Below, one piece after another: positions 1 to 64,000 of a stretch of 64,000 nucleotides of DNA. The notes under the pieces were generated by a model. The model worked only from the letters and a program-made list of their open reading frames with translations, was not told the origin of the DNA and did no database searches. The stretch spans positions 67,152-131,151 of the forward strand of contig CAVWAW010000019.1 of assembly GCA_963753035.1 (NCBI GenBank), given 5' to 3'. Numbering within the stretch: the first letter of the stretch is position 1; the number at the start of each line of letters is the position of its first letter. The DNA comes from an uncultured Acidobacteriota bacterium (lineage in GTDB: Bacteria; Acidobacteriota; Thermoanaerobaculia; Thermoanaerobaculales; Sulfomarinibacteraceae). The position numbers and the translations under genes are program-made.

Positions 1-35
1 AGATTGAGGGCTGAGAAGTTGATGTCGTGGCTCAT
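1..35 (-). CDS. First 11 codons of an unidentified CDS that runs off the left edge
   Basis: ATG (rc of 33-35) with GGAGG (rc of 42-46) 6 nt upstream. Reads MSHDINFSALN, too short to identify. Confidence 0.3.
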   Translation of the reverse strand, partial: MSHDINFSALN

Positions 36-114
36 GGCGTACCTCCAGCTCGTCGCCGGGTATTGTCGAGGCGACGGTCGTCGGGGGGAACTGTGAACCC
101 GCCGTGGGTACTTG

Positions 115-795
115 TCAAGACGTCCGGTGCCAACGAAGGCGCTCCCATGCCATTCCCGCGACCCAGCCGACGGTCATGAAGACAACGACCGCACCCGTGT
201 GCCAAACGAGGACGTGGGAGAGATTGGACATGGGACACAGCAGGTGAATGACTGCGTCCGAGGCCACCGTTGCACCGGCGCCACCAAGGAGGCCCGCGGT
301 TGGCGCCCTCAACGGGAGCGCACGGAAGACCAGCCACATCGTCACGACAAAGGTCGGGAGGGCCATGGCGGATTCGTGTTTGAAACAACCGATTCCGGGC
401 GCAATGCCGTTCCCGGGCATGGTAATCGCCGGCGAGTAGATCGAGGTCGCGACACCGACGAGGATCTGCACTGCGAGTGCGGTCAGAGCGGCGACGCGGA
501 CGGCGCCTCCAGGAATGCCCTCGCCGGGGACCGCTTCGCGAAGCGCGAGCCCGATCAGCAGGATGCCGACGGCCAGTTGGAGGATGGAGCATCCCCAACT
601 CAACCACATGGGCAGCTGGTCCATATCAGGGCGGAGACTGGCTTTGGCAAGAACGAAGGCCAGCACGACGGCGAGGATCGCCACCGCCAACATGGCCCGC
701 ACCCACGCCGGATGGAGCGGACGGACCGGGGCAAGATCGCTCTCTATGGTTTCACGAAGACCGTTGGGGATCGAGTCGAGACTCATCTCACGCAC
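115..795 (-). CDS. Membrane anti-sigma factor, NrsF/DUF1109-like (negative regulator of an ECF sigma)
   Basis: About 6 predicted TM helices and an N-terminal DLAPVRPL motif typical of NrsF. Overlaps the stop of the upstream ECF sigma gene. The start could instead be the internal Met at 786. Confidence 0.65.
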   Translation of the reverse strand: MREMSLDSIPNGLRETIESDLAPVRPLHPAWVRAMLAVAILAVVLAFVLAKASLRPDMDQLPMWLSWGCSILQLAVGILLIGLALREAVPGEGIPGGAVRVAALTALAVQILVGVATSIYSPAITMPGNGIAPGIGCFKHESAMALPTFVVTMWLVFRALPLRAPTAGLLGGAGATVASDAVIHLLCPMSNLSHVLVWHTGAVVVFMTVGWVAGMAWERLRWHRTS

Positions 796-1342
796 CTTCC
801 TCGACCATCTGTTCTCGGATCTTTTTCAACGCGCGGTGAGCGCGGACCTTGGCGGTGCCGGGAGCGGTCCCAACGATGGCGCCGACCTCCTCGAAGCTCA
901 TGCCGAGCAGGTGGTGGAGGATGAGAACCTCCTGAGCCTCTCGCGGCAAGGTGCTGAGCAGCCGTTGCACGGTTGCTCGATCGGCGAGCTGATCCATCTC
1001 CGGCGGCACCGGAACCTCCGGGAGATCCTCGGCGGGCAGAACTTCCTTGCGCCGTCGCATGGTGCGAAGGTGCATCAAGGCGACATGCCGGGTGATGGCG
1101 TAGATCCACGGCCGCACAGGGCGCGGCGGGGTGTATGTCTGCCGGGCTCGGTGGAGTTGGAGGAAGGTCTCTTGGAGTAGATCCTCGGCCATGGTCTGAT
1201 TTCGGACAAAGGTCCATAGGTAGCGAATGAGTGGACGCTTCAGGGCGTTGTAAAGCCCCGTGAACGCATCCATGTCCCCCTTCTGATAGGCGATCATCAG
1301 CGCGGTCAGTTGCTGATCTTCGGCGCGACGGTCGACTGCCAT
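788..1342 (-). CDS. ECF-type RNA polymerase sigma-70 family factor
   Basis: Region 2 (DLLQETFLQLHRA, PWIYAITRH) and region 4 HTH (LLGMSFEEVGAIVGTAPGTAKVRAHRA). 184 aa. Confidence 0.9.
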   Translation of the reverse strand: MAVDRRAEDQQLTALMIAYQKGDMDAFTGLYNALKRPLIRYLWTFVRNQTMAEDLLQETFLQLHRARQTYTPPRPVRPWIYAITRHVALMHLRTMRRRKEVLPAEDLPEVPVPPEMDQLADRATVQRLLSTLPREAQEVLILHHLLGMSFEEVGAIVGTAPGTAKVRAHRALKKIREQMVEEGA

Positions 1343-1363
1343 CAGTGATTATGCCTTTCAGAG

Positions 1364-1392
1364 TTGGAACGTTACGTGAACCGCAGTATAAC
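1364..1392 (+). promoter_or_regulatory. Putative sigma70-type promoter facing mutY
   Basis: TTGGAA (1364-1369), a 17-nt spacer, then TATAAC (1387-1392). Lies in the divergent sigma/mutY gap. Sequence match only. Confidence 0.3.
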
Positions 1393-1443
1393 CCGGCGAC
1401 CGGTGACCGATGATCTTACCCGGCGCGTCCGCGACCGCGTCCG

Positions 1444-1552
1444 GGCAGCGGCAGCGACAGCGAAAGCGGCAGGGACAGCGTCCGCGCCCGTTCCCGATCC
1501 CGTTCCCGAATTGAAGCGTCCGGGGCAGCATCCGGGACAGCGGCAGGGACGG
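1444..1552. repeat. Degenerate GGCAGC/GGGACAG word array with CGTTCCCGA duplication
   Basis: GGCAGCGGCAGCGACAGCGAAAGCGGCAGGGACAGCG, then CGTTCCCGATCCCGTTCCCGA, then GGGACAGCGGCAGGGACGG. Same word family as the hexamer arrays at 36834 and 53591. Confidence 0.5.
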
Positions 1553-1604
1553 AGTCCGTGCCTGTGCCCAATGACCGCTCGAAATTCGAAGTTCATCATC
1601 CATA

Positions 1605-2696
1605 ATGGCGAACATGTCCGAAGCTGATCGCCTCATCGCCTGGTTCCGCGCCAACGCGAGGCTGCTTCCGTGGCGGACGGCGCCCCGAAATCCGTATCAC
1701 TCGCTGGTCTCCGAGTTGATGGCCCAGCAGACTCAGCTCGACCGCGTCGTGCCGCGGTTCGAGAACTTTGTGGAGAGGTTTCCGAATCTCCCGGCGCTGG
1801 CGGCAGCGACCGAGGACGAGGTGCTCGAGCGGTGGTCCGGGCTCGGCTATTACCGACGGGCCCGCCTCCTCCACCGACTCGCACGCGAAGTCGTAGCCGG
1901 AGGTGGTGAACTGCCGAGAACGGCGGCGGAGCTCGAAGCCCTGCCCGGGATCGGTCCCTATACCGCGGCGGCGGTGGCTTCGACCGTATACGGCGAGGCG
2001 GTTCCTCTCATGGACGGCAACGTCGCGCGGGTCAGCGCGCGGGTGCTCGCTCTGGCCGACGACCCGCGGACGAAAGCGGGCAGGACCGTGGTTTTGGAGT
2101 GGGTTCGGGCCCTGATGGACGATGCTCCTCCGGGCGAGGTCAACGAGGCTCTGATGGAGCTCGGAGCAACGATCTGTACCCCCTCGCAACCGAACTGCGA
2201 ACGCTGCCCTCTGGTCGAAGGTTGTCTTGCGCGTCTAGAAGACGATCCGACGGTCTACCCGCCACCGCGACGAACCCGGGAGACCATTGAGGTCCATTGG
2301 TTGGCGGTGATCATTGAAGATCCTGACGGGCGGTGGATGTTGCATCGGGTGGATGAAGGTCCGATTCTCAAGGGCCTCTGGCTGCCGCCGTTCGGCGAAA
2401 TCGTCGCGAACAGACCGCTCGAGGCCCAGGTTCGCGAGCTGCTCCCATTCGAAGCGAGTTCGCCCATCGAATTTTTGAAACCAGTCAGACACTCGATCAC
2501 GCACCGAAGGATCGAAGTCACTCCCACACGAATCTGCATCGACCATCGGGTAGGGGTGCCCGACGGGTGGTCATGGGTCGATCCGGCGAAACCTGATCTC
2601 CCGACATCGTCGCTTCTGGCAAAGCTGCTGGCTTCAGTCGGGGAATCTCCATCCGCTTCGTTTCCAGCGGTTGCCAGACAGTCCGATGGAAACTGA
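1605..2696 (+). CDS. mutY: A/G-specific adenine DNA glycosylase
   Basis: HhH-GPD region (SELMAQQTQLDRV), a 4Fe-4S loop (CTPSQPNCERCPLVEGC) and a C-terminal NUDIX-like domain. Confidence 0.9.
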   Translation: MANMSEADRLIAWFRANARLLPWRTAPRNPYHSLVSELMAQQTQLDRVVPRFENFVERFPNLPALAAATEDEVLERWSGLGYYRRARLLHRLAREVVAGGGELPRTAAELEALPGIGPYTAAAVASTVYGEAVPLMDGNVARVSARVLALADDPRTKAGRTVVLEWVRALMDDAPPGEVNEALMELGATICTPSQPNCERCPLVEGCLARLEDDPTVYPPPRRTRETIEVHWLAVIIEDPDGRWMLHRVDEGPILKGLWLPPFGEIVANRPLEAQVRELLPFEASSPIEFLKPVRHSITHRRIEVTPTRICIDHRVGVPDGWSWVDPAKPDLPTSSLLAKLLASVGESPSASFPAVARQSDGN

Positions 2697-2780
2697 ATGG
2701 TGGTTCAGTTCCCCTGCTATACTGCCAAGGTGCGGCAAGCCTTTCGGATTCAATTTTTTTCTCAGGTTTGAGGAGGAGTC

Positions 2781-4793
2781 ATGGACCACGCCACCGCGTC
2801 ATCGTTTCTGGGAATCTCGGGGGTTGTCTGGTTCTGGGCGCTCACCGTCATCGGCGTCGGCGCCGTGGTGTTTTCACTGAGCCGTCGCTTCAGCGTGCTC
2901 GAGTTGGGTCGGGCGGAGAACCGCTTCAACCGCCTCGGTGAACGGTTCAAACATGTTCTGATCTATGCCTTCGGCCAGAAGAAGATGTTCGACGACCCCT
3001 TTGCGGGGATCTACCACCTCCTGATCTTCTATGGGTTCCTGGTTGTCAGCATCAGGACCGTGACCATGGTGGTCGAGGGTCTCTTCGCGGGCTGGGAGCT
3101 GCCGCTTCTCCACACCGGGGTCGGACACGCCTATCTTTTCTCCAAGGACATCTTCGAGGCGCTGGTGATTCTCGGATTGGTCTTCGCCGTATGGCGGCGT
3201 GGCGTCCAGCGCAAAGACCGGATCATCCAGTCATCCGGCGCCTGGATCGTCATCGGGCTGATCGGCCTTCTCATGGTCACCGATTTGGCCTCGGAAGGAG
3301 CGAGGATCGCGGCCGGTGCGCTCGACGGAGGTTACCTGCCGGTGTCGGCGCTCTTCGGATCGCTCTTTGCCGGTTTCTCAGAAGGCGCCCTGCAGTCGAT
3401 CTACAGCTGGACCTGGTGGATCCATCTCATCACCCTCTATGTGTTTGCCAACGAGCTTCCATACTCGAAGCACTTTCACGTCTATACCTCGATATTCAAC
3501 GTCTTCTTCGCCAACCTCGATCCCCCCGGCAAGTTGCCGACCATGGATCTGGAGAATGTCGACGAGAACACCCGGTTCGGGATCTCGACGATCACCGATT
3601 TCACCTGGAAACAGATGCTCGACATGTACACCTGCACCGAGTGCGGGAGATGTCGCGAGTACTGCCCCACGACCTTGACCGACAAACCCCTGCAACCGGT
3701 GCTGTTCCTCAAATCCGTTCGTGATCAGCTCTACAGCGAGCAGAACGAACTCCTCTCGACCTCCGGTGAGGAAGCCACCGGGTCGCAGCACGAACTGGTC
3801 CCGGTCGTCGTCGATCCCGAGGTCATCTGGGCATGCACCACTTGCCGCTGGTGCGAACGGGCGTGTCCCCTGGACATCAGCTATGTCGACAAACTGGTGG
3901 AGATGAGGCAGAACCTGGTGCTCGAGAAGGCCGAATTTCCTGAAGAGGCGCAGGCCGCCTTCCGCGGGTACGAGGTCAACGGAAACCCGTGGCAGCTTCC
4001 CACCGAGGAACGGGGTAACTGGGCCGACGGTCTCGATATCCCCCTGGCATCCGAAACCGGTGGCGATTTCGAGTATCTGTTCTTTGTCGGTTCCCCGGGC
4101 AGCTATGACGATCACGGAAAGAAAGTGTCGAGGGCGCTCGCGGAGATCCTCAAGGCGGCGGGTGTGAAGATCGCCATTCTGGGCCCAGAAGAGGCATCAA
4201 CCGGCGACGCGGCCCGTCGTCTCGGAAACGAGTATCTCTTCCAGATGCTGGCCATGCAGAACATCGAAGTCATGAATGGCTACGGTGTCAAGAAAATCGT
4301 CACCAACTGCCCGCACGCCTTCAACACCCTGGCCCACGAGTATCCCGATTTCGACGGACACTACGAGGTCGTGCACGGGACCCAGTTGGTGGCCGATCTC
4401 CTCCGGCAGGGCCGGATCAATTTGACCCAGACCGTTGATCTTGATCTCGCCTACCACGACCCCTGCTATCTCGGGCGGACCAATGGTGAGTATGACGCGC
4501 CGAGATTCCTTCTCAGTGAGATTCCGGGACTCAAGGTTCGCGAGGCCGAGCTCAGTCACGATCGCTCCATGTGTTGCGGCGCGGGCGGCGGCCGGATGTG
4601 GCTAGAAGAAGATCTCGGGACCAGGATCAACCAGCTGCGGTTCGACCAACTCCGGGAGAGCGGAACCCCGGAAATCGCCGTCGCCTGTCCCTATTGTTTC
4701 TCCATGCTCTCGGACGCCCAGCGCGAGGGAGGTTTGGAAGACGCACAGACTCTGGACGTGATTGAGTTGGTGGCTCGGTCTCTCGAAGAGTGA
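2781..4793 (+). CDS. Membrane-anchored Fe-S oxidoreductase (NarI/DsrM-like TM domain fused to an HdrD/DsrK-like module)
   Basis: N-terminal multi-TM domain, two ferredoxin motifs (CTECGRCREYCP, CTTCRWCERACP) and two CCG-type Cys-rich regions (CPHAFN, CCGAGGG, ACPYCF). GAGGAGG RBS before the ATG. Confidence 0.85.
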   Translation: MDHATASSFLGISGVVWFWALTVIGVGAVVFSLSRRFSVLELGRAENRFNRLGERFKHVLIYAFGQKKMFDDPFAGIYHLLIFYGFLVVSIRTVTMVVEGLFAGWELPLLHTGVGHAYLFSKDIFEALVILGLVFAVWRRGVQRKDRIIQSSGAWIVIGLIGLLMVTDLASEGARIAAGALDGGYLPVSALFGSLFAGFSEGALQSIYSWTWWIHLITLYVFANELPYSKHFHVYTSIFNVFFANLDPPGKLPTMDLENVDENTRFGISTITDFTWKQMLDMYTCTECGRCREYCPTTLTDKPLQPVLFLKSVRDQLYSEQNELLSTSGEEATGSQHELVPVVVDPEVIWACTTCRWCERACPLDISYVDKLVEMRQNLVLEKAEFPEEAQAAFRGYEVNGNPWQLPTEERGNWADGLDIPLASETGGDFEYLFFVGSPGSYDDHGKKVSRALAEILKAAGVKIAILGPEEASTGDAARRLGNEYLFQMLAMQNIEVMNGYGVKKIVTNCPHAFNTLAHEYPDFDGHYEVVHGTQLVADLLRQGRINLTQTVDLDLAYHDPCYLGRTNGEYDAPRFLLSEIPGLKVREAELSHDRSMCCGAGGGRMWLEEDLGTRINQLRFDQLRESGTPEIAVACPYCFSMLSDAQREGGLEDAQTLDVIELVARSLEE

Positions 4794-5113
4794 CCGTATT
4801 CTGAATTCGAGGGTCGCCGAACCGGTGACGATGGGTGGCGACACGGTCACCCACGGGAAAAACCAGCGGCGAACCTACGGCGGGTTTGTTGCGGTGGTTG
4901 AGTCAAAGGGCTATATTGTATGTGCATTCGAGAAATGTCCTGCGTGTTGACAATGGTCGTGTGAACGAGTGTTGTCGTGGAATGACGTGCCGCGTTTCTC
5001 GGTGGTGACCGATCTTTGACTGATCCTAAAACCAACAATCCTCGGGCTGCGACAGGGTCGGTTCTCTCCACCCTGCCGACGGGTTGTGAGTATCTTTGAT
5101 TGGAGGGCTCAAC

Positions 5114-5692
5114 GTGGCCAGAAATTTCAACAAACGGAATCTCACCACCGGAGACATCGCCAAACTGTGCGGTGTGAACTTTCGGACGGTGATCCGATGG
5201 ATCCAACGAGGCCACTTGAAAGCCTTTCAGCTGCCCGGTCGCGGTGACAACAGGGTCCAGATTGCCGACTTTATCGAGTTTCTCAATGAGAACAACATGC
5301 CGATTCCGGAAGAGCTCCAGCCGTCCGCCAAAAAGGTGCTCATCGTCGAGGGGGATGCGAAATCGGCCACCTCGATGGAAAAAGCGCTGCAGGGCGCCGG
5401 CTTTGAAACGCGGTTGGCGACTGATGGGTTTTCGGCCGGTGCCCTGGTGAGTTCGTTCGGACCCAACGTCATGACCGTCGATGTCGGAATGAAGGGCATC
5501 GACGGGGCCCAGGCGATCAAGCTGATGAGGGACGATGCCCGCCTCGGCCTCGCCAAGATCATCGCGGTGACCTCAGCGAGTACGAGCAAGAAAAAGCGGG
5601 ACGAACTCCTTGCGGCGGGGGCGGACGAAGTCCTCAGCCGCCCGGTACTCGGCGCGGATCTGGTTCAGAAGATCACCGATCTGACGGGCTAG
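5114..5692 (+). CDS. Response regulator with an N-terminal excisionase/MerR-type HTH and a C-terminal receiver domain
   Basis: HTH is LTTGDIAKLCGVNFRTVIRWIQRGHL. Receiver is KKVLIVEGD...MTVDVGM...IIAVTSA. The GTG at 5114 has GGAGGG 7-8 nt upstream; the track start at 5096 is TTG. Confidence 0.75.
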   Translation: MARNFNKRNLTTGDIAKLCGVNFRTVIRWIQRGHLKAFQLPGRGDNRVQIADFIEFLNENNMPIPEELQPSAKKVLIVEGDAKSATSMEKALQGAGFETRLATDGFSAGALVSSFGPNVMTVDVGMKGIDGAQAIKLMRDDARLGLAKIIAVTSASTSKKKRDELLAAGADEVLSRPVLGADLVQKITDLTG

Positions 5693-5695
5693 TTT

Positions 5696-6073
5696 CTATC
5701 CCAGGCAGAGATCGACCCGGTTCTCCGGGCCTTCCCACACACTGACCATGAGCAGCGTGCCGCCGATGGCGGCGAGTCTCGGGTGAAGTTCGCCCGCCAG
5801 GACCTCCGCGAGGCGCTCCGCGGACGGGGTCGGACTGCCGATCTCCGGGTGGCGGTTGAGATCGCTGTCCCGCAGGGGCTCCACGGTCTTGGCGAGGATG
5901 CTGTGGACCTCGTGGAAATCGAGCGCGAAACCCTCGTCGTTGAGGCTCTCCGCCCCGACCCTGATTGCGACCTCCCAGAGGTGTTGGTGGGATTTTTCGG
6001 GCTGGCCCAGATAGCTCGTGAGAGCGTGATGGGCGTTGAATGAAGCTCGAGAATGGATGACCCAACGCGGCAT
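5696..6073 (-). CDS. PTPS-fold protein (QueD / 6-pyruvoyl-tetrahydropterin synthase family), atypical active site
   Basis: FNAHHAL...SHQHLWEV matches the Zn-binding His pattern of QueD/PTPS. The track ORF is trimmed to the Met at 6073, whose ATG sits 1 nt after the upstream stop (6075-6077). 125 aa. Confidence 0.75.
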   Translation of the reverse strand: MPRWVIHSRASFNAHHALTSYLGQPEKSHQHLWEVAIRVGAESLNDEGFALDFHEVHSILAKTVEPLRDSDLNRHPEIGSPTPSAERLAEVLAGELHPRLAAIGGTLLMVSVWEGPENRVDLCLG

Positions 6074-6074
6074 C

Positions 6075-8678
6075 TCAGCCTGCCGATCGGCCGGTCGCCG
6101 GCGCCGCGCGTTGAGCTCCCGGGGGTTGCAGGACGATACGTTCCCGGCGAATCCGCGACATCTGGACCTCGGCCTGGGTGAGACCGAGAGACTCGAGGAT
6201 CTTCTTGACGCTGGTGGTCGGGCCAGCGGCCTGCCGGGCGTTGAGATCCACGGTGAGGCTGCCATCGGTGAGCACGGTCCATCGGAGAATCGCCTCCGTC
6301 ACGGACTGATCGAGATCGGTCGACGTCTCGGGCCACCGGCCTTCCGGCCGTGGTGAGATGCGATACCGCGATGCCGAGACCATTTTCCCGAGCGACGGCG
6401 CACCCTGCAGCAGCGGTTTGGCGTCGATGACCTCGATCCCGTGAGGCAGGAGCCGATTGACCGCGGTGATGTGCTGTTGTCGTACCTGCGATGTGCAGTC
6501 CACATCAAAGAGTTCGGCCTCGCCCTCGTGGCCGACGCTGAGAGCCGGCCCCATGGATAGTCGGATGTGCGGGTTGTAACCTTCGGTGTATCGCACGGGA
6601 ACGCGTCCCCCGCGAACGGCCCGCTCGAGGGCGTCCATGACCTGGCGGTGCGAGAGATACCGCGCATCTCCTATCTTTGTGAAACTGAAGCGATAGCGGT
6701 GTTGGACTGGCGCCTGGGGTTCGATCCTTGCCTGGGGCGGCACCCGAGGTTCGGGACGCAGCTTGTAAGCGGCGGTCTTCGGGCGATCCGCCTCGGGCAT
6801 GGCCTCGCCGAGCAGAGGCAGGGTGCAGGCGGCGAGTTGGGTGTCCGCGCCGTCACCGGGAATTCCGCACCGGAAGCAGCGTCCCCACTTGCAGTCCTCG
6901 GTGTCAGCCTCACGGACGGCGCGCCGCCACTCGGCCTTGAGGTAGCCCTTGCGGACACCGGCGTCGATGATGTCCCATGGCAGGGTCTCGCCGATCTCGC
7001 GCTCACCGAGTTCCCGCTTGATGTCGACTCCGGTCACATCGACGGCCTTTCGCCAGGCGTCGAGGTTGAGGAAATCGGTCCAACCGTCAAAAATCGCTCC
7101 CTCATCGTGAGCGAGCTCGATGGTTCTGCTGAGTTCCCTCCCTCCCCGGGAGAGCAACGCCTCGAGGACCGCCTCATCGGGGTCCGACCAGTTCAGGCGG
7201 GTTCCCTTGATCCGGCGAAAGCGATCCCGGAGGAACTGGATTCGGCGCTGCTGTTCCTCGGGGTCGATAAACGGCTGCCACTGAAAGGGCGTCCACGCCT
7301 TGGGGATGAAGCACCCCACCGAAACCTTGATCTGGACCTTGCGGCCGCGGAGACGCTGGCCCGCCTTCGCCAGATTTTCGGCGAGGACCGCGAGTTCCTC
7401 GAGATCATCGTCGGTTTCGGTGGGCAGCCCGATCATGGCGTAGACCTTGATGGCGTTCCATCCCTTGGAGAAAGCGGCTTCGGCGGCCTTGATCATGTCG
7501 GCATTGGTGAAGGTCTTGTTGATGACCCGTCTGAGACGATCCGAGCCGGTCTCCGGCGCGAAGGTGAACCCCGACTTGCGTACCCGCGAGACAGCCTCGG
7601 CTAGCCCGACTGAAAAGGAGTCGGCGCGCAGGCTCGGCAGATTGACCGAGACCCGGCGGTCGGACAATCGGTCGGCCAGGTTGTAGACCAGGGGTTCCAC
7701 CTGGGAGTAGTCGGCGGAGGACAGGCTCAACAGCCCGATTTCTTCGAACCCGGTCTCGTCGATCTGTCGCTCGAGACGCTCGACCACCTGGGCGGGGTCG
7801 TGCTCGCGCACCGGTCGGTACCAGTAGCCCGCCTGGCAGAAACGACAGCCCTGGGTGCAGCCGCGCATGATCTCGAGCCCGAGACGGTCCTGGATCACAC
7901 CGGCGAAGGGCACAATGGGGGCCTCGGGCTGGTCGGCGAGGTCGAGCTGGTCGACCCACACTCGTTTGACCGGGAACGGGGCATTCTCGGGTTCGGTCCA
8001 CGCGCCGGGTTTCTCACCCGTTGCGGGGGTCCATGTGTAGAACCGAGGGACATAGACCCCCTCCACCGAGGCCAGCCGGCGCAGGCGGCCGATCCGGTCC
8101 TCCCCGGCCGCACGGCCGTCGCGGATCGCGTCGAGCATGGTGTCGAGGGCGGCCTCGGCGTCGCCGATGAGGATGGCGTCGAAGAAATCGGCCACCGGCT
8201 CGGGGTTGGCGGTGCAGGGGCCGCCTCCGATCACGAGCGGTTCATCCTCGGCGCGTTCGTCGGCGCGACGGGTGATCCCCGCGAGATCGAGGAGATACGG
8301 GATGTTGATGTAATTGAGTTCGGATTGGAGCGAGATGCCGACAACATCGAAGTCGGTGATGGAATGGTAGGACTCGAGGGAATAGAGTGGGAGATCCGCG
8401 GCCCGAAGCGCCTCCGCCATGTCCGGCATGGGAGCGAAGGTCCGCTCGGCGAGCGCATCATCGCGGCGGTTGATGAGGTGATAGAGGATCCGGGTTCCCT
8501 GGTGGGACATGCCGATCTCATAGGCATCGGGGAAGGCGAGGGCGACCCGTAACGCGACGCTGTCCCACGGCTTGCGGGTCAGGTTGCGTTCGAGACCGAG
8601 ATAACGCGACGGGCTCTGGACGGTGGGAAGGATCGCGTCCAGGCGTTCGCGTAGGGTTGTGGGGTCGATGGTCGTCAT
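6075..8678 (-). CDS. B12-binding-domain radical SAM protein fused to a DUF2344-type domain (TIGR03960/TIGR03936-like)
   Basis: Radical SAM cluster motif CTQGCRFCQAG, with a typical N-terminal SPSRYLG...ALAFPDAYE region. C-terminal YRFSFTKIGDARYLSHRQ is DUF2344-like. Start chosen at 8678 (GAGGAG RBS). Confidence 0.85.
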   Translation of the reverse strand: MTTIDPTTLRERLDAILPTVQSPSRYLGLERNLTRKPWDSVALRVALAFPDAYEIGMSHQGTRILYHLINRRDDALAERTFAPMPDMAEALRAADLPLYSLESYHSITDFDVVGISLQSELNYINIPYLLDLAGITRRADERAEDEPLVIGGGPCTANPEPVADFFDAILIGDAEAALDTMLDAIRDGRAAGEDRIGRLRRLASVEGVYVPRFYTWTPATGEKPGAWTEPENAPFPVKRVWVDQLDLADQPEAPIVPFAGVIQDRLGLEIMRGCTQGCRFCQAGYWYRPVREHDPAQVVERLERQIDETGFEEIGLLSLSSADYSQVEPLVYNLADRLSDRRVSVNLPSLRADSFSVGLAEAVSRVRKSGFTFAPETGSDRLRRVINKTFTNADMIKAAEAAFSKGWNAIKVYAMIGLPTETDDDLEELAVLAENLAKAGQRLRGRKVQIKVSVGCFIPKAWTPFQWQPFIDPEEQQRRIQFLRDRFRRIKGTRLNWSDPDEAVLEALLSRGGRELSRTIELAHDEGAIFDGWTDFLNLDAWRKAVDVTGVDIKRELGEREIGETLPWDIIDAGVRKGYLKAEWRRAVREADTEDCKWGRCFRCGIPGDGADTQLAACTLPLLGEAMPEADRPKTAAYKLRPEPRVPPQARIEPQAPVQHRYRFSFTKIGDARYLSHRQVMDALERAVRGGRVPVRYTEGYNPHIRLSMGPALSVGHEGEAELFDVDCTSQVRQQHITAVNRLLPHGIEVIDAKPLLQGAPSLGKMVSASRYRISPRPEGRWPETSTDLDQSVTEAILRWTVLTDGSLTVDLNARQAAGPTTSVKKILESLGLTQAEVQMSRIRRERIVLQPPGAQRAAPATGRSAG

Positions 8679-8785
8679 GGGCTCTCCTCGTCCGTGGCCG
8701 GACAATATATACCAAGTCTCAACAGATCAGGACTCTCGCGGCTTCCATTTTCCAATTCCGTACCCGCATCCGTCGTTGTGGTGCG

Positions 8786-8950
8786 GGCGTCCCGCCCGCA
8801 GGATCGACTCCTGAATTGGCACCGGCCTTCTGCGCCGGGAGAGCAGACCGCATCGTGCCTCCCGAGGGAGCCCGGCAGCGCTATTGTGCGCAGGGCGTTG
8901 CGTCGCCGGGAGGTCGTTCCGGCACAATAGCGTGCCCGGCACCCCGATGT
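8786..8950 (+). repeat. S-family structured repeat, copy S4 (internal-deletion variant)
   Basis: Shares CACCGGCCTTCTG...CCGGGAGAGCAGACCGCATCG...GGGAGCCCGG...ATTGTGC...GGCACAAT...CCCGGCACCCC with 28631, 53290 and 36513 (rc). Lacks the H1/H2 hairpins, about 110 bp. Confidence 0.8.
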
Positions 8951-8998
8951 GGCGCGGTTTTCTTCGTGTCCTGGTGCGGTCTCGGATACGGATTCGGT

Positions 8999-9991
8999 CT
9001 AATCGCCGATCCCGAATGCCTCGAGGATCTCCTCGGCCGCTGCGGTGGCGCTGATCGTTCCATCGACGACATCGCGCTCGAGGCGCTCGATCCTGCGCTT
9101 GACCTCGGCGTGTTCGTGGACCGCGGTGCGGACGCCTTGATCGACCAGCGACCACATCCAGTGGAGCGCCTGGCCGCGGCGAGTCGCCTCGAGTTGACCG
9201 TTGCCCTCCATGAGCCGACGGTGCTCGACGATGATGTCGTGGATCTCGTCGAGGCCGGCGCCGGTGATGGCGCTCGAGGTGACCACCTTGGGCGCCCATT
9301 GGTTTTCACCGGCCGGTCGGAGGATGTGCAGAGCGCTCTCGAACTCGGCGCGGGCTCTCTTGGCCGCGGCGCGGTTGTCGCCGTCGGCCTTGTTGATGGC
9401 GATGAGGTCGGCAAGTTCGAGGATGCCGCGTTTGATGCCCTGGAGCTCATCGCCGGCGCCTGAGAGCTTGAGAACCAGGAAGAAGTCGACCATGTCCGCC
9501 ACGGCGACCTCGGATTGACCGACGCCGACGGTCTCGACGAGAACCATGTCGAAGCCGGCGGCCTCGCAGACCACGATTGACTCTCTGGTCTTACCCGCGA
9601 CGCCACCGAGTGAGCCTCCCGACGGGGAGGGCCGGATGAAGGCGCCGGCGCTCCGCGACAGGTCCTCCATTCGGGTTTTGTCTCCGAGAATCGAACCCTT
9701 TGAGACCGACGACGATGGATCGACGGCGAGCACCGCGACCCGATGCCCCTGTTCGATCATCCTCATCCCGAAGGCCTCGATGAATGTGCTCTTGCCGACC
9801 CCCGGCACTCCCGTGATGCCGATGCGGTGCGCCTTGCCGGAGAAGGGAAGCAGCGTCGTGAGCAGCTCGTTGGCTCGACGTCGGTGATCGGGCCGGTTCG
9901 ACTCGATCAAGGTCAGCGCCCGACCGAGTACCGCCCGGTCACCAGAGAGAACCCCGGCCGTCAGCTCCTCGATGGTATCCATGTTCCGCAT
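8999..9991 (-). CDS. meaB: Methylmalonyl-CoA mutase-associated G3E GTPase
   Basis: P-loop GVPGVGKST and a typical MeaB/ArgK layout. The start is ambiguous (Met at 9991, 9982 or 10033). Confidence 0.9.
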   Translation of the reverse strand: MRNMDTIEELTAGVLSGDRAVLGRALTLIESNRPDHRRRANELLTTLLPFSGKAHRIGITGVPGVGKSTFIEAFGMRMIEQGHRVAVLAVDPSSSVSKGSILGDKTRMEDLSRSAGAFIRPSPSGGSLGGVAGKTRESIVVCEAAGFDMVLVETVGVGQSEVAVADMVDFFLVLKLSGAGDELQGIKRGILELADLIAINKADGDNRAAAKRARAEFESALHILRPAGENQWAPKVVTSSAITGAGLDEIHDIIVEHRRLMEGNGQLEATRRGQALHWMWSLVDQGVRTAVHEHAEVKRRIERLERDVVDGTISATAAAEEILEAFGIGD

Positions 9992-10139
9992 TCGCCCCAA
10001 GCCTACGTGGGAACCGCCAGAATTCAAGCCCATCGTGATCCGCTGCGATGAAAACCTGTCCTCCTCATCAATTTGCCGGTGCGTAGCCGCAGGCTGGGCC
10101 CCGACAAATTGAATTGAGACTTGGTGTAGACTTCGCGCT

Positions 10140-11078
10140 ATGAAACTTGTTTATTTCGGGACCCCCGACTTCGCAGTACCGTCGCTGAGCGCGCTCGTGG
10201 AGAGTCGTCACGAGGTGGTTCTGGTGGTCTCCAAGCCGGACCAGCCGGTCGGCCGCCACAAGGTTATGGCCTCGCCCCCGGTGATCGAGGCCGCCCGCCG
10301 TCTCGAGCTGCCGATCACGCAACCCAAGGGCTTCAAGGGAGGCGCCTTTGAAGAAACCCTCGCCGGGTGCGGAGCCGAGATTGCGGTGGTAGTGGCCTAT
10401 GGCAAACTGATCCCCGAGGGTCTGCTCGGTGTGCCGGAAAGGGGATTCATCAATCTTCACCCGAGTCTCCTGCCTCGACACCGAGGGCCCTCGCCTATCC
10501 AGTGGAGCCTCGTCTGCGGCGACCGCTCGACGGGTGTCACCACAATGCAGATTGATGAAGGTATGGACACCGGGCCGATTCTGCTCCAGGAGCGGATGGC
10601 GATCGAACCTCTGGATACCACTGAAACCCTGTCCCCTCGATTGGCCGAGCTTGGGGCAAATCTCGTCGTGGCGACCCTCGACGCCATTGAGGATGGGACG
10701 GTCGAACCGCGGCCCCAACCCGACGACGGCGCCAACGTGAGTCCTATGTTGCGGAGGAACTTCGCCAAGATCGACTGGACCATGCCTTCCAGGCAGCTCG
10801 TCAATCGTCTCCGCGGTTTCACGCCGTGGCCCGGTCTCTACACCAAGTTCCGCGGTGGCCGGCTCAAGGTTTTCGGCCTCGAAGAAATCCTTCCAGCACC
10901 TCCCGGTCGGGAGGTGGCCGGTGTCGTGCTTGAAGCCGGACCTGCCGGAATAGTGGTTCGTTGCGGTCGGGGCTCGGCGGCGCTCATCACCGAGATGCAG
11001 CGCGAGGGCCGACGGCGGCTGCCGGCCGACGCCTTCCTCATCGGTGAGCGGGTGAGCCGTGGCGAAGTCTTCGGGTGA
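10140..11078 (+). CDS. fmt: Methionyl-tRNA formyltransferase
   Basis: MKLVYFGTPDFAVPSL, HPSLLPRHRG and a C-terminal Fmt domain. Confidence 0.95.
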   Translation: MKLVYFGTPDFAVPSLSALVESRHEVVLVVSKPDQPVGRHKVMASPPVIEAARRLELPITQPKGFKGGAFEETLAGCGAEIAVVVAYGKLIPEGLLGVPERGFINLHPSLLPRHRGPSPIQWSLVCGDRSTGVTTMQIDEGMDTGPILLQERMAIEPLDTTETLSPRLAELGANLVVATLDAIEDGTVEPRPQPDDGANVSPMLRRNFAKIDWTMPSRQLVNRLRGFTPWPGLYTKFRGGRLKVFGLEEILPAPPGREVAGVVLEAGPAGIVVRCGRGSAALITEMQREGRRRLPADAFLIGERVSRGEVFG

Positions 11079-12306
11079 TCGGCGCCGGTCGGCACGTCTT
11101 CTGATCCGGGTGGAAGAGGGCGCCTTTGCCTCTCGACTGCTCGAACGCGAGACCTCGCCGGGGGTCCGGGTCCGGGTGCTGGGCGTACTGCGCTGGCAAC
11201 GCGCCCTCGATCATCAATTACTGCCCTTCCTGAAACGACCGATCGCCCGGCTCGACCCCGAAGTCCGTGCGGCCCTTCGTATGGGGTGTTTCGAGATGCA
11301 TCACCTCGGCGTTCCCGCCGCGGTGGCCACCGATTCCATGATTCGCATGACCCGGAAAATGGGGAAGTCGTCGGCGGCCGGGATGGTCAACGCGGTTCTT
11401 CGCAGGGCGGCTGCAGGCGAGGATCTTGCGGCCCGGCCCGACCTGAGGTGGTCGCATCCGGAGTGGTTGTGGCGGCGCTGGGCGGAGTCCTTCGGAGCCG
11501 ACTCGGCCGGGAGCGCCATGGCTGCGGCGCAGGAGCCGGCGCCGCCATGGGTTTGGTTTGTCCGCGACCAATCAGAGAGCCGTCTCGATGACGGAAATGT
11601 GGTTCTCGAAGCGCACCCCTGGTGCCCCGAAACGTGGACGGCCACCGCGGGCCGTCCCGAACTGATGGAGAGGGTCGATCGGGGTGGAGTCGTCGTTCAG
11701 GATCCCAGCTCGCAGATGGTTGCGAGGATCGCGGTCAGGGTGGGTGACGGCACCGGCCGTGCAGCGGATCTCTGCGCCGCTCCGGGTGGGAAGACCGCGT
11801 TGCTGCGAAAACTGGGTTGTTGGGATCTCCTGGTGGCGGGCGATGTCAGTCCTGCGAAGGCCGTGCGCCTCGTTCGCCGCCTGGGTGAGGTTGCGGTGGT
11901 GGTTGGGGATGCCGGCCGACCCGCGCTGAGGCCGGGCGCGTGGGATCTCGTGCTGCTCGACGCTCCGTGCAGCGGGACGGGCACCTTCCGCCGGCACCCG
12001 GAGCTCAAATGGCGGCTGACCTCTGAGGCCATTGCCGAGGCGGCCCGGTTCCAGCGGCCCATGATCGCCGCCGCCCTCGATCTGCTCGCACCGGGTGGAG
12101 TTCTCGTCTACGCCACCTGTTCCGTCGAGCCGGAAGAGAACGAGGCGCACTTCCAGGATGTGTCCGAGGGCTTTGAACGCGTCACGTTAGACGAGCATCT
12201 CCCAGCCGGCATGCCGTGGGCCGAGACCGATGCCGGCGGAGTGCGGATCCTGCCGCACGAGCACGGCGATGGCTTTACCGTCCACGCCCTGAGACGGCAA
12301 TCGTGA
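11059..12306 (+). CDS. rsmB: 16S rRNA (cytosine-C5)-methyltransferase RsmB/Sun family
   Basis: NusB-like N-terminus, the SAM motif DLCAAPGGKT, and LLDAPCSGTGTFRRHPE plus YATCS catalytic Cys motifs. Follows fmt as in many bacteria. GTG start overlaps the fmt end. Confidence 0.85.
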   Translation: MAKSSGDRRRSARLLIRVEEGAFASRLLERETSPGVRVRVLGVLRWQRALDHQLLPFLKRPIARLDPEVRAALRMGCFEMHHLGVPAAVATDSMIRMTRKMGKSSAAGMVNAVLRRAAAGEDLAARPDLRWSHPEWLWRRWAESFGADSAGSAMAAAQEPAPPWVWFVRDQSESRLDDGNVVLEAHPWCPETWTATAGRPELMERVDRGGVVVQDPSSQMVARIAVRVGDGTGRAADLCAAPGGKTALLRKLGCWDLLVAGDVSPAKAVRLVRRLGEVAVVVGDAGRPALRPGAWDLVLLDAPCSGTGTFRRHPELKWRLTSEAIAEAARFQRPMIAAALDLLAPGGVLVYATCSVEPEENEAHFQDVSEGFERVTLDEHLPAGMPWAETDAGGVRILPHEHGDGFTVHALRRQS

Positions 12307-12594
12307 GGAGTCTATAGGAATATTGCGTTCAGCGGCGCGTGCCTGGCTCTCTTTTCTTCCGACGAAAAGGTGCCTGGCACCGCACGGGAAGGGCGTTGAA
12401 AGAATCAAGTTCGGGACCACGCTTCGGGCCACATGATGCCGAACATGGTGTCCTCATCGTGGGTGGCCGAGGGAGCCACCTTTAGCATTGATCGGATTCA
12501 GCATTTTCCCTGCGTTTGCAGTGCTGGACCCGAACAATGCAAAAGATGGCACCCCGTTCGAGGTCGGTATCGCGTTCCATTGATGGGATGGTCC

Positions 12595-12624
12595 CATCCA
12601 GATCATCCAGCATCCAGCATCCAG
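12595..12624. repeat. Heptamer micro-array (CATCCAG)x4
   Basis: CATCCAGATCATCCAGCATCCAGCATCCAG ends 5 nt before the ABC-F stop codon. Confidence 0.8.
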
Positions 12625-12629
12625 CCGCG

Positions 12630-14549
12630 TTACTCCGCGAGCTGATCCTCGATGCTCTGCCACTCTTCCATGAGCTTCTCGGTCTCCTTTTGGAGATCAT
12701 CGCGTTCCTGCTGCATGGCGCGGACCTTCCCCGCGTCGGTGTCCTCGAAGAAGCCCTCGCGGCAGAATGCGGCGTCGATGGCTTCGACACGCGCCTCGGC
12801 CTTTTCGACAGCGGCGGTGACGACCTCGAGTCGCAGGGTGAGGTCTTTTCGCTGTTTCGCTCGGCGTTTTTCGTCGGCGTCAGCGGTCTTGGCACCACGC
12901 GCCCCGGCGGTTTTCTTTTTCTCCCGCTTGGCCCGAAGGGTCGTGGCATCGACATCAAGGTGGTCGTCGCCGCAGTTGGCGAGGTACTCGTCGTAGGTTC
13001 CGGCGTAGTCGTTGAGTCGATCGGGGGTGATCTCGAGGATGCGGGTTGCGAGCTGGGACACGAACCAGCGATCGTGAGCGACAAAAATCAGAGTCCCGTC
13101 GTAGGCCTTCAAAGCCTTGACCAGGGCCTCGATGGCTTCGAGATCGAGGTGGTTTGTCGGTTCGTCGAGGACCAGGACGTTTGGGCGGTCAACGGCGAGC
13201 CGGGCGAAGATCAACCGCGCGGCCTCACCGCCGGAGAGGCTCGAGACCCGTTTCTCGACCTCATCGCCCGAGAAGAGCACCTTGGCGAGCTGGGCGCGGA
13301 CCCAGCCGATGGTCTGGCCGGCACAGGCGGCGCCGAGCCAACCCTCGACGGTGCCTTCTGACTCGGCGAGGAGTTCCCGGTGATCCTGGGCGAAATACCC
13401 GGGAAAGACCTGGTGCCCCCACTCGACGGCGCCGGCATCGGCCTCGAGGTGATCCATGATGATCTTGAGCAGGGTGGACTTGCCGATCCCGTTAGGTCCG
13501 ATCACAGCCAGCCGATCGCCGCGGCGGAGGTTGAGGGACACCCTGTTCAGGACCTTCTTGTCGCCAAAGGACTTGGAGATCCCCTTGATCTCGATGACCT
13601 GCTTGCCGCTCGGGCGTTGCTGCGAGACGGTGAAGACCGGGTAGCGTCTTGAGGATCGCGGAAGCGGTTCGATGACCAGTTTTTCGATCTGCTTGATCTT
13701 GCTCTGAGCCTGCCGGGCCTTGGTGTTTTTGGCCCGAAAACGATCGACAAACGACTGGCGGTTGGCGATCTCCTTCTGCCGTTTGTCGATTTCGGCCTCG
13801 CGACGTTCGCGATCACTGCGTTTGGCCTCGGTGAAGGCGGTGAAGTTCCCGGTGTAGAGGGTGACGGTCTCATAATCGACATCGAGGATGTGGGTGCAGA
13901 CGTTGTTGAGAAAGCGATGATCGTGGGAGATCACCACCGCGCAGCCTGGGAAGTCGAGGAAAAACTTCTCGAGCCACCGAATCGAGAGAATATCGAGGTG
14001 ATTGGTGGGCTCGTCGAGAAAGAGGCAGTCGGGATCGGAGGCCAGGACCCGCGCGAGCAGAACCCGAAGCTTGAATCCACCCGACAGGGTCGAGAGGGGT
14101 TGCCGGTGTTGCTCGGATGGGATCCCGAGACCCTCGAGGATCTCTCCCGATCGGGCCTCGAACGAATAGCCGTCCAGGCTGACCACGATATCCTCGAGCT
14201 CGGCATAGCGGTCGGAGTCGAACTCGGTGTCGGCGTTCTCTAAGATGGCCTCTTTCTCGGTCATGGCCTGCCAGAGCGTTGTGTGACCCATCATCACGAC
14301 ATCGATGATCGGGAGCGCCTCGAATTGGAAATGATCCTGCTCGAGAATACCGAGACGGAGTCTGCGGGGTCGGGAGACCGCGCCGGTGCTGGGCTCATCG
14401 TTCCCCGCGAGCATGCGGAGCAGCGTCGTTTTGCCCGAGCCGTTGGCGCCGACGAGCCCATAGCGTCCGCCGGGGTTGAGCTGAAAGCTCGCACCCTGGA
14501 AGAGGGTTTGGGCGCCGAAGTCCTTGCCGAGGTCGGTTGCAGTAATCAT
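12630..14549 (-). CDS. ABC-F family ATPase (two ABC domains, no TM domain)
   Basis: Two Walker A motifs (GANGSGKTT, GPNGIGKST), two LSGG signatures, an inter-domain linker and a C-terminal coiled coil. The ATG at 14549 is preferred over the GTG at 14567. Confidence 0.9.
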   Translation of the reverse strand: MITATDLGKDFGAQTLFQGASFQLNPGGRYGLVGANGSGKTTLLRMLAGNDEPSTGAVSRPRRLRLGILEQDHFQFEALPIIDVVMMGHTTLWQAMTEKEAILENADTEFDSDRYAELEDIVVSLDGYSFEARSGEILEGLGIPSEQHRQPLSTLSGGFKLRVLLARVLASDPDCLFLDEPTNHLDILSIRWLEKFFLDFPGCAVVISHDHRFLNNVCTHILDVDYETVTLYTGNFTAFTEAKRSDRERREAEIDKRQKEIANRQSFVDRFRAKNTKARQAQSKIKQIEKLVIEPLPRSSRRYPVFTVSQQRPSGKQVIEIKGISKSFGDKKVLNRVSLNLRRGDRLAVIGPNGIGKSTLLKIIMDHLEADAGAVEWGHQVFPGYFAQDHRELLAESEGTVEGWLGAACAGQTIGWVRAQLAKVLFSGDEVEKRVSSLSGGEAARLIFARLAVDRPNVLVLDEPTNHLDLEAIEALVKALKAYDGTLIFVAHDRWFVSQLATRILEITPDRLNDYAGTYDEYLANCGDDHLDVDATTLRAKREKKKTAGARGAKTADADEKRRAKQRKDLTLRLEVVTAAVEKAEARVEAIDAAFCREGFFEDTDAGKVRAMQQERDDLQKETEKLMEEWQSIEDQLAE

Positions 14550-14567
14550 CGCCGGGGGAGGATACAC

Positions 14568-14602
14568 GATGCAGGATGCAGGATGCAGGATTCAGGATGC
14601 AG
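14568..14602. repeat. Heptamer micro-array (GATGCAG)x4 plus GATTCAG
   Basis: GATGCAGGATGCAGGATGCAGGATTCAGGATGCAG lies just upstream of the ABC-F start. It is near-inverted relative to the array at 12595. Confidence 0.8.
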
Positions 14603-14653
14603 GCACATGCCATGCGTCTCAGGAGGGACCGCGGTATGATGTGAGATCAGTTC

Positions 14654-15160
14654 TTGAAGAAGGAGGAGGGCGAGATGCGACCCATCTTCGGAGTGCTCAT
14701 CTTGGCGTTCTTGGCGTTGGCGATTCCGGCATCGGCGGAGGATGGTGACGCGATCCTGGGTCTGTGGGCCACCGACCCTGAGGGCGGGGGTGGTGAGGCC
14801 CACGTCGAGGTCTACAAGGAGAATGGCAAATACTTCGGGAAGATCATCTGGTTGGCGCAGCCGGTCTTCCCGCCGGATGACCCGAAGGGAACACCGGGCG
14901 AGCCGAAGACCGATCTCGAAAACCCCGATCCCGAGCTTCGGAACAACCCGGTCATCGGGTTGCTCATCACCAGGGACTTTGTCTACAAGGGCGACGGTCA
15001 GTGGCACAAGGGCACGATCTACGATCCCGACAACGGGAAGACCTACAAGTGCAAGATCAAGTTTGGCGACAACGAGAAGGTGCTCAAGGTCCGGGGCTTC
15101 ATCGGGGTGTCCATGCTCGGGCGGACGACCTATTGGACCCGCGTGGAGGACAAGGAGTGA
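14654..15160 (+). CDS. Secreted DUF2147-family protein
   Basis: Signal peptide, then GLWAT...GKIIW...NPD..LR...GKTYKCKI...LKVRGF...GRTTYWTRV, which matches my recollection of DUF2147. AGGAGGAGG RBS. Confidence 0.7.
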   Translation: MKKEEGEMRPIFGVLILAFLALAIPASAEDGDAILGLWATDPEGGGGEAHVEVYKENGKYFGKIIWLAQPVFPPDDPKGTPGEPKTDLENPDPELRNNPVIGLLITRDFVYKGDGQWHKGTIYDPDNGKTYKCKIKFGDNEKVLKVRGFIGVSMLGRTTYWTRVEDKE

Positions 15161-15210
15161 GCCTCGGGCGGGGCGCGGACCCCGCCGGATCCATCGGCTA
15201 GGAGTGTCGA

Positions 15211-16341
15211 ATGGCATTTGAGGGCAATCTCGAAACCATGCCGGTGGCCGATCTGCTGCAGTGGGCCTCCAACGGTCGACTCACCGGGACCATCCGCGTC
15301 GCCAATGCCGAGATCACCAAGATGATCTATATCCAGAAGGGTGACATCGTCTCCTGCACATCGACCGATCCGCGTGAGTTCCTCGGTCACTTTCTGGTCA
15401 GTCAGGGCGCCATTGACGAGACCGATCTCCAGGGTGCGATCATCGACCAGGATCGCCACAGCGGGATGCTTGGGCAACTCCTGGTTCAGCGTGGAGCCAT
15501 CACCGAGGAGCGGCTCGAAGAAATGCTCCGGATCAAGGCGGAGGAGGCGATCTTCGACCTCTTCACATGGACCACCGGTCAGTTCCGTTTCATGGATGGC
15601 GATCTGCCCGGGTTCGAGCTGGTGCCCATCTCCCTCGGTGTTCAGGGCCTCGTGCTCGAGGGGATGCGCCGGCTCGACGAGTGGGAGCGGATCTCCGAGG
15701 TGATCCCGTCGATGCAGGCGGTTCCGGTTTCGGTGCGGCCGTTGCTGGAGGACGCCGAGGATATGGACCCCGGATGTCGGAGCGTGCTCGAATCGGTGGA
15801 TGACGACCGGTCCATCGAAGACATTTGTCTTCACACCCATTCGACTGAGTTCTATGTCTGCGACATCCTCGTTCGCGAGGCCCAACAGGGGCGAATCAAG
15901 GTTGTTCGTCCTCGATCGAGCGTTCGGCGGGATGAGACCGCCGCCGCAACCGCCACCGGGATGACCGGTGAATCACTGGTGAAAGTAGCTCGTGATCGCC
16001 TCGAGTCCGGGGAGCTCGAAATGACGATTCGCCACCTTCAGGCGGCCGCGAGCCTCGAGCCCCACGATCGAATCCTGCGTGAGCAGATCTCGGGTGTGGA
16101 GGGCCAAGTCCGCGAGCGGCTTGCCGAGTGCGGCATCGGGCCGACAGCGGTGCCCGAACTCGCCATCGGAATCAGTGAGATGTCGAAGCTCGATCTAGAA
16201 CCCACCGAGGGTTTCATTCTCTCCCGAATCGACGGTGCGAGCCCGTTGGGGAACATCCTCAAGATCTCGCCCCTCGCCGAGATCGACGCCCTCCTGGTGA
16301 TCTGGAAACTCGTCAAGGGCGGCCAGCTTCGCTTGAAGTGA
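15211..16341 (+). CDS. DUF4388 (PatA-N-like) domain protein
   Basis: N-terminus GNLETMPVADLLQWASNGRLTGTIRV...IYIQKGDIVSC is typical DUF4388, and a second similar module follows. Confidence 0.65.
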   Translation: MAFEGNLETMPVADLLQWASNGRLTGTIRVANAEITKMIYIQKGDIVSCTSTDPREFLGHFLVSQGAIDETDLQGAIIDQDRHSGMLGQLLVQRGAITEERLEEMLRIKAEEAIFDLFTWTTGQFRFMDGDLPGFELVPISLGVQGLVLEGMRRLDEWERISEVIPSMQAVPVSVRPLLEDAEDMDPGCRSVLESVDDDRSIEDICLHTHSTEFYVCDILVREAQQGRIKVVRPRSSVRRDETAAATATGMTGESLVKVARDRLESGELEMTIRHLQAAASLEPHDRILREQISGVEGQVRERLAECGIGPTAVPELAIGISEMSKLDLEPTEGFILSRIDGASPLGNILKISPLAEIDALLVIWKLVKGGQLRLK

Positions 16342-16992
16342 TCAGCCCTGCAGACTACTGAGAACCGCCCGTTTGACTTCGTCCTCGACATCGAGGGCAA
16401 AGACCTGGTGGTCTTCCGCCATGAGATCGACCGCGAGGTTTCCTACCGGCCGGCTCACCGGGTGCACGGCGGCGGCAATGAGCTGGGCGCGGTAGATCGC
16501 GTCAAAGGCGTTCCATTGGTGGATTCCGGGTGTGCGGTCTGCCAACAGGTTGGCGAGTTCGAGGAGACGTTCCCGCTGCCAGCGGTAGAACTCGTGGACC
16601 TGCATGCCATCCTCGTGCAGCTCGAAGGCCATGTGGAGAGGACCCAGAAGGCGTGTCAGATCGGGGCGTTCGGCCAGGCTGGATGCCACCAGATCGGCTG
16701 CCGCCTCGCGACTCAAGGGGTCATCCAAACATCGAAGACTGGTCTCGAGGCCGTCATACCACTCCTTCATCCGCGTGAGAACGACGGTCATGAAGAGCTC
16801 TTCACGGCTCCGATAGGCGAGGGTTGCCTGGCCCTGTTTGACGCCCGCCTGTTGGCCGAGGGTGTCGAGAGAGACCTGGGAGTATGGAAAGCGAATGAAT
16901 GAACTCTCCGCGGCGTCGAGGATCTTCTTGGCCCGTTCTCGACGAGCCTGCCGCGCAAGACGGGTACGGTTGGGATCGATGAGTTTGCCCAT
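16342..16992 (-). CDS. TetR/AcrR family transcriptional regulator
   Basis: HTH region ILDAAESSFIRFPYSQVSLDTLGQQAGVKQGQATLAYRSREELF. Trimmed to the Met at 16992. Confidence 0.85.
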   Translation of the reverse strand: MGKLIDPNRTRLARQARRERAKKILDAAESSFIRFPYSQVSLDTLGQQAGVKQGQATLAYRSREELFMTVVLTRMKEWYDGLETSLRCLDDPLSREAAADLVASSLAERPDLTRLLGPLHMAFELHEDGMQVHEFYRWQRERLLELANLLADRTPGIHQWNAFDAIYRAQLIAAAVHPVSRPVGNLAVDLMAEDHQVFALDVEDEVKRAVLSSLQG

Positions 16993-17033
16993 GGGTGGGA
17001 ATGATACTCGATACGAGATCCGAGATGCAGGAT

Positions 17034-18263
17034 TCAGTCCGCCAGCCGATCCCAAATCTCCGCCATGCCTTCGTGGTGATCGGCGAAGAGACGCTGCAGA
17101 TCCGGATCGAGGTGGCCTTCCGGATCCATCCTTTCGTCACCCTCGAGGATGATCTTGCGCGCCTGGTCGTGACTGAACCCGGCCTTGTACGGGCGTGCCG
17201 AGCGGAGCGCATCGTAGATGTCCGCCAGGGCGACGATCCGCGCCTCAATGGGGATCTCCTCGCCCTGCCGCCCGTTGGGATACCCGGTTCCGTCCCAGCG
17301 CTCGTGGTGGCCGAAAGCGATGGCCGCCGCCATCTGGAGCCGGTCCGAAGATTCGAGGATCTGATAGCCGAAGTAGGGGTGCCGGTTCATCTCGGCCCGT
17401 TCGTCATCGTCGAGCGGCCCATTCTTGCGGAGGACCATCCCGTCCACGCTCATCTTGCCGACATCGTGGAGCTGAGCCGAGTATCGGATCTCGTCGCAGA
17501 ATATCGTGGGCATCCCGCACGTCTGGGCGATGAAGTAGGAATACTCATTGACCCGCAGGACATGGGACGCGGTGGCAGTGTCGTGGACCTCGGCTGCACG
17601 AGCGAGGAGGTTGATGGAGAGTTGGAACGCCTCTTCGGTTTCCTCGTGCAGGGCGGCGATCTTCGCCCTCTGCTCGGCCAGGGTCTTGTTGCGATCGCGA
17701 AGCCTGACGTTCTGCGCCTTGATTCGCCCGAGCATCTCGGCACGTTCGATGGCGCTGCCGACGATGTGGTTGACCGGGACGATAAGGCCCGCCTGCTCTT
17801 CACCAAATTCCAGCGGTCGATCGACCCCGTCGGTTCTCCGATTGATGAGCTGGACCACGCCAACGACGTTGCGGTCGTAGTTGAGCAGCGGAAAGGAAAG
17901 CATGGAACGGCTGTGATACCCGTGCCGCTTGTCGAATCGGCGATCAAACGTGTAGGGGACGCTGAGGGGAAGATCATAAAGATCCTCGACGAAAACGGTC
18001 TCTCCGGTGGTGGCGGTGAATCCGGCGATGGAGGAGGGGGTCATGGGTACGACGAACGAAGCGGGTTTCACGGCGATGACGTCATTCTGCGAGTCAGCCG
18101 CCTCGAGCCGCCGGCTGCGCCCGCGACCGCGGACGATGAAGATCGTGCCGGCTTCCGCCCCCGTGAGTTCGCGGCTCTTGAGGAGCACGCGGTGCATCAG
18201 CTTTTCGACGGACTCCGGCTTCGACGACTCGATGAACTCGAGGAATTCTCTGAGTGCGTCCAT
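17034..18263 (-). CDS. GAF-domain HD-GYP c-di-GMP phosphodiesterase
   Basis: HDVGK and HHERWDGTGYPNG motifs with an N-terminal GAF-like domain. Start at 18263 has a GGAGA RBS. Confidence 0.85.
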   Translation of the reverse strand: MDALREFLEFIESSKPESVEKLMHRVLLKSRELTGAEAGTIFIVRGRGRSRRLEAADSQNDVIAVKPASFVVPMTPSSIAGFTATTGETVFVEDLYDLPLSVPYTFDRRFDKRHGYHSRSMLSFPLLNYDRNVVGVVQLINRRTDGVDRPLEFGEEQAGLIVPVNHIVGSAIERAEMLGRIKAQNVRLRDRNKTLAEQRAKIAALHEETEEAFQLSINLLARAAEVHDTATASHVLRVNEYSYFIAQTCGMPTIFCDEIRYSAQLHDVGKMSVDGMVLRKNGPLDDDERAEMNRHPYFGYQILESSDRLQMAAAIAFGHHERWDGTGYPNGRQGEEIPIEARIVALADIYDALRSARPYKAGFSHDQARKIILEGDERMDPEGHLDPDLQRLFADHHEGMAEIWDRLAD

Positions 18264-18319
18264 GGTCGGCCAGATCTCCTTCCGGGTGTGACGGCTTCGA
18301 CATGATACAGAATCGTGAG

Positions 18320-18930
18320 GTCGTCGCAGGGTTGAACCGCCAAGACGCAAGAGTCGCAAAGCATCGCAGAAAACAACGCAGAGACGCAGAGGCGCAGAGA
18401 CGCAGAGGTCGGGTCCATCGGTGACGACGGTGTTTTCGTGTTCATCGTCGCCAGCCGGCCGGTCGGTTGCCCTCGTCCAAGGGCCGAGGACCCATGATTC
18501 GAGGTTTCCGAATCAGAAACGCGGCATTTCTGATTCGGAAACCTCGAATCATGGATCGCGCCTACGGCACGACCGCCCGGCCTCCGAGACGTGAATGGTG
18601 TCGTTTCGTCTCAGGGCATCCATTGAAGCCGATGGTGGACGGCCTACATATCTCAAGAATGTGGACAAGGAGCGAGACCCAGGTGGAGCCGACGCGCCGT
18701 AGGCGCGGCGTGCCTGTGAATTGTCTGGGCTGGACGAACGCTGGCGGGCGGATCGCCCAGACAATTCGCAGGTGGTGGCGGTCCGACCGACACCGACTCC
18801 ACCGCCATCATCGGCTGCGATGGATTGCGATGTCTCTGCGCCTCTGCGCCTCTGCGTTATTTATTGCGATGGCGCGACGTTGCGATGACCTCGCGTCCCT
18901 TGCGTCCTTGCGGTTCAAGAGTGATGTTCC
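18320..18930 (+). repeat. E600 element copy A: ORF-less, hairpin-rich element of about 600 bp with long inverted arms (MITE-like or ncRNA)
   Basis: Left arm GTTGAACCGCCAAGACGCAAG...(CGCAGAGR)x4 at 18331-18408. Mirrored right arm ending CTTGCGTCCTTGCGGTTCAAG at 18828-18919. Alignable by eye to 60792-61398 (rc) and 63509-end. Boundaries +/-15 bp. Confidence 0.8.
18493..18553. other. Perfect 27-bp stem / 7-nt loop hairpin (E600 H1)
   Basis: CATGATTCGAGGTTTCCGAATCAGAAA cgcggca TTTCTGATTCGGAAACCTCGAATCATG. Confidence 0.95.
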
Positions 18931-18942
18931 GCTTGGCTCCGG

Positions 18943-18986
18943 ACACAATAAGACCCGGACCTGCGGGGTTGCCGTTCTGGTCCGGG
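18943..18986 (-). terminator. Possible intrinsic terminator of rpmG
   Basis: On the minus strand: CCCGGACC, a 17-nt loop, GGTCCGGG, then TCTTATTGTGT. The loop is long and the U-tract interrupted. Confidence 0.3.
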
Positions 18987-19032
18987 CCTTGACGCCGGCG
19001 CAAGCGCCGGTTGGCGCCCTCCGCGACTGATG

Positions 19033-19194
19033 TCAGCGCGATTCTTTGAAGATCACGTGCTTGCGTACAACGGGATCGTACTTCTTGAGCTCAAGCCGGT
19101 CGGGGGTGTTCTGCTTGTTCTTCTTCACCGAGTACATGTAAGGGCTCTCGGTGCTCTTGAGCTTGACTGTGATGCGATGTCCTTTTTTTGCCAT
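19033..19194 (-). CDS. rpmG: 50S ribosomal protein L33
   Basis: Not in the ORF track (53 aa). Translates as MAKKGHRITVKLKSTESPYMYSVKKNKQNTPDRLELKKYDPVVRKHVIFKESR, with AGGAGG 8 nt upstream. Confidence 0.9.
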   Translation of the reverse strand: MAKKGHRITVKLKSTESPYMYSVKKNKQNTPDRLELKKYDPVVRKHVIFKESR

Positions 19195-19223
19195 ACCTCA
19201 TCCTCCTGACACGAAGCCGCGGG

Positions 19224-19252
19224 AGTTTACACGCGGCGAGAAACGGTGTCAA
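19224..19252 (-). promoter_or_regulatory. Putative sigma70-type promoter of rpmG
   Basis: Minus strand TTGACA (rc of 19247-19252), a 17-nt spacer, then TAAACT (rc of 19224-19229), about 30 nt upstream of the rpmG ATG. Confidence 0.45.
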
Positions 19253-19386
19253 ATTTCACTGGCACGAACGAGGTGCCTCTCGAGACCCGAATATGCTCAA
19301 TGTAATCCTCCATTCTTAGTGACTCATCGCATTGCCTCGGTGGACACTTGCGATGCAACCAAAAATTAAAAACTAAGAATTGAGAA

Positions 19387-22038
19387 CTAGCTTTTCTTCT
19401 TCCGCTTCGGTGCCGCCTTCTTTTTCTTCGCCCTCGGGTCCTTGCCCTGCTCCCGCATCCGCTCCTCGCGCTTGGCGATCAACTCCACCGCCTGATCCAT
19501 GGTGAGGGACTCGGGATCGGTGCCCTTGGGGATCGTGGCGTTGACGGTGCCATCGGTCACATACGGCCCAAAACGACCGGTTTTGACCTGGAGGTTCTCG
19601 TTGCTCTCGGGGTGCGGCCCAATCTCCTTGATCACCGAGGCGGAACCCCGCCCACGCCCTCCTTTGGGCTGTTTGAAGAGCTCCACCGCGTCCTCGACCG
19701 AGAGCATCAGGCTGTCATGGTCTGGCAATGAGCGGTTGTCCTTGCCCATGGAGATATAGGGTCCGTACCGGCCCACCAAGGCGGTGATGATTTCGCCGGT
19801 TTCCGGGTGTGGTCCGACCTCCCGGGGGAACGACAGGATCTTGACCGCATCTTCGAGGGTGACGTTTTCAATGGTCATCCCTGGCCACAGGCTCGCCATC
19901 TTTGGTTTGGTGTCGCCGCCGTTCTCACCGAGCTGGACGTAGGGGCCGTAGCGGCCCTCCTTGATGTGGATGGCCTCGCCCGTTTCGGGGTATTTGCCGA
20001 CCACGCGGCCACCGGTCTCGGCCTGTGCGATCAAAGCCAGGGCCCGTTCCACCGTCAACTCGTCGGGCGGCAGCTCGTCGGGCACCGTGGCCCGCGCCCC
20101 GTCCTCACCGAGCTGGACATAGGGCCCGAAGCGACCGATCCGGACCACGATCTCAATGCCGTCTTCATCGTTGCCGATGGGGATCTTCGATGCTTCCCTC
20201 GGGTGAATGCCCTCGGTGGTCTCTTTCAGCAAACCCTGGAGCCCCATGCGCATGATTGGACGACCGCCTGTCGCGCTCGATCCACCGAAGTAGAAGTCGT
20301 GCAGCCACGGGATTGGCTCGCGTTCACCGCCGGCGATGGCGTCGAGTTCGTCCTCCATCCGGGCGGTAAAATCATAGTCGACCAGATCCGGCAGGTGATT
20401 CTCGAGCAGATGAACCACGGCGATGGCCGTGAAGGTCGGAATCAGCGTCTGAGCCTTGGTCCAGACATAACCGCGATCCTGGATGGTCTGGATGATGGTG
20501 GCGTAGGTCGATGGTCTACCGATGCCGCGAGCTTCGAGCTCCTTGACGAGAGTTGCTTCGGTGTATCTCGGTGGCGGCTGGGTCGTGTGATCGGTGGCTT
20601 TGACGTCCCCGAGTTGGGGGTGCTGCCCGGCGACGAGCCGCGGCAGAAGCTTCTCTTGATCGGCGACCTCGGCGCGGGGGTCGTCGGAGCTTTCGACATA
20701 GGCGCGGAGGAAGCCCGGGAAGCTGATGACCTTGCCGGATGTGGTGAAGACCGCGGGGCCGTCCTCGCTGGTGGGTGCGGAGATCCGGACATTGGTGCGA
20801 ACACCCTTTGCGTCCCGCATTTGCGAAGCCAGAGTGCGCTTCCAGATCAATTCGTAGAGACGGAACTGGTCTTTTTCGAGACTCGCGGCGAGGCTCTTGG
20901 GTGTGTTGAAGCTGTCACCGGCGGGGCGGATGGCCTCGTGGGCCTCCTGGGCGCTCTTCGACTTGGATTTGTAGACCCTCGGTCGCTCGGGCAGGTATTC
21001 GTCGCCGTAGAGCTCGCTCACCTGCGAACGAGCCGCGGTCAGCGCCTCGTTCGACAGCGTGAAGGAGTCGGTGCGCATATAGGTGATGTAGCCGTTCTCG
21101 TAGAGGCTCTGAGCGACACGCATGGTGCGTTGTGCGTTGAACCGGAGCTTGCGCGCGGCCTCCTGCTGCAGGGTCGAAGTCATGAACGGCGGATACGGCT
21201 GATTGGTGAAGGGTTTTTCCTTGACCTCATCTACTGTGAATGTCGCACCGGCCAGTTCGGCGGCGACGGCGTTGGCCTTGTCGCTGGTCAGAACCAGAAT
21301 CCGGTTGTTCTTGGGTTTGCCCGTCTCGGGATCGAAATCCTTGCCGAGGGCGATCTTGCGGTCGTCGAGCTCGGCCAGGCGCGCCGAGAATTCGGTGCTC
21401 TCGACGGCGAATCGGGCCTCGATCCGGCTGAATCCGCTTTCGATGAAACGCATCCGCGACTCTTCGCGGGCGACGACGAGACGGGTGGCCACCGACTGCA
21501 CGCGTCCGGCCGAGAGCTTCGGACGAAGCTTGCGCCACAGAACCGGTGAGATCTCATAGCCGACGAGGCGGTCGAGGATCCGTCGTGCTTCCTGCGCGGC
21601 GACCAACTCGTTGTCGATTTCCCGTGGGGATTCGAGGGCCTGGGCGATGGCGGCGCGGGTGATTTCGTGGAAGACGAGTCGTTTGACCGGGATCTTCGGC
21701 TTCAGAACTTCGATCAGATGCCACGCGATGGCCTCACCCTCGCGGTCTTCGTCAGTTGCGAGGTAGAGTACGGTGGCGTCCTTGAGCTTCTTCTTGAGCG
21801 TGTCGACCTGTTTCTTCTTTCCACTCGGGACGACATAGAGAGCCTTGAAGTCCTGATTCACATCGACGCCGAGTCGGGCCCACTTCTCTTTTTTGTACTT
21901 TGTGGGGATCTCGGACGCCGCGGACGGGAGGTCCCGAACGTGGCCGATGGACGATTCCACTATGTAGTCGTCACCCAGAAAACGGGAGATGGTTCGGGCC
22001 TTGGCCGGCGATTCGACGATGATGAGTGCGTGCGCCAT
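19387..22038 (-). CDS. topA: DNA topoisomerase I
   Basis: Toprim N-terminus MAHALIIVESPAKARTISRFLG, the active-site Tyr region GYITYMRTDS, repeated C-terminal GRFGPYV/GRYGPYV modules and a Lys-rich tail. Trimmed to the Met at 22038. Confidence 0.95.
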   Translation of the reverse strand: MAHALIIVESPAKARTISRFLGDDYIVESSIGHVRDLPSAASEIPTKYKKEKWARLGVDVNQDFKALYVVPSGKKKQVDTLKKKLKDATVLYLATDEDREGEAIAWHLIEVLKPKIPVKRLVFHEITRAAIAQALESPREIDNELVAAQEARRILDRLVGYEISPVLWRKLRPKLSAGRVQSVATRLVVAREESRMRFIESGFSRIEARFAVESTEFSARLAELDDRKIALGKDFDPETGKPKNNRILVLTSDKANAVAAELAGATFTVDEVKEKPFTNQPYPPFMTSTLQQEAARKLRFNAQRTMRVAQSLYENGYITYMRTDSFTLSNEALTAARSQVSELYGDEYLPERPRVYKSKSKSAQEAHEAIRPAGDSFNTPKSLAASLEKDQFRLYELIWKRTLASQMRDAKGVRTNVRISAPTSEDGPAVFTTSGKVISFPGFLRAYVESSDDPRAEVADQEKLLPRLVAGQHPQLGDVKATDHTTQPPPRYTEATLVKELEARGIGRPSTYATIIQTIQDRGYVWTKAQTLIPTFTAIAVVHLLENHLPDLVDYDFTARMEDELDAIAGGEREPIPWLHDFYFGGSSATGGRPIMRMGLQGLLKETTEGIHPREASKIPIGNDEDGIEIVVRIGRFGPYVQLGEDGARATVPDELPPDELTVERALALIAQAETGGRVVGKYPETGEAIHIKEGRYGPYVQLGENGGDTKPKMASLWPGMTIENVTLEDAVKILSFPREVGPHPETGEIITALVGRYGPYISMGKDNRSLPDHDSLMLSVEDAVELFKQPKGGRGRGSASVIKEIGPHPESNENLQVKTGRFGPYVTDGTVNATIPKGTDPESLTMDQAVELIAKREERMREQGKDPRAKKKKAAPKRKKKS

Positions 22039-22267
22039 AGGATGCAAAGGAGAGCCCAGGCGACCCGCGTTGTCAAGCTCGAGATGCAAGTCATTTTGTA
22101 AAAAGGCGACAAAGGTAAGTCTGTAAATAGTTTGTTTGCATGAACTTAAAGTCGATAAATTAACCCAAAAATCTCTGAATCGAGATTGACTTGGTCGTCG
22201 ATGTCCTCTGCTATCATGCGCCGACATCGCAGCGGACGCGCAAAAATGCGTGCTGGTGGAGGAGCGA

Positions 22268-24904
22268 ATGGCCGAGATTCCCAATAAATACAAACACCAC
22301 GAGGTCGAAGACAAGTGGCGTCAGCTGTGGGAGGAGTGGGGGATCTACCGGTGGGATCCGACCCTGCCTCGGGAGCGGACTTTTGTAGTCGACACCCCTC
22401 CGCCCACTGTGTCGGGGTCGCTCCACGTGGGTCATGTGTTCAGCTACACCCACCAGGATCTCGTCGTCCGTTACCAGCGGATGATCGGCAAGAACATCGC
22501 CTATCCCATGGGTTGGGACGACAACGGGCTGCCCACGGAACGGCGGGTGCAGAATCTGCTCGGGATCCGGTGCGACGCCAAGCTGCCGTACGACCCGGAC
22601 TGGAAGCCTGAGAAGAAGGGGAAGAAGGACAAAAGCGTCGATGATGTTTCCCGGCGCAATTTCATCGAGGCGTGCCGTGTGGTCACCGATGAGGACGAAA
22701 AGGTCTTTGAACACCTCTGGCGCCACCTTGGCCTGTCCCTCGACTGGACCGAACAGTACGCCACCATCGATGATCACTGCCGGAGAGTCTCGCAGCTGAG
22801 CTTCCTCGACCTCGTCGAGCGCGGTGAGGTCTACAACGTCGAGTCTCCGACCATGTGGGACATCGACTTCAAGACGGCCGTGGCTCAGGCCGAGGTCGAG
22901 GACCGGCCCAGGCAGGGGCTTTTCTTTGATATCCGTTTCGGGATCGAAGACGGCGGTGAACTCCTCATCGCAACCACCAGGCCCGAACTCCTCGGCGCCT
23001 GTATCGCCGTTGTCGCCCATCCCGATGATGAGCGTTACCAGGCGCTCTTCGGCAAATATGCCGTCACACCGCTCTACGGTGCACGGGTGCCGATCCTCGC
23101 CGCCGAGCACGCCGATCCCGAGAAGGGGACCGGCATTCTCATGGTCTGCACCTTTGGTGACGCCATGGACGTGGAGTGGTGGAAGCACTCGGGTCTGGCG
23201 CTCAAGCAACTCATCGGCCGCGATGGCTGCATGCTGCCCGCGACCATGGGCGCGGCGCCCTTCGAGAGTGTCGACGCCGCCGCCGCGCAGCGAGTCCACG
23301 ACGAGATCGCCGGACTCTACGTGAGCAAAACGAAGAAGCGAATCGCTGAGCTGCTCGCCGAGGACGGGAGTCTTCCCGGGTGGGACGGCGCCGCCCTCGT
23401 CGGAGAACCCAGATCCACCGATCAGATGGTCAAGTACTACGAGAAAGGTGATCGAGCGCTCGAGTTCGTTCCCACTCGACAGTGGTTCGTCAAGATCCTC
23501 GAGCACAAAGAGGCGCTCCTCGCCCAGGGCGACAAGATCCAGTGGCATCCGGCGCACATGAAGACCCGCTACTCCCACTGGGTCGAGGGTCTCAATCAGG
23601 ACTGGTGCATCTCGCGCCAACGCTACTTCGGGGTTCCGTTCCCGGTGTGGTACCTCGTCGGTCCGGATGGCGAACCCGACTTCTCACAACCGATCTACGC
23701 GGACAAGGAGAGCCTCCCGGTCGATCCTCTCACCGACACCCCTCCCGGATTCACCGACGACCAACGCGATGTCGCCGGTGGATTTTCTGCCGAGCCGGAT
23801 GTCATGGACACCTGGGCAACCTCGTCCATGACGCCGCAGATTCAGAGTCACTGGGGGACCGACGAGGAGCGCCACAATCGCCTCTTCCCGATGGACATCC
23901 GGCCTCAGGGGCACGACATCATCCGAACCTGGGCCTTCTACACCATCGTCAAGGCCTGGATGCACTCGGGTGAGATTCCCTGGCGCCACATCATCCTCTC
24001 CGGTTGGATTCTCGATCCCGACCGCAAGAAGATGTCCAAGTCCAAGGGCAACGTGGTGACCCCGGATGATCTGCTCGTCGAGTTTTCCTCCGATGCAGTG
24101 CGTTACTGGGCGGCCCGGGCGCGGCTCGGCACCGACACGACCTTCGATCCCGCCGTATTCAAGATCGGTAAGCGGCTCTCGACCAAGGTCTTCAACGCCA
24201 GTCGCTTTGTTTTCATGCAGCTCGAGGGGGCGGTGGGCGATGGTGAGATGCCCGGAGTGGAGAGCATCACCGAACCCCTCGATCTGGCCTTGGTGGAGCG
24301 GATGCGAAAGGTCATCGCCCAGGCAACGCGCGCGTTCGATGCCTTCGACTACGCCACCGCGCTGCAGGTCATCGAGGACAGCTTCTGGAGCTTTTGCGAT
24401 CACTATCTCGAATTGGTCAAGCTGCGCTCCTACACCGAGGAAGACACCCCCGGCCGTCGTTCGGCCGTGGCCACCCTGAGCTGGGCCCTGCGGACCTTTC
24501 TCCGCCTGCTCGCCCCGTTTGTTCCCTTCGTGACCGAAGAGGTCTGGTCGTGGCGGTTTGCCGACGACGATCGCCCGAGTGTTCACACCGCCGAGTGGCC
24601 GCTCGTCGCCGAGGTCGAGGCAGTCTCCGGCCCCGACCACGAGAGCACCTATGAGGCGGCGGTGGAGGTGCTGACTGCGATTCGTGGCACCAAAACAAAA
24701 GCGCAGAAGAGCCTCCGGTGGCCGGTGGCCAGGCTTGAAATCAGTGGCCCCGAGGAGGATCGTGGTGCGCTGGCTCCGGTTCTCGAGGATGTTCTTCGAG
24801 CCGGCAATGTGGACGCCGATGTGGTCAGTTTGAGCGACGGCGCGAGCCCGGAGGGTCAACGCTTTGTGGTGATGGTCGAACTCGCGGAGGAAATGCCGGA
24901 ATAG
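22268..24904 (+). CDS. valS: Valine--tRNA ligase (short form lacking the C-terminal coiled coil)
   Basis: PPTVSGSLHVGH (HIGH-type), KMSKSKGN and an editing domain. The ATG at 22268 has GGAGGAG upstream. Confidence 0.95.
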   Translation: MAEIPNKYKHHEVEDKWRQLWEEWGIYRWDPTLPRERTFVVDTPPPTVSGSLHVGHVFSYTHQDLVVRYQRMIGKNIAYPMGWDDNGLPTERRVQNLLGIRCDAKLPYDPDWKPEKKGKKDKSVDDVSRRNFIEACRVVTDEDEKVFEHLWRHLGLSLDWTEQYATIDDHCRRVSQLSFLDLVERGEVYNVESPTMWDIDFKTAVAQAEVEDRPRQGLFFDIRFGIEDGGELLIATTRPELLGACIAVVAHPDDERYQALFGKYAVTPLYGARVPILAAEHADPEKGTGILMVCTFGDAMDVEWWKHSGLALKQLIGRDGCMLPATMGAAPFESVDAAAAQRVHDEIAGLYVSKTKKRIAELLAEDGSLPGWDGAALVGEPRSTDQMVKYYEKGDRALEFVPTRQWFVKILEHKEALLAQGDKIQWHPAHMKTRYSHWVEGLNQDWCISRQRYFGVPFPVWYLVGPDGEPDFSQPIYADKESLPVDPLTDTPPGFTDDQRDVAGGFSAEPDVMDTWATSSMTPQIQSHWGTDEERHNRLFPMDIRPQGHDIIRTWAFYTIVKAWMHSGEIPWRHIILSGWILDPDRKKMSKSKGNVVTPDDLLVEFSSDAVRYWAARARLGTDTTFDPAVFKIGKRLSTKVFNASRFVFMQLEGAVGDGEMPGVESITEPLDLALVERMRKVIAQATRAFDAFDYATALQVIEDSFWSFCDHYLELVKLRSYTEEDTPGRRSAVATLSWALRTFLRLLAPFVPFVTEEVWSWRFADDDRPSVHTAEWPLVAEVEAVSGPDHESTYEAAVEVLTAIRGTKTKAQKSLRWPVARLEISGPEEDRGALAPVLEDVLRAGNVDADVVSLSDGASPEGQRFVVMVELAEEMPE

Positions 24905-25043
24905 GTCAAATACTGACGAGCTCCGACCTCGGCTTCGCCGGGGTCGTTTCCCGCCAGAATTTGAAATGAGGACTGATGGGCCGCGACTCGAGCCCGTGGT
25001 AATGTTTCGGTGATGCGATAGATCACGATGGAGGAATCCCGCA

Positions 25044-25607
25044 ATGAACCCGCGATGGAATGTCAGATTGTCTCTCACAGGATTGATGGTGCTGACGGCG
25101 ATGATGGTACTCGCCGTTCCCGGGGCCTACGCCCAGGAGGAGCCGACCCCGGTTCCCGAACCGGCCCAGGAGGAGCCCGCCGCTGCGGCCGCCCAGGAGG
25201 AGCCGGAAGCTGCGGCTGAGCCTGCTGCTGCAGCCGTGCCGGCGGCGGCCGCCCCCGCCGAGGAGGCAGAGCCTCCGGTGGCGGCAATTCCCATCATCTA
25301 CCGCAAGCAAACCCTGATCAAGATCGACGGTAAGGCCCAGGCCAATGGTGTGGTCGAGTTTGTCGTCCAGCCGCAGGGTGGAGATCCGGTCAAGGTCAGG
25401 GTCAACGTGCTGGCCAAATCCAAACCCAAGGCAATCACCAGCGATGTGCTCAAAGAGCTCGACTTCGCCATCGACGAGCGCTACAAGGTGAATCGATCGG
25501 GCGATCAGAAGATCACCGTCAAGGTGGTCAAGAAGAATCCGCCCATCGCCATCACCGTCAAAACCCAGAGCCTTTCGGGTGTGTCGGTGACGGTGGGGAA
25601 CGGCTGA
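25044..25607 (+). CDS. Secreted hypothetical protein with an Ala/Glu/Pro-rich linker
   Basis: Signal peptide (LMVLTAMMVLAVPGAYA), a low-complexity AQEEPAAAAA region, then a beta-rich C-terminal domain. GGAGG RBS. Confidence 0.6.
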   Translation: MNPRWNVRLSLTGLMVLTAMMVLAVPGAYAQEEPTPVPEPAQEEPAAAAAQEEPEAAAEPAAAAVPAAAAPAEEAEPPVAAIPIIYRKQTLIKIDGKAQANGVVEFVVQPQGGDPVKVRVNVLAKSKPKAITSDVLKELDFAIDERYKVNRSGDQKITVKVVKKNPPIAITVKTQSLSGVSVTVGNG

Positions 25608-25611
25608 GATC

Positions 25612-26142
25612 GTGCGGGCCGCTCGCATTCGGCTCGTGATCCCGCTCGTGATCGCGGCCCTCGGAGCGCTGGGTTGTTCCGCCTCGGATCCCCAGACCGA
25701 GCAGCTTGAGGTTGTGCCGGTCACGACGCTGGACGAAATTGATCAAACCGAGGAGGCTGCGTCCGCTCAGGTCGCCTCCCACGTTCCCAGCGCTACTGAG
25801 CTTGCTGGTGAATGGCTACTGGAGGATCTCGGCGGCCGAGGGGTCATGGATATGGTCCAGACGACACTCGCCTTCGACGGCGAGGGCCGGGTTTCGGGCA
25901 GTGGCGGATGCAATCGTTTTACCGGAAGCTATACCTTCACCGACGGCAGGCTTTCTTTCAGTCCGCTTGCGGGCACGAAAATGATGTGTCCGGAGGCGGT
26001 GATGGATCAGGAAGACCGATTCCAGATGGCGCTCGGGGCCATCGACCGCGTGGCCGTGGATGGACCCTTTCTGCTGCTTTACGCCGGAGGTTCGGACGCG
26101 CCGCTCAAGTTCACCAGGATGGCGCCGGTCGTCAGCGACTGA
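25612..26142 (+). CDS. META-domain (HslJ-like) lipoprotein
   Basis: Lipobox LGALGC. META core GSGGCNRFTGSYTFTDGRLSFSPLAGTKMMCPE...MDQEDRF. Confidence 0.8.
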   Translation: MRAARIRLVIPLVIAALGALGCSASDPQTEQLEVVPVTTLDEIDQTEEAASAQVASHVPSATELAGEWLLEDLGGRGVMDMVQTTLAFDGEGRVSGSGGCNRFTGSYTFTDGRLSFSPLAGTKMMCPEAVMDQEDRFQMALGAIDRVAVDGPFLLLYAGGSDAPLKFTRMAPVVSD

Positions 26143-26170
26143 GAGTTCGCTCCGATTTCGCGATGGGAGG

Positions 26171-26203
26171 GGTGCCAGGCAGGCGGTCTGTTGCCTGTGC
26201 ACC
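26171..26203. terminator. GC hairpin between convergent genes (possible bidirectional terminator, no U-tract)
   Basis: GGTGCCAGGCA ggcggtctgt TGCCTGTGCACC, one bulge. Confidence 0.25.
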
Positions 26204-26232
26204 GAGCCCGCGCTCTGTGAATATTTGAGTGA

Positions 26233-27237
26233 CTACAGCCTTACGAGCATTTTGCCCGTGTTTGCCCCACTGAAAAGCCCGATGAATGCCGCCGGGGCGT
26301 TTTCGAGACCGTCGTAGACGGTTTCGGTCCAGCGGATCTGTTTGCTGGCGATGAGTCCGGCCATCTCGGCTTGGAATCTCGGCTCGAGTTCGGCGTGGTC
26401 AAAGGCGATGAAACCGCGCATGGTCAACCGCTTTGTGATCGCGACGATGAGCGAGCTCGGACCGGCGGGCGGGTGTTCAGCGTTGTACTGGCCGATCATC
26501 CCGCACATGACAACCCGGCCGTGGTTGCGCATGCTCATGAGCGCCGCCTCGAGGTGATCGCCGCCGACGTTGTCGAAATAGACGTGGAAACCGTCCCTGC
26601 AGATCTTTACAAGTTGACGATAGAGGTGTTTTGTCTTGCGGTAGTTGAAGGCCTCGACGGCGGCGTTGTCCTCGAGCCACTTCACCTTGTCATCGGACCC
26701 GACGCTGGCGACGACCTTGGTTCCCATTCGACCGGCCAGTTGACAGGCCACTGACCCTACCGCCCCGGCGGCGCCGGAGACCAGGATCGCCTCTCTCGCC
26801 TCGAGGCGGGCGATTTCATGGATTCCCAGCCATGCCGTGAAGCCCGGCATCCCCATGACCCCGAGATAGGCCTGGGGTGGCGCGAGATTCGGGTCGATGG
26901 GATGGACACCGTCACCGTTGGCGACAAAACGATCGCGCCACCCGTGATTGCTGAGCACGAGGTCGCCCTCGGCGAGTTTCGGGTGGTTCGAAATCTCGAC
27001 GGTTCCGATAGCGCCGCCGGTCATGGCCTCGCCGAGATGATAGGGATCGATATAGGTCCGGGTCGTGCCCATGAGGCCGCGCATGTAGGGGTCGACCGAA
27101 AGCCACAGATTGCGGACCTGCACCTCGTTGCGACCGGGTCCGTCAATGGTGGTGTCGACGATGGCGAAATCACTTCTCGTTGGAAGTCCTTCGGGTCGGT
27201 TGACGAGGTGCACCTCACGAGACCTGGTGGAAACCAT
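26233..27237 (-). CDS. NADP-dependent oxidoreductase, medium-chain dehydrogenase/reductase family (YncB/CurA/PTGR-like)
   Basis: Rossmann motif VSGAAGAVGSVACQLA and C-terminus NTGKMLVRL, typical of this subfamily. The ATG at 27237 has a GGGAG RBS. Confidence 0.85.
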   Translation of the reverse strand: MVSTRSREVHLVNRPEGLPTRSDFAIVDTTIDGPGRNEVQVRNLWLSVDPYMRGLMGTTRTYIDPYHLGEAMTGGAIGTVEISNHPKLAEGDLVLSNHGWRDRFVANGDGVHPIDPNLAPPQAYLGVMGMPGFTAWLGIHEIARLEAREAILVSGAAGAVGSVACQLAGRMGTKVVASVGSDDKVKWLEDNAAVEAFNYRKTKHLYRQLVKICRDGFHVYFDNVGGDHLEAALMSMRNHGRVVMCGMIGQYNAEHPPAGPSSLIVAITKRLTMRGFIAFDHAELEPRFQAEMAGLIASKQIRWTETVYDGLENAPAAFIGLFSGANTGKMLVRL

Positions 27238-27269
27238 GACACTCCCTTTCGTTGGCGTCGCCGGTTTTC

Positions 27270-28478
27270 TCAACCGCCCGGCACCAGTTCGACCGGCACC
27301 GGCATGATGTTCCAGGTGAATCCGGAGAGGCCCTCGGGGTGAGTGTACAGGGTCTCTTTGACCGGTGATCCATCCTTCCAGCGGTAGCGGTTGATCTCCC
27401 CGGCGTTGTCGTTGGCGACGTAGAGTTCATCCACACCGTCGTCATCGAGGTCGGTCAGTATTGCAGCGTGCTCGAAGCCACCGGAATTGCGGTCGATGGA
27501 GGTGATCGACCACGGGCCGCGCGGGTCGTCACCGGGTTCGAGGAGCCACAAGCCGCTCTTGTGGGCGGCCGCCACCATTTCCTTCCTGCCGTCGCCATCG
27601 ACGTCACCGGCGGTGAGGAATCGGCAGAGCTTGTCCTCGATGCTCGCCACAAGAGCCCCTTCTGCGGGATCGGTGTCGGCGTCGTAGCGGCGGATCTCGA
27701 CCCGGCCGCCGGCGACCGCCTCGATGGCGACATAGAGCTCGTCGGTGCCGTCGCCGTCGACATCCTCGACCAGGATCTCCTTGGCGTGGCGATCGCCCAG
27801 ATCTGCGACGTCGACCCGCCCTTCGCCGGTTGCGGGGACATAGCGAACGACCCAGCCCGGTTGGGACGAACCGTCCAGCTTGTTGGGCAGGCTCGGTGTG
27901 GCGTAGATCTCGACCACGCCGTCTCCGTCGAGGTCTCCGACCTCGATTTCATGGACGAAAGTGTTCGGTTCGCCGTCGATCTCCAGGACCTCCCAGCCGT
28001 CACCCGATGGTTTGACCACCGCGACAACGCCCTGGTCGTGAGTCGCGACGGCGAGCGAAGGAGTGCCGTCGCCAAAGATATCGGCGATCTCGACATCGCG
28101 CATCCGGCTGAATTTGCCGCCGAAATCGGCTTCCCAGAGAATCTCCGGTTCCGCGCCTGCCTTCAGGAACTTCAAGGAAGCACCGCTGCCACCCGCGGTG
28201 AGGATGCCGACCTCTCCGGGACGCGGCTCGTAGACCATGGCCTTGTGAAAGACGTTGGAGTCGGCGTCAGCCACGGCGGTATAGCTCCAGCCGTCGCCGG
28301 TGTCGGTGAGGATGCCCATCTGGGCGGGTTGCGGCACCGGGCGGCCGTCGGCGCCCTTTTCGAGGACCGCAAGGGCGAGGAGAAGGCCGTTGTCGAGCGT
28401 GGGAGGCGGCGGTGTTGCCGGTGCACATGCGAGAGTGAGAGTGAGAAGCGGGATCAGGGCGATGAGCGAACGGTGCAT
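27270..28478 (-). CDS. FG-GAP repeat (integrin-alpha-like beta-propeller) lipoprotein
   Basis: Lipobox LTLAC. Repeated DxDGDG Ca-binding loops (GDLDGDGVVE, DVDGDGTDE, GDVDGDGRKE, TDLDDDGVDE). Trimmed to the Met at 28478 (GGAGA RBS). Confidence 0.8.
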   Translation of the reverse strand: MHRSLIALIPLLTLTLACAPATPPPPTLDNGLLLALAVLEKGADGRPVPQPAQMGILTDTGDGWSYTAVADADSNVFHKAMVYEPRPGEVGILTAGGSGASLKFLKAGAEPEILWEADFGGKFSRMRDVEIADIFGDGTPSLAVATHDQGVVAVVKPSGDGWEVLEIDGEPNTFVHEIEVGDLDGDGVVEIYATPSLPNKLDGSSQPGWVVRYVPATGEGRVDVADLGDRHAKEILVEDVDGDGTDELYVAIEAVAGGRVEIRRYDADTDPAEGALVASIEDKLCRFLTAGDVDGDGRKEMVAAAHKSGLWLLEPGDDPRGPWSITSIDRNSGGFEHAAILTDLDDDGVDELYVANDNAGEINRYRWKDGSPVKETLYTHPEGLSGFTWNIMPVPVELVPGG

Positions 28479-28630
28479 TCGATTGTCTCCATGCTGAGAA
28501 ATTCCGCCTTGGCGGAGTGCGTATGGTACCGGATTCTCGGGAGCGTTGGCCACCCCCGCCGGCGCTTTGGGTGGTGTAGCGACAGCCATCCTGGCTGTCG
28601 ACGGTGACGTGCCAGCGCACTGTCGCCGTC

Positions 28631-28890
28631 CCGGAACCTGCGTTCATCCCCGGCCTTCTGGGCCGCTGTGACGTTGTCCCAGCCGACCAGCGTCGCGCCA
28701 TCGGCGTGGTCGCACGTCGGTTGATTTAGAGGGCTGCGACCACGCCGATGGCACGCCGGCGGCCTGCTTCGTAGCCGGGAGAGCAGACCGCATCGCGCTC
28801 CCCTAGGGAGCCCGGTTGGACATTGTGCGAGGAGCGCCGCGATGCCTGGAGGCCGATCCGGCACAATGTCGAACCCGGCACCCCGGTGGA
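28631..28890 (+). repeat. S-family structured repeat, copy S1 (about 260 bp, four hairpins)
   Basis: Near-identical blocks with 53290-53550 and rc of 36513-36780. A 17-bp stem 28697-28713/28736-28752 and a 10-bp stem GACATTGTGC/GCACAATGTC 28819-28828/28861-28870. Confidence 0.85.
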
Positions 28891-28979
28891 GCGGGATTCT
28901 CCGCGTGCCCTGGACGGCTCCGGGCGCTGCCACGGACCCGCATGGTAGACTCCGTCCGTTTCAGGAGGGTGTTGCACAG

Positions 28980-30305
28980 ATGAAACAACTTGCCGGTCTT
29001 TCGTTCATCGTTGTTGCCCTGGTTCTGTTTCTTTCGTGCGGCGGTGGGACCGCCGTGGAGGAGGAGGGCGTGAGTCTTCCGGCGGGGCCGCACCCGGTGG
29101 TGATCATCGCCATCGACGGGCTCCGGGCCGATGCTCTGGGCGCCTACGGCGCACCGGTGGCCACACCCTCTTTTGACGCGTTGGCGGCGGAGTCGGTGCG
29201 TTTCGATTGGGCCTTCGCCCAGGCGCCCGAGATGGTGCCGTCGCTGGCCACGATGTTATCGGGGTTGTATCCGACCACCAACGGGTTGCGAGCTTCGGGG
29301 GATTCTCTCCAGGTTGATGCGGTCACACTCGCCGAAGTCCTCGGTGGGGCCGGTGTCGCTACTGCGGCCTTTGTCGAGGGATCGCCGGGTGGGTCCGATT
29401 ACGGGCTCGCTCAGGGTTTTGATTCCTACCAGGTGGTGAGCAAACCGGGGCTCGATGGTCGGTTGTGGATGAGCGAGCACGCGGATGAGAACTTCGTGCT
29501 GCTGATTGCAGGCTGGGGTTCGAGCGCGTTGGATGAAATCGATCAGATCCTCGGTGCGGAGGAAGCCGTCAGCAATGAGCGGGTAACCGAGGTTCTGGCC
29601 TCGCGAGACGGCGACAACCCGCTACTCTTCAGTGATGATGAGATGGCGCGGATCCGCGCCTGGTACGCCGCTCGAGTTCAGCTCATCGATGCCTTCATCG
29701 GCGAGTTCATGAATGAATTCAGAGCCGAGGGGCTCGACAAGAAGGCAACCCTCGTTGTTCTCGGGACCAACGGTTTCGCCCTGCAGGAGCACGATGATCT
29801 CTTCGGTGAAACCCTCTATTCCACCGTGACCCACGTTCCCATGATGATCCGTCTTCCCGGTGGCCGGATGGCGGGCGGCAACTCGAAGATCGTCGAAGTC
29901 ATGGATCTCATGCCGACGCTCATTGAACTCTCCGGCGCCGGATTCCCGGCGGGTGTCCAGGGTGCGAGCCTCGTGCCGGTCATCAACGGCACCGCGACAC
30001 CGCCATATATCGCCTTTGGTGAGAGTCAAATGGGCGCGGGTCAACGATATGTCGCGCTGGCGGGCTTCAGGGCCGTGGCCACGGGAGAGCAGGGGATGGT
30101 GGAGTTTTTCAACACCGCCGCCGATCCCTTCGAACTCAACGACATCGGCGAGAATGAACCCGACAAACTCGCCAAGCTCATGGGAGATCTCCAGGCGTGG
30201 TCCAAGATGGTCACCGCCACCTCCCTCGACCCCGAGCTTCGGACCGACGCCGCACTCGACGACGAAACCCTCAAACAGCTCAAGAGCCTGGGGTATGTCC
30301 AGTAG
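28980..30305 (+). CDS. Alkaline-phosphatase-superfamily (sulfatase/NPP-like) lipoprotein; nucleophile motif not conserved
   Basis: Lipobox LFLSC. VVIIAIDGLRADALG metal-site start. MVPSLATMLSGLYP occupies the position of C/S-x-P-x-R...TG. Trimmed to the Met at 28980 (AGGAGG RBS). Confidence 0.75.
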   Translation: MKQLAGLSFIVVALVLFLSCGGGTAVEEEGVSLPAGPHPVVIIAIDGLRADALGAYGAPVATPSFDALAAESVRFDWAFAQAPEMVPSLATMLSGLYPTTNGLRASGDSLQVDAVTLAEVLGGAGVATAAFVEGSPGGSDYGLAQGFDSYQVVSKPGLDGRLWMSEHADENFVLLIAGWGSSALDEIDQILGAEEAVSNERVTEVLASRDGDNPLLFSDDEMARIRAWYAARVQLIDAFIGEFMNEFRAEGLDKKATLVVLGTNGFALQEHDDLFGETLYSTVTHVPMMIRLPGGRMAGGNSKIVEVMDLMPTLIELSGAGFPAGVQGASLVPVINGTATPPYIAFGESQMGAGQRYVALAGFRAVATGEQGMVEFFNTAADPFELNDIGENEPDKLAKLMGDLQAWSKMVTATSLDPELRTDAALDDETLKQLKSLGYVQ

Positions 30306-30308
30306 CCG

Positions 30309-30710
30309 CTATTTGTAGAGCAACCCGTTGACCATGGCCAGGAACTCCTTGGCCACTTCCTCCTTGCGAGAGAAATCCATTTCGGGTTGATCCGGGCCGG
30401 CGGCCGCGCGGACATAGACCTTGACGTCGTTGGTTCGCATGATCTGGTCGAGGGAAAGCACCTCGGTCGAGCCTTCTTCGGCGCCATCTCTGACGGCGCG
30501 AACAAGACCGTCCTGGCGATTCTCGGACTCGACGTCGTAGTCGAGTTCAACAAGGGCGATGTGGCACGCGGCCCAGACATCATCGGGTGAGCCGACATAG
30601 TCAATGACCCATGGGTCGCTCGATGGTTTGGTGGCGGCGCACCCGAAGATACTGACAACCACCAGAGCCAATCCCAATATCGTCGCCGTCGATCTAATAC
30701 GCGTACTCAT
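30309..30710 (-). CDS. Small lipoprotein, function unknown
   Basis: Lipobox SIFGC, 133 aa. Last gene of a same-strand cluster. Confidence 0.6.
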   Translation of the reverse strand: MSTRIRSTATILGLALVVVSIFGCAATKPSSDPWVIDYVGSPDDVWAACHIALVELDYDVESENRQDGLVRAVRDGAEEGSTEVLSLDQIMRTNDVKVYVRAAAGPDQPEMDFSRKEEVAKEFLAMVNGLLYK

Positions 30711-30769
30711 ATCCCGCCCCTCAGCATTGTCCGAAATTCAATTCATAATCATAATTCATAATTAAGAAC

Positions 30770-31360
30770 TTATTGTCCTGCCGCCTGATCCTCGGCGTAC
30801 ATCTTCCGCCACTTCTCGACCATCTTCTCGATCCCTTTGTCGAGCTTCTTGTGGCTCTTCTGCGGGTTGTCGGGGATGGTTGCGGTCAGGGTCCCGCGCC
30901 AGACGATCTTCATGGTCTTGGCGTCCCAGATGTCGATGACGAGCGTTCCCGCTTTTTGCGGGATGGAAGTTGTCGCGGTCATCCCGACGGCGCTCCCGCC
31001 CCAGGGGGAACTCCATTGCCAGCCCGGGCCGTAGCCGTAGCCGCCGGAATTGAAGGTGTTGATCTGGTAATCATGGTCTGCTTCGCCGTAGTAGGTGACC
31101 CAGACATCCGGGTCGTCGATGTTCTCGATCATTCCGCCCTTACCCAGGTAATACTCGATGGCGTTCTTGATGCGTGAGTGCATCAGGGGATTGTCGTCAT
31201 AGATCGAAATATCGGGGGTCGACGCCCAGGCGTAGGTCTTGAAGCTCTTGATGTCGACGTTCCGGTCATAGTCGATATAGGACTTCTGGGCAGCCGCGGG
31301 GGTGGCGAAGCCCACGATGGCGATGAGGATAATGGCGGTGAGGCCGATAGTCTTGTACAT
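30770..31360 (-). CDS. DUF4136-family secreted/lipoprotein (paralog 1)
   Basis: Signal peptide. YIDYDRNVDIKSFKTYAW...GTLVIDIWDAKTMKIVWRGT. Paralog of 31375-31938. Confidence 0.7.
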   Translation of the reverse strand: MYKTIGLTAIILIAIVGFATPAAAQKSYIDYDRNVDIKSFKTYAWASTPDISIYDDNPLMHSRIKNAIEYYLGKGGMIENIDDPDVWVTYYGEADHDYQINTFNSGGYGYGPGWQWSSPWGGSAVGMTATTSIPQKAGTLVIDIWDAKTMKIVWRGTLTATIPDNPQKSHKKLDKGIEKMVEKWRKMYAEDQAAGQ

Positions 31361-31374
31361 GTGTTTCTCCAGCC

Positions 31375-31938
31375 CTACTTCTTTTCCTTGGCGCGCATTT
31401 CGCGGAACTTCTTCACGACCTTGTCGATCCCATCGTCGATCTTCTTGATGACCTTCAGGGGGTCATTGACATAGACGTTGGTGATCGTACCTCTAAAGAG
31501 CGCCTCTTTCTTTCGCGCATCCCAGATGTCGATGATCATGGTCCCCTTTTTGAAATCGGTGACCATGGTGCCGGAGGTCATCATCGGCCCCCAGTAGGGG
31601 CCCCAGGCCCAGCCGGCGCCATAGCCGTAGCCGAAGGTCGATGTCATGAACTGGCTTTGATCCGAAGTCGAGGCGTGGTAGGTGACATAGACATCCGGAT
31701 CCTTGAGATCCTCCACCATCCCGCCTTTGACCATGTAGTACTCGATGTTGTTCTTGATCATCGAGTCGACCTCGGGATAGTCCAGCTTGAGTGAAGTGGT
31801 GTTGGTGTCCACCCAGGCAAAGCTCTTGTATGAGTCGAAGTCGGCATAGGTGTCGTAGTCGACATAGACCTTCTGGGCCGAAACCGGCGAGGCGGCGAGT
31901 GCGAGCAGGACAACGATTCCGATCGTGGCGTATTTCAT
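31375..31938 (-). CDS. DUF4136-family secreted/lipoprotein (paralog 2)
   Basis: MKYATIGIVVLLALAASPVSA signal. YVDYDTYADFDSYKSFAW...GTMIIDIWDARKKEALFRGT. The track ORF (to 32556) is trimmed to the Met at 31938 with an AGGAGA RBS. Confidence 0.75.
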   Translation of the reverse strand: MKYATIGIVVLLALAASPVSAQKVYVDYDTYADFDSYKSFAWVDTNTTSLKLDYPEVDSMIKNNIEYYMVKGGMVEDLKDPDVYVTYHASTSDQSQFMTSTFGYGYGAGWAWGPYWGPMMTSGTMVTDFKKGTMIIDIWDARKKEALFRGTITNVYVNDPLKVIKKIDDGIDKVVKKFREMRAKEKK

Positions 31939-31946
31939 TCGATCTC

Positions 31947-32795
31947 CTAAAAAACCAAGGACGCATTGAGAGTGAGCGATGTCTGACGGAGGTCGACCTT
32001 GATCCGGTTGTCGCCTCCGGTGTTCTCGTAGACGACATCGGAGCCTGACAGACCGAGGCCGAGACCGAAGTGCCGGCTGAAGTACCAGGTGAGACTGGCG
32101 GCATTGTTGAAGATTCGGCCTTCGTGGGCGCCGATGGAGAGGCTGATGAAGGAGGTTTTGAGGTCGAGGATCAGGTTGTGTCGGATGGCGTAGTTGAGGA
32201 AGAATCCGATGGTGGGAACGGGCGCCAGCACCTGTTCCGACCGCCTCCCGAATTCCTCGAGGCTCGGATCTTGGTCGAGAATGTAGCGGCCGTTGAGGTC
32301 CAGTGAGTACTTGTAGAAACCGAGACCGGCCGAAACGCCCGCTTCTGTCTTCTTGGTGTTGGTGAAGCTGTACTGGTAGGTGAAGGTACCGACCTGGTTG
32401 CCAAAGGAGCTGTTCAACTCGCCGAGGAACTCGACATCGAAGATCGGGACGGTGCCCTGGACAAGGGCGTAGGCGTCTCGGGAGTAGTCGGCGTATGAAA
32501 AACGGATCGTGTGCCGTTTGTTCTTTGTGAAACGGAAAAACGCGTCGATGCTCCATGTCGTCATCTGATCGTCAAAGCCGAGCAGGTCCTCGAGGTTGAT
32601 CAGGGCGCCGAGATCGCGGCCGGCGGAGACATCGCTGGTGAGTTCGCTGAGGTTTCCGAAGAGTCTCACGTTCCAGCGATCGCCGAGATAGCGGTTGGTC
32701 TGGGGTGCGTCCGGTTCTTCGGCAAGCGCCGCCGGGGAAGGGATCAAGATTCCCGCGGCCACCAGCATGATCATTCCGAGCTTCAGAGGGTTCAT
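31947..32795 (-). CDS. Outer-membrane beta-barrel protein, function unknown
   Basis: Signal peptide ending ALAEEP, alternating amphipathic strands and a C-terminal ...NASLVF (terminal Phe). GAGGAGG RBS. Confidence 0.7.
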   Translation of the reverse strand: MNPLKLGMIMLVAAGILIPSPAALAEEPDAPQTNRYLGDRWNVRLFGNLSELTSDVSAGRDLGALINLEDLLGFDDQMTTWSIDAFFRFTKNKRHTIRFSYADYSRDAYALVQGTVPIFDVEFLGELNSSFGNQVGTFTYQYSFTNTKKTEAGVSAGLGFYKYSLDLNGRYILDQDPSLEEFGRRSEQVLAPVPTIGFFLNYAIRHNLILDLKTSFISLSIGAHEGRIFNNAASLTWYFSRHFGLGLGLSGSDVVYENTGGDNRIKVDLRQTSLTLNASLVF

Positions 32796-32995
32796 CGCTG
32801 CCTCCTCAAACAGGTCTGTGCAGAGGCGAAGTTAACACACGACGACCCATTTGTCGGTCGTCTGGCGGCCTACACGGTCTGTGGAGGCGCGTGTTGAGTT
32901 TTCTATTCCTATCTCAAATTCGGAGGATGGATCTGATTGGAGCCTCCGTCGAAAATTCGAGAGGCTCGAGCCGTGTCCATCCACCTCTGATTGAT

Positions 32996-33120
32996 CTCCT
33001 GCGACGACTTCGTGCAACCTTCGTGGATTTGTGTCTTCGTGTTTGCGACGGTGTGATGTCTCTGTGATCCATTTGCGATGTCTGCGATGCTTTGCGTCCC
33101 TTGCGCCCTGGCGATTCAAC
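32996..33120. repeat. Solo E600-type arm (CGCA/GTG word array ending GGCGATTCAAC)
   Basis: GCGATGTCTGCGATGCTTTGCGTCCCTTGCGCCCTGGCGATTCAAC resembles the right arms at 18828-18919, 61300-61386 and 42770-42826. Confidence 0.6.
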
Positions 33121-33191
33121 TTCGCTCCGAGAAACGCGCTAGAATACGCCGCATCGCCGTCCGGGCGATTCCGACCACTGGAGCCCCGAAA

Positions 33192-36032
33192 ATGTCAGCT
33201 GAGAAGAAGAAAGACCGTTATCGCGAGACCCTGCACCTGCCGAAGACCGCATTCAGCATGCGTGCCGGGCTTCTGACCAAGGAACCGCGCTTCCAGGAGC
33301 GGTGGGAAGCCATCGATCTCTATCGCCGGCAGCAGGAGCAGCCGCATCCGGCTGGGGCGTTTGTGTTCCACGACGGACCGCCGTACGCCAACGGCAATAT
33401 CCACATGGGTCATCTGATCAACAAGATCCTCAAGGACCTGGTTGTGCGAAGCCGGCAGATGGCGGGCCACGAGGTCCAGTTCGTCCCGGGTTGGGACTGT
33501 CACGGGCTGCCTATCGAGCACAAGGTCATGAAGGAGATCGGCAAGGAAGCCGCCGAACTCGGCACCATGGAGATCCGTCACCGCTGCCGCGACTACGCCG
33601 CCGGTTTCCAGAAGATCCAAGCCGAGCAGATGATCCGGCTCGGCACCTCGGGCGACTACGACCACCCCTACATGACCATGCTCCCCGCCTACGAGGGCGC
33701 CGTTTTGGAGGTCTTTGCCGCACTTGTCAAACAGGGACTCGTCTATCGGGATCTCAAACCGGTCCACTGGTCCATCGAGAACCGAACGGCGCTGGCCGAG
33801 GCCGAGCTCGAGTACCACGATCGGCACGATGTCTCGGTTTATGCCCTTTTCGAGATCAAGGACTCGAGTGTTCTTCCGGCGTCGCTCGCGGCGCCGGACG
33901 GCGAGCGGGTGGATCTCATGATCTGGACGACCACCCCGTGGACCCTCCCCGCGAACCTCGCGGTGGCCGTCGGACCAGCGGCCGAGTACGGTCTCTATCG
34001 TTTCGAGCACGGCAGCGTCTCGCGCCTCGCGATTTTGGCTCCCGAACTTGCGGCCAAGGTTCTCGGCGAGGAGGCCGAGTGCCTCGGCCGGTGCAAGGGC
34101 GCCGAGCTTGCCGACGCCGGCGTCGAGTACCTCCACCCGTTCATCGATCGCACATCGCCGGTGGTGACCGCCGACTACGTCACTCTCGAGGATGGCACCG
34201 GGCTGGTCCATACCGCGCCGGGCCACGGCTTGGAGGACTACGAGACCGGTCTGCGCATCGGCCTCGACATCTATTGCCCGGTCCAAGAGGATGGGACCTT
34301 CGACGAAACAGCGCCGGAGTGGCTCCAGGGCCTCGATGTCTGGAGCGCGAACCCCAAGGTCGTGTCCACCCTCGAGAACTCGGGCCACCTCTTCAAACAC
34401 CACAAGATCCTCCACAGCTACCCGCACGACTGGCGATCGAAGACCCCGACCATCTTCCGCGCCACCGAACAGTGGTTTGTCGGAGTCGACCGGCCCTTCG
34501 GCGACGAAGCGACGAGTCTTCGCCAGCGGGCTCTTGACGCCGCGGGCAACCACATCACTTTCGTGCCCGAGTGGGGCGAGAAGCGGTTTGCTGGGATGCT
34601 CGAGACCCGGCCCGACTGGTGTATCTCCCGTCAGCGTTCCTGGGGACTGCCTATCCCCGCCTTCCTCACAGACAATGGTCCGGTGCTGACCGAGGCGACG
34701 GTGAGGGCGGTCGCACTCTTTGTCCGCGCCAACGGCTCCGATGCGTGGTTCACCGAAAATCCGCAGACCATCCTCGCCGACTACGACCCGGCTGCCGATG
34801 CAGCGGCGCCCGAGTGGCTGCGTCGGGCGGGTCGCGATGGAATCGCTCAACTCGTCAAGGGCAGTGACATCTTTGATGTCTGGTTCGAGTCGGGCTCCTC
34901 TTGGAACGCCGTCATGCGGGAGCGCGGGATCGGCTACCCGTGCGATCTCTATCTCGAGGGTTCCGACCAGCACCGCGGCTGGTTCCAGCTCTCATTGCTC
35001 CCGGCGCTGGGGATGACCGGCCGATCGCCCTTCGAAACCGTCCTCACCCATGGTTTCATGGTCACCGCCGAGGGCGAAAAGATGTCCAAGAGCCTCGGCA
35101 ACGCCATCGATGTCGAGGACCTGCTCAAGCAGCACGGCGCCGATGTCTGCCGGTGGTGGACCGCATCGCTCAACTACACCCACGACATGAAGGTGGATTG
35201 GGAGTTCTTTCGGGTTGCCTCGGACGAGTACCGCAAGGTGAGGAACACGCTGCGGTTCATGATCGGTAATCTGGCGGATTTCGACCCCCAGAAGGACCGG
35301 GTCGAGCTCACCGATGACGATCGTACCAGTCTCGACTGGTGGGCCAAGGCCAAGCTGGCCGAACTCATCGGGAAGGTCGATGCGGGTTATCGGAGCTATC
35401 AGTTCAAGCGGGTGGTCGAGGCGATCTTCGAGTTCTGCAACGACACCATGAGTTCGGTCTTCATGGCCGCCGTCAAGGACCGGCTCTACTGTGATGAGGC
35501 GACCAGCCGTCGTCGCCGGCTCACCCAGACCGTGCTCTACGATGCCGCCACGTCATTGATCCGGATGGTGGCGCCGGTGCTCGTTCATACGGCCGATGAA
35601 GCCTGGTTGGCGCTCCACGGTCTCGAGGAGGATGATCGCAGCTGTGTCCACACCGAGACCCTGCCGGAATCTTTCAATCTCGAGATGGGAGCCGGCTGGC
35701 CGGCGGTGATGGAGCTCCGCTCACTCGTGCTCAAGAGCCTCGAAGATGCCAAGGAAGCCCAGGGAATCAAGAACACCCTCGATGCCGGGATCGAAGTGAC
35801 GTTGCCGGCGGATGAGGCCGCGGTCATCGAGCCGTTCGGCGACGAGCTCGCCGACCTCTTCGGCGTCAGCAGGTGCGCCATGGCGGCCGGGGCCGAAGCT
35901 TCCGTCACCATCGTCGACCTCCGCGAGGAACCGCGTTGCGAGCGGTCGTGGAAACGGGACGGTACAGTCAAGGAGCGCTCCGACGGCGGAGTGCTCTCGG
36001 ATCGGGACGCCGCGGTGGTCGGAGTGTCGTGA
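33192..36032 (+). CDS. ileS: Isoleucine--tRNA ligase
   Basis: [19 protein letters not shown] and a CP1 editing domain. Trimmed to the Met at 33192. Confidence 0.95.
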
Positions 36033-36280
36033 GCGCCTTCTGGCGGGTTGTTGCCTATCCGGCCCGCCTCTACAAGAGGTTCATTTCACCCTATATGCCC
36101 CCGGCGTGCCGGTTCGAACCGACCTGTTCGGTCTATGCAGCCGAGGCCATCGAGAGCCACGGGCTCTACGGCGTCTGGTTGGCGGTGGTGCGGATCCTCA
36201 AGTGCCAGCCGTTCCATTCGGGTGGCTACGATCCCGTGCCGCCCCGGAAGGGTGATATGGGTTCGACGCCATCGGATTGA
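36029..36280 (+). CDS. yidD: Membrane protein insertion efficiency factor YidD
   Basis: [31 protein letters not shown]...[13 protein letters not shown]. The GTG start overlaps the ileS stop (GTGA). Confidence 0.85.
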
Positions 36281-36297
36281 GCCGCTCGGGCGCGAGG

Positions 36298-36359
36298 ACA
36301 TCGCAATCATCGCAATTCAACGCAGAGGCGCAAAGTCGCAGAGGCGCAGAGACATCGCA
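36298..36359. repeat. Solo E600-type arm (CATCGCA / CGCAGAGG words)
   Basis: ACATCGCAATCATCGCAATTCAACGCAGAGGCGCAAAGTCGCAGAGGCGCAGAGACATCGCA. Confidence 0.6.
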
Positions 36360-36462
36360 TTTGAGAGTGGGCGAGGTGTTGCGTGGAGGCCGTCAGACAA
36401 CGTGGTGGCGCGCCTCCGAGCGGGAGGAGTCTGTAGGTGGGCCCAGGCCCACCCTACGTGCT
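36359..36462 (+). repeat. Q module (contains a GTAGGTGGGCCCAGGCCCACCCTAC hairpin)
   Basis: Alignable by eye to rc of 44202-44305. Shared blocks are CGTAGGGTGGGCCTGGGCCCACCT and CCACTCTCAAATG. Confidence 0.65.
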
Positions 36463-36512
36463 CTTCCGAGGGTACGAAAACGAGGGCGCGACTGGGCACG
36501 CGGACAACCGCG

Positions 36513-36780
36513 CCCCATCGGGCGTGCCGGGTTTGACATTGTGCCGGAACGACCACACGGCCCCGCGTCGCTCCCCGCACAATGTCATACCGGGCTCCCC
36601 CGGGGAGCGCGATGCGGTTTGCTGTTCCGGCTCCGAGGCAGGCCGCCGGCGTGCCATCGGCGTGGTCGCAGCCCTCACAATCAACCTACGCGCGACCACG
36701 CCGATGGTGCGACGCTGGGTCGCTGGGACGCCAAAGCGTCACAGCGGCCCAGAAGGCCGGTGACGAGATCAGCGTCCGGG
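36513..36780 (-). repeat. S-family structured repeat, copy S3 (inverted)
   Basis: The rc aligns block for block with S1 and S2, including the GCCATCGGCGTGGTCGC/GCGACCACGCCGATGGC stem and the GACATTGTGCCGG/CCGCACAATGTC stem. Confidence 0.85.
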
Positions 36781-36833
36781 GCAGCGTCAGGATCAACATC
36801 AGTTGACAGCCGGACGGGAGTGGGCGACTGTTC

Positions 36834-36926
36834 GCTGCCGCTGCCGCTGCCGCTGCCGCTGCCGCTGCCGCTGCCGCTGCCGCTGCCGCTGCCGCTGCCG
36901 CCGCTGCCGCCGCCGCTGCCGCTGCC
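36834..36926. repeat. Hexanucleotide microsatellite (GCTGCC)n
   Basis: About 11 perfect GCTGCC units, then degenerate GCC/GCTGCC units. Ends 8 nt from the stop of the 36934-38913 gene. Confidence 0.95.
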
Positions 36927-36933
36927 CCGGCCG

Positions 36934-38913
36934 TCAGTCGCGCTTCGGGGGGTACTCCAACCCGTACTCGGCGAGGATCGCCGCCGCGAGGTTTTTGAGC
37001 TCGGTGGCCTCTTTCTTCAGCGGCCTCGAGGTCAGGAGGATCCCCGGGACGCTTTCGTGATCCATGCAATGGTCACCGCTCCAACGGTCGGTGTTGTCGG
37101 TGAGGACCTGCGGAAGGATCTCGCCGATGGCCGACTCGTCAGATCCCCGGGTTCCCCTGGCGTAGCCGACCTGGATGTCGGGTCCGATGTGGAGATAGCC
37201 GCCGTCGGTGTAGGTCGCCTCGCGGAGATAGACCTTGGAGATCGCGGGTTTGCCGGTTGTGGGATCGATCACCCGACGGAGTTTGTCGGAAACCTCCGCA
37301 AGGAGGCGATCCCGATCTTTAGGATCGACGATGCCGCCCTTTTCCCGACCGCTGAGATTGAGATAGAGGCCGTTGATGCCGAGGCCATAGGCGCGGGTCT
37401 TGGACCAGTCGACGTTTGAGTAGTACTCACCGGCTTTGTCGGGATCCTTGAGTGAAAGGTAACCGTTCTCCTTGAGCCAGGTGTTGAGGTGGAACGCGCG
37501 CCGCCATGGTGAGAATCCGTGATCGGACATCACCACCAGGAGGGTGTCTTCGGGCATGTGCTCCAGGGTGTAGCCCACAACCTTGTCCATCTTCTCGTAG
37601 AGTTCGGGCATAACCCCCGCGTACTTGGGATCTATTTCGGGGTCGTAGGCCGGGTGGTCGGGGTCCATGGCCCGCCAGATGATGTGCCCGACCAGGTCGG
37701 TGTTGCCGAAATAGTGGAAGAGCAGACCCTCGTCGAACTCATCGAGGACGAACTTGAATTGTTCAATGTTCTCATCGCCGGCGATCTTTGCCTGGGCGAG
37801 GAACTCATCGACTGTCAGGACCCCTGCCTTGGCCGCCCCGGTGTCCTCCGGCATGCCCTGGGTGAAGAAATAGCCCGTGCACTTGCACAAATGCTTGGCA
37901 TAGGAGTTCGGGGTCGAGATCGGCATGATCGGGGCCGTCGGGTCGATGTTGAGCGGTGAAACATAGAGTTCGAAGTGGGGTTTCACCGCACGCAAATAGA
38001 AACGGGCGATGGCCGGGAGCGCCTGGGTCGGGATCAGTTCGAAGGAAACGGGGACCCACTCGCTCCAGCCTCCCGCCTCGAGAATGAACGCCTCGTCCCC
38101 GATGACGAACTTCGCGGCGTTGGTCTGTTCATCGACATAGACCGTCATCTCTGCGGACACCCGGGTGGGCTTGAGGAGGAACGGATTGTCGGGTCCGAGG
38201 AGCCTTGCGTCGATCCGCCCGTTCCTGGCTTCCACTTGAAAGACATCACCGCCGTTGACGCTCTCGGTGCCGGGAGCGAACGGGTCGGAGGTGTAGAGAG
38301 AAAAAGTCCCGTAGGTGCCCAGTACATCGGGCGTCCCCATCCCGCTCAATTCACGCCCGGCGGTGCCGGACGGGGGAAAATTCGCCGGCATTTTGATGAT
38401 GGTTGTCGGAACTCCGTGTTCTTCGAGAACCGTCCAGAACGAGTTTCCTTTCCGCAGGAGTTCGACCGAGCCGGGGTCGAAGAACGAAGGGATCTGCCAT
38501 TTCCCGAGACTCCACATGGTTCCCGGTCTGGCGATACTGGTCGACAGGTACGGCGTCATGGTTTTCGGGTCGCGGTGGATGAAATCAAAAATCCCGTGGC
38601 CTCCGGCATCGGTCCCGGAAATGAAGTCCGACCAGGCAACCGGGCTCTGAGGTGGGATGGAAGTGCCGAGGGAAGCAAACCCCCCTGAATCGGCTAGTTT
38701 CTTGAACGACGGCAACCGGCCCGCCTCGATCATCTTGGCCGTCAATTCATAGTCCATGCCGTCAAAGCCGAGGATGATCACATTCGGTTTGTCGCTGCCG
38801 CCGTTTTCGCCTTCAACTACATCGGCCTGGAGTGGAAGACCGACTCCGAGCGCGAGAATGGCGAGCAGTGCCAGTGACAACAGAGCGAGTGTCAGTTTCA
38901 AAGGGGTTCGCAT
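36934..38913 (-). CDS. Secreted alkaline-phosphatase-family protein (type I phosphodiesterase/nucleotide pyrophosphatase-like)
   Basis: Signal peptide. NVIILGFDGMDYE metal site. IPPQSPVAWSDFISGTDAGGHGIFDF nucleophile region. VVMSDHGF. Confidence 0.8.
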   Translation of the reverse strand: MRTPLKLTLALLSLALLAILALGVGLPLQADVVEGENGGSDKPNVIILGFDGMDYELTAKMIEAGRLPSFKKLADSGGFASLGTSIPPQSPVAWSDFISGTDAGGHGIFDFIHRDPKTMTPYLSTSIARPGTMWSLGKWQIPSFFDPGSVELLRKGNSFWTVLEEHGVPTTIIKMPANFPPSGTAGRELSGMGTPDVLGTYGTFSLYTSDPFAPGTESVNGGDVFQVEARNGRIDARLLGPDNPFLLKPTRVSAEMTVYVDEQTNAAKFVIGDEAFILEAGGWSEWVPVSFELIPTQALPAIARFYLRAVKPHFELYVSPLNIDPTAPIMPISTPNSYAKHLCKCTGYFFTQGMPEDTGAAKAGVLTVDEFLAQAKIAGDENIEQFKFVLDEFDEGLLFHYFGNTDLVGHIIWRAMDPDHPAYDPEIDPKYAGVMPELYEKMDKVVGYTLEHMPEDTLLVVMSDHGFSPWRRAFHLNTWLKENGYLSLKDPDKAGEYYSNVDWSKTRAYGLGINGLYLNLSGREKGGIVDPKDRDRLLAEVSDKLRRVIDPTTGKPAISKVYLREATYTDGGYLHIGPDIQVGYARGTRGSDESAIGEILPQVLTDNTDRWSGDHCMDHESVPGILLTSRPLKKEATELKNLAAAILAEYGLEYPPKRD

Positions 38914-39127
38914 GATCTGCCTTTCTCTCCAGCCGAAATCGTCTCCAATCTTGATTTCGGCGTCGCGATCACCGCGGCAGTGTAGCTCGGATCCTTCCTG
39001 AGGATCCGTGTGCCGCCGGGAAAGGGTGAACGGCAGGCAACGACGTGATCGTCGCCGACTTCATGCGGCAAATAGCGAAAAGTGCTTCGAGGAACTGACT
39101 CCGTGGGAGCCCGGAAGAGGGTTGTTC

Positions 39128-39156
39128 TTGCGATTGCAGGCTGGATTCGGTAATAA
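39128..39156 (+). promoter_or_regulatory. Putative sigma70-type promoter of the 39226 gene
   Basis: TTGCGA (39128-39133), a 17-nt spacer, then TAATAA (39151-39156), about 70 nt upstream of the ATG. Confidence 0.4.
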
Positions 39157-39225
39157 TCGCGGGATCATGTGCGGTTGGTTTTTTCTTGAGAGACTGGGTA
39201 TTCGAGCATTTAGGAGGAGGAGCTG

Positions 39226-39963
39226 ATGAAACGATCGATGCTGATTGTTGTAATGGTGTTCGCTGTGAGCGTTGCCAGCGCGGGTGTGGTCGGGAAGGAT
39301 GGAAGCGTTCTTGCCGACAAAACCAGCCCCATCGGGACCACCGAGAGCCCGCTGCAGGCCGCCTGGGAATGGAGCACTGCCGGGTCCATGGATTTTGTTC
39401 CGACGACCGGTGGCAGCTTCGATGGTTGGGGTTCGCACTTCCTGGCCACGACGGTGAATACCAGCGGACAGGACATGCGGCTCCTCGAGTTCGGTTGGCC
39501 TTGCGCCGGTGACATCGACGGTGATTGGATGGTCTGGATCGGCGCCACCATGCCCGCCGACTACTCGACGCCCGACTATTCAGGACCGTTCACGTCGACC
39601 GACCCCGACCCCTTGACCTTCCCGCCGACCGTCTACACATATGTTGACGTGAGCGGGGCGAATGTGGTCGTTCCAGCCGGCGAGACCATCTGGTTCGCCT
39701 ATGTGAACCCGAGTGTCGGTGGCCAGATCGACTTCAATGGCGTTGACACGTGGGCGTGGTACGGCGGTGCTTGGGATGGCGACCAGGCGTGGGGCCGCAC
39801 CGCTGTGATGCAGCTCAAAGCGGATCCCGCTGCCCAGCCGACCCCGACCCCGGGGCCTGGTGGAACCAGCGTTCCGGTTCCGACCCTGTCGCCGTTCGGC
39901 CTCGTTGCACTGATGTTGGTGCTCGCCGGAATCGGTGCCGCGATCTTGATGCGCCGCCGCTGA
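39226..39963 (+). CDS. Secreted protein with an IPTL-CTERM-like (exosortase-type) sorting signal
   Basis: Signal peptide. C-terminus VPVPTLSPFGLVALMLVLAGIGAAILMRRR (motif, TM helix, basic tail). AGGAGGAGGAG RBS. Confidence 0.7.
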   Translation: MKRSMLIVVMVFAVSVASAGVVGKDGSVLADKTSPIGTTESPLQAAWEWSTAGSMDFVPTTGGSFDGWGSHFLATTVNTSGQDMRLLEFGWPCAGDIDGDWMVWIGATMPADYSTPDYSGPFTSTDPDPLTFPPTVYTYVDVSGANVVVPAGETIWFAYVNPSVGGQIDFNGVDTWAWYGGAWDGDQAWGRTAVMQLKADPAAQPTPTPGPGGTSVPVPTLSPFGLVALMLVLAGIGAAILMRRR

Positions 39964-39984
39964 CGGACAAACAAGCGGATAGCG

Positions 39985-40015
39985 GTCGGCCCCGCGAGCG
40001 GGGCCGACTTTTTTT
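39985..40015 (+). terminator. Rho-independent terminator
   Basis: GTCGGCCCC gcgagc GGGGCCGAC followed by TTTTTTT, 22 nt after the stop at 39963. Confidence 0.8.
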
Positions 40016-40111
40016 GTTCGCAACCGGATCAACAGATTCTGTTTCCCGGCGGTGGGTTCACGGGCTGGGATTGAAGAAACGTCAGCCGCCGATTCTATGC
40101 GGTGCAGACTC

Positions 40112-40954
40112 CTAGTGCGCCTCGAGCCATTTCTCCATCTTGTCGAAGACCTTCCGGCGCTCGAGCATCGGTTCGTTGAAGAGCTCGTGGTAGTAGCCCT
40201 CCCACTCGACATATTCAACGAGATCGGCGGGCGCTGACGCGACCCAGGTTCGAGTCGTGTCCGGGTCGACGAGCCGGTCATTGCCGGCCTGCATGACGAG
40301 CGCTGGGATCGTCATCAATGGCGCCTCGGCAAGAGCAGTGCGTTGGGCGGCCATCGCCGAAGTGGCCCAGCGCGCCGAAACCTGGTTGCTGACCAGCGGA
40401 TCGGCGATGTACAGCCTCTCGACCTCGGGATCTCGGCTCAGAAACGCGGGGTCTGCGACCTTGGAGAACATCATCTTCGGGATGATGCGCGAGACGAACT
40501 TCGATGCACCCATGACGACGGGCGACGGTTTGGAATCGGGGTGGATGCCGAGAAACGGTGAGGAGACCACGACCCCGTCGAGACGGTCAGGGCCTGTCTC
40601 TGCGTAGAGCAGAGAGAGGAGCCCCCCCTGGGAGTGGCCGACGAGGAAGATCTTCTGTTTCGGGTGGCGGATTCTGACAAGACGATGCGCCTCGGCGAGA
40701 TCGGCGAGAAACTCGTCAAAACTGTCGACGTGAACCCTCGGGCCTGGGCTCTTGCCATGGCCGCGATAATCAAAACCAAAGCACGTCCATCCCCGGGCAA
40801 CGAAATGGCGAACCGGGTTGAGATACCTCCCCGAGTGTTCCGCCAGGCCGTGGACCATGAGAAGCACGCCCTCGGGTTCGCCGGGTGGTTGCCAAGATTG
40901 CCAGTAGAGGGCGAGACCGTCATCCGTGGCCAGGGTGCCTTCTTCGTGGTTCAT
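40112..40954 (-). CDS. Alpha/beta hydrolase (lysophospholipase / monoacylglycerol lipase-like)
   Basis: HGLAEHSGRY, nucleophile elbow GHSQGG, 280 aa. Confidence 0.85.
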   Translation of the reverse strand: MNHEEGTLATDDGLALYWQSWQPPGEPEGVLLMVHGLAEHSGRYLNPVRHFVARGWTCFGFDYRGHGKSPGPRVHVDSFDEFLADLAEAHRLVRIRHPKQKIFLVGHSQGGLLSLLYAETGPDRLDGVVVSSPFLGIHPDSKPSPVVMGASKFVSRIIPKMMFSKVADPAFLSRDPEVERLYIADPLVSNQVSARWATSAMAAQRTALAEAPLMTIPALVMQAGNDRLVDPDTTRTWVASAPADLVEYVEWEGYYHELFNEPMLERRKVFDKMEKWLEAH

Positions 40955-41002
40955 TGCAGCGTGATCCCCCTGGATAAGATTCTAGCGAAACTTCGGCGGA
41001 AA

Positions 41003-41056
41003 GGTGAGAATCGCGGCATTGGGGTTGAGGTCTTGAGGTCTTAAGGTCGTGAGGAA
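41003..41056. repeat. One-armed GTGAGG-type heptamer word array
   Basis: GGTGAGA...GGTTGAGGTCTTGAGGTCTTAAGGTCGTGAGGAA. Followed at 41083-41099 by ATCCAGCATCCAGCATC, which overlaps the glpK stop. Confidence 0.55.
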
Positions 41057-41097
41057 TTGACAGCTGCTACGGCGCACTTACGATCCAGCATCCAGCA

Positions 41098-42588
<1,491 letters not shown>

Positions 42589-42662
42589 GGGCGTCTCCTT
42601 TGTCTTCAAGATTCTCGCCCGGATCGGCGGAAAAGCAAACCTCGCCGGGCTCCATCGAGAGG

Positions 42663-42830
42663 ACCAGGATGAACCGCAAGGGCGCAATGGACACTAGGCA
42701 TCGCAACGTCGCAAACACGAAGACGCGAAGACGCGAAGATATCGCACACCAAGACATCGCGATCATTGGCTGCGATGTCTGCGATGTCTGCGATGCGTTG
42801 CGTCCCTTGCGTCCTTGCGGTTCAACTCTA
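42663..42830. repeat. Mini-E600: left and right arms abutted, with no internal region
   Basis: GAACCGCAAGGGCGCAATGG...(CGCGAAGA)x2... mirrored by ...GCGATGTCTGCGATGTCTGCGATGCGTTGCGTCCCTTGCGTCCTTGCGGTTCAAC. The right end is 1 nt from the TAG of the 42828 gene. Confidence 0.75.
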
Positions 42831-44117
42831 TGACGCGACCTCTCGACGCATCCCGGCCTGCTTTCGGCCGAGCCACAGGCCGACACCCATCCAGGCGCCG
42901 GCCAGGGGGATGGCGGCAAAGGCGATCCCGGTCATCCCGAGACCGAGCCAACCCATTGCGGCGTAGGACCAGGCGCCGACCTGGTCGCCGGCGCGGTAGA
43001 CAAAGGTGTCGATGAAGTTTTTCGCCTTGTACTTGGTCTCTCGTGGCAGCACGGTGTAGAGCATCTCGCGGCAGGGACGGGTGACGGCGTAGTTCGATGC
43101 CCGGCGGATGATCTGGAAGGCCGCAATGACACCCAGGGTCGGCGCCAAGCCGAGCCCGAAGAAACCGATGGCGCTGATCAGGGGCAGCCAGGCCAGGGCC
43201 ATGGCGATCCCGATGAATCGGACGATCCTGCCGGTGAGGAAGATCTGGGTGAGGATGGTGAGGATGTTGACGGCGAGATCGAGACGGGCGAAGAAAACGG
43301 TTCGCGACGCCCGGTCGGCGAAGACATCGGCGACGACTTCGGCCTGCTCGAAATAAAGGAAGGTCGAGGTAACGGTGTAGAACAGCATGTAGGCGACGAT
43401 GCCGAGCAGGTAGGGTGAGCGAAACACCGCGGCGATGCCCGCCATGACACCGCCGCCGATGATCTCGTCGTTCGGGTTTTCGGGGCCGGTCGGGTCGGGT
43501 GATGGATCGGGGCCGCCGCTGCGCAGCAGGATCAGCGCGATGACCACCGCGAGTTCGATGAAGGCGATTGAGACCAGGAGAAGAAATCGCGGTGGAATCT
43601 GCTGCGCCAGAGTGGCGGTGACAGCCGATCCCACGATGGCCCCCGCGGTGCCGCCGACCGCGATGAAGCCGAAGATGCGGGCTCCTTGTCCGGGTTTGAA
43701 GAGATCCGCCATGACCGACCAGAAGATGGAAACCACAAAGAGATTGAAGACCGAGGTCCAGATGTAGAAGACCCGGCCCACCCAGATGATCTTTGCTTCG
43801 GGCAATACGCTGAGTAGGAAAAGAAAAACGAGCATGCAGAGGGCGAAGAGGTTGTAGCTCAGCGGGATGAATCGGCGGCGGGGCAGGCGGGAGACCATGG
43901 CGGTGTAGATCGGGTGGGCCAGCAGCATCCCGACCAGCGTCCCGGTGAAGAGCCACGGCAGGTTGCGGACCCCGCCGGCAATCCCCATCTCGTCGCGCAG
44001 GGGTCGGATGATGAAGTAGCCGGCCATGATGAGGAAAAAGTAGAGGGCGGACAGCAGCATCGGGCGGGCTTCGTCCGCCTCGACCGAAACAACGCGTTGG
44101 AGTATTTTGTTCAGCAT
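42828..44117 (-). CDS. Multi-pass transporter, TLC (ATP/ADP translocase-like, COG3202) / MFS-type
   Basis: About 11-12 TM helices. The N-terminal LLSALYFFLIMAGYFIIRPLRDEMG resembles the TLC family signature (FxxILxNYxxLRxxKD). Confidence 0.6.
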   Translation of the reverse strand: MLNKILQRVVSVEADEARPMLLSALYFFLIMAGYFIIRPLRDEMGIAGGVRNLPWLFTGTLVGMLLAHPIYTAMVSRLPRRRFIPLSYNLFALCMLVFLFLLSVLPEAKIIWVGRVFYIWTSVFNLFVVSIFWSVMADLFKPGQGARIFGFIAVGGTAGAIVGSAVTATLAQQIPPRFLLLVSIAFIELAVVIALILLRSGGPDPSPDPTGPENPNDEIIGGGVMAGIAAVFRSPYLLGIVAYMLFYTVTSTFLYFEQAEVVADVFADRASRTVFFARLDLAVNILTILTQIFLTGRIVRFIGIAMALAWLPLISAIGFFGLGLAPTLGVIAAFQIIRRASNYAVTRPCREMLYTVLPRETKYKAKNFIDTFVYRAGDQVGAWSYAAMGWLGLGMTGIAFAAIPLAGAWMGVGLWLGRKQAGMRREVAS

Positions 44118-44201
44118 CTTGCCCAGTCAACCCTTGGCGGGGCGAGTCGATTCCATGCCCCTGGATCGGCTGTGACTGTGGAGGGGGGCTTCCGGTCTAT
44201 G

Positions 44202-44305
44202 CGTAGGGTGGGCCTGGGCCCACCTTCAGGTCCAATCCGGTTGGAAAAACGCCGCCACGAAGTCAGCCAACGTCCACGCTGCGTCCGATCCACTCTCAAA
44301 TGTGA
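44202..44305 (-). repeat. Q module, inverted copy
   Basis: CGTAGGGTGGGCCTGGGCCCACCTTCAGG...CCACTCTCAAATGTGATGTCT aligns with rc of 36359-36462. Confidence 0.65.
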
Positions 44306-44445
44306 TGTCTTGGCGCTTCTTTGCGATGGATGATCTTTGTGATTCAACCCTGCGATGTTGCGACGTATCTGCGGCAATCTGCGTCATCTGCGGGCAACCT
44401 GCGATGGCGCGATGGAATCCGTGTCCATCTGTGTGATCAGTGGGT
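44299..44445. repeat. Solo E600-type arm, CGCAGAT/CTGCGAT word variant
   Basis: ...GATTCAACCCTGCGATGTTGCGACGTATCTGCGGCAATCTGCGTCATCTGCGGGCAACCTGCGATGGCGCGATGGAATCCGTGTCCATCTGTGTGATC. The rc aligns with 53196-53275. Confidence 0.6.
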
Positions 44446-44644
44446 TTTCGGCGGCGGGAACGCGTGTCCTGGAACGCGGCGCCGAACCCGATGCTCCCAC
44501 CGCTGGTGGCCGAGAGTGCCCCTCAATCCATTGTTCGGCCCTTAGATCCGGCTCGCGATGAACGTCCCACTACCGAACAAGAGATTGAACGGCACGTCCG
44601 TTGGAAGGTGGTTTCTGACGCCTTCGTGGTTGCGACGTCCGCTG

Positions 44645-45805
44645 CTACTCCGGGTCCGCCTCGCGTGCATGCCAGGCGGCGAGGACCTTCTTTTCTTTCT
44701 CGGCGGAAAGCCCGGCCTTCGGTTTGGCGCGGCGTTCCTCGGGCAGGGAGTTCCAGTAGTCCATGGTGGCCTTGGCGGTGTCGGCCAGAGGTCTGAAACT
44801 CAGGCCCGCGTCGAGGGCGCGCTGGATGCTCGATGCCGAGAAACCGGCGTATTCACCCACAGGGGGAACCCACACCGTCATCTCCATCCAGGGTTGGACC
44901 TCGTGCTTGCCAAGAAAATCAGCATCCACCCAGGTGAAGGAAATCTCGTTGTCAACCGCGGCACGGATGCCGTAGAGCATTCCGGCGATGCTCATGGGCG
45001 ACCGGGGCCCGACACCGTTGTAGGTACTTACGGCCTTGGCCTCGACAAGTCGGATGTACCACTCACCGAGATCGCGGCAGTCGATGAATTGGACCGGGTC
45101 ATCAGGGTTGCCCGGAGCCATGACCTCACCGCCGTCAAAGATCCGTATCGGCCAATAGGAGAATCGATCCGAGTAGTCGCCGGGGCCGACAATGAGGCCG
45201 GGTCGGACGACAATGGCCTTGCCGGGGAAGGCCTTGCGCGCCTCCTCCTCACAGCGAGCCTTGAGCGGACCGTAGTTTTCGCCTGTGATCTCTTTTGTGG
45301 TCTTGACCAGGGCCTCGTCCTCGGCGGAGATCTGGCCGACGGCGGCAGTCTCATCGGCGCCCGGGACCGACGAATCGGCATAGGCCGAGATCGACGAGGT
45401 GTAGAGATAGAGATCGGCGGCGCCAGAGAGCAGACCGGCCGATTCGCTGACCCAGCGCGGGATCGAGGCGGTATTGTCGATGACAACATCCCATCGCCGG
45501 CCTTCGGCAACCGCCTTTTCAAGCGCGGAGATGTCGTCGTTTCGGTCGCCCTTGAGGCGCTCGACATCCGGGAAGAGGTGGGAATTCGTCTTGCCACGGT
45601 TGAAGAGGGTCAGATTGTGGCCGCGGGCGAGAGCGTACTCCACCATGGGTGGTCCGATCAGGCCGGTCCCGCCGAGGACGAGAATCTCGAGCGGTTTGTT
45701 TGCCTTGTCTGGATCGGCTTTGCTGGTGCGGGCGGCGGCTGCGACCCCGGCGGCGGTGGCGGCAAGGACGGAAAGCTGGACAAATTCACGGCGATTGGCA
45801 GACAT
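44645..45805 (-). CDS. Tat-exported NAD(P)-binding epimerase/dehydratase-family protein
   Basis: Twin-arginine signal NRREFVQLSVLAATAAGVAAA. Rossmann motif ILVLGGTGLIGPPM. GGGAGGAG RBS. Confidence 0.8.
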   Translation of the reverse strand: MSANRREFVQLSVLAATAAGVAAAARTSKADPDKANKPLEILVLGGTGLIGPPMVEYALARGHNLTLFNRGKTNSHLFPDVERLKGDRNDDISALEKAVAEGRRWDVVIDNTASIPRWVSESAGLLSGAADLYLYTSSISAYADSSVPGADETAAVGQISAEDEALVKTTKEITGENYGPLKARCEEEARKAFPGKAIVVRPGLIVGPGDYSDRFSYWPIRIFDGGEVMAPGNPDDPVQFIDCRDLGEWYIRLVEAKAVSTYNGVGPRSPMSIAGMLYGIRAAVDNEISFTWVDADFLGKHEVQPWMEMTVWVPPVGEYAGFSASSIQRALDAGLSFRPLADTAKATMDYWNSLPEERRAKPKAGLSAEKEKKVLAAWHAREADPE

Positions 45806-45918
45806 CGTCGATCTCCTCCCTCGTTGGCACGATGGGTGCCGAATGAGTATACGGGGGCTTCGATGACGGGTTTGGACGAATACGGGTAGGATGAGAGGTC
45901 AAGTGTGAATTATGAATT

Positions 45919-46030
45919 CGGAGTGAGGAGTGAGGAGTGAGGAGTGAGGAGTGAGGTAGTCAGAAGGTGGGGACGTCGCTCCGTTTTACCTCCTAACCTT
46001 CTAACTTTCTGACCTTCTAACCTCCTCACC
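45919..46030. repeat. GTGAGG-word palindrome G1
   Basis: (GAGTGAG)x5 GTAGTCAGAAGGTGG ... CCTCCTAACCTTCTAACTTTCTGACCTTCTAACCTCCTCACCCC. The arms are imperfect reverse complements. Confidence 0.75.
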
Positions 46031-46050
46031 CCGCCGAGAGGAGAATCTGA

Positions 46051-46872
46051 ATGGCCAAGCGACTCGATGGAACGGTCGCATTCATCACCGGGGCTTCGTC
46101 TGGGATCGGAGCGGCCATGGCGCGCGACTTCGCCCGCCGCGGCGCCGACCTCGTGCTCACGGCTCGGCGCTGGGAACGGCTCGAGGCGCTTGCTCTGGAA
46201 CTCCGCGCCCAGGGTCGGCGGGCCCTGGTTGTACAGTGCGATGTGACCGTCGACGGCGATCTCGAGGCGGCGGTGGCCGAAGCCCTCGACAAGCTCGGTC
46301 GCATCGACTGGGTCGTCGCGAACGCAGGTTTTGGCGTCGCAGGCTGGTTTCACCGCCGCGAGCTCGCGGACTACCGACGGCAGTTCGAGACCAATGTCTA
46401 CGGTGTGATCCGAACCGCCTTCGCGACCCGCGAGGCCCTGGAGGCGTCGGGAGGGTGCTTCGCCATCATGGGCTCGGTCATGAGCCATGTTTCGTTGCCG
46501 GGGACGTCGCCGTACGCCATGAGCAAACACGCCGTCCGGGCTCTGGCGGCATCGCTGCGCAACGAGTGGCGGCCCCGCGGTGTGGCGGTGACCCTACTGG
46601 CGCCCGGTTTTGTCGACTCGGAGATCCGTCAAGTGGGCAACGACGGGCAACGCGACCCCGACGCCGGGGACTCGGTGCCCAGGTGGTTGCGGATGCGAAC
46701 CGACACCGCCGCCCGCAAAATGGTGTCGGCGGTGGTGCGGCGGAAACGTGAAGCCGTGATCACGTTTCACGGCAAGGTCGGCGTGTTTCTCGCTCATCAC
46801 ACACCGGGCCTCCTCGACTTTCTGGTTCGGGTGTTCGGCGTGAAGAGCTCGGGAGCGAAGAAACCCGATTAG
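46051..46872 (+). CDS. Short-chain dehydrogenase/reductase (SDR)
   Basis: TGASSGIG and the catalytic YAMSKHA (YxxxK). Confidence 0.9.
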   Translation: MAKRLDGTVAFITGASSGIGAAMARDFARRGADLVLTARRWERLEALALELRAQGRRALVVQCDVTVDGDLEAAVAEALDKLGRIDWVVANAGFGVAGWFHRRELADYRRQFETNVYGVIRTAFATREALEASGGCFAIMGSVMSHVSLPGTSPYAMSKHAVRALAASLRNEWRPRGVAVTLLAPGFVDSEIRQVGNDGQRDPDAGDSVPRWLRMRTDTAARKMVSAVVRRKREAVITFHGKVGVFLAHHTPGLLDFLVRVFGVKSSGAKKPD

Positions 46873-47083
46873 CCGGCCGCGAGTGCGGGTTTTTGAACAC
46901 CTGTCTCGATTTAGCTTCCCTGAGTTGACATGACATTGACCTTCGAGAGCTTGACGCCCAAGGCTGTTTTGCTACTCTCCAAGAAAGCTTGGGACGGTCA
47001 ATGTGGCGAACGGACGAAACAAGACGCACCCGCAACGGCATTTGAATGCTCTTGCAACACCTGCGGACGGAGTTCTGCCGAAG

Positions 47084-49216
47084 ATGGCCGAAGCGTCGCC
47101 CGAGGGCGCGGAGGGCCGGCTGGTGGTTCTCACGGTGCTTCCGAGTGTGGCCGAGACCGATCTGGTGCGCACCCGGCTTCCCCTGGCGTTGAACGCCGTC
47201 GTCCTCAAGTCCACCTTGAGCTTGGCCGGCGCGGTGGATCGGATTGCGGCAGGAGGCATCGACACCGTCCTGCTCGGACTTGATCTTCCCGACAGCTCGG
47301 GACTCCCCACTTTCCAGAGACTGCACGACTGCAACCCCGATGTGCCCGTCATCGTCGTGGTCGATGAAGACGGCGAAGATGTGGCTCTGAGGGCCATCGC
47401 TCAGGGTGCTCAGGGCTATTTGACGCGGCGGGAGATCGACCCGACCCGTTTGCGGCACTGCATCCTGGCTTCGGTGGAGCGGCAAAGGGTTCTTCGCCGG
47501 ATTCGCTGTGACGCCGAGCGGTACTCCCTGGCCATCGAAGGGACCAGTGACGGGTTGTGGGACTGGGACCTGGAAAGCGACGCCGTGTTCTATTCGGCAC
47601 GATGGAATGGCCTGATGGGGCTTCCCGAACGTGATGTGGTTGCCGGTCCGCATCACTGGTTCGACCGGGTTCACCCTGACGACCTCTCGGGGTTGAAGGA
47701 CATGCTCATCGAGCACCTCAGCGGCAACGCCCGGCATTTCGAGCACGAGTATCGGGTCCGCGGCACCGGAGGCGACTTCCTCTGGGTGCTGTCGAGAGGC
47801 CTGGTGGTGCGAAATCCGAACCGCGAGGCTCGTCGAATCGCCGGGTCGATGACGGACATCACCGAGAGAAAACTCGCGGAAAAGCTGCTCGCCTTCGGCG
47901 CCCTCCACGACGAACTCACGGGGCTCGCAAATCGAACGCTCTTCAAGGACCGGTTGACGGTGGCCCTCAAAACGATGAAACGCCAATCGGGGCCCCCTTT
48001 CGGCGTCCTCTTTCTCGATCTGGATCGGTTCAAGAGAGTCAACGATACGTTTGGACACTCGGTGGGCGATCGTCTCCTGGTGGAGATCTCCCGGCGGCTC
48101 GCGACTTTTCTGCGGCCTGGAGACACTCTCGCTCGTCTCGGTGGCGATGAGTTCGGGATCCTGGTGGCCGATGCCCCCAGCGTGTCCGATGCACTGCATG
48201 TGGCGGAACGGGTCCAGGAGCGGCTCAAGATCCCCTTTGCCGTCGACGACCGCACTCTCGAGGTTTCGGCGAGCATCGGAATCGCCCTGAGCGCCACGGG
48301 GTACGACGAACCCGAGGAGATCCTCCACGACGCGGATGTTGCGATGTACCGCGCCAAGGCTGCCGGCCGAGGTCAGACCCAGGTCTTCGACCCGTTGATG
48401 CATCGCTCCGCGGTTGCGCTCATGCGGCTGGAAAGCGAGCTTCGCCATGCGGTCGAGCGTGACGAGTTCGTCATGTACTACCAGCCGGTCGTGTCCTTCG
48501 ATCGCGGACGGGTGGTAGGGTTCGAAGCCCTGGTGCGGTGGAACCATCCCGAGCGCGGCCTGCTTCAGCCCGGTCAGTTTTTCGCCATTGCCGAGGAATC
48601 GGGTCTGGCGAACGCCATCGGATGGTGGGCGATCGAGGACGCTTGCCGCCAGCTCGTCGAGTGGCACCGGCGCTTTCCCGAGAACCCGACCCTGTGGGTC
48701 TCTGTCAACATCTCGGACCGACTCTTCATGCAGGCCGATATGGTGAGCCGCGCCAAGGCCATTCTCGCGGACACTGGTCTCGACCCCTCGACCCTGCGTC
48801 TCGAGTTCCGCGAAGAAGTGGTGGTCCGGCACGGTCAGCAGGCGATCGCCAAACTCGAAGAGCTCCGGCAAGTCGGAATCAGGTTGGCGGTCGATGATTT
48901 TGGCAGCGGTCTCTCGCATCTCAGCTTTCTCCAGAGCTTCCGCTACGACACCCTCAAGATCGACCCGTCATATATCAGCGCCCTCGGCGCCGATGCTCCC
49001 ACCATGATCGAGAGCATCCTCACCATGGCCGACGGTTTCGGCATCGGAGTCATCGCCGAGGGGGTGGAGACGGCAGATCAGGCTGACCAGCTGCGGCGGC
49101 TGCGCTGCCCGGAGGGGCAGGGGTTCTGGTTCGCCCGTCCGGTGGTGCCGAGCGACGCCGAGCGCCTCATCGTCACCACCCCGGAGTGGTGGGGGATCGG
49201 TTCGCAGGCGCACTAG
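47084..49216 (+). CDS. REC-like / PAS / GGDEF / EAL signalling protein
   Basis: A degenerate receiver, a PAS domain (DGLWDWDLESD), intact GGDEF (RLGGDEFGIL) and intact EAL (EALVRWNHP...DDFGSG). The start is uncertain (GTG 47003 or ATG 47084). Confidence 0.85.
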   Translation: MAEASPEGAEGRLVVLTVLPSVAETDLVRTRLPLALNAVVLKSTLSLAGAVDRIAAGGIDTVLLGLDLPDSSGLPTFQRLHDCNPDVPVIVVVDEDGEDVALRAIAQGAQGYLTRREIDPTRLRHCILASVERQRVLRRIRCDAERYSLAIEGTSDGLWDWDLESDAVFYSARWNGLMGLPERDVVAGPHHWFDRVHPDDLSGLKDMLIEHLSGNARHFEHEYRVRGTGGDFLWVLSRGLVVRNPNREARRIAGSMTDITERKLAEKLLAFGALHDELTGLANRTLFKDRLTVALKTMKRQSGPPFGVLFLDLDRFKRVNDTFGHSVGDRLLVEISRRLATFLRPGDTLARLGGDEFGILVADAPSVSDALHVAERVQERLKIPFAVDDRTLEVSASIGIALSATGYDEPEEILHDADVAMYRAKAAGRGQTQVFDPLMHRSAVALMRLESELRHAVERDEFVMYYQPVVSFDRGRVVGFEALVRWNHPERGLLQPGQFFAIAEESGLANAIGWWAIEDACRQLVEWHRRFPENPTLWVSVNISDRLFMQADMVSRAKAILADTGLDPSTLRLEFREEVVVRHGQQAIAKLEELRQVGIRLAVDDFGSGLSHLSFLQSFRYDTLKIDPSYISALGADAPTMIESILTMADGFGIGVIAEGVETADQADQLRRLRCPEGQGFWFARPVVPSDAERLIVTTPEWWGIGSQAH

Positions 49217-49294
49217 CCGGCCGACGGCCGGCTGGATCCAGCATCTTGCTCTCCTCTGTTTGCCCCTCCGCCCCCGTTGCGCTACCGTCTCACG

Positions 49295-50194
49295 ATGCCG
49301 ACTGACCTTCCCTCTGTCACCATCTACACCGACGGCGGTTGCCGTCCCAACCCGGGACCGGGTGGTTGGGGCGCCATCGTTCTCCGTCAAGGTTGCGATC
49401 CCATCGAAATGAACGGAGCGGACCCCAAGGCCACAAACAACCGGATGGAGCTCCAGGCCGCCATCGAGGCGCTGCGGTCGCTAGACGGGCCGCACCGAAT
49501 CGAGCTCATGACCGACTCGCAGTATGTCCGCAAGGGCGTCACCGAGTGGATGACCAAGTGGCGCGCCAAGGGGTGGAAAACCGCCGCCGGCAATGATGTC
49601 GCCAACCGCGACCTTTGGGAGGCGCTCAACGACGAGATCAAACGGCACAAGATCCTCTGGCGTTGGGTCCGTGGCCACACCGGCGACGAGTGGAACGAGC
49701 GCGCCGACGAGCTGGCATCGGCGGCGATTCCTCGCGCGCCGCTGCCGGTGGACGACCCCAAGGCGGTCCACCTTTTTACCGCCGTTGCCCACTCGGGGAA
49801 ACAGGACGCCGGAGCCTGGGCGGTGCTGATGCGTTTCCGCGGCGAAGAGCGTGAGCTCAGCGGGCGCCAGGCCGGGGCCTCGGCCAATCGGATGCACATC
49901 ACCGGCGCCGGGATGGGTCTTGCCGAGCTCAGTCGGCGGGTCAAGGTTCATCTCTACACCGCCTCGGACTATCTCAAGGACGGCGCGACAACCTGGATCA
50001 AGGGTTGGCAGGGGCGAAACTGGACGACCCGCGAGGGTAAGCCGGTCGCCAACCGAGAACTCTGGCAGCGGCTCGAGACCCTGCTGGGGCGGCACGATGT
50101 CCATTGGCACGTGGCTTCACGCGACAGCATGCCCGAGGAGATGGAGCGCGCCAAGGCGCTGGCGAAGGAGGCGCTCGCGAGGCGGGACGGGTGA
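49295..50194 (+). CDS. rnhA: Ribonuclease HI with a second, catalytically degenerate RNase H-like domain
   Basis: Domain 1 has YTDGG, NNRMEL, MTDSQY, GHTG and NERADELA. Domain 2 aligns but has FTAVAH, NRMHIT, YTASDY, VASRD and MERAKALA at those positions. Confidence 0.85.
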   Translation: MPTDLPSVTIYTDGGCRPNPGPGGWGAIVLRQGCDPIEMNGADPKATNNRMELQAAIEALRSLDGPHRIELMTDSQYVRKGVTEWMTKWRAKGWKTAAGNDVANRDLWEALNDEIKRHKILWRWVRGHTGDEWNERADELASAAIPRAPLPVDDPKAVHLFTAVAHSGKQDAGAWAVLMRFRGEERELSGRQAGASANRMHITGAGMGLAELSRRVKVHLYTASDYLKDGATTWIKGWQGRNWTTREGKPVANRELWQRLETLLGRHDVHWHVASRDSMPEEMERAKALAKEALARRDG

Positions 50195-50393
50195 GGAAGT
50201 GAAGAGGTGAGCGCTCCCTTTGGTCGCTGGTGAGGAAGTCAGCGCTCCCTACGGTCACTAGTCAGAACGTAAGCGCTCGCTTCGCTCGCCAGTGAGAAGG
50301 TGAGAGGGTGACACGCGAGAAGACTGGCGTGAAAATCTCCTTGGCGTCTCACGTCTCACGTCTCACTCCTTACTTCCTCACCCCTGACCTCAC
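50191..50393. repeat. GTGAGG-word palindrome G2 with internal tandem units of about 30 bp
   Basis: GTGAGGAAGTGAAGAGGTGAG ... (AGCGCTCCCTNNGGTCNCT-type unit x3) ... CGTCTCACGTCTCACGTCTCACTCCTTACTTCCTCACCCCTGACCTCAC. Spans stop to stop between convergent genes. Confidence 0.75.
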
Positions 50394-50420
50394 TGCGCTA
50401 CCGGCATGATGTACGTCGGA

Positions 50421-52469
50421 TCATCGGTGCTGCCGTCGACGATGGAGGCGTAGGTCGTCCAGTAGACCGGAGCGCCGTCGATGAGCTCGAACCGAGATCC
50501 AGCCACCCTCAACCACCGTGCTGCCGATGTTCATGTCATTGAGCAGATTGTTGATCTGGAGGAAGGAACCGATCACGTTGTAGCCTTTGATCGCGAGAAC
50601 AGTGCCATCGGGGGCGTGGATCTTGACCCTGACTGCGAAGCTGCCGGCCGACGCCTGAACCAACCCGAGATTGGCGCGGAAGCGTGACGGATCCGAAAGC
50701 AGCATGGGCAGGATCATGGTCTGAGCGGACTCGGCGTTGTTGAGGAGGATGCCCGGGATTCCCTGTCCGAAGGTCCCGCCATCGGCGGCGAGGTTGTAGG
50801 TCCGGGTGGCCACGGGCATGCCCTCGGCGCTGACGGTGACGTAGAGCAGCCCGCTGGTCGGATTGAGGCTTGCCAGCGGATCATCGATGGCGAGGGAGCC
50901 ACCCGCCGGGATGGTGTGCGGGCCGGAGATGGAGTTGCCGGGCCAGGCCTCGCCCTTTGCGACAAAGTAGATCTGCGCCTGCTGGGGCGCGCTTGTCGGG
51001 TTGGTCACTACGATCTGGGTCTTCCAGTTCGATGTGCCGACTCCGGGGGCCGACGCCGCGGCCGGGACAAGCCAGGTCTGGGTCGTAAATCCGCCCCCCG
51101 AGTCGTGCCCCGCCAGGGTGAGCGCACCAGTGGCGAGCGGGTCGAGCCAATCGGAGAGCCGGCCCTCTGGAGTCCCGTCGCCGGTCCAGTGGACATCCAT
51201 CCGGCCGTAGATGTCGTAACCGGCCATGTTTCCGCACGACGCGATGCCGGCGGTCAGGGTACCGACGCAGAGCCGGTTGACAGGGTCGTAGATACAGGAG
51301 CCCGAAGATCCGCCCTCGGTGGTGCCAAGCTCCCATTGGCTGATGCGCCACTGGTGGCTGCCGGATCCGTAGGTGTTGTCGTACTCGAGGGGGTCGGTGT
51401 TGAAGGAGATCGACTTCTCGTCACCCGACGGGTGGTGGATCCCGACCGAGCCCGATGGAATGCTTCCGGTGGCGTCCCAGCCGGAGTAGTAGACGTTGAA
51501 CGCCGGGTCGGGGGTCTGGTCGAGACGGACGAGGGTGAAATCGGAGCCGCTCTGCCACTCCCAGAGCGAGACCAGGGTCGAACCGCTCTGATTCTGGGCG
51601 AGGCTGCCTCCGGCGTGGAAACCGCAGGTCGGAGACTCGTAGTTCCAGAAGGCGACCACCGAGGTCGCCTCAGAGCCGTTTCCGACACAGTGCTGGGCGG
51701 TGAGCAGGTACGGTGTGAGGTCTTCAGCTGTGTTGTTGACGAGTTGAGCGGAGCAGAGGAATGCTCCCGAGATCGTGATCCTGGCGGTGGCGCGGATCTG
51801 GTTGCGCCAGTCGTCGCCCTCCGGGCAGATGACATCGATGTTGCAGGTCCCTTGCTTGGTACTTGCTGTTGAGTCTGCTTCGCCGAACTCGCGGTAGCCA
51901 TGGTTGACCGAGGCGATCCGAAGGTTGGTTTGCGATCCGGCGCCCGCCGGTTGGTGGTATTCGACGACGATCTCGTCGCCGAGAACGAGCGCGGTCCACA
52001 GGCCGCCCTCGGCGTTCCGGTTGTCGCGGGTGTAGGGCCCCTGGACCATGGTCCCGTTGCCGTCGTAGAGCCAGAGACTGGCCCCCGCGGGCATCTCGAA
52101 GCGGTCGAATGCGAGATTGAGGCTGAGCGCACCCGGTGAGGCGATCCGCAGCCGCCAGAGTGAGCTGCCGTCGCCGAGGCTTTCCCACGTCCCTGCCGTC
52201 GCAGGTGTGATTTCGGTATCGATGCCTGCGGCGAAGCGAAAGGGTACCGGGACTTCCGACTGATCCCGAAGGGCATCATCGGCCTGGTAGGCGGCCAGAT
52301 CGACCTTCGGCATCTCAACTCGCGCCACTTGGTGGATGGTCTTCACCGGCTGGATCAAACCTGGCGGCAGACCGCGGCCGGCCTCCACCGGAGCGGCTCC
52401 GGTGGTGATGGCGAGGACCGTCGCCATGGCGGTGATGATGGCGAGCTTCGAGGGTGCGGCGAGTTTCAT
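50421..52469 (-). CDS. Secreted S1-family (lysyl-endopeptidase-like) serine protease; apparent +1 frameshift near the 3' end
   Basis: Signal peptide. LTAQHCV (His) and GGSSGSC (Ser). The track frame ends in the Arg-rich VRAHRRRSGLLDDLRLHRRRQHR*. The +1 frame reads FELIDGAPVYWTTYASIVDGSTDDPTYIMPVAQ* to 50390. Confidence 0.8.
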   Translation of the reverse strand: MKLAAPSKLAIITAMATVLAITTGAAPVEAGRGLPPGLIQPVKTIHQVARVEMPKVDLAAYQADDALRDQSEVPVPFRFAAGIDTEITPATAGTWESLGDGSSLWRLRIASPGALSLNLAFDRFEMPAGASLWLYDGNGTMVQGPYTRDNRNAEGGLWTALVLGDEIVVEYHQPAGAGSQTNLRIASVNHGYREFGEADSTASTKQGTCNIDVICPEGDDWRNQIRATARITISGAFLCSAQLVNNTAEDLTPYLLTAQHCVGNGSEATSVVAFWNYESPTCGFHAGGSLAQNQSGSTLVSLWEWQSGSDFTLVRLDQTPDPAFNVYYSGWDATGSIPSGSVGIHHPSGDEKSISFNTDPLEYDNTYGSGSHQWRISQWELGTTEGGSSGSCIYDPVNRLCVGTLTAGIASCGNMAGYDIYGRMDVHWTGDGTPEGRLSDWLDPLATGALTLAGHDSGGGFTTQTWLVPAAASAPGVGTSNWKTQIVVTNPTSAPQQAQIYFVAKGEAWPGNSISGPHTIPAGGSLAIDDPLASLNPTSGLLYVTVSAEGMPVATRTYNLAADGGTFGQGIPGILLNNAESAQTMILPMLLSDPSRFRANLGLVQASAGSFAVRVKIHAPDGTVLAIKGYNVIGSFLQINNLLNDMNIGSTVVEGGWISVRAHRRRSGLLDDLRLHRRRQHR

Positions 52470-52556
52470 ACGAAACCTTTCTCCGGCAGCCGAGGCCGGA
52501 GTTCAATGATCATCTACCGATGACATAACACGAGAAGCCGGCCGGGATTTCCCGGT

Positions 52557-53072
52557 TCAGTCCTCGATTGTGACCTTGATCATTTCTACGGGGGTCTTGG
52601 GGCGATCGTTGGGGCCGGTGGGGGTGGTTTCGATGGCGCTGACCACATCCATCCCCTCGGTGATGCGGGCGAAGACCGGGTGCTTGGAAGGCCCGGGGCT
52701 GAACCAGTCGAGGTAGGGATTGTGGACGGTGTTGATAAAGAACTGCGAGCCGCCGCTGTTGGGACGGCCGGTGTTGGCCATGGAGAGCGTGCCGGGTTCG
52801 TTGGAGAATCTGGCGTTGTCGGGGTGCTCGTCGGTGATGGTGCCATGCGGCGGGCCGCCGGTGCCGGCGCGGCCGTCGTTGGGGTCTTTGCTGTAGGGGC
52901 AGCCGAACTGGACCATGAAATTCGGGATGACCCTGTGGAAGTGGAGACCGTCGTAGAAACCGCTCTTGGCGAGAGAAATGAAATTGCCGGCGGTGATGGG
53001 CATGGTGTCTTGGAGGATCTCGGTCTTGAACGTGCCGAGGGATGTTTCGAATGTTGCGGTCGGGTTGGACAT
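52557..53072 (-). CDS. ppiB: Peptidyl-prolyl cis-trans isomerase, cyclophilin type
   Basis: [16 protein letters not shown] and [20 protein letters not shown]. The ATG at 53072 has an AAGGAGA RBS. Confidence 0.95.
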
Positions 53073-53195
53073 GAATATCTCCTTGTTTGGTGTGGGGAGA
53101 AACTCTATCACGCCGCCTGCGGCGCGGTGGTGGTTGATCTTTCATCGCACCATCGCGGACCACGGATCAATCTGATAGACGGAGATTGGGTCATC

Positions 53196-53275
53196 GCAGA
53201 GAGGCAGCCCACAGATCACACGGATAAACACAGATGACATCGCATTCCATCGCAGATTGCCCGCAGATGCCGCTG
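53196..53275. repeat. Solo E600-type arm, CACAGAT/CGCAGAT word variant
   Basis: CCCACAGATCACACGGATAAACACAGATGACATCGCATTCCATCGCAGATTGCCCGCAGATGCCGC aligns with rc of 44340-44440. Confidence 0.6.
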
Positions 53276-53289
53276 CTGCGGTCACGGTC

Positions 53290-53550
53290 ACGGAACCTGC
53301 CCTCATCGCCGGCCTTCTGGACCGCTGGGACGTTGTCCCAGCGGTCCAGCGTCGTGCCATCGGCGTGGTCGCTCGTGGGTTGATTGTGAGGGCTGCGACC
53401 ACGCCGATGGCACGCCGGCGGCCTGCCTCGTTGCCGGGAGAGCAGACCGCATCGCGCTCCCCGCGGGAGCCCGGTTAGAGATTGTGCGGGGAGCGCCGCG
53501 AAGCCTGGAGGTCGATCCGGCACAATGTCAAACCCGGCACGCCCGGTGGA
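53290..53550 (+). repeat. S-family structured repeat, copy S2
   Basis: Perfect 13-bp hairpin 53319-53347 (GGACCGCTGGGAC gtt GTCCCAGCGGTCC) and a 20-bp stem 53353-53372/53395-53414. Blocks shared with S1, S3 and S4. Confidence 0.85.
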
Positions 53551-53590
53551 GGCGCGGTCCGCGGGTTCTGTAGAGGTCGTGGGTACGGTC

Positions 53591-53657
53591 GCTGCCGCTG
53601 CCGCTGCCGCTGCCGCTGCTGCTGCTGCTGCTGCCACTGCCACTGTCACGGTCACGG
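53591..53657. repeat. Hexamer/trimer microsatellite (GCTGCC)4 (GCT)5 (GCCACT)2 GTCACGGTCACGG
   Basis: Directly readable. Ends 26 nt upstream of the ATG at 53683. GGTCACGGTCACGG also occurs at 53280-53293, on the other side of S2. Confidence 0.9.
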
Positions 53658-53682
53658 GGTGGGGAGCCGCTACACTGTTCCG

Positions 53683-54384
53683 ATGAAGATCATGGTCCTC
53701 CAGGCCCGGTACACCGACGACCCCATGCTCGAGCACGAACGAGCGTGTTTTATGGCGGCGGCGGGACTCGATGAGTCCTCCTTCGACTGGCGCAACGTCG
53801 TCGACGGCGTGCCTGAAATTACTGAGGTCACGGCGGCTGATGCCCTGCTCATCGGCGGATCGGGGCACTTCTCTGTAGCGGATCCCACGGCGGATTTCTT
53901 TACTCCGCTCGACGAGCTCCTGCGCCGCGTGGTCGAGGATCGCCATCCGACCTTTGGCTCGTGCTTCGGATATCAACTCTTGGCCCGGGCGCTTGGGGGA
54001 GAGGTCATCCACGACGCCGAGCGTGGAGAGGTCGGCGCCTTTTTGGTCGAACTCACCGATGACGGGAAAGCGGATCCTCTTTTCGGCGGCCTGCCCGATC
54101 GCTTTGTCGCCCAGATGGGCCACCTCGACCGCGTGGCGAGAGCCCCAGTGGGGGCTTGGAATCTGGTCCGAAGCGAACTCTGCCCCTACCAGGCGTTGAA
54201 GATCGAGGGTGCGCAGATCTGGGCGACGCAGTTTCACCCCGAACTCGACCAGGCAGCGAACCTCCACCGGTATCGCGCCTATATCGAGCGCTACGACCCT
54301 TCAGGAGACGAGGGCGGTTTCCGATCACTGCCGAGCCCGGAGACCTCGGGGTTGTTGCCTCGCTTCCTCGATCTCGTGAGCTGA
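53683..54384 (+). CDS. Class I glutamine amidotransferase-like protein
   Basis: Nucleophile elbow GSCFGYQLLA and the His-Glu pair in QFHPE. The track ORF (from 53482) is trimmed to MKIMVLQARY. Confidence 0.8.
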   Translation: MKIMVLQARYTDDPMLEHERACFMAAAGLDESSFDWRNVVDGVPEITEVTAADALLIGGSGHFSVADPTADFFTPLDELLRRVVEDRHPTFGSCFGYQLLARALGGEVIHDAERGEVGAFLVELTDDGKADPLFGGLPDRFVAQMGHLDRVARAPVGAWNLVRSELCPYQALKIEGAQIWATQFHPELDQAANLHRYRAYIERYDPSGDEGGFRSLPSPETSGLLPRFLDLVS

Positions 54385-54403
54385 TACGCGGTACACTTCC
54401 GGG

Positions 54404-55282
54404 ATGAAACACCGGTGGCTCGGATTGCCGTGCATCGCTCTCGTAACCCTTGCCTCGATCGCGTGTACAGCCGAGGAAAAAGGTGGGAAGTCCTTTCTTT
54501 GGAGGGCCACCTCCGGCGATCGAACGGTCGCGCTGTTGGGATCGATTCACTTCATGAAGCCGGAAGCCTATCCACTGAGTCCGGCCATTGAAACCGCCTT
54601 TGAGGACGCCGGGGTCGTCGTATTCGAGACCGACATCGACCAGATGGGTAAGGCGGCGATCTCGATGGTCGCGGCGGGCTCACTCGAGGGCGACGAAACC
54701 CTGAAAGACGTGGTTTCGAAGGAATTATTCCAGGCGGTCTCCCAACGTCTTGATGACCTTGGAATGGGAATCGGTGCGTTCGAGAAGATGAAGCCGTGGA
54801 TGGTGGCGATGGGTCTCACGTCCTATCAGCTCATGCGGGCCGGATACCTCGGATCCGAGGGCATCGACAGTTATTTCAGCTCGCGAGCGACAGCCGATGG
54901 CAAGCCGCAGCGGGGATTGGAGTCCATCGAGTATCAGGTTTCGCTCTTCGCCGACATGTCGGCCGAGGAGAGCGCAGAGTTTCTGGAATACACCTTGGCG
55001 GATCTCGACACGATGATTCCGCTTGTCGACGAGATCGTGGCCGCGTGGAAGCGTGGCGACGCGGCGCGGATCGAGGATCTCCTGCTCGAGGGTTTCTCTG
55101 ATCACGAGGTGCTCTTCGATCGGCTGGTGACCCGGCGTAACCTGCGCTGGCTGCCCCAGATCGAGGAGTTGTTGCGAAGTGATGTCGACGCCATGGTGGT
55201 GGTCGGATCGCTTCACCTCGTTGGTGAGCAGGGTCTCATCGAGTTGTTGAAGGCGAAGGGTTACGAGGTGGAGCAGCTGTAA
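54404..55282 (+). CDS. TraB/GumN family lipoprotein
   Basis: Lipobox LASIAC. FLWRATSGDRTVALLGSIHFMK...VVFETD...VVVGSLHLVGEQGL. Confidence 0.8.
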   Translation: MKHRWLGLPCIALVTLASIACTAEEKGGKSFLWRATSGDRTVALLGSIHFMKPEAYPLSPAIETAFEDAGVVVFETDIDQMGKAAISMVAAGSLEGDETLKDVVSKELFQAVSQRLDDLGMGIGAFEKMKPWMVAMGLTSYQLMRAGYLGSEGIDSYFSSRATADGKPQRGLESIEYQVSLFADMSAEESAEFLEYTLADLDTMIPLVDEIVAAWKRGDAARIEDLLLEGFSDHEVLFDRLVTRRNLRWLPQIEELLRSDVDAMVVVGSLHLVGEQGLIELLKAKGYEVEQL

Positions 55283-55285
55283 ATT

Positions 55286-55420
55286 GTGAGAGGTCAGGAG
55301 TGAGGAGTTAGGGGTCAAGGGTTAGGGGGTTACGATTTCTCCCCACCCCTCACCCCTCACCCCTCACCCCTCACTCCTCACTCCTCTTCACGTCTCACAT
55401 TCTCACCTTTTCACGTTCTC
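55286..55420. repeat. GTGAGG-word palindrome G3
   Basis: GTGAGAGGTCAGGAGTGAGGAGTTAGGGGTCAAGGGTTAGGGGG ttacgatttct CCCCACCCCTCACCCCTCACCCCTCACCCCTCACTCCTCACTCCTC.... Starts 4 nt after the traB/gumN stop. Confidence 0.8.
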
Positions 55421-55446
55421 GCTTCCTGTCCGCCTATACTGGTTCC

Positions 55447-57297
55447 ATGACCGACGCCGGCACACATCGCAAACACCGTGGACCGGTCGCCCGAGGCCTG
55501 CACGAAATTCAGCGGGGTTGGCGCCGGCTGAATCTGCGGTTCACCGGCAGCGGGGTCGCCACGATCTACAACGACTCCTATGAGCACAGTCTCGGGGTTG
55601 TACCCCTCGATCCCGAACGTGCGACCAAGATCCTCGCATTCCTCACCGAGGAGGGGCTCATCGATTCGGACGACCTGTGGATTGCGCGGGCGCCGGCGCT
55701 TCGCGCCATGCTCCGGGTCCACGATCCGGACTACATCGAGTCGCTGCAGCGGCACGAGGTCGTCGAACGGATTTTCGGCGCCCCCGTCACCGACGAAGAG
55801 ATCGAACGCGTGGTGGAAATGCAGCGGTTCGCGGTCGGGGGCACAATCCAGGCCACCCGCCTTGCACTCCAGAACCGGGGCGTCGCGGTCAATCTCGGGG
55901 GTGGTCAGCACCACGCCACCAGGAGTGCCGGGCTTGGCTTCTGTCTTTTCAACGACATCGCCGTCGCGGTGACCCGGTTGCGCGCCAAGGGGTTTCGCGA
56001 ACCGGTCCTGGTAGTGGATCTGGATGTCCACGATGGCAACGGGACCCGGGAGATCTTCGCCCAGGACCCGTCGGTCCACACCTACTCAATCCACGGTGAA
56101 GATTGGGGTGACACCAACGCCGTGGCTTCGACATCCATCGCTCTCGGCGCTGATGTCGGCGACGAGGTCTATCTCGGCACGCTGCTGAAGACCCTGCCAG
56201 AGGTTTTTGCCGCAACCAAACCGGGCCTGGTGATCTATCTCGCCGGCACCGATCCGGCCGCGGACGACGCTCTGGGGAATTGGAAGATTTCGGCCCGGGG
56301 GATGACGGTCCGCGACGAGTTCGTCATCGAGATCTCTCGGAGAAAGAACCGCCGGATGCCCATCGCCATCGTCCTCGGCGGCGGCTATGGGCCGCGGTCG
56401 TGGAAGTACACCGCCCGATTCTTGAGCTGGCTCATCCGAGGGCGTGTCATCGAGCCGCCGGGTAACGAGGAGCTGACCCTCCGGCGGTTCCGGCAGATCA
56501 AAAACACCATCGACCCGAGTTCGTTGACCTCCGAGCCCGGCGACTTCACATGGAAGCTCTCGGAGGAGGATCTTGCAGGGATTCTCCCCGGTGTGCCGCG
56601 GCGAACCAGGTTTCTGTCATATTTTTCTCGCCACGGTGTCGAGCTCCTGCTCGAGCGCTTCGGGATTCTCGACCAGCTCAGAGTACGAGGTTTCGAAAAC
56701 CCAACCGTTGAAGTCGATCTGTCGCACCCGGTGGGCCAGACGGTCCGGATCTTCGACGGATCCGACCACAAAGAACTCCTGATGGAATTGCGGGTCAACC
56801 GTGATTCGCGCTTGGTCCCGCAATGCGAACTTCTGACCATCGAGTGGCTGTTGCTGCAGAATCCGGAGGCGGAGTTCGGTCCGTATCGACGACCGCTGCC
56901 CGGCCAGAACCACCCCGGGCTGGGCATGCTCAAGGAGGTCTTCGGCTGGCTGGTCATGGTGGCGGAGGTGCTGGAACTCGACGGGATCGGTTATATCCCA
57001 TCCAACTACCACGTCGCCTCCCAGAGCCGAAGGCTGGTTGCGTTCGTCAATCCGGAGCACGAAGCGTGGATGCGGTCACTCGAGGAACTCTTCCGGGAAG
57101 TGCCGCTCGCCGAAGCGAGCCGGATCGTCGCCGACGGCGGTGTGGTGATCGAGGCGACCGGCGAACCGCTGCGGTGGATGGGCTACGCCATGGTCCTTCC
57201 GGTTTCGGATCGACTCAAGGAGCGGGTCTCCGGCGAGGCCTACGATCGGTCGGTCGCCGAAGCCCTCGAATACGCCAAGCTCCGTCTCGCCGACTGA
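55447..57297 (+). CDS. Histone-deacetylase-family amidohydrolase fused to a C-terminal GNAT-like domain of about 290 aa
   Basis: The HDAC core has GGGQHHATRSAGLGFCLFNDIAVA and DLDVHDGNGT. The C-terminal region has a GNAT motif-A-like PLPGQNHPGLGMLKEVFGWLV. Confidence 0.75.
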   Translation: MTDAGTHRKHRGPVARGLHEIQRGWRRLNLRFTGSGVATIYNDSYEHSLGVVPLDPERATKILAFLTEEGLIDSDDLWIARAPALRAMLRVHDPDYIESLQRHEVVERIFGAPVTDEEIERVVEMQRFAVGGTIQATRLALQNRGVAVNLGGGQHHATRSAGLGFCLFNDIAVAVTRLRAKGFREPVLVVDLDVHDGNGTREIFAQDPSVHTYSIHGEDWGDTNAVASTSIALGADVGDEVYLGTLLKTLPEVFAATKPGLVIYLAGTDPAADDALGNWKISARGMTVRDEFVIEISRRKNRRMPIAIVLGGGYGPRSWKYTARFLSWLIRGRVIEPPGNEELTLRRFRQIKNTIDPSSLTSEPGDFTWKLSEEDLAGILPGVPRRTRFLSYFSRHGVELLLERFGILDQLRVRGFENPTVEVDLSHPVGQTVRIFDGSDHKELLMELRVNRDSRLVPQCELLTIEWLLLQNPEAEFGPYRRPLPGQNHPGLGMLKEVFGWLVMVAEVLELDGIGYIPSNYHVASQSRRLVAFVNPEHEAWMRSLEELFREVPLAEASRIVADGGVVIEATGEPLRWMGYAMVLPVSDRLKERVSGEAYDRSVAEALEYAKLRLAD

Positions 57298-57365
57298 ATG
57301 TGGTGATTCTCAGGCAGTTGGAACCCAACCCGTCCTTTTGAGTTAGAGTAAGGCTGGAGGATGCG

Positions 57366-58118
57366 TTGGGACTTGATTTCAATCACGCGCTGGTGATCGG
57401 GGCTTCGTCTGGAATCGGAGCCGCCGTGGCCTGCCGATTGGCCGCCGCCGGGACTCGGGTGGCGCTCGTGGCGCGTCGGCGGGACGAGCTCGAAGAACTG
57501 ACCGCGCAGATCAACACCGCGGCGGGTGAAGACCGGGCGATGTGCCGAGTCCATGACGTTCGCAACACCGATGAAGCGGCCGGACTCTTCCAGGAGATCG
57601 CCCGTGACCTCGGTGGCCTCGATCTCGTGGTCTATGCCGCCGGCGTCATGCATCCCGTGGCGTTTGATGAGTTCAATATCGGCAAGGACCTGGACATCAT
57701 CGATGTCAATCTTCGCGGGGCGATCGCGTGGCTCGATCCGGCTGCCGAGCGCTTCAGCCGGCTTGGCGGAGGCACCATCGTCGGCATCGGCTCGGTCGCC
57801 GGCGACCGCGGCCGATCTGGAAATCCGGCGTACTGCACGGCCAAGGCCGGGTTCCACACCTATCTCGAGGCCATTCGCAACCGAGTGGCCCGAGACGGTG
57901 TCAATGTCGTCACGATCAAACCGGGCTTTGTCGATACGGCCATGACACGAGGACTCGATGGGCTCTTCTGGTTGATTTCCGCCGACCGTGCGGCAGAGAT
58001 CATCCTCTCGAAGGCGCGGCGCGGTGCGGTGGTGGCCTATGTTCCGGCCAGGTGGCGCTGGGTCATGCTTGTGATCCGCTCGATCCCGTCATTCATCTTT
58101 CGCCGGTTGAAGGTGTGA
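57366..58118 (+). CDS. SDR, DprE2-like (decaprenylphospho-2-keto-ribose reductase homolog)
   Basis: VIGASSGIG and YCTAKAG. The C-terminus AYVPARWRWVMLVIRSIPSFIFRRLKV resembles the M. tuberculosis DprE2 tail as I recall it (...[21 protein letters not shown]). TTG start with a GGAGG RBS. Confidence 0.75.
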   Translation: MGLDFNHALVIGASSGIGAAVACRLAAAGTRVALVARRRDELEELTAQINTAAGEDRAMCRVHDVRNTDEAAGLFQEIARDLGGLDLVVYAAGVMHPVAFDEFNIGKDLDIIDVNLRGAIAWLDPAAERFSRLGGGTIVGIGSVAGDRGRSGNPAYCTAKAGFHTYLEAIRNRVARDGVNVVTIKPGFVDTAMTRGLDGLFWLISADRAAEIILSKARRGAVVAYVPARWRWVMLVIRSIPSFIFRRLKV

Positions 58119-59533
58119 CCGTGCTCGCCGGAGATCGAATTCGCCGGGTCGAGGGATGGGGAATGGCCGTCGGTGCGGCCGGGTATCTCTATCAGCCGCG
58201 CAGCCTTCAGGATATCTCTGGTGTCATGGATACCGCTCGATCGACGGGCGTTCCCATCGTCGCCCGTGGATCCGGCTGCAGCTATGGCGACGCAGCCATC
58301 CTTCCCGAAGGCGTGGTTCTCGATTTCTCCAAGATGCGTCAGCTGCTGGCCTGGGATCCCGCGACGGGGATCATCGATGTCGAACCGGGCGTGACGGTGA
58401 GGCAACTCTGGCGCCACACCCTCGCCGACGGCTGGTGGCCGCCCATCGTCACCGGAACCATGGAACCGACCCTCGGTGGATGTCTGGCCATGAATGTCCA
58501 CGGCAAGAACAACTGGGTCCGCGGCACAATGGGTGACCACTGTCTCGAGCTCGATCTGTTGACGCCTGAGGGGGGGCTTCAGACCATCAGCCGGCACGAT
58601 GACCCCGAGCTCTTCCGCGCGGTCATCGGAGGCTTCGGTCAGCTCGGTCTGATCACCCGCGCTCGAATTCAGCTCAAACGCGTGCGCTCGGGCCTCACCG
58701 AGGCCGAGGCCGTGGCCGCACCCGATCTCGGCAGCCTGCTTCAGCGCCTCGATGACGCCAAGGACGACTGGGAGTACGTTGTCGGGTGGCTCGACGCCTT
58801 TCCGGGGGGCAAGAAGCTCGGACGTGGCCTGCTCCACTTCGCTCGGCACCTGAATGCAGACGAGGACCCCGATCCTCAGACCAGCCTCGACCCCACCAAA
58901 CAGGATCTCCCGTCGACGCTATTTGGGGTCATCCCCAAGTCGATGATGTGGCGGATGGTGAAGCCGTTCACCAACAATCTCGGGATGCGTGCGATCAACC
59001 TCGCAAAGTACCTTCAAGGATCGGTGCTTGCCGATGGTGCGGTCTACCGCCAGTCTCTGGCGGCGTTTTCGTTCCTCCTTGACTACATCCCCAACTGGAA
59101 GAACGCGTACCTCCCGGGCGGGTTGATTCAACACCAGAGTTTTGTCCCGGTCGCCGCAGCGGAGCGGGTATTCAGCCGACAGTTGGAGATCTGCAGGCGA
59201 TGGGGGATGCCCTCGTACCTCGGGGTGCTCAAGCGGCACCGGCCCGACGACTTCCTTCTCACCCACGCGGTGGATGGATTCTCGCTGGCCCTTGATTTTC
59301 CGGTCATCGAAAGCCGAAGATCCGAGCTCTGGGCCATGATCCGAGAGATCGCCGAACCGGTCGTGGCCGCCGGCGGCCGGTTCTACCCCGCCAAGGACGC
59401 AGCCTTGCCCGGAGAACTCTACCGGGCGACCTTTCACGATGGTCAACTCGAGGATTTTGCCGATCTCAAACAGCGAGTGGATCCGGATGGAGTCCTCCGA
59501 TCGGCGCTCGCTGACCGGCTCCTGGAGCGCTGA
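58115..59533 (+). CDS. FAD-binding oxidoreductase, DprE1-like
   Basis: The N-terminus VEGWGM...ARGSGCSYGDAAILPEGVVLDF parallels DprE1 LTGWGR...ARGLGRSYGDNAQ..GLVIDM. The GTG start overlaps the upstream stop (GTGA). Confidence 0.75.
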   Translation: MTVLAGDRIRRVEGWGMAVGAAGYLYQPRSLQDISGVMDTARSTGVPIVARGSGCSYGDAAILPEGVVLDFSKMRQLLAWDPATGIIDVEPGVTVRQLWRHTLADGWWPPIVTGTMEPTLGGCLAMNVHGKNNWVRGTMGDHCLELDLLTPEGGLQTISRHDDPELFRAVIGGFGQLGLITRARIQLKRVRSGLTEAEAVAAPDLGSLLQRLDDAKDDWEYVVGWLDAFPGGKKLGRGLLHFARHLNADEDPDPQTSLDPTKQDLPSTLFGVIPKSMMWRMVKPFTNNLGMRAINLAKYLQGSVLADGAVYRQSLAAFSFLLDYIPNWKNAYLPGGLIQHQSFVPVAAAERVFSRQLEICRRWGMPSYLGVLKRHRPDDFLLTHAVDGFSLALDFPVIESRRSELWAMIREIAEPVVAAGGRFYPAKDAALPGELYRATFHDGQLEDFADLKQRVDPDGVLRSALADRLLER

Positions 59534-59543
59534 GGTGGGGAGG

Positions 59544-60791
59544 ATGAGAACAGCGATCGTTGCGGCGATCGGGGCGCTCCTCGTCGGTCCGGCGACGCCG
59601 TTCGCGAAATCCGACACCGATCGGCTGCACTACTTCGCGGTCAACGGCAGCGGTGTTCTGAGCTCGGCCAAGGCCGATCTGCCGGTGAACCCGGCGTCGG
59701 TGGTCAAAATCGCAACGACGTTGTGGGCCCTCGCTGAACTCGAGGCCGGTCATCGCTTCACCACCTCGATCGGGTATCTCGGAAGCTGGGACCCATCCTC
59801 GGGCGTTTTGGTCGGCGATCTTGTGATCCGCGGAGGGGACGACCCGGATTTCCAGTGGGAAAACGCCTTCCTCGTGGCGCGTGAGCTCAACCGGCTCGGC
59901 CTGCGCCGAGTGGAGGGCCGGGTTCTGGTTCAGGGACGATTCTGGCTTGGCTGGGAGCACGGGGTGGAAAAACGGGTGACCGATCCGACCCAATTGGCTG
60001 AGAAGATGGGCCGCAGGCTCATCGGCACCCTGGATCCGGTCAGGTGGACCCGCTCCCAGCTCAATACCTGGAAGGCGCTGTGCGAGCGGCGTGGTTGGGA
60101 CATCACGCGCAGGCCGCAGGTGAAAGTCACCGGAGGGGCGCGTTTTGACACGCTGCGCGACGCAACGCCGATGCTCGTCCACCGCTCGAACCCACTCGAA
60201 GTCATCATGCGGCGCTTCAACGTCTACTCCAACAACGACATCGTCCGAGTGGCGGACGGGATCGGCACGCTGGACGAGTTCGAGGCCTTCGTCACCCGGC
60301 GTCTCGGTGTCGAACCGGGTCGGATCGAGCTCGAGACGGCGTCGGGTGAGCGCCGCAACCGGATGACCGTGCAGCAGATGGCGGGTCTTCTGACCGAGCT
60401 CGATATCGAGGCCGAAGAACAGGGGCTCGAGGTCCAGAAGTTGCTGCCCGTTCTCGGCTGCGACCCCGGCCACACAAGACGGATGTTTCCCGCTTTGGCC
60501 GAGCCCGAGTTCGCGGGGGCGGTGACCTGCAAGACGGGGACCTTGACCCATACCGATGGCGGGGTGGCGGTCCTGGCGGGGATCTTCACCAGTCCGACCA
60601 ACGGACCGGTGGTCTTCGCCATCGCCGCGCCCGGGGCCGGCGGTAAGCTCGACTACTGGCGGATGATCCAACAGCGGTGGATCCTCGACCTCATCGCCGA
60701 GTCGGGCGGGGCGGTGACGACACCCTGCGGCGATCCGCTGCCGTTCTCCGACACCTTCGCCGAGATCGAGGTCGTCGCCGGCGGAGAATAA
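59544..60791 (+). CDS. dacB: D-alanyl-D-alanine carboxypeptidase/endopeptidase, PBP4 (S13) family
   Basis: SxxK (PASVVK), SxN (YSNND) and KTG (CKTGTL) motifs, plus GDLVIRGGDDPDF. Trimmed to the Met at 59544. Confidence 0.85.
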   Translation: MRTAIVAAIGALLVGPATPFAKSDTDRLHYFAVNGSGVLSSAKADLPVNPASVVKIATTLWALAELEAGHRFTTSIGYLGSWDPSSGVLVGDLVIRGGDDPDFQWENAFLVARELNRLGLRRVEGRVLVQGRFWLGWEHGVEKRVTDPTQLAEKMGRRLIGTLDPVRWTRSQLNTWKALCERRGWDITRRPQVKVTGGARFDTLRDATPMLVHRSNPLEVIMRRFNVYSNNDIVRVADGIGTLDEFEAFVTRRLGVEPGRIELETASGERRNRMTVQQMAGLLTELDIEAEEQGLEVQKLLPVLGCDPGHTRRMFPALAEPEFAGAVTCKTGTLTHTDGGVAVLAGIFTSPTNGPVVFAIAAPGAGGKLDYWRMIQQRWILDLIAESGGAVTTPCGDPLPFSDTFAEIEVVAGGE

Positions 60792-61398
60792 CGCAGAGCC
60801 GCAGAGGCGCAGAGACATCGCACATCGCAGTTTCACCGCAAAGACGCCAGGAACGCCAAGACCATCGCAACCGATGATCGCGGTGGAGTCGGTGTCGGTC
60901 GGACCGCCACCACTGCTGCTTCATGTGCTCGCATCGAACGCGGCGTTCGTGACGAGCACATGAAGCAGCAGCTCGCCGCGCCTACGGCGCGCCGGCTCCG
61001 CCTGGGTTTCGCTCTCCATCAACTCTATCCAAATGAGGGACCTCGATCTGGAGGAGATCCAATACCCAAGAAGCTGTGGAGGCAGGATGGTCGTGCTGAA
61101 AGCACGATCCGAGACTCGTGAGATCAGATTCCGAAACGCCGCGCTTCGGAATCTGATCTCACGGGTCTTGGGTCCTCGGCCCCGGGACGAGGGCCACCGT
61201 CCGGCCGGTTGACGATCACGAACACGGTTTGGCCGAGGTCGGTACCGGGCCCGATCCGTGTTCATCCACCGAATCAGTGACCATCCGTGTCCCATTGCGA
61301 TGATGCGATGTCTCTGCGTCTCCGCGTCTCTGCGTCTCTGCGTTGAACTGCGATGTCTTGGCGATCTTGGCGTCGTTGCGGTTCAACCCGTGATGTGA
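60792..61398 (-). repeat. E600 element copy B (inverted relative to copy A)
   Basis: Begins right after the dacB stop with CGCAGAGCCGCAGAGGCGCAGAGACATCGCA. The right arm ends GTTGCGGTTCAAC at 61386. Hairpins at 60913-60971 (19-bp stem) and 61113-61167 (23-bp stem). Confidence 0.8.
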
Positions 61399-61408
61399 CG
61401 GCGCTGAG

Positions 61409-62425
61409 CTATGCCACGCACCAGAAGGTATTGCCTTCGTCGAGGTCGAGTTCGACCAGCCGCGTTCTGATAAGGTTCCTCGCTCCCCGTGACGCCACCG
61501 CCGCGATGACGACGGTGTCGCCGTCGAGATGCGCGGGGAGATCATCGGGCGAGATCACGTTGATCCTCCGCAGGGTGCCGCCGATTTTTCTCGGGTCGAT
61601 GTCCACGACTGCGGCGATCTCGACACCCTCCTCCATGAGAAATTTGGACAGCCTCCGGCCGGTCTGGCCGGCGCCCCAGAGAATGACCTTTGAGAAAGAA
61701 GCCAAGGGACCGCGGGCGAGAAAATGAGCTTTGCAGCGCAGGAAGCTCGGCACCGAGTAGCGGGTGTCGGTGCGGGTGAGTCGATCGTCGTGCTCCCGCC
61801 AGAAGAAGAGCGGACGATCGATCTTTTCGAAGATCACACCGGCCGCGAAACAACGCAGCCAGAGGTCGTAGTCTTCGGCCCATCCCGGATCACGCCAACC
61901 ACCGATCTCGGTGAGGACCTCGCGGCGAACCATCACCGACGGGTGGGCGACGGGTGATTCGATGAACCGCTCGCGTTTGATCTCGTCATGGGTCACGAGC
62001 GAATTCAACCATTCCTCGTAGAGGCGGAAGCCCATGGCCACGCAGCGCGACGGAAAATGGCGCACCAGGCAGGACACGACTCCGACCTCGGGCTGGTCGG
62101 CGAAACGGGCGGCCTGGAGTTCGAGCCGTTTCGGATGGCTGATGTCATCGGCGTCCATCCTCGCCACCAGCGGCGCCCGGCAGTGTTCGAAACCGCGATT
62201 GAGAGCGGCGACCAGCCCCTCGGCCGGTTGGTGAACCACGGTAAAACGTGGGTCCCGATCCGCCCAGGTATCGAGGAGAGCCCCGCTGTCATCGTCGGAT
62301 CCGTCGTCCACGGCGATGACCTCGAAGTCGGTCAGCGACTGGTGGGCCAGGCTGGCGAGACCGGCCTCGAGCCACCGGCCGCCGTTGCGAACCGGGAGGA
62401 GCACGGAAACCATCGGGGTAGTCAT
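61409..62425 (-). CDS. Family 2 glycosyltransferase with a C-terminal Rossmann-like domain
   Basis: VSVLLPVRNG, VIAVDDGSDD and the DxD motif in RMDADDIS. The C-terminus has VILWGAGQTGRRL. Trimmed to the Met at 62425. Confidence 0.8.
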   Translation of the reverse strand: MTTPMVSVLLPVRNGGRWLEAGLASLAHQSLTDFEVIAVDDGSDDDSGALLDTWADRDPRFTVVHQPAEGLVAALNRGFEHCRAPLVARMDADDISHPKRLELQAARFADQPEVGVVSCLVRHFPSRCVAMGFRLYEEWLNSLVTHDEIKRERFIESPVAHPSVMVRREVLTEIGGWRDPGWAEDYDLWLRCFAAGVIFEKIDRPLFFWREHDDRLTRTDTRYSVPSFLRCKAHFLARGPLASFSKVILWGAGQTGRRLSKFLMEEGVEIAAVVDIDPRKIGGTLRRINVISPDDLPAHLDGDTVVIAAVASRGARNLIRTRLVELDLDEGNTFWCVA

Positions 62426-62466
62426 GGCGCACCGACTATAGCGCCGGCCCGCGCAACTGTGGTTCA

Positions 62467-63507
62467 ATGGCCCGCCGAACAATGCTGTATCCACTTTCCC
62501 GCGCCGCCCTCTTCAAGCTCGAGCCCGAGACCGCCCACGCCGTATCTCTCGCCGCCATCGCCAAAGCGGGAGCCGTGCCTCCCGTGCGGGCAGCACTTGC
62601 CGCGTGTTTCTGTGTGCCCGATGCCGAACCGGTCGAGGCCTTCGGGTTGACCTTTCCAAACCGGGTCGGGCTTGCCGCCGGTTATGACAAGGATGGCGAA
62701 GGATGGCGTGGTCTGGCCACCCTGGGCTTCGGCCACGTCGAAGTTGGGACGGTGACTCCGCTGCCACAGCCGGGAAACCCGAAACCGCGGGTCTTCCGTT
62801 TGGTCGACCGGCGGTCGGTGATCAACAGAATGGGATTCCCGGGACGCGGCGCGGCCTATGTCGCCGATCAGCTTCGCAAACCCGGTCCGCCCGGGCTGAT
62901 TCTCGGGGTCAACATCGGCAAACAAAAGGACACCGCCCTCGAGGATGCGGCGGGCGACTACGAAGAACTCATGGAGGTCTTCGCCCCGTTGGCCGATTAC
63001 CTCGCCGTCAACATCTCGTCGCCCAATACCCCCGGGCTGAGGCAGCTCCAGGAACGGTCGTTCCTCGGCGCGCTGCTCGGTCGACTCGCCGCCAAACAGG
63101 CTTTGCTGGCGGATGGGACCGGAAAACGGGTGCCGGTACTGGTCAAACTCGCGCCCGATCTCGATCCCGACCAGCTCCGGACGGCTGTCGACTGCGTGGT
63201 CGAATCGGGGCTCGACGGGATCATCGCCACCAACACGACGATCTCGAGAGACGGTGTCGATGGGCATCCTCTATCCTTCGAGGAGGGTGGGCTCAGTGGT
63301 GCGACCCTCACCGAGATGAGCACCCGGATCATCGCCGCCATCGCCGAGCACCTCGACGGAGCACTGCCCATCATCGGTGTCGGGGGCATCATGTCTCCCG
63401 ATGACGCGCGCGCCAAGCTCGACGCCGGCGCCACCCTGTTGCAGGTCTACACCGGGATGATCTACGAGGGCCCCGGTCTGGTGAAGCGGATCCTCAAGGC
63501 GCTCTGA
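62467..63507 (+). CDS. pyrD: Dihydroorotate dehydrogenase (quinone), class 2
   Basis: FPNRVGLAAGYDKDG, NISSPNTPGLR, IIATNTT and GVGGI. The start could be the Met at 62482. Confidence 0.95.
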   Translation: MARRTMLYPLSRAALFKLEPETAHAVSLAAIAKAGAVPPVRAALAACFCVPDAEPVEAFGLTFPNRVGLAAGYDKDGEGWRGLATLGFGHVEVGTVTPLPQPGNPKPRVFRLVDRRSVINRMGFPGRGAAYVADQLRKPGPPGLILGVNIGKQKDTALEDAAGDYEELMEVFAPLADYLAVNISSPNTPGLRQLQERSFLGALLGRLAAKQALLADGTGKRVPVLVKLAPDLDPDQLRTAVDCVVESGLDGIIATNTTISRDGVDGHPLSFEEGGLSGATLTEMSTRIIAAIAEHLDGALPIIGVGGIMSPDDARAKLDAGATLLQVYTGMIYEGPGLVKRILKAL

Positions 63508-63508
63508 A

Positions 63509-64000
63509 TCCATCGCAGGGTCGAACCGCAAATACGCGAAGTTCGCAAAGCATCGCTGCGTCGCACCATCGCAAAGATCTAACGCAGAGACGCAGAGACG
63601 CAGAGACATCGCACCATCGCAATGGGACACGGATCGACACGGATGTGGCGGATCGGCACGGATCGGGCCCAGTTCCAATCTCGGCTAACTCGGTCTCGGG
63701 GTCGTCAACCGGCCGGACGGTTGCCCTCGTCCAAGGGCCGAGGACCCATGACCCGTGAGATCCGATTTCCAAACGCGGCGCTTGAAAATCGGATCTCACG
63801 GGTCATGGATCGTACCTACGGCACGACCGTCCGGCCTCCAGAGATTGAGGGGGCAGGTCCGACGCTGCCAGAAATCTGTCGCCCCGTCAGAGAATTTGGG
63901 ATGGGTTCAATAGTACTTTTCGCCTACCTCAGCGTCAGCCCTATTCGATCGGGAGTCGAACCCCAGTACAGATAGAGCGCCTTGCCCGAAATCAACTCGG
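63509..64000 (+). repeat. E600 element copy C (same orientation as A; truncated by the window edge)
   Basis: Left arm GGTCGAACCGCAAATACGCGAAG...(CGCAGAGA)x3 follows the pyrD stop. The hairpin at 63747-63807 has a stem of about 26 bp. Flanking blocks are shared with copies A and B. Confidence 0.8.

Follow-up and report, generated by a model that had tools for sequence, protein, structure and literature searches.

E600, a dispersed non-coding repeat family of Thermoanaerobaculales-like Acidobacteriota with two inverted four-way-junction units at its core

The BIMEs of E. coli and the BOX elements of pneumococcus are mosaic repeats, intergenic and without ORFs, in which modules vary in number and order and the outer modules are complementary. 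At the ends of IS200/IS605 elements and at integron attC sites, structure is conserved while sequence varies, and the strand is chosen through non-Watson-Crick positions. REPs are palindromes of 20–40 bp that carry a tag, GTAG or CGTC, outside the stem (PMC3733652), and TIRYT genes flanked by families of long TIRs have been reported from Acidobacteria (Di Nocera et al. 2013, PMC3733652). Drosophila FB and Galileo are presented as foldback transposons with long, internally repetitive TIRs (PMC3573991, PMC4079207).

The repeat described here, E600, forms a previously undescribed family of dispersed, non-coding, structured elements in Thermoanaerobaculales-like Acidobacteriota. It was characterised starting from one copy (copy A) in the window, by which we mean the whole 64-kb stretch of DNA that was analysed. 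Copy A is a single non-coding element at about 18320–18928, with inverted arms made of CGCA words and a hairpin-dense core. Together with the rpmG terminator hairpin it occupies the 770 bp that separate rpmG (19033–19194, minus strand) from the HD-GYP gene, whose start codon is at 18263 on the minus strand. The inverted CGCA-word arms, hairpins and tandem 8-mers listed in a preliminary description of this DNA were all recovered by repeat search. Further copies were located by BLAST of the element against the window and by direct reading of the sequence. The BLAST search gave a total of three copies and three remnants in 64 kb, and three core motifs each occurred 2–3 times in the window, with none expected by chance. 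The features are as follows.

18320–18408, plus strand: left arm of copy A, with the terminal words GTCGTCGCAG and GGTTGAACCGCC, then CGCAAG, CGCAAAG and CATCGCAG words, and last four tandem CGCAGAGR 8-mers
18409–18456, plus strand: inner left spacer of copy A, homologous by alignment to the GATCGGGCCCAGTGCCGACSTCGGC...GTCGTCAA block of other copies
18457–18582, minus strand: unit D1 of copy A, a four-way junction
18582–18572/18467–18457, minus strand: closing stem of D1
18571–18557, minus strand: short hairpin of D1, with a GUA triloop
18554–18492, minus strand: long variable hairpin of D1
18491–18469, minus strand: conserved hairpin of D1
18583–18681, no strand assigned: linker between D1 and D2 of copy A, with the conserved blocks GGTGTCGTT and CTCAAGAATG...GAGCGARAC
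18682–18803, plus strand: unit D2 of copy A, a four-way junction
18682–18688/18797–18803, plus strand: closing stem of D2
18690–18710, plus strand: short hairpin of D2, with a GUA triloop
18712–18773, plus strand: long variable hairpin of D2
18774–18794, plus strand: invariant hairpin of D2
18804–18928, plus strand: right arm of copy A, with the junction GCCATCATCGGC, then TGCGATG, CTCTGCG and CTTGCG words, ending in GCGGTTCAAG and AGTGATGTT
33040–33120, plus strand: right-arm remnant upstream of a class I aminoacyl-tRNA synthetase gene (33078)
36288–36359, plus strand: isolated block of CATCGCA/CGCAGAG words, adjoining a copy of a second hairpin repeat family
42660–42835, no strand assigned: arm-only derivative, its two arms joined at GCGATCATTGGC, the junction that follows D2 in full copies
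60787–61396, minus strand: copy B, complete, in the orientation opposite to copy A
About 61206–61082 and 61005–60878: units D1 and D2 of copy B, placed by alignment and covariance model
63510–63850 (end approximate), plus strand: copy C, truncated, consisting of a left arm with ACACGGAT words, D1 (about 63711–63836) and the linker

The terminal words of the left arm of copy A recur in other copies, and a small hairpin (18416–18432) lies within its inner left spacer. Two further copies had been announced for the window: copy B is indeed complete, but copy C retains only the left arm, first unit and linker. Copy B is wedged between two convergent genes whose stop codons abut it, encoding an S13 peptidase (59439–60791, plus strand) and a GT2 protein (61409–62494, minus strand), and in its rearranged right arm, words of the terminal type sit within the CTCTGCG words. 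Copy C starts 3 nt past the pyrD stop codon; beyond it, on the minus strand at about 63945–64000, is a tRNA-like 3' half, a fragment cut by the end of the window. The centre of the arm-only element at 42660 is exactly the post-D2 junction, and it is therefore a deletion product and not an empty target.

In the orientation of copy A, the family order is left arm, conserved GATCGGGCCC...GTCGTCAA spacer, D1, linker, D2, GCGATCATCGGY and right arm. D1 is length-invariant at 143 nt including its flanks and D2 measures about 125 nt, the units overall spanning 125–145 nt. The linker is 80–100 nt long in most copies, reaching 340 nt where other repeats have been inserted, and has a GC content of 0.54 in copy A and 0.45–0.60 across the family, against 0.62–0.71 in the units. 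The hairpins of copy A comprise a long one at 18489–18522/18524–18557 (34 nt, 94%), a second at 18713–18730/18755–18772 (18-nt arms) and a GC mini-hairpin at 18694–18708. Compared with shuffled sequence, the folds of the two units of copy A had z scores of −5.7 and −10.8, with none of 200 shuffles as good.

Folding across the family was evaluated by running RNAalifold and counting pairs explicitly for 26 different sequences of D1 and 36 of D2. Both units were found to be four-way junctions, in which a closing stem leads to three hairpins, referred to as short, long and third. The interior had been described as separate hairpins, a view that gives way here: the core is neither one big hairpin nor a loose set of hairpins, and consists of two homologous four-way-junction units, inverted and on opposite strands. 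D1, read on the minus strand, has 54 pairs with 97.6% of cells paired and changes on both sides in 21 pairs; D2, read on the plus strand, has 48 pairs with 97.9% of cells paired and changes on both sides in 23. In 500 column shuffles the observed value was never reached on any of five measures, for D1 and D2 alike, and in a control where partners were slid by 1–3 columns pairing fell to 31–53%.

Covariation is found mostly in the long hairpins, that of D2 occurring in at least seven fully compensated sequence types. Closing stems and third hairpins are mostly invariant, so that conservation lends their pairing more support than covariation does; the invariant hairpin of D2 reads GGUGGCGGUCCGACCGACACC, and GGGUCCUCGGCCCUUGGACGAGGGC is the corresponding hairpin of D1. 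At the tip of the short hairpin is a GNA triloop (GUA, GCA, GGA, GAA), closed by a pair that covaries, being C:G or U:A (11 of 26 in D1). Terminal loops are mostly minimal triloops (GNA, CCG, CUU), which make up four of the six in each element, and none is a GNRA or UNCG tetraloop. A G·U pair at the base of the D2 long hairpin is conserved in 35 of 36 copies, and the internal loop of the long hairpin differs between stem types.

Each unit shows a strand preference. With a single pair set per unit, derived on the favoured strand, G·U exceeded A·C by 117 to 8 in D1 on the minus strand and by 88 to 7 in D2 on the plus strand; G·U was present at 46 pair positions and A·C at 10, the overall ratio being about 14:1. 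In the opposite-strand fold of D1, A·C was still above G·U (23 vs 6), despite the way the pair sets were derived. For D1 the consensus energy was −92 kcal/mol on the favoured strand and −45 kcal/mol on the opposite one; for D2 the values were −84 and −78 kcal/mol, a small gap, and D1 of copy A alone gave −97.1 kcal/mol on the minus strand vs −83.0 kcal/mol on the plus strand. Because the G·U excess is strand-specific and the consensus energies agree with it, each unit is constrained on the strand that runs 5' to 3' from the centre of the element toward its nearer end. A covariance model built from D2 only gave full-length matches to the three D1 units of the window on the opposite strand (60.0, 56.2 and 43.3 bits; E 2e-12 to 2e-8), same-strand matches being lower (40.7, 32.6 and 32.1 bits), and a CGYGCC-GUA-GGCRCG hairpin is common to D1 and D2. 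Since the D2 model matches D1 best on the opposite strand and this hairpin is held in common, the element is an inverted duplication of one half-unit, the halves having since diverged.

The arms behave differently from the core in pairing. Repeat search of copy A called inverted blocks at 18332–18357/18893–18918 (85% complementary), 18362–18401/18832–18871 (90%) and 18384–18407/18834–18857 (96%), and the tandem 8-nt CGCAGAGR words lie at 18377–18408. The termini GGTTGAACCGC... and ...GCGGTTCAAS are common to the copies as terminal inverted repeats. Word types in the arms include GGTTGAACCGC and CGCAAGG at the tips, CGCAGAGR, CATCGCA, ACACGGAT, CGCAGAT and CGCGAAG, arranged in arrays of variable copy number in which a period of 8 dominates. 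Which words are present, how many and in what order differs among copies and between the left and right arm of one copy, and word blocks and arm lengths also differ between orthologous copies. When left arms were aligned to the reverse complement of right arms in 21 copies, 1449 matches, 148 transversions, 136 transitions and 182 gap positions were counted, the transitions being split 73/63 between the two possible G·U strands, which amounts to no strand bias. The arms are thus reverse complements of each other in blocks, as had been described, but, although similar, they are under no selection for mutual pairing. The idea of one giant stem between the arms as a functional structure was rejected, since most mismatches are transversions and gaps and show no strand bias. 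A C-rich tail of the Rho-utilisation kind was rejected as well: the outward-reading strand of the right arms is T-rich (31%) and A-poor (13%), but C is about equal to G.

Pattern scans found 47 further related copies well beyond the window, in three Acidobacteriota MAGs and 36 metagenome contigs. An exact scan with the first-unit (D1) motif gave eight copies in three uncultured Acidobacteriota MAGs. The HD-GYP protein next to copy A has homologues whose names point to Thermoanaerobaculales. A scan with the D2 motif gave 40 matches in 38 metagenome contigs, of which two contigs were chance hits, leaving 38 true matches in 36 contigs. Four scans of viral contigs, with both unit motifs and two long-stem sequences, found no copy, and the idea that the long stems are spacer-like copies of phage DNA was dropped because the two long-stem sequences had no viral-contig match. 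BLAST of the element gave no match in plasmid and phage collections. The whole window had no match in Rfam 15 at gathering thresholds, in line with the preliminary remark that the element was not recognised as any described RNA family; at E≤10 three different copies matched only sub-threshold miRNA-precursor models, which differed from copy to copy and therefore reflect generic long hairpins. ARAGORN found no tRNA or tmRNA, and a full-text literature search returned nothing relevant for the element sequences or for repeats in Thermoanaerobaculia. Indels between copies are not multiples of three in the copy alignment.

Orthologous sites were compared between the window and related loci. At the rpmG/HD-GYP site the same insertion, with the same junctions, is present in several lineages, between the rpmG terminator and a CGATTCTGTATCATG box that is conserved upstream of HD-GYP. 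Two lineages have it intact and three in a form eroded by deletions, and in three others word palindromes of another kind have replaced it, as listed below.

Window (reference): intact
L029 (flanking gene about 75% identical at the nucleotide level): intact
L036 (neighbouring ValRS-like protein 97% identical): without D1 and the terminus, word blocks duplicated
L046 (HD-GYP 93% identical at the amino acid level): two internal deletions, one at GATTC microhomology
L049-51 (HD-GYP 91% identical at the amino acid level): D2 mostly deleted
L047, L052/54 and L055: short unrelated word palindromes of GTGAGRA/TYCTCAC, GCTRATRGC or CACGGAT words

The rpmG/HD-GYP copy is old and vertically inherited, its junctions being the same despite a flanking gene that is only about 75% identical. 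At the synthetase site (33078), a relative (L028, 95% identical at the amino acid level) has the full element and the window the right arm only, with the common junction GGTTCAAC|TTCGCT. The gap between HD-GYP and the TetR gene is empty in the window and holds, in relatives, word palindromes of the GTGAAGG/CCTTCAC type that start at the stop codon. Many metagenome copies are deletion derivatives in which D2 is kept and D1 lost. Individual copies are dispensable and erodible, since they have been deleted, rearranged or replaced at orthologous sites and since a full copy in L028 corresponds to a single arm in the window. Only losses, and no recent insertion, were observed at the compared loci; orthologous slots held the same insertion or other repeats, and neither a target-site duplication nor a clean empty site could be made out there.

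Outside the long stems, the window and L029 copies are identical at 70 of 72 positions in D1 and 65 of 66 in D2 (97–98%; 21 of the D2 positions were fixed by the search pattern), compared with about 75% for the flanking gene. Within the long stems, only 28 of 48 and 16 of 36 positions are identical (58% and 44%), with pairing kept. Across all copies, mean pairwise identity is 0.89–0.94 outside the long stems and 0.60–0.79 inside them. Long-stem types are common to non-orthologous loci, and the long hairpin of L049 is an apparent chimera of two types, which argues that copies do exchange sequence. The conservation pattern can be read as in-situ purifying selection on a functional fold or as concerted evolution among copies.

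The neighbouring genes are functionally unrelated housekeeping genes (L33, TopA, aminoacyl-tRNA synthetases, glycogen phosphorylase, HlyD-type, TPR, peptidase, GT2, pyrD). No transposase, RT or integrase was detected among the 34 long codon-biased ORFs of the window, which had housekeeping-type Pfam matches or none, so the reported lack of a partner gene nearby holds; nor was any found beside the other copies when the ORFs near them were clustered. This guilt-by-association clustering returned only spurious ORFs internal to the repeats and orthologous housekeeping genes. A longer, autonomous copy with a transposase was absent from the 64-kb window and about 330 kb of related loci, and no RAYT or TIRYT gene lies within the window. 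In copy A there was no sigma-70 promoter consensus and no outward terminator, one weak terminator-like site being at chance level, and inspection of the linkers by eye gave no conserved −10/−35 pair. The elements create spurious long ORFs, for instance one of 187 aa at 18467–19030, which can mislead annotation.

Compared with the described systems, E600 resembles the BIMEs and BOX in being a modular mosaic with complementary outer modules, intergenic and without an ORF, but it has no sequence relation to them, is 3–5 times larger and has a covarying branched core; we know of no strand-specific mirror symmetry of the core described for either. With IS200/IS605 ends and attC it has in common a conserved structure with varying sequence and a strand preference. 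IS608 and attC sites, however, are single hairpins beside their recombinase, both on the same strand in IS608 and all oriented alike in cassette arrays, whereas E600 has branched units on opposite strands and no enzyme close by. The large Rfam ncRNAs (OLE, GOLLD, HEARO, ROOL, Acido-1, Acido-Lenti-1) are likewise non-coding and have strong covariation and multi-stem junctions, but they are genes of a single orientation and not palindromic repeats scattered over a genome, and no model matches E600. The repeat is like REP/REPIN systems mobilised by RAYTs, which are Y1 HUH transposases, in being intergenic, high-copy and non-coding, with dispensable copies and with inverted doublets whose units are on opposite strands; REP units are moreover recognised as a folded single strand and are mostly found at gene 3' ends. 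It is unlike them in its 125–145 nt four-way-junction units, the lack of a conserved tag, the 80–100 nt linker and the word arrays of 100–250 bp. A GTAG-tagged REP was rejected because the loop varies (GUA/GCA/GGA/GAA) with a covarying closing pair and is thus a GNA triloop and no tag; the GTAG is in the loop and not at the foot of a 20–40 bp palindrome (PMC3733652), in units that are larger and branched. A tRNA-like cloverleaf was rejected on account of misfitting junction arm lengths and spacers and the ARAGORN result, and a retron msr-msd because no RT gene is downstream, the flanking genes being HD-GYP, L33, S13 peptidase, GT2 and pyrD.

In its architecture E600 is closest to the foldback type, in which long inverted arms of short tandem sub-repeats likewise differ in length by copy and by end and structural turnover is rapid. 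FB and Galileo are eukaryotic and kilobase-scale, are linked to P-superfamily or other transposases and are not known to have a conserved structured core. The likeness is one of architecture only, in that E600 has long variable TIRs made of sub-repeats. E600 works most like REPINs and mosaic repeats and looks most like foldback-type elements, and has no sequence, unit size or diagnostic tag in common with them.

These observations are tentatively explained, with somewhat less than even confidence, by a foldback/mosaic-type repeat whose folded single strands would be recognised by a trans-acting protein that propagates or homogenises it. Each half-element is a four-way-junction unit of 125–145 nt with a variable array of about 8-nt words outside it. 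The two folded single strands would be the recognition sites of a protein encoded elsewhere, which would copy, move or homogenise the element as RAYT does with REP/REPIN, TnpA with IS200/IS605 ends and integrases with attC. Prone to slippage, the word arrays would grow, shrink and disappear, and individual copies would be dispensable and erode through deletions at microhomologies. The junction, the GNA-triloop hairpin and the third hairpin are kept near constant in sequence, and the long hairpin needs only to stay paired. Recognition of single strands is favoured because copies are dispensable, stem types are shared between loci, the layout is an inverted doublet, and minimal triloops are typical of DNA palindromes and fit these better than typical RNA loops. 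Against it stand the lack of a transposase, RT or integrase in the window or beside any copy, of an autonomous copy, and of any target-site duplication, precise empty site or recent insertion at the compared loci. The 97–98% identity between the window and L029 is also unexpected for passive selfish copies unless gene conversion is frequent, and is a classical signature of a functional structured RNA; the conserved G·U at the base of the D2 long hairpin is more typical of RNA than of DNA. Almost as likely, we judge, is that the two units are functional RNAs and the spread of the repeat secondary. They would be transcribed divergently outward from the linker, which is more AT-rich, or by read-through from a gene facing the element, in which case the distal unit would always be in sense orientation, and could help to protect or process the 3' ends of convergent transcripts, serve as a scaffold that binds protein or form a new class of ribozyme. 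Such RNAs would account for a near-invariant junction and short hairpins beside long stems that diverge at about the neutral rate and still pair, as between the window and L029, and for the strong tolerance of G·U and not of A·C on one strand per unit, with some G·U conserved. By a rough codon-bias heuristic, gene ends facing the D2 side number 15 against 5 gene starts, and copies B and C abut stop codons, which also speaks for an RNA role. Functional RNAs are harder to reconcile with the promoter and terminator searches of copy A and the linkers, with copies lost or gutted in close relatives without replacement, and with terminal loops that are mostly triloops and never GNRA or UNCG; the unconserved internal loop of the long hairpin speaks against a catalytic core.

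It is rather unlikely that there is no single-strand function at all and that E600 is a set of DNA palindromes whose symmetry is maintained by template switching or by conversion between arms, a slippage-generated element that might work in double-stranded form, for example as an array bound by protein, a cruciform or a terminator-like barrier. Near-perfect palindromes running through the centres of the hairpins with minimal loops, word arrays of period 8 and variable copy number, and unrelated word palindromes (GTGAGRA/TYCTCAC and others) in the same and neighbouring slots, some starting from a stop codon, would all be expected of it. A symmetrical process, however, predicts equal numbers of G·T and A·C and not the roughly 14-fold excess observed, with a favoured strand that switches between the halves; unpaired junction nucleotides are more conserved than stems, and the core is clearly homologous between dozens of loci and so was not generated in situ. 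Membership of a described class (REP/REPIN-RAYT, retron msr-msd, ORF-less group II intron, self-cleaving ribozyme or tRNA-like) is very improbable: the inverted-doublet layout and the GTAG in the short hairpin of both units recall REPINs, the terminal stem that closes long variable stems is reminiscent of retron RNAs and the length of about 600 nt recalls ORF-less group II introns, but the Rfam 15 and ARAGORN searches were negative and no RT or Y1 transposase is adjacent. The two alternatives originally put forward, a MITE-like transposon and one large structured ncRNA gene, both survive only in modified form. The first is borne out in so far as E600 is an ORF-less dispersed repeat with long inverted arms, but neither a target-site duplication nor an autonomous copy was found, the copy at the rpmG/HD-GYP locus is old and vertically inherited, and about 600 bp is large for a bacterial MITE. 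The second is not supported as a single gene, the arms being without pairing selection and the selected structure lying in two units on opposite strands.

If the units act as RNA, they would add a new architecture to the large covarying RNAs, with some 100 base pairs supported in each element and carried by an uncultured, widespread lineage, and the mirror layout would yield a structured product whichever way the locus is transcribed. If they act as single-stranded DNA, they would suggest that a system of mobilisation or homogenisation using branched recognition sites has gone unrecognised. In either case, the elements and related word palindromes fill many intergenic regions of these genomes; they change rapidly between close relatives, so that they might be used as strain markers, and they are substrates for recombination. 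It is possible, though less likely than not, that each half represents a new class of four-way-junction nucleic-acid module, one element giving structured products of both polarities. Such modules may take the form of divergent structured RNAs, protein-binding or catalytic, with a 20–30 bp stem free to vary, or of folded 3'-running DNA strands of a new kind of mobile element dependent on single strands. A second repeat family, unrelated in sequence, is present in the window (about 36495–36790, 28620–28910 and 53291–53558); it apparently has the same junction topology, which hints at a wider superfamily in this lineage.

Besides E600 (the non-coding repeat of about 600 bp), the window and related loci (metagenome contigs and contigs of relatives, numbered with L) carry a second dispersed repeat family, about 290 bp long, whose sequence shows no relation to that of E600. 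It is built from two long-hairpin units, e.g. CGGGCGTGCCGGGTTTGACATTGTGCCGG/CCCGCACAATGTCATACCGGGC and CGGCGTGCCATCGGCGTGGTCGC/GCGACCACGCCGATGGTGCGACG.

Copies of the second repeat family
36495-36790, plus strand, window
53291-53558, minus strand, window
28620-28910, minus strand, window
8823-8984, minus strand, window, partial
85-372, L028
4-203 and 4320-4525, L011
4030-4260, L041
8057-8266, L046

One unit of this repeat was aligned full-length, with the same four-way topology and 27.9 bits, by the covariance model built from D2 alone (D1 and D2 being the two inverted homologous four-way-junction units of E600), which suggests that junction-type repeats may form a wider group than E600. A block of CGCA words, the short repeats of about 8 nt that make up the E600 arms, adjoins the copy at 36.5 kb.

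In relatives, short palindromes composed of other word alphabets occupy the same intergenic slots, frequently starting at the upstream stop codon. Their words are GTGAAGG/CCTTCAC, GTGAGRA/TYCTCAC, CTCACGA and (CTCCTCA)n, with n up to 8. Word palindromes are therefore a lineage-wide trait of intergenic DNA and not specific to E600.

Word palindromes of other alphabets
5230-5390, L046
5230-5500 and 3855-3965, L047
2730-3040, L052/L053
1345-1440 and 2730-2800, L055

A further repeat, consisting of GCTCAGRATGACAG...TGTCATTCC units and GGGGGATYCTTCGACTC blocks, lies in or adjoins the linker between D1 and D2 in several metagenome copies. Where the GCTCAGRATGACAG...TGTCATTCC repeat is inserted, the linker, 80-100 nt in most copies, is stretched to 260-340 nt.

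Linker-associated repeat
about 250-560, L012
about 330-740, L015
9355-9610, L011
upstream of the match at 2636-2657, minus orientation, L023

In an orthologous E600 copy, the D1 long hairpin (L049 1215-1290, equal to L050 365-440) has one arm resembling the stem type of the window and the other resembling the commonest type, and these unlike arms produce several mismatches. The pattern resembles a breakpoint, at the hairpin tip, left by recombination or conversion.

A TTG-initiated ORF of 187 aa (18467-19030, plus strand) passes through E600 copy A and the rpmG terminator. Since indels between E600 copies break its frame, it is not conserved and was counted as spurious, an example of the spurious ORFs arising from these repeats.

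The truncated E600 copy C stops just before a minus-strand fragment (about 63945-64000) in which GGGGTTCGACTCCC and its flanks resemble part of a tRNA gene, namely its T-arm and 3' half. The window end appears to truncate this gene, for which no ARAGORN call was possible. A minus-strand gene (36934-38913) is followed, shortly after its stop codon, by about 15 tandem GCTGCC hexamers (36830-36925). A 305-aa protein (49277-50194, plus strand) is an apparent tandem-domain RNase HI, as two stretches matched RNase H (PF00075, 224 bits).

Follow-up and report, generated by a model that had tools for sequence, protein, structure and literature searches.

A family of structured, mosaic intergenic repeats in uncultured sediment Acidobacteriota that probably acts in RNA

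Introduction

An intriguing question raised by this genome of an uncultured acidobacterium is why one non-coding sequence of about 300 nt, bearing several long hairpins, should recur at four separate places within 64,000 nt. That stretch of DNA, referred to here in its full length as the window, carries four copies of the repeat, S1, S2, S3 and S4, which were first noticed in a sequence-only reading of the DNA. Most known structured interspersed repeats come from Proteobacteria and Firmicutes. BOX of Streptococcus pneumoniae, ERIC (IRU) of enterobacteria and Correia (NIME) of Neisseria are modular, structured intergenic repeats of 100-300 nt; individual modules (boxA, boxB, boxC) may be missing or repeated, and the elements are co-transcribed with their neighbors in variable orientation. 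S is a new family of structured intergenic repeats, and the kind to which it belongs is already known from REP/BIME, BOX, ERIC and Correia/NIME. It is a large and well-supported family in a poorly studied, abundant sediment phylum, and it is unusual in that its fold goes well beyond a REP hairpin in complexity, one copy (S1) is more conserved than the adjacent proteins, and the repeat recurs beside an Avd-like gene family.

Results

Four copies of one repeat in the window

Three of the copies are full-length. S1 (~28622..28915, plus strand) comprises a 5' leader, a 5' domain, a 3' domain and a tail hairpin, and was delimited by nhmmer, by alignment and by its ortholog in the related MAG contig L081. 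S2 (~53285..53560, plus strand) was placed by nhmmer and pairwise identity, and its orthologous site is filled in contig L085. S3 (~36494..36790, minus strand; nhmmer) lies in the convergent gap between yidD and a phosphodiesterase gene. The fourth copy, S4 (~8821..8985, plus strand; nhmmer), consists of the 3' domain only, hairpins H1 and H2 having been deleted in a clean loss of the entire 5' domain that leaves CACCGGCCTTCTG fused straight to CGCCGGGAGAG.

S1 and S2 share 90% identity over 263-271 nt, S3 is 84-86% identical to each of them, and S4 aligns with the other copies over the 3' half of the unit only, at 75-79% identity. With an nhmmer profile the E-values range from 1e-79 to 1e-92 for S1-S3 and from 5e-40 to 5e-48 for S4, and the 22-base core pattern CATCGNGCN{9,12}GAGCCCGGN{5,8}TTGTGCG has four matches in the window and none in 100 shuffles. 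The profile search returned no fifth copy in the window. These measures agree with the initial proposal that S1-S4 form one family, each copy lying where it had been placed. Other parts of that description needed revision: the conserved unit is longer than the ~260 bp first given, at about 295-310 nt, and H1 of S2, described as a perfect 13-bp stem, is a perfect stem of 15 bp (53317-53331 with 53335-53349). The H2 stem, said to be the same in S1-S3, is so except for one arm in S3, where A replaces the first G.

All four copies are intergenic, as had been claimed, according to both ORF and Pfam calls, and their flanking genes are ordinary (FG-GAP protein and sulfatase; GATase; yidD and phosphodiesterase; MeaB and radical-SAM protein). 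S1 and S2 occupy divergent promoter gaps; in each case a start codon on the same strand follows 96-140 nt downstream. S3 is bordered on each side by a gene end. S4 runs antisense to both of its neighbors, and 14 nt separate its 3' end from the stop codon of MeaB, which is convergent to it. A protein-coding reading of S was rejected, as indels of 1-2 nt separate the copies and an ATG-like word in the leader is not kept. S is also not an assembly artefact, a concern voiced with the first description, because the family is found in independent assemblies and S1 has an ortholog at the corresponding position of a MAG contig of 504 kb. Next to S4, at 8786-8819, lies a distinct REP-like hairpin with a CGTC tag.

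The fold and its covariation

S is maintained by selection as a folded single strand. The fold was obtained with RNAalifold and hand curation on an alignment of 62 full copies (A3) and contains 61 pairs, in which 93.6% of the cells are standard pairs versus 24-43% when the partners are slid. Compensatory changes that keep the helices, the general mark of a structured element, occur at 20 of the 61 pairs, which change on both sides (145 cells); the observed values were reached by none of 500 shuffles. Mutual information returned the same helices and, beyond them, only subfamily correlations, with no additional long-range or pseudoknot pairs. The 5' box and the H2 loop may also pair, and both sides are invariant there, so that covariation is uninformative.

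In S1, the 5' domain begins with an invariant box, CCGGCCTTCTGG (28650..28661, plus strand, from the alignment). The domain is predicted to be closed by pairing of the GGCC at 28652-28655 with a second GGCC about 110 nt downstream, at 28761-28764, which would create a three-way junction with H1 and H2; these bases are invariant in 61-62 of the 62 copies, so no covariation signal is possible. H1 (28657..28689, plus strand) is a hairpin of variable length, 15-17 bp, in which 9 of 17 pairs change on both sides, and 14 copies have a short variant of 7-8 bp. H2 (28697..28752, plus strand) has 16-17 bp and a conserved 22-nt loop (GGTTGATT..GAGGGCT), with a short invariant stem beneath it. Six of its 16 pairs change on both sides, including exchanges of G-C to A-U (45:15) and of C-G to G-C (46:13).

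The 3' domain includes a conserved and mostly unpaired stretch (TGCYTCGTAGCCGGRASAGCAGACCGCATCGCGC) with a 3-bp mini-hairpin (28765..28809, plus strand, from alignment and fold). Downstream of this stretch, covariation and mutual information define a long helix of about 19 bp (28810..28879, plus strand) made up of GCCCGGY/RCCCGGC and H4. The helix contains a C-C mismatch, itself conserved, and its tip, about 33 nt, differs from copy to copy. At the base of the helix, columns 232/291 are U-A in 31 copies versus C-G in 28, and four more pairs covary. The separate hairpin H3 that had been proposed here (CCGGG...CCCGG around CTCCC/GGGAG) did not hold up: it shows no covariation, does no better than shuffles, and has 2 of 10 pairs broken in half of the copies. 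The CCCGG on the 3' side of that hairpin instead pairs with the ACCCGGC that follows H4, forming one ~19-bp helix with it. The unit ends in a tail hairpin (28889..28909, plus strand), GCGGG-ATTCT-CCGC in S1 and GCGCGG-TTTT-CCGCGT in the consensus, which was read from the alignment in a gappy region that provides no pair counts.

Neither strand is clearly favored. The folding energy of the whole core is alike on both (-146 vs -151 kcal/mol), and strand tests based on G-U versus A-C counts and on folding of both strands disagree by helix, with H1 better on the complement, H2 and the tail hairpin better on the given strand, and H4 equal. A tRNA-like or T-loop resemblance on the complement (GGTTCGA) was considered and dropped, as it is not kept across subtypes.

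Distribution

The S family is common in uncultured sediment Acidobacteriota. A flexible form of the core pattern occurs in 77 JGI metagenome contigs. A stricter form identified two GTDB genomes, both MAGs of uncultured Acidobacteriota with two copies each, and this genome count is a lower bound, as the stricter pattern is one base longer than the common form of the motif and misses the window's own copies. The profile search over the window and 80 fetched loci (320 kb) gave 141 matches, of which about 110 are real; 73 of the real matches are non-redundant and near full length. Copies are present as well on the related MAG contigs L081, L083 and L085. A single pattern match in a viral contig (L080) proved to be a chance match within a helix-turn-helix gene.

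Comparison with described families

The family had not been recognised from its sequence, and it matches no Rfam family, plasmid or phage. A cmscan of the whole window against Rfam 15 at gathering thresholds gave zero matches, and in E-value mode S1 returned only chance matches to long-hairpin models, such as plant microRNA precursors (25 bits against a 77.5-bit cut-off). BLAST of S1 against 72,556 plasmids and 50,697 phage records found nothing.

The hallmarks of known element types were compared with S one type at a time. As regards MITEs, terminal inverted repeats are absent from the consensus ends and from 41 aligned 5' flanks, all inverted repeats being internal hairpins, and among 1891 pairs of copies no burst of near-identical copies is seen (maximum identity 95.7%, median 73%). 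Target duplication is not clearly present, and the hexamer flanks make direct repeats (e.g., GTCACGGTCACGG at S2) indistinguishable from array sequence. The 20-40 nt palindrome with a GTAG or CGTC tag that typifies REP/BIME was not found in S, in which CGTC words are internal and do not form an end tag, and no gene for a RAYT (Y1/HUH) transposase was seen adjoining S in the window or the fetched loci. Nor does S have the sharp ends or the tnpA/tnpB neighbors of IS200/IS605 PATEs or orphan guide-RNA scaffolds; its edges fade, no tnpA or tnpB lies near the 80 loci, and no transposase recurs among 161 neighboring proteins at those loci. Diversity-generating retroelements (DGRs) are likewise a poor match, with no YxDD or QGxxSP motif in any frame of the window or L001-L080 and no reverse-transcriptase Pfam family among the genes called in L081-L083. 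A scan for sigma-70-type promoters and for intrinsic terminators found neither at S1, and the flanks are not conserved, which argues for co-transcription and against an independent small-RNA gene.

Conservation in place and turnover of sites

The copies are old. Their median pairwise identity is 73%, and the maximum of 95.7% is between two adjacent copies. Column conservation is uneven, with 29 unpaired columns at least 95% conserved and 26 columns at most 60% conserved, and so the alignment does not look like neutral decay of dead copies. S is probably functional.

The S1 site is under strong purifying selection that extends along the whole copy. The 504-kb MAG contig L081 is syntenic with the window at 85-90% identity and carries S1 at the corresponding place, with its orientation unchanged (17915-18226); there the core, 28640-28890 of the window, matches at 246 of 251 positions (98%). 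Both genes that flank S1, compared with their L081 counterparts, are 72% identical (70-74%) at third codon positions and 92-95% identical at first and second positions. The difference between the core and the third-position rate (binomial P about 3e-28) is the basis for concluding that purifying selection acts on S1. The H4 tip, which differs between paralogs, is identical in the S1 orthologs of the window and L081. Conservation of this type is not general: in further putative ortholog pairs, the core of S and the sequence on either side of it are conserved to about the same degree.

Other sites have changed between relatives. The gap between yidD and the phosphodiesterase gene holds one copy in the window (S3), oriented toward yidD; one copy in the opposite orientation in L051, whose neighboring genes are 91% identical; and two tandem copies, again oriented opposite to S3, together with an extra gene in L081. 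Between L051 and L081, the yidD-gap copies share only 75% identity. The S2 site is filled in L085, an ortholog context of 86% identity, and empty in the more distant L087 (76%), in which the gap measures 195 nt. S appears to be absent from L086 as well, where the upstream region contains an assembly gap.

Modularity and flanking arrays

S has no sharp ends; its edges fade gradually into hexamer microsatellites. Hexanucleotide arrays flank S at most loci, with GCTGYC-like units on the 5' side and CGGNNN- or GTCACG-like units on the 3' side. In the window, examples read from the sequence are the hexamer microsatellite 3' of S2 (53590..53657, plus strand) and the (GCTGCC)n microsatellite adjoining the 5' end of S3 (36833..36930, plus strand). 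S2 is also bracketed by the 13-nt direct repeat GTCACGGTCACGG, at 53281-53293 and 53645-53657.

Deletion variants are precise to the hairpin. Some copies are without H2 only, with the same junction in L007 and L010, and other variants have lost both H1 and H2, retain nothing but the 5' domain, or have ~90 nt inserted in H2. According to our own reading of the nhmmer coordinates, pairs of copies less than ~700 nt apart are nearly always co-oriented, and pairs more than 1 kb apart are split about evenly. A separate repeat in the window, at 12467-12563, has a layout like that of the S 3' domain, with compensating changes in its long helix, and repeats of this type adjoin S in several loci.

Gene context

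Among the approximately 110 copies, orientation relative to the neighboring genes is mixed, and all four combinations occur. The downstream gene shares the strand of S in ~33 cases and lies on the other strand in ~28, and the neighbors are unrelated housekeeping genes, so that the constant orientation and coherent gene set of a cis-regulatory leader are absent. The earlier judgment that a dedicated cis-regulatory role lacks support is thus borne out, whereas the 'sense' orientation that had been ascribed to S1 and S2 carries no weight, because a divergent gap makes either orientation sense to one gene. Of 28 copies with a convergent neighbor, 11, S4/MeaB included, have that gene's stop codon 13-57 nt beyond the CCCGGCAC motif, which is located close to the 3' end of S; upstream stop codons of co-directional genes are never less than 66 nt from the S 5' end. 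S1 and S2 appear to lie upstream of putative -10 elements of their downstream genes. If these elements are correctly placed, S would enter those mRNAs by read-through only.

A four-helix-bundle gene beside S

At 13 loci outside the window, a gene for a protein of 122-134 aa has its stop codon facing the S 3' end, always on the opposite strand and in most of these loci within about 35 nt of S. Given this arrangement, the gene would have the complement of S as its 3' UTR. Its product belongs to PF05635 (23S rRNA intervening-sequence protein; E = 9e-16) and TIGR02436 (four helix bundle protein; E = 2.5e-16), and the closest solved structure is 2GSC. According to a published analysis (PMC10053308), this family is similar to Avd of DGRs, a protein that works together with an RNA and a reverse transcriptase.

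The gene family is highly multi-copy, with 3828 database proteins at E <= 1e-10 and more than 120 clusters at an identity of at least 77%, and the gene unit opens with a long hairpin that pairs the ribosome-binding site and start codon. The unit next to S may be present or absent (L027 vs L055), and it also exists without S in L082, where it is bracketed by a ~90-nt direct repeat of hexamer array. About 85% of the S-bearing loci, including all four window copies, are without a nearby four-helix-bundle gene.

Discussion

What, then, does S do, and how does it come to be in so many places? The sequence comparisons suggest that S is a new BIME/BOX-like structured mosaic repeat that probably acts in RNA. 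Tentatively, and with a probability of roughly 0.4, we favor the reading that S serves as RNA-level punctuation in read-through transcripts and spreads slowly via its flanking arrays by local duplication, deletion and inversion. S would be carried into the transcript by whichever neighbor's transcription reads through it, and its very stable helices would form about equally from either strand. Once formed, the helices would block exonucleases, offer double-strand-specific nucleases a cut site, or terminate or insulate transcripts. RNA punctuation of this type is the mode of action assumed for E. coli REP/BIME, ERIC and pneumococcal BOX. S would spread and disappear slowly, having no transposase of its own; the adjacency of hexanucleotide microsatellites on both sides suggests that they may mediate local tandem duplication, deletion and inversion, and slippage at the hairpin bases may delete single hairpins. 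One finding does not sit well with punctuation, as the long unpaired stretches CCGGCCTTCTGG, CAGCGTCGC, CGCCGGCGGCCTGCC and ACCGCATCGCGC are near-invariant, which generic hairpins do not explain. Together with the H4 tip that is identical in orthologs, these stretches point to sequence-specific recognition.

The resemblance to REP/BIME of Enterobacteria and Pseudomonas is considerable. Those repeats, like S, are intergenic, multi-copy and GC-rich, have hairpins with compensatory changes, occur singly or in clusters, are mosaic or modular, and often lie just beyond stop codons; they are thought to act in RNA, through stabilisation or termination, and possibly in DNA, and S may be likened to them in this respect as well. 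REP units, however, are single palindromes of 20-40 nt with a GTAG or CGTC tag and are linked to RAYT transposases (PMC3733652). S differs in being a single ~300-nt unit that combines three long helices with a junction and with extended unpaired boxes that are conserved, and no RAYT gene was seen nearby. It shares with BOX, ERIC and Correia a modular, structured, intergenic nature and variable orientation, but the sequences are not similar. Terminal inverted repeats are a feature of Correia and ERIC, and target duplications of Correia; S has no terminal inverted repeats and no clear target duplication. The S copies are also much more diverged (median 73%) than those of BOX, ERIC or Correia, and yet one ortholog pair is 98% conserved.

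An alternative explanation is that S is a non-autonomous mobile element, similar to REP/BIME or PATEs, whose single-stranded DNA is moved by a tyrosine (HUH) transposase encoded elsewhere, with the conserved unpaired boxes as the recognition and cleavage sites of the transposase. S is certainly dispersed and multi-copy (about 110 copies in 320 kb), folds about equally on both strands and, as in IS200/IS605-type elements, has neither terminal inverted repeats nor a clear target duplication. IS200/IS605-derived PATEs and orphan TnpB guide-RNA scaffolds are like S in this absence, in having hairpins near their ends and in a structured RNA, putative for S, of 150-300 nt. RAYT-like tyrosine transposases have been reported in Acidobacteria (PMC3733652), and the turnover of sites, with the S2 site empty in L087 and the S3 site holding different copies in opposite orientation across three related genomes, is what a mobile element might leave behind. 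We nevertheless consider this explanation unlikely. The copies include no near-identical ones (maximum 95.7%, median 73%), and so there is no sign of recent transposition, and the conservation of S1 in place greatly exceeds that of neutral sites. Unlike PATEs and TnpB scaffolds, S has no tnpA or tnpB, nor any recurrent transposase, beside its 80 loci, its edges fade instead of ending sharply, and it matches none of the Rfam families of this kind. Moreover, the nearly constant co-orientation of close copies fits tandem duplication better than independent insertions.

A further possibility, which we regard as doubtful, is that S is a family of functional structured RNAs of ~300 nt, with the variable H4 tip providing copy specificity, that form ribonucleoprotein complexes with the Avd-like four-helix-bundle proteins. 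The unpaired boxes are strongly conserved, and the H4 tip varies between paralogs while remaining identical in S1 orthologs, both of which favor this reading, and the abutting gene on the opposite strand at the S 3' end in 13 loci encodes a protein resembling DGR Avd, a partner of RNA and reverse transcriptase (PMC10053308). That gene is missing, however, from ~85% of the S loci, including those of all window copies, and its unit occurs without S in L082. The S ends show no conserved promoter or terminator, no strand is clearly favored, and the window and L001-L080 contain no reverse-transcriptase motif. In Leptospira and Coxiella, 23S rRNA intervening sequences carry a PF05635 ORF. Such intervening sequences and the avd-TR region of DGRs resemble the S loci in pairing a PF05635/TIGR02436 gene with a highly base-paired non-coding segment, but S is not located in rRNA, has no template/variable repeat pair and no reverse-transcriptase motif nearby, and mostly occurs without the PF05635 gene, just as the gene occurs without S. 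If S did prove to be the RNA partner of the four-helix-bundle proteins, it would represent a new system of RNA-protein modules, mobile or regulatory, in Acidobacteriota. It would then supply the first functional context for PF05635 outside DGRs and an experimental route into both.

It is improbable that S acts as double-stranded DNA, either as a binding platform or as a cruciform insulator between transcription units, comparable to gyrase or IHF at BIMEs. Although the mixed orientation, the similar stability of both strands, the sequence-level conservation of the boxes and the location of S1 and S2 in divergent promoter gaps would suit such a role, and H1 is a near-perfect palindrome with a loop of 3-4 nt, the H2 and H4 loops of 22-33 nt make poor cruciform formers, the compensatory changes preserve pairing and not a binding word, and hairpin length varies freely, as in the long and short forms of H1. 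Least credible of all, and contradicted by the context statistics, is a riboswitch-like cis-regulatory leader of the downstream gene: the large conserved structure and the position of S1 and S2 96-140 nt upstream of same-strand start codons are offset by the near balance of strands among downstream genes (~33 vs ~28), by S3 between two gene ends and S4 antisense to both neighbors, by the functional unrelatedness of the neighbors, and by the occurrence of S in tandem.

With RNA-level punctuation as the preferred reading, S has a further, practical side. Many of the fetched contigs terminate within an S copy, and for this reason S and the repeat families surrounding it probably break short-read assemblies of these genomes.

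Repeats and a gene unit associated with S

A second repeat family, R2 (window 12467-12563, + strand), shares its layout with the 3' domain of S, the structured intergenic repeat of about 300 nt. In both, GAGGGAGCC-ACC is followed by a long helix and then by GGCACCCCG, with compensating changes present. Segments with 80-86% identity to R2 adjoin S in L014, L019, L031, L043 and L077 (L numbers denote loci fetched from elsewhere, L081 and L083 being contigs of related MAGs), and a (CATCCAG)n array lies 3' of R2 in the window (12600-12630).

A multi-copy unit carrying a four-helix-bundle gene (PF05635/TIGR02436), which resembles the Avd protein of diversity-generating retroelements, is found at L052 (4149-4520) and L081 (10001-10405) and in L023, L066, L027, L021, L007, L037, L009, L034, L017, L082 and L083; the window holds no copy. 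The 5' end of the unit is a long hairpin that pairs the ribosome-binding site and start codon. The unit is mostly arranged tail-to-tail with S, and in L082 it stands alone with direct repeats of about 90 nt on either side.

Both S and the four-helix-bundle units are flanked on either side by hexanucleotide microsatellites (GCTGCC, GCTGTC, GTCACG, CGGNNN; window 36833-36930, 53590-53657 and 1444-1572), which make up much of the intergenic space and occur in most fetched loci too. Their length varies between orthologous sites, the array beside window copy S1 being about 90 nt longer in L081.

Short hairpins and other repeat arrays

Directly 5' of S4, the window copy comprising the 3' domain only, is a REP-like short hairpin with a CGTC tag, CCGTCGTTGTGGTGCGGGCGTCCCGCCCGCAGGA (8786-8819). 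It recurs at L002 4436-4470 and L001 291-325, words resembling it occur in the flanks of L015, L034, L004 and L040, and a related word, GGGCGGGCATTGTGGRGGCGGGCTTCC, is found 3' of many S copies. A 119-nt inverted repeat pair (window 36340-36458 and 44202-44320; 72% complementary) has one arm between yidD and S3, and the hairpin GTAGGTGGGCCCAGGCCCACCCTAC that forms part of it is also present in the L024 and L078 flanks.

Another family, of about 265 nt with a long palindrome inside, forms an inverted pair (window 61071-61335 and 63582-63846) whose arms are 82% complementary and 2.2 kb apart; relatives lie at window 18437-18585 and L051 3622-4203. Octamer arrays of GCAGAGAC/GCAGAGGC (window 18374-18416, 36318-36360, 60789-60823, 63580-63622 and 61296-61343) are mostly next to CATCGCA words near gene ends, and a related array, GCAGATAG, lies ahead of S in L051. 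Heptamer arrays of (GATGCAG)n, or (CAGGATG)n when read in a different phase, occupy window 14555-14612 and 16997-17054; their word is probably identical to the CsrA-binding repeat of CsrB RNA.

Follow-up and report, generated by a model that had tools for sequence, protein, structure and literature searches.

E600, a probable foldback repeat of uncultured Acidobacteriota with two predicted four-way-junction modules and compensated stem variation

E600, an element of roughly 600 bp that occurs in three copies (A, B and C) within the 64-kb stretch of DNA analyzed here (the window), is probably a non-coding, non-autonomous, MITE/REPIN-like structured foldback repeat of uncultured Acidobacteriota near Thermoanaerobaculales, with stems that vary by compensatory substitution and by exchange between copies. 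Under this reading, each of its two modules would fold as a single strand into a four-way junction in which the fold, the junction helices and the loops are conserved. The long stems would need only to pair, and would therefore drift through ordinary compensatory substitution by way of G.U intermediates. Recombination between copies would add differences of its own, through the exchange of whole modules and, in one relative, the inversion of the segment between copies B and C. The variation among stems would then be a by-product of structural constraint and recombination, serving neither as an address nor as a guide. Presumably, the fold is needed for whatever propagates or preserves E600, with selection acting on the propagating lineage of elements rather than on a host function, and mobility could be provided by a transposase that acts on the termini or by an HUH/RAYT-like enzyme that acts on single-stranded DNA.

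About 30 copies beyond those in the window were found in Acidobacteriota MAGs and metagenomes. A search of genome and metagenome collections with the conserved block adjoining H1 yielded 18 true copies, which reside in three uncultured Acidobacteriota MAGs (Microflora Danica bins) and several metagenome contigs. Approximately ten further sites came from orthologous loci retrieved through two flanking proteins, the homologues of which, at 67-79% identity, carry the label Thermoanaerobaculales. Overall, the copies sampled are few and related to one another. Within the collections searched, known copies are confined to Acidobacteriota MAGs and soil or sediment metagenomes, and E600 is absent from the viral, plasmid and phage collections. 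The window has no match in Rfam 15 at the gathering threshold, and the E-value mode returned only sub-threshold, generic miRNA-hairpin matches and a 13-bit Acido-Lenti-1 fragment. No tRNA was found by a scan of the window, at the end of which there is a T-arm-like string. Literature searches yielded nothing specific on E600 or on repeats from this lineage.

Features of E600 and related sequences in the window
Feature	Position	Sense strand	Description
Copy A	18320-18925		Full element, inverted relative to copy B
Copy A, module 2	18452-18586	minus	
Copy A, module 1	18677-18805		
Remnant	33019-33121		Reduced to the right-hand arrays and terminus; L018 has a full element at the orthologous site
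Mini-element	42661-42827		Terminal inverted repeats and arrays only, modules absent
Copy B	60792-61398		Full element of about 600 bp, inverted relative to copies A and C
Copy B, outer tandem array	60792-60829		CGCAGAG x3, CATCGCA x2
Copy B, left terminal inverted repeat	60830-60869		GTTTCACCGCAAAGACGCCAGGAACGCCAAGACCATCGCA; about 34 of 40 bases complementary to 61349-61387
Copy B, module 1	60880-61007	minus (putative)	Predicted four-way junction
Module 1, helix P1	60882-60890/60994-61002		
Module 1, helix P2	60891-60911		
Module 1, H2	60913-60971		Tip at 60935-60949
Module 1, helix P4	60972-60991		
Copy B, variable centre	61008-61076		Between the modules; aligns poorly across subfamilies
Copy B, module 2	61077-61211	plus	Predicted four-way junction
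Module 2, helix P1'	61081-61091/61196-61206		
Module 2, helix P2'	61092-61106		
Module 2, H1	61109-61171		
Module 2, helix P4'	61172-61194		
Copy B, tail	61212-61256	plus	Small hairpin (GCCGAGGTCGG) and conserved GGGCCCGATC, from alignment and fold
Copy B, right-hand tandem arrays	61257-61348		ATCCGTG-type, TGCGATG, TCTGCGTC x4; complement of the left-hand types
Copy B, right terminal inverted repeat	61349-61387		Ends ...CGTCGTTGCGGTTCAAC
Copy C	63513 to ~63884		Arrays and module 2, in the orientation of copy A
Copy C, module 2	63706-63840	minus	

All copies are intergenic and most lie between convergent genes. The window copies are surrounded by genes for a Peptidase_S13 protein, a GT2 glycosyltransferase, PyrD, ribosomal protein L33, an HD-GYP protein and topoisomerase I. 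Copy A is flanked by the rpmG terminator on one side and the HD-GYP gene on the other. The outer array of copy B, which is also present at the orthologous site in L023, begins directly past the stop codon of the Peptidase_S13 gene (60789-60791), and the stop TAA forms part of the array motif AATAACGCAGAG. At the opposite end of this copy, the right terminus and the stop codon of the convergent glycosyltransferase gene (61409) are separated by about 20 nt. The sequence of copy C diverges past the centre, where the window stops; as the L023 ortholog of this site reveals, the element was ancestrally a dimer here. The blocks, coordinates and H1 arms reported in the first-pass annotation of this DNA (with arms at 18493 and 63747, and on the reverse complement of 61145-61167) are all present in the sequence, as is a perfect 19-bp H2 stem formed by 60913-60931 and 60953-60971. 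Inverted repeats confirm that copy B runs opposite to A, and also to C, with the conserved blocks in common.

The outer arms of E600 are inverted arrays of 7-9-nt units (CGCAGAG, CATCGCA, CACGAAG, CACGGAT and others) that end in TTGAACCGC/GCGGTTCAA. Across all copies, one arm is about 85% complementary to the other, and the departures from complementarity are free of wobble bias (35 G.U and 30 A.C, plus 66 other mismatches), which would be expected of any dyad-symmetric element, whatever the cause of the symmetry. No direct repeat indicative of a target-site duplication is evident at the termini, and none of the orthologous sites compared is a clean empty site, as arrays or other array elements are present even where the core is missing. 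No transposase with matching termini was found, and tblastn with E. coli RayT gave no hit below E = 2.9 in the 278 kb formed by the window and all related loci, which represent a tiny fraction of these genomes.

Enclosed by the arms is a conserved core composed of two modules of near-constant length, 128-129 nt and 133-135 nt. Both strands of the copy B region are predicted to fold far more stably than shuffled controls (-222 and -230 kcal/mol; z = -7.6 and -8.1). The consensus fold predicted for each module, which is able to form alone, is a four-way junction in which hardly any base at the junction is left unpaired, and its longest arm is H2 in module 1 and H1 in module 2. Standard pairs occupy 95.3% of pair cells in module 1 (15 copies) and 96.8% in module 2 (17 copies). 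The earlier observation that stems differ from copy to copy yet stay complementary is correct, and 95-97% of the predicted pairs hold. Alignment of further copies, which had been proposed as a check for covariation, reveals changes on both sides of 38 base pairs (17 in module 1 and 21 in module 2). The observed covariation score was reached by none of 500 column shuffles, and pairing falls to 31-45% once the partner columns are slid.

Covariation is densest in H1 and H2, whose arms are separated by 3-25 nt, and is present as well in P1, P1' and P2', with the two strands of P1 and of P1' residing about 110 nt apart. In module 2, conserved G.U pairs are found at 97/117 in 17/17 copies and at 40/88 in 11/17. 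Because covariation is strong, proceeds through G.U intermediates and extends to long-range helices beyond the reach of a local palindrome mechanism, the data support a structural constraint under which the hairpins are kept as structure and their sequence is free to vary.

The extent of this freedom differs among helices. In pairwise comparisons, H2 stems share 61% identity on average and H1 stems 77-81%, against 88-98% for the other helices, in agreement with the view that stems evolve faster than their flanks; between copies A and B, the H2 stem is 42% identical and helix P2 is 100% identical. Of the blocks that had been described as conserved, all are present in the window, but the conservation of GCCCTCGTCC..GGGCCGAGGACCC outside it, like the identity of P4', is inflated by the use of this block as the search pattern. 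The H1 stems do differ between copies, as had been noted, but are not unrelated: they are homologous sequences with about 20 differing base pairs, and H1 contains 20 variable pairs overall.

For H2, three deep types are separated by many co-segregating pairs. Type I is found in L001, L002, L004, L007, L010 and L025, type I' in A, L011 and L003, and type II in B, both L005 copies, L014, L015, L018 and L020/L021. The first-pass annotation had held that a few clonal subfamilies with neither independent compensatory events nor transcription would reduce the pattern to ordinary MITE subfamily divergence. The three types do exist, but each includes independent compensatory events of its own; in type II, for instance, pair 43/90 takes the forms C-G, A-U and U-A. 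Among combinations of variable pairs, 16 of 120 in H2 and 5 of 164 in H1 display all four allele combinations, a distribution that, as read from the alignments, indicates recurrent change or recombination.

The pairs that deviate from Watson-Crick geometry indicate which strand is constrained. Counted on the strand equivalent to the plus strand of copy B (B+), the non-Watson-Crick cells of H1 comprise 82 G.U and 6 A.C in all copies, and 42 G.U and 6 A.C in the 17-copy alignment, where they are distributed over 17 and 5 columns, respectively. The balance is reversed in H2, with 3 G.U and 17 A.C in all copies, and 0 and 11 over 0 and 8 columns in the 15-copy alignment. The difference in polarity between H1 and H2 gives a Fisher p of 3e-12 for the all-copy counts, the cells of which are not independent. 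Thus, the wobble intermediates of H1 reside on B+ and those of H2 on the opposite strand (B-). One conserved U.G in P1 on B+ is at odds with this polarity, unless it is equivalent to the mismatch site in P1'.

A relationship between the two modules is apparent when orientation is taken into account. R1, a covariance model of module 2, detects module 1 of all full copies, each time on the opposite strand. In copy B, R1 scores module 2 at 142.9 bits (plus strand) and 60.2 bits (minus strand); when filters are switched off, module 1 of this copy receives 55.1 bits on the minus strand, compared with 40.6 bits on the plus strand. Two loop motifs, a GTA triloop hairpin (CGYGCC-GTA-GGCRCG) and the tip ACGCCGCG of a hairpin, are also common to the oppositely oriented modules. 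At the level of plain sequence, similarity is weak, and a global alignment of module 1 with module 2 is not significant in either orientation. Taken together, the covariance-model scores, both loop motifs and the polarity of the wobble pairs make it probable that E600 consists of two related modules in inverted, head-to-head arrangement, with constraint in each acting on the strand that has its 3' end facing outward. A single RNA spanning the whole core on B+, which the G.U bias of H1 had suggested, was rejected on account of the opposite bias of H2 and the orientation of the covariance matches.

Comparison of orthologous sites reveals turnover of E600. At the site of copy B, both the window and L025 contain the core; only about 210 bp of arrays and a tail remnant are left in L019 and L022 (about 91% DNA identity), and about 75 bp between two termini in L023 (about 84%). 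At the site of copy A, the window copy is intact. L031 has the same centre and H2 type but displays two deletions at short direct repeats (microhomology), L012 has lost H2 by deletion and retains a decayed H1, and the H1 of L029 has decayed with non-wobble mismatches. In L032 and L033, other array-bearing sequences occupy the interval that separates the rpmG terminator from the HD-GYP promoter region. The variable centre accommodates nested insertions of 230-300 bp in the relatives L015 and L023, where it is split by a different palindromic repeat. Since copies are deleted, decayed, interrupted or replaced at orthologous loci, they are not conserved host genes.

Rearrangement is also evident on a larger scale. 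The 2.7-kb segment from 60863 to 63532, which contains the core of copy B, the glycosyltransferase gene and pyrD, has the opposite orientation in L025 from that in the window, L019, L022, L023 and L026, and the breakpoints of this inversion lie at copies B and C. Because of such exchange, elements that occupy "orthologous" positions can carry different H2 types (type II in B, type I in L025). Where orthologous H1 sequences are compared (C with L023, and B with L025), the differences consist of doubly compensated pairs and of single changes, every one of which yields G.U on the sense strand. Such compensated differences between resident orthologs suggest, on sequence grounds, either continued constraint in place or conversion from intact copies; they would not be expected of a purely selfish element without gene conversion.

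These ortholog differences are also among the features that would be consistent with a role for the modules as functional host RNAs (3' ends, terminators, insulators or outward antisense transcripts) selected at each locus, an explanation that we regard as unlikely. It draws further on the placement of copies, which abut stop codons at a distance of 0-20 nt and mostly lie between convergent genes, and on the pyrimidine-rich arrays that follow on the 3' side of the sense strands. However, at the A and B sites most orthologous lineages have a lost or decayed core, nested insertions are tolerated in the centre, and the sense strand of each module is antisense to the read-through transcript of the adjacent gene. 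Scans of copies A and B for sigma-70 promoters and intrinsic terminators likewise returned nothing inside the elements, including the centre. E600 has no consistent ORF, as stop-free stretches vary in frame, strand and length among copies. The sequence GGAGG-N4-ATG occurs at 61078-61087 in copy B only. As to the nature of the folded strand, the conserved G.U pairs and the GNRA-like variants of the P2' loop would be in favour of RNA. The C-GNA-G triloop, a classic stable DNA mini-hairpin, is in favour of single-stranded DNA, for which dyad-symmetric use of the two strands would be natural in the processing of ends.

A second alternative, raised in the first-pass annotation, is that intrastrand template switching, or quasi-palindrome correction, copies changes from one arm of a hairpin to the other without any selection on folding. 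The short distance between the arms of H1 and H2 would suit this process, as would the H2 alignment, in which double changes occur with no one-sided (wobble) states, and the H1 of copy A, which is flawless although strongly diverged and has a matched 2-nt insertion in both arms. Correction should nevertheless ignore the type of mismatch, and the observed mismatch spectrum is strand-specific and opposite in H1 and H2. Moreover, compensated changes are found in P1, P1' and P2', the conserved G.U pairs of module 2 stay uncorrected, and mismatches accumulate uncorrected in the decaying copies of L012 and L029. The mechanism is thus not needed to explain the stems, and it fails to account for the strand-specific wobble bias and for covariation in P1 and P1'; as a general explanation it is quite improbable. 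Given the preference for one mismatch type and the covariation across 110 nt, the arms co-vary mainly because selection acts on a single-stranded fold. Template switching may nonetheless contribute to the perfection of single stems, for which the H1 of copy A is the best candidate.

The remaining proposal, that the hairpin stem is a copy-specific address (a guide RNA, an element of single-stranded DNA recognition or a precursor of small duplex RNA) read by some effector, fits the combination of variable stems with conserved loops and flanks and the resemblance of the hairpins to long, perfect miRNA-precursor substrates (the Rfam matches being generic and sub-threshold), but it is highly improbable: the variable bases are locked in near-perfect duplexes of 19-30 bp instead of being exposed, the copies are flanked by housekeeping genes with no effector nearby and decay or vanish at orthologous sites, and the variants are homologous drift states joined by G.U intermediates, not unrelated spacers. 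The search for stem matches at other loci that had been advised found none of at least 16 nt, with one mismatch allowed, elsewhere in the window or outside the elements in about 190 kb of related loci. We give equally little credence to a version in which the modules are single-stranded on their own sense strand, through outward transcription or as single-stranded DNA, and the variable H1/H2 duplex is processed or read as an address by some enzyme. Were an address reading true, E600 would be a new kind of programmable mobile element, with the duplex as a small RNA or as a tag for a partner or target. Membership among CRISPR, omega RNA or bridge RNA guides was rejected, as the elements have no exposed variable segment, adjacent effector or target matches within the small space searched.

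Viewed as a structured foldback repeat, E600 is unusually elaborate for a bacterial repeat, with two inverted four-way-junction modules predicted to be constrained on different strands, in a poorly studied host lineage. The opposite wobble polarity of its halves is a signature that can be read from sequence alone and applied to other repeat families. It suggests single-stranded use of each half, the 3' end facing outward, which would narrow the mechanisms to divergent transcripts or strand-specific processing of each end. Deletions, nested insertions and the inversion between copies B and C are visible ways in which E600 reshapes the genome, and the element is therefore relevant to MAG assembly and to the analysis of synteny.

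Several known systems were considered in classifying E600. Integron attC sites were rejected, as H1 and H2 are not flanked by the R'/R'' consensus (GTTRRRY / RYYYAAC) and there is no cassette array or integrase nearby. Readings as a retron, group II intron, tRNA-like SINE or telomere-like sequence were dropped for want of an adjacent RT or integrase, the defining motifs or a suitable context. The arms are reminiscent of eukaryotic foldback (FB) transposons, which have long inverted termini made of short tandem sub-repeats and frequently undergo internal deletions and rearrangements. FB transposons, however, are eukaryotic, lack conserved internal junction folds and are unrelated to E600 in sequence and host. 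E600 has the attributes of a MITE, namely terminal inverted repeats and a non-coding, multi-copy, intergenic character. Correia/nemis, ERIC and Chunjie elements are similar in their terminal inverted repeats, their non-coding nature, their intergenic location, often at the 3' ends of genes, and their stable predicted folds (PMC3184786), but they fold through pairing of the inverted repeats, whereas E600 is predicted to fold through internal, covarying multi-helix junctions.

The nearest parallels described are bcr1 and the REPINs, both of which provide precedents for paired change in repeats, contrary to the earlier statement that neither situation envisaged for the stems had been described. 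In REPINs, compensatory changes preserve the hairpins in parts that are needed for pairing only (PMC3116915), and in the bcr1 repeat of the Bacillus cereus group, base-pair compensatory changes maintain a cruciform-like RNA structure (PMC3184786). Like E600, bcr1 is a MITE-like intergenic repeat with a compensated structure, a non-conserved genomic distribution and loss of the structure in some copies (PMC3184786). It is also about 155 bp in length, with two stem-loops and 5-bp direct repeats, is transcribed and is unrelated to E600 in sequence; E600 is four times larger and has two predicted four-way junctions.

REPINs are doublets of REP sequences that form hairpins and are mobilised by RAYT tyrosine (Y1 HUH) transposases, whose genes typically have the repeats on their flanks. 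With REPINs, E600 shares an arrangement of two inverted, individually foldable units that together make a larger foldback with opposite-strand logic. Both are intergenic, multi-copy and lineage-restricted, with singlets and truncated copies as remnants, and both display compensatory changes in pairing-only parts; an alternative "clover" fold has been proposed for REPINs. The differences lie in size and in the ends. E600 is about 600 bp long, compared with about 100 bp for a REPIN, and terminates in tandem arrays of 7-9-nt units; its units are predicted four-way junctions of 128-135 nt, whereas REP units are palindromes of 20-40 nt with a terminal GTAG (or CGTC). GTAG is found in E600 only within the P2' loop (CCGTAGG), and three copies have GAAA, GGAA or AGAA instead. 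Because the size and the GTAG tag of the REP unit do not fit, and neither a target-site duplication nor a clean empty site was found, E600 is not filed under either family. Closer in host are the inverted-repeat families associated with RAYT-like "TIRYT" transposases, which have been reported in the Acidobacteria Terriglobus, Koribacter, Acidobacterium and Granulicella (PMC3733652). These are moderately abundant long inverted repeats, some of them double palindromes, whose mobilisation is attributed to tyrosine transposases of the IS200/IS605 type (PMC3733652). With the phylum in common and a likeness by description, the TIRYT families may offer a lead to the relationships of E600.

Two E600 copies, members of a family of ~600-bp non-coding structured repeats, coincide with the boundaries of a genomic inversion. 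A segment of the window containing the core of copy B, the GT2 glycosyltransferase gene and pyrD lies in the opposite orientation in the metagenome contig L025, as compared with the window and four other relatives, with its breakpoints located at copies B and C. The B/C neighborhood of another relative, L027, contains an additional rearrangement. Directly past copy C, at the edge of the window, the minus strand carries a T-arm-like string, GGGGTTCGACTCCC; no tRNA was called at this site by ARAGORN, possibly because the window stops there.

Individual copies also differ internally among relatives. In L015 and L023, the center of an E600 copy, the variable stretch between its two modules, is interrupted by a different palindromic repeat containing CTGTCATTCTGAGCGAACGAGTCCGCGAGCGAGTCGAAGAATCC, so the center can accommodate 230-300 bp of inserted sequence. 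In L031 (L031:2690-2960), copy A's ortholog has undergone two internal deletions, with short repeats in direct orientation, GAC and GATTC, at their junctions. The first deletion takes out most of the long hairpin H2, and the second spans the start of hairpin H1 through to flanking DNA. These deletions are a clear case of microhomology-mediated decay.

The Peptidase_S13 gene upstream of copy B has its TAA stop codon (60789-60791) within the array motif AATAACGCAGAG. Because this motif recurs at the inner edge of the arrays in other E600 copies, the gene either takes its end from repeat-derived sequence or overlaps with it there; the L023 ortholog is arranged likewise.

Tandem arrays, each short and built from 7-9-nt units (GATGCAGG, GGAGTGA, CGCAGAG, CATCGCA, CACGAAG, CACAGAT and CACGGAT), fill intergenic regions of the source genome and its relatives, frequently as inverted pairs. 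Unit types are replaced by others from ortholog to ortholog: the copy A array consists of CGCAGAG in the window versus CACGAAG in L012, where the counterpart of the GATGCAGG array at 14.5 kb is ~200 bp of different arrays.

Coordinates of repeat features and rearranged segments
Feature	Sequence	Positions
Inverted segment	window	60863-63532
Inverted segment	L025	4894-7608
T-arm-like string	window	63940-64000 (minus strand)
CTGTCATTCTGAGCGAACGAGTCCGCGAGCGAGTCGAAGAATCC palindromic repeat	L015	2700-2760; 7900-8200
CTGTCATTCTGAGCGAACGAGTCCGCGAGCGAGTCGAAGAATCC palindromic repeat	L023	4005-4400 (center of C-site element)
Tandem arrays	window	14541-14626; 16997-17054; 45909-45970; 55286-55384
Tandem arrays	window, copy B	60792-60829; 61257-61348
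Tandem arrays	L012	4330-4560
Tandem arrays	L032	2860-2940
Non-E600 inverted units	window	36273-36460; 44202-44345
~290-bp repeat	window	8827-8974; 28620-28913; 36515-36795 (inverted); 53274-53572
GCTGCC/GCCGCT hexamer runs	window	1444-1572; 36818-36963; 53557-53678

Two other repeat families occur in the window. One comprises two inverted units, 7.7 kb apart and enclosing five ordinary genes, each with a core bearing a GGTGGGCC-TG-GGCCCACC hairpin and with E600-like arrays on a single side only. The other is a separate ~290-bp family, 75-90% identical among copies and also present in L012 and L018, whose members at 36.8 kb and 53.6 kb adjoin long hexamer runs.

Follow-up and report, generated by a model that had tools for sequence, protein, structure and literature searches.

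The E600 sequences analyzed in the current study most probably (at about 0.7) represent an old, decaying, MITE-like family of dispersed repeats, non-coding, heavily structured and 600–750 nt long, from a narrow lineage of Acidobacteriota. Three copies (A, B and C), in both orientations, lie in the window, i.e. the whole 64,000-nt stretch of DNA that was analyzed. An E600 copy was shown to be an inverted pair of homologous half-units with a short linker between them at the centre. Such a pair forms a large quasi-palindrome, and the segment that the first-pass annotation had described as a hypervariable cassette in a conserved scaffold is the central spacer of the element, a loosely constrained stretch at the symmetry centre of a two-armed palindrome.

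Distribution of E600

About 25 E600 copies or fragments were recovered from related Acidobacteriota, in three named MAGs and several metagenome contigs. A core-pattern scan of one genome per species detected eight copies in three uncultured Acidobacteriota MAGs, and a metagenome scan detected nine further copies. The search for PyrD homologues (best match 94% identity) gave orthologous loci; more distant pyrD relatives carry the labels Thermoanaerobaculales or Holophagae. For comparison 23 loci (L001–L023) were fetched, with Microflora Danica and JGI samples as the source of L001–L021, and the window and these loci together amount to about 215 kb.

The conserved blocks of E600 were not found in viral contigs, which were scanned twice. 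Rfam 15 likewise gave no match at gathering thresholds, only generic miRNA-hairpin noise being returned at E values up to 10, and the literature on MITEs of Acidobacteria yielded nothing specific. The longest open frames change strand and frame from copy to copy, i.e. there is no conserved ORF, and the indels have lengths that are not in multiples of three.

Architecture of the half-units

The outer part of each half-unit is a terminal array, composed of words with an 8-nt period and ending in TTGAACCGC; a spacer separates it from a domain of 137 nt. Four helices make up this domain: its closing stem, a small hairpin that is conserved, a long hairpin whose sequence varies, and a second small hairpin, which has CCTACGG in its loop. 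The end arrays are 100–180 nt long and are built of the 8-nt words ACGCAAGG, ACGAAGAC, ACGCAGAG and ATCGCAxx, together with CACGGAT at a period of 10–11 nt. The termini are sharp (TTGAACCGC on the left, GCGGTTCAA on the right), and the flanks outside them are diverse. The parts of copies A and B in the window are as follows.

18332..18918, plus strand: copy A, complete, with termini TTGAACCGC (18332) and GCGGTTCAA (18918)
18449-18585: left domain of copy A
18586..18669, plus strand: linker of copy A ("cassette A"), A-type, ~82-84 nt; aligns with the linkers of L021, L020, L004a, L018 and L013 (z 5.7-18)
~18670-18806: right domain of copy A
60785..61386, minus strand: copy B, the outer right array being cut short where it enters the end of the peptidase S13 gene
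61078-61214: left domain of copy B
61015..61077, minus strand: linker of copy B ("cassette B"), B-type, ~63-65 nt; aligns with the linkers of L007, L006, L011a and L001 (z 10-18)
60874-61005: right domain of copy B

The two ends of an element are complementary: in copy A, 18362-18401 and 18832-18871 are 90% complementary, and blastn of left arrays against reverse-complemented right arrays gave 71–83% identity over 77–106 nt. The homology of the halves extends to the domains. The left domain measures exactly 137 nt in 16 of 18 copies, and a covariance model (R1) was built from the 18 left domains, read on the minus strand of the element. This model found 12 right domains at full model length, on the plus strand of the element only (33–59 bits, E 2.5e-9 to 3.5e-4), and in the 11 right domains that were aligned to it, 40–46 of the 54 modelled pairs are Watson-Crick. 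In copy B the model scored 149.1 bits on the left domain and 52.8 bits, on the opposite strand, on the right domain. The cross-matches between halves given by nhmmer were weak, and all were colinear and on opposite strands; the halves are equal in length, and CGAACGCGGCGTTCG, at the hairpin apex, and CGYGCCTACGGCRCG, a small hairpin, are present in both. A plain blastn test for a dimer recovered only the terminal repeats and a small hairpin of 24–27 nt, the covariance model being needed for the homology of the halves.

Arrays of the E600 type also occur in other contexts, as solo ends or around different cores (window 33002-33125, 36270-36460 and 44202-44420; L012:4487-4928). One of the different cores, in the window, is a GTAGGTGGGCCCAGGCCCACC core; another, ~240 nt long and unrelated, is found in L012 (4487-4928). 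A mini element at 42670-42825 of the window has E600-type arrays of 8-nt words and no core. These arrays are a shell common to several repeat families.

Other repeats were also seen. A separate family of ~260 nt (87–90% identity, both orientations; window 8827-8975, 28620-28913, 36515-36790 and 53274-53572) adjoins long (GCTGCC)n hexamer arrays (36818-36963, 53557-53678 and 1444-1572). Tandem heptamer arrays, (GATGCAG)n and (GGAGTGA)n, lie at 14541-14626 and 16997-17054, and at 45909-45970 and 55286-55384, respectively; the (GGAGTGA)n array forms an inverted pair 9.4 kb apart that is 92% complementary. The heptamer arrays may be the ends of further repeat families.

The central linker

The first-pass annotation described conserved blocks on both sides of the supposed cassette. 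On the upstream side this description held: the block following the long hairpin H1, ATGGATCG..CCTACGGCACGACCG.CCGGCCTCC, is common to A and C, with the variant GGATCGTGCTTTCAGCACGACC in B. On the downstream side all three copies were said to converge again. Copies A and B do so at GAGCGARACCCAGG (18670-18683 and 61001-61014, 0 mismatches) and are conserved for ~41 nt from there on, and copy C does not. The small hairpins named in the annotation are also present, GAGACG..CGTCTC in A and GATCT-CCTCC-AGATC in B.

The segments of A, B and C had been reported as non-alignable, which is correct for pairwise comparisons among the three (z -0.6 to 1.1), but A and B each align with the linkers of other copies. 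The linkers measured in 11 further copies can be sorted into two alignable classes, between which L003 forms a bridge, and the cassette is therefore not hypervariable. The A-type linker (~82 nt) is found in A, L004a, L018, L021, L020, L013 and L015, most pairs giving z 6–24, and the B-type linker (~65 nt) in B, L006, L007, L011a and L001 (z 6–18); the linkers of A and B compared with each other gave z of about -0.5. By eye, the classes have the first ~25 nt and the last ~15 nt in common and are set apart by an indel of ~20 nt in the middle. The supposed cassettes of A and B are thus members of alignable classes, an outcome that the annotation had itself named as speaking against its cassette, and that of C is unrelated sequence.

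The linker is the least conserved segment of E600. Mean pairwise identity along the element was 0.92 for X1, 0.76 for H1, 0.88 for the first small-hairpin block, 0.41 for the linker, 0.88 for the second block, 0.58 for H2 and 0.92 for X2. Deletions, nested insertions and exchange cluster in or beside the linker. Four deletion derivatives (L009, L014, L019 and L017) kept both termini, and in L009 and L014 one deletion endpoint is inside the linker. L005 is cut just after H1 and runs into a gene, and L002 is without H1 and the following block. A nested repeat of ~260 nt sits in the linker of L016, ~65 extra nt were found in L004b, and L008 has ~500 nt of another repeat family ending exactly at the boundary of linker and right domain. 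This other family, with ends like GGCGGTGCTCAGAATGACAG, was seen nested in the E600 copies of relatives (L008:4395-4900; L016:7940-8200 and 2729-3089; L011:494), and no copy of it was found in the window.

Exchange between copies, for which a comparison of flanks and cassettes had been proposed, is indicated by mosaics. Copy B and L015 are alike in both long hairpins (H1 0.90, H2 0.92) and have linkers of different classes (0.48), the linker of L015 resembles that of L013 (0.80), and H2 of L013 resembles H2 of A (0.84). The suggestion of a recombination hotspot inside a MITE was largely supported: the central position, the deletion endpoints, the insertions and the mosaics speak for a hotspot of recombination and indels in a MITE-like element. 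It is at the palindrome centre that E600 copies are broken, receive nested repeats and swap parts.

Copy C and its tail

Copy C was shown to consist of the left half only, which about 12 nt into the linker (~63852) is joined to unrelated DNA. As had been reported, it directly follows pyrD, in the orientation of A: the stop codon TGA occupies 63505-63507, similarity to the family begins at 63508-63511, and the array starts 1 nt past the stop.

63508..63660, plus strand: left terminal array of copy C, with 8-nt periodic words ATCGCA, ACGCAGAG and CACGGAT (spacing 8)
63661..63702, plus strand: spacer between array and domain, GATCGGGCCC...GTCGTCAA
63703..63839, minus strand: left domain of copy C, 137 nt, with closing stem, X1 hairpin, H1 and small CCTACGG-loop hairpin
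63840..63851, plus strand: stub of the central linker, AGAGATTG.., the last family-alignable sequence (nhmmer matches end at 63851-63852)
63852..64000, no strand assigned: tail of copy C, unrelated to E600, comprising the earlier "cassette C" and supposed downstream block, and cut by the window edge

The array contains the terminus variant TCGAACCGC (63521-63529), and H1 spans 63748-63806. When the window was searched with nhmmer, a profile of A and B matched copy C at 63511-63852 (E 1.2e-74) and a six-copy profile at 63493-63851 (E 1.1e-79). The covariance model matched 63703-63839 with 159.8 bits (E 1e-29) on the minus strand and 71.6 bits on the plus strand. HMM and covariance-model matches stop at 63839-63852.

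Contrary to the first-pass annotation, copy C does not rejoin a conserved downstream block. The sequence taken for this block, GAGTCGAACCCCAG (~63954-63967), agrees without gaps at 9 of 14 positions. A search for the block at up to 3 mismatches gave 19 matches where 21 were expected by chance, and GAGTCGAACCCCAG of C was not included among them; the supposed block in C is a chance match. The block GGAGCCGRCGCGCCGTAGGCGYGGCG, which was kept in all full copies, is absent from C, as is the conserved continuation GGAGCCGRCGCGCCGTAGGCG. The tail (63844-64000) had no relative in the window or in L001–L023 by blastn at word size 7 or by nhmmer --max, it had no match among plasmids, and against every linker it scored z 3.5 or less.

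In L008, L009 and L010 (94% identical PyrD) an element is present after pyrD, and its likeness to the window ends at 63838. Beyond that position L009 has the beginning of a B-type linker, directly followed by a right terminal array ending in CTTGCGGTTCAAG and then by TerC; the full-length version of the post-pyrD element is found in L011. Since the orthologous copies lack the window sequence from ~63852 on, that sequence lies outside the ancestral element. The tail is probably inserted DNA or a rearrangement junction, and it would have come about by insertion into the palindrome centre or by breakage and rearrangement there.

It is possible, though not the favored account, that C is an intact copy with an element nested in its linker and a right half (GAGCGAAACCCAGG..H2..GGCGGTCCGACC..GCGGTTCAA) that resumes past 64000; this would replace the truncation and nothing else. 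The ~260-nt nested repeat at the same position in L016 and the ~65 extra nt in L004b are precedents, as is the L008 orthologue of B, with its ~500 nt of foreign repeat that ends at the linker/right-domain boundary, and the composition of the tail (~52% GC by eye, no convincing coding frame) is compatible with it. However, the tail resembles neither those nested repeats nor any other sequence compared, and true truncations, e.g. L005, also exist.

Two further readings of the tail were rejected. Its sole open frame has a GC3 of ~0.5 (hand count) compared to 0.73–0.91 in accepted neighboring ORFs, and for a tRNA or att remnant ARAGORN reported 0 genes, Rfam showed no tRNA or tmRNA, and folding by hand was negative. 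A T-arm-like motif, GGGGTTCGACTCCC, was noticed on the minus strand at 63953-63966 of the window; its stem is mismatched, no anticodon stem accompanies it, and any such gene would be cut by the window edge.

Genomic context and age

According to the ORF calls, the neighboring genes are convergent in 8 of the 9 copies for which both neighbors were called, and the TerC neighbor seen in L009 and L022 adds the loci of C and L019, bringing the count to 10 of 11. In most copies the termini are -23 to +54 nt from stop codons, and they abut or overlap both stops (e.g. window 18291-18332, 60785-60791, 61386-61409 and 63507-63508; L004, L005, L006, L011 and L015). The neighbors encode peptidase S13, glycosyltransferase 2, PyrD, TerC and topoisomerase I.

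All relatives examined, down to 85% PyrD identity, have something of E600 after pyrD, be it a complete copy, a copy with deletions, a mini element of 75 nt or no more than a remnant. The mini element (L022:2506-2583) consists of terminal arrays only, and L012:7027-7090 and L023:4027-4110 are decayed remnants; these sites show the long-term decay of one ancient insertion by internal deletion. The orthologue of the copy A locus (L014) is occupied too. Identity between orthologous elements was 0.85–0.86, compared to 0.83 at the fourfold-degenerate sites of pyrD. E600 would be evolving near the neutral rate and decaying by internal deletion, and it may have been kept where it is harmless, between convergent genes.

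Neither a clean empty site nor an insertion polymorphism was found at the two loci with orthologues (post-pyrD and A/L014), and mobility of E600 is therefore inferred only. The family would have spread as a non-autonomous mobile element that is now old. Among the window and loci (~215 kb) there was no transposase or autonomous partner. An ORF between two termini in L005, considered as a candidate autonomous element, is a peptidase M50 with a CBS domain. No direct repeat of 2–9 nt flanks A, L007, L011a, L016 or L018; the copies being old, target duplications could have decayed.

Copies B (minus) and C (plus) form inverted repeats around the glycosyltransferase gene and pyrD (window 60785-63851; 265 nt, 82%). 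At L011:1173-4345 (93% PyrD identity) the glycosyltransferase-pyrD block is inverted relative to a block of peptidase S13, FAD-binding, adh and HDAC genes, and the two element copies of L011 are the reciprocal hybrids expected of a crossover in the left arrays. The segment enclosed by the inverted pair B and C therefore has the opposite orientation in a close relative.

Base pairing and strand bias

The replaceable stems proposed in the first-pass annotation reflect real compensatory variation. In the left domain 97.3% of the cells are paired, compared to 30–46% in slid controls, and both sides have changed in 21 of the 54 pairs, a value reached by 0 of 500 shuffles. Compared to shuffled controls, the folding energies of both strands are far lower (z -3 to -12).

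The two strands are not equivalent. On the minus strand of the element the left domain has G·U in 64 cells (23 pair positions) versus C·A in 6 cells (5 positions), counts taken over copies that are not phylogenetically independent; for H1 alone the counts are 30 and 6. In H2 the bias is mirrored, the plus strand having 17 G·U versus 2 C·A, and the right domains aligned to the model gave 35 versus 18. Canonical pairs in the left domain amount to 97.3% on one strand versus 91.3% on the other, and for the whole core the RNAalifold energy is -133 kcal/mol on one strand versus -112 kcal/mol on the other. In either half the better-paired strand is the one that runs from the centre outwards. An RNA of a single polarity over the whole core was rejected, H1 favoring the minus strand and H2 the plus strand; since the favored strand differs between the halves, a single RNA across scaffold and cassette is disfavored. 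Pairing in the hairpins may owe its persistence to selection on a single-stranded form, to correction of one palindrome arm with the other as template, or to both.

The first-pass annotation compared E600 to a programmable RNA with a conserved scaffold and a replaceable cassette. On this reading E600 would encode a guide-type RNA with a targeting cassette, and C would carry a third specificity. The comparison drew on a poorly conserved segment between structured conserved blocks, as in the guide-RNA scaffolds of IscB/TnpB (omega RNA), IS110 (bridge RNA) and CRISPR (crRNA/tracrRNA), and the compensatory variation of the stems and the mutually non-alignable cassettes of A and B fit it. It is nevertheless largely refuted, and we regard it as highly improbable. 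Copies of different genomes have the same two recurring cassette classes, with homologous ends, and the "cassette" of C is unrelated DNA that has no scaffold after it and is absent from orthologous copies. The neighbors are housekeeping genes, with no nuclease or recombinase and no adjacent effector gene of the guide-RNA kind at the loci examined. The lack of an Rfam match, the switch of the better-paired strand between the halves and the near-neutral divergence of orthologous copies also speak against it.

The mirrored G·U bias is less easily accommodated by the MITE-like reading. A selfish-repeat model does not account for it, and it is a hint that each half has a single-stranded form specific to one strand; the strand-biased G·U pairs point to a folded single-strand function outside that model. 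Further points against the MITE-like reading are the fixed 137-nt length of the domain and the conservation of X1 and X2 (0.92), which is higher between paralogues than a plain MITE would need.

These features suggest another reading, namely that the half-unit is a functional module placed at the 3' ends of genes that converge, either a structured, strand-specific RNA or a site in single-stranded DNA that is folded. It might define the 3' end of RNAs or stabilize them, in both directions when the mirrored pair is considered; it might give rise to antisense transcripts that begin in the linker and run outwards; or it might be the end of a transposon, recognized as a folded 3' strand. The linker would then be merely a spacer or promoter region, and E600 would be more than junk DNA. 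The domain length kept in 16 of 18 copies, the conservation of X1 and X2 between old paralogues, the strong covariation (21 pairs) and the mirrored bias of about 10 to 1 (64 versus 6, and 17 versus 2 in H2), with its difference in canonical pairs, all favor such a module, as do the position of 10 of 11 copies between convergent genes, abutting stop codons, and the RNAalifold energies of the two strands of the core.

On balance, however, a functional module is unlikely. A scan of copy B for promoters and terminators found none, with 0 terminator-like sites in 60700-61450, and in copies A and B no T run follows the E600 domains, as an intrinsic (bidirectional) terminator would have. Orthologous copies have diverged at about the neutral rate, a domain or hairpin has been lost without purging in L002, L009, L014, L017 and L019, and the G·U and C·A counts are from copies that are not phylogenetically independent. 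The MITE-like repeat remains the preferred reading.

Relation to known repeat classes

Bacterial MITEs, such as the Correia elements of Neisseria and Nezha of cyanobacteria, are small, non-coding, multi-copy, intergenic elements with terminal inverted repeats. E600 is likewise small and without coding capacity, and has terminal inverted repeats with defined termini; it also resembles these MITEs in folding into long hairpins, in its deletion derivatives that keep the ends and in promoting rearrangements. It differs from them in that no target duplication or cognate transposase was found, its ends are 100–180 nt arrays of 8-nt words, its internal blocks are more conserved than its ends, and all copies look old.

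REPINs and BIMEs are doublets of REP palindromes mobilized by RAYT transposases, for which a folded single-stranded form may matter. E600, too, has two inverted homologous palindromic units and a spacer, as the opposite-strand matches of model R1 show, and it resembles REPINs and BIMEs in its inverted homologous structured units, its poorly conserved spacer, the occurrence of singlets and doublets and its location between convergent genes. However, its units are ~300 nt long compared to 20–40 nt, there is no GTAG or CGTC tag, and no RAYT (IS200-like) gene was seen near E600 copies in the window and loci.

The foldback transposons of eukaryotes have long terminal inverted repeats of short tandem subrepeats and a middle that is variable or absent, as in E600. 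This likeness is one of architecture, homology not being expected, and we know of no bacterial counterpart of these transposons. Integron attC sites are hairpins of conserved structure and variable sequence that fold in a strand-specific manner as single strands. The hairpins of E600 are similar in being conserved in structure, variable in sequence and strand-specific in folding, but no integrase, R/L box consensus or cassette array was found, and they lie within a larger four-helix domain.

The current analysis removes a false lead: E600 has no programmable cassette, and what had been called "cassette C" is DNA unrelated to the element. E600 is an undescribed, highly structured repeat family that shapes the genomes of uncultured Acidobacteriota. 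Should the mirrored strand bias have a functional basis, the four-helix domain of 137 nt would represent a new motif of structured RNA or of single-stranded DNA. Functional half-units, if real, would give E600 the rank of a new class among the large structured elements of Acidobacteriota, with mirrored modules placed between convergent genes.
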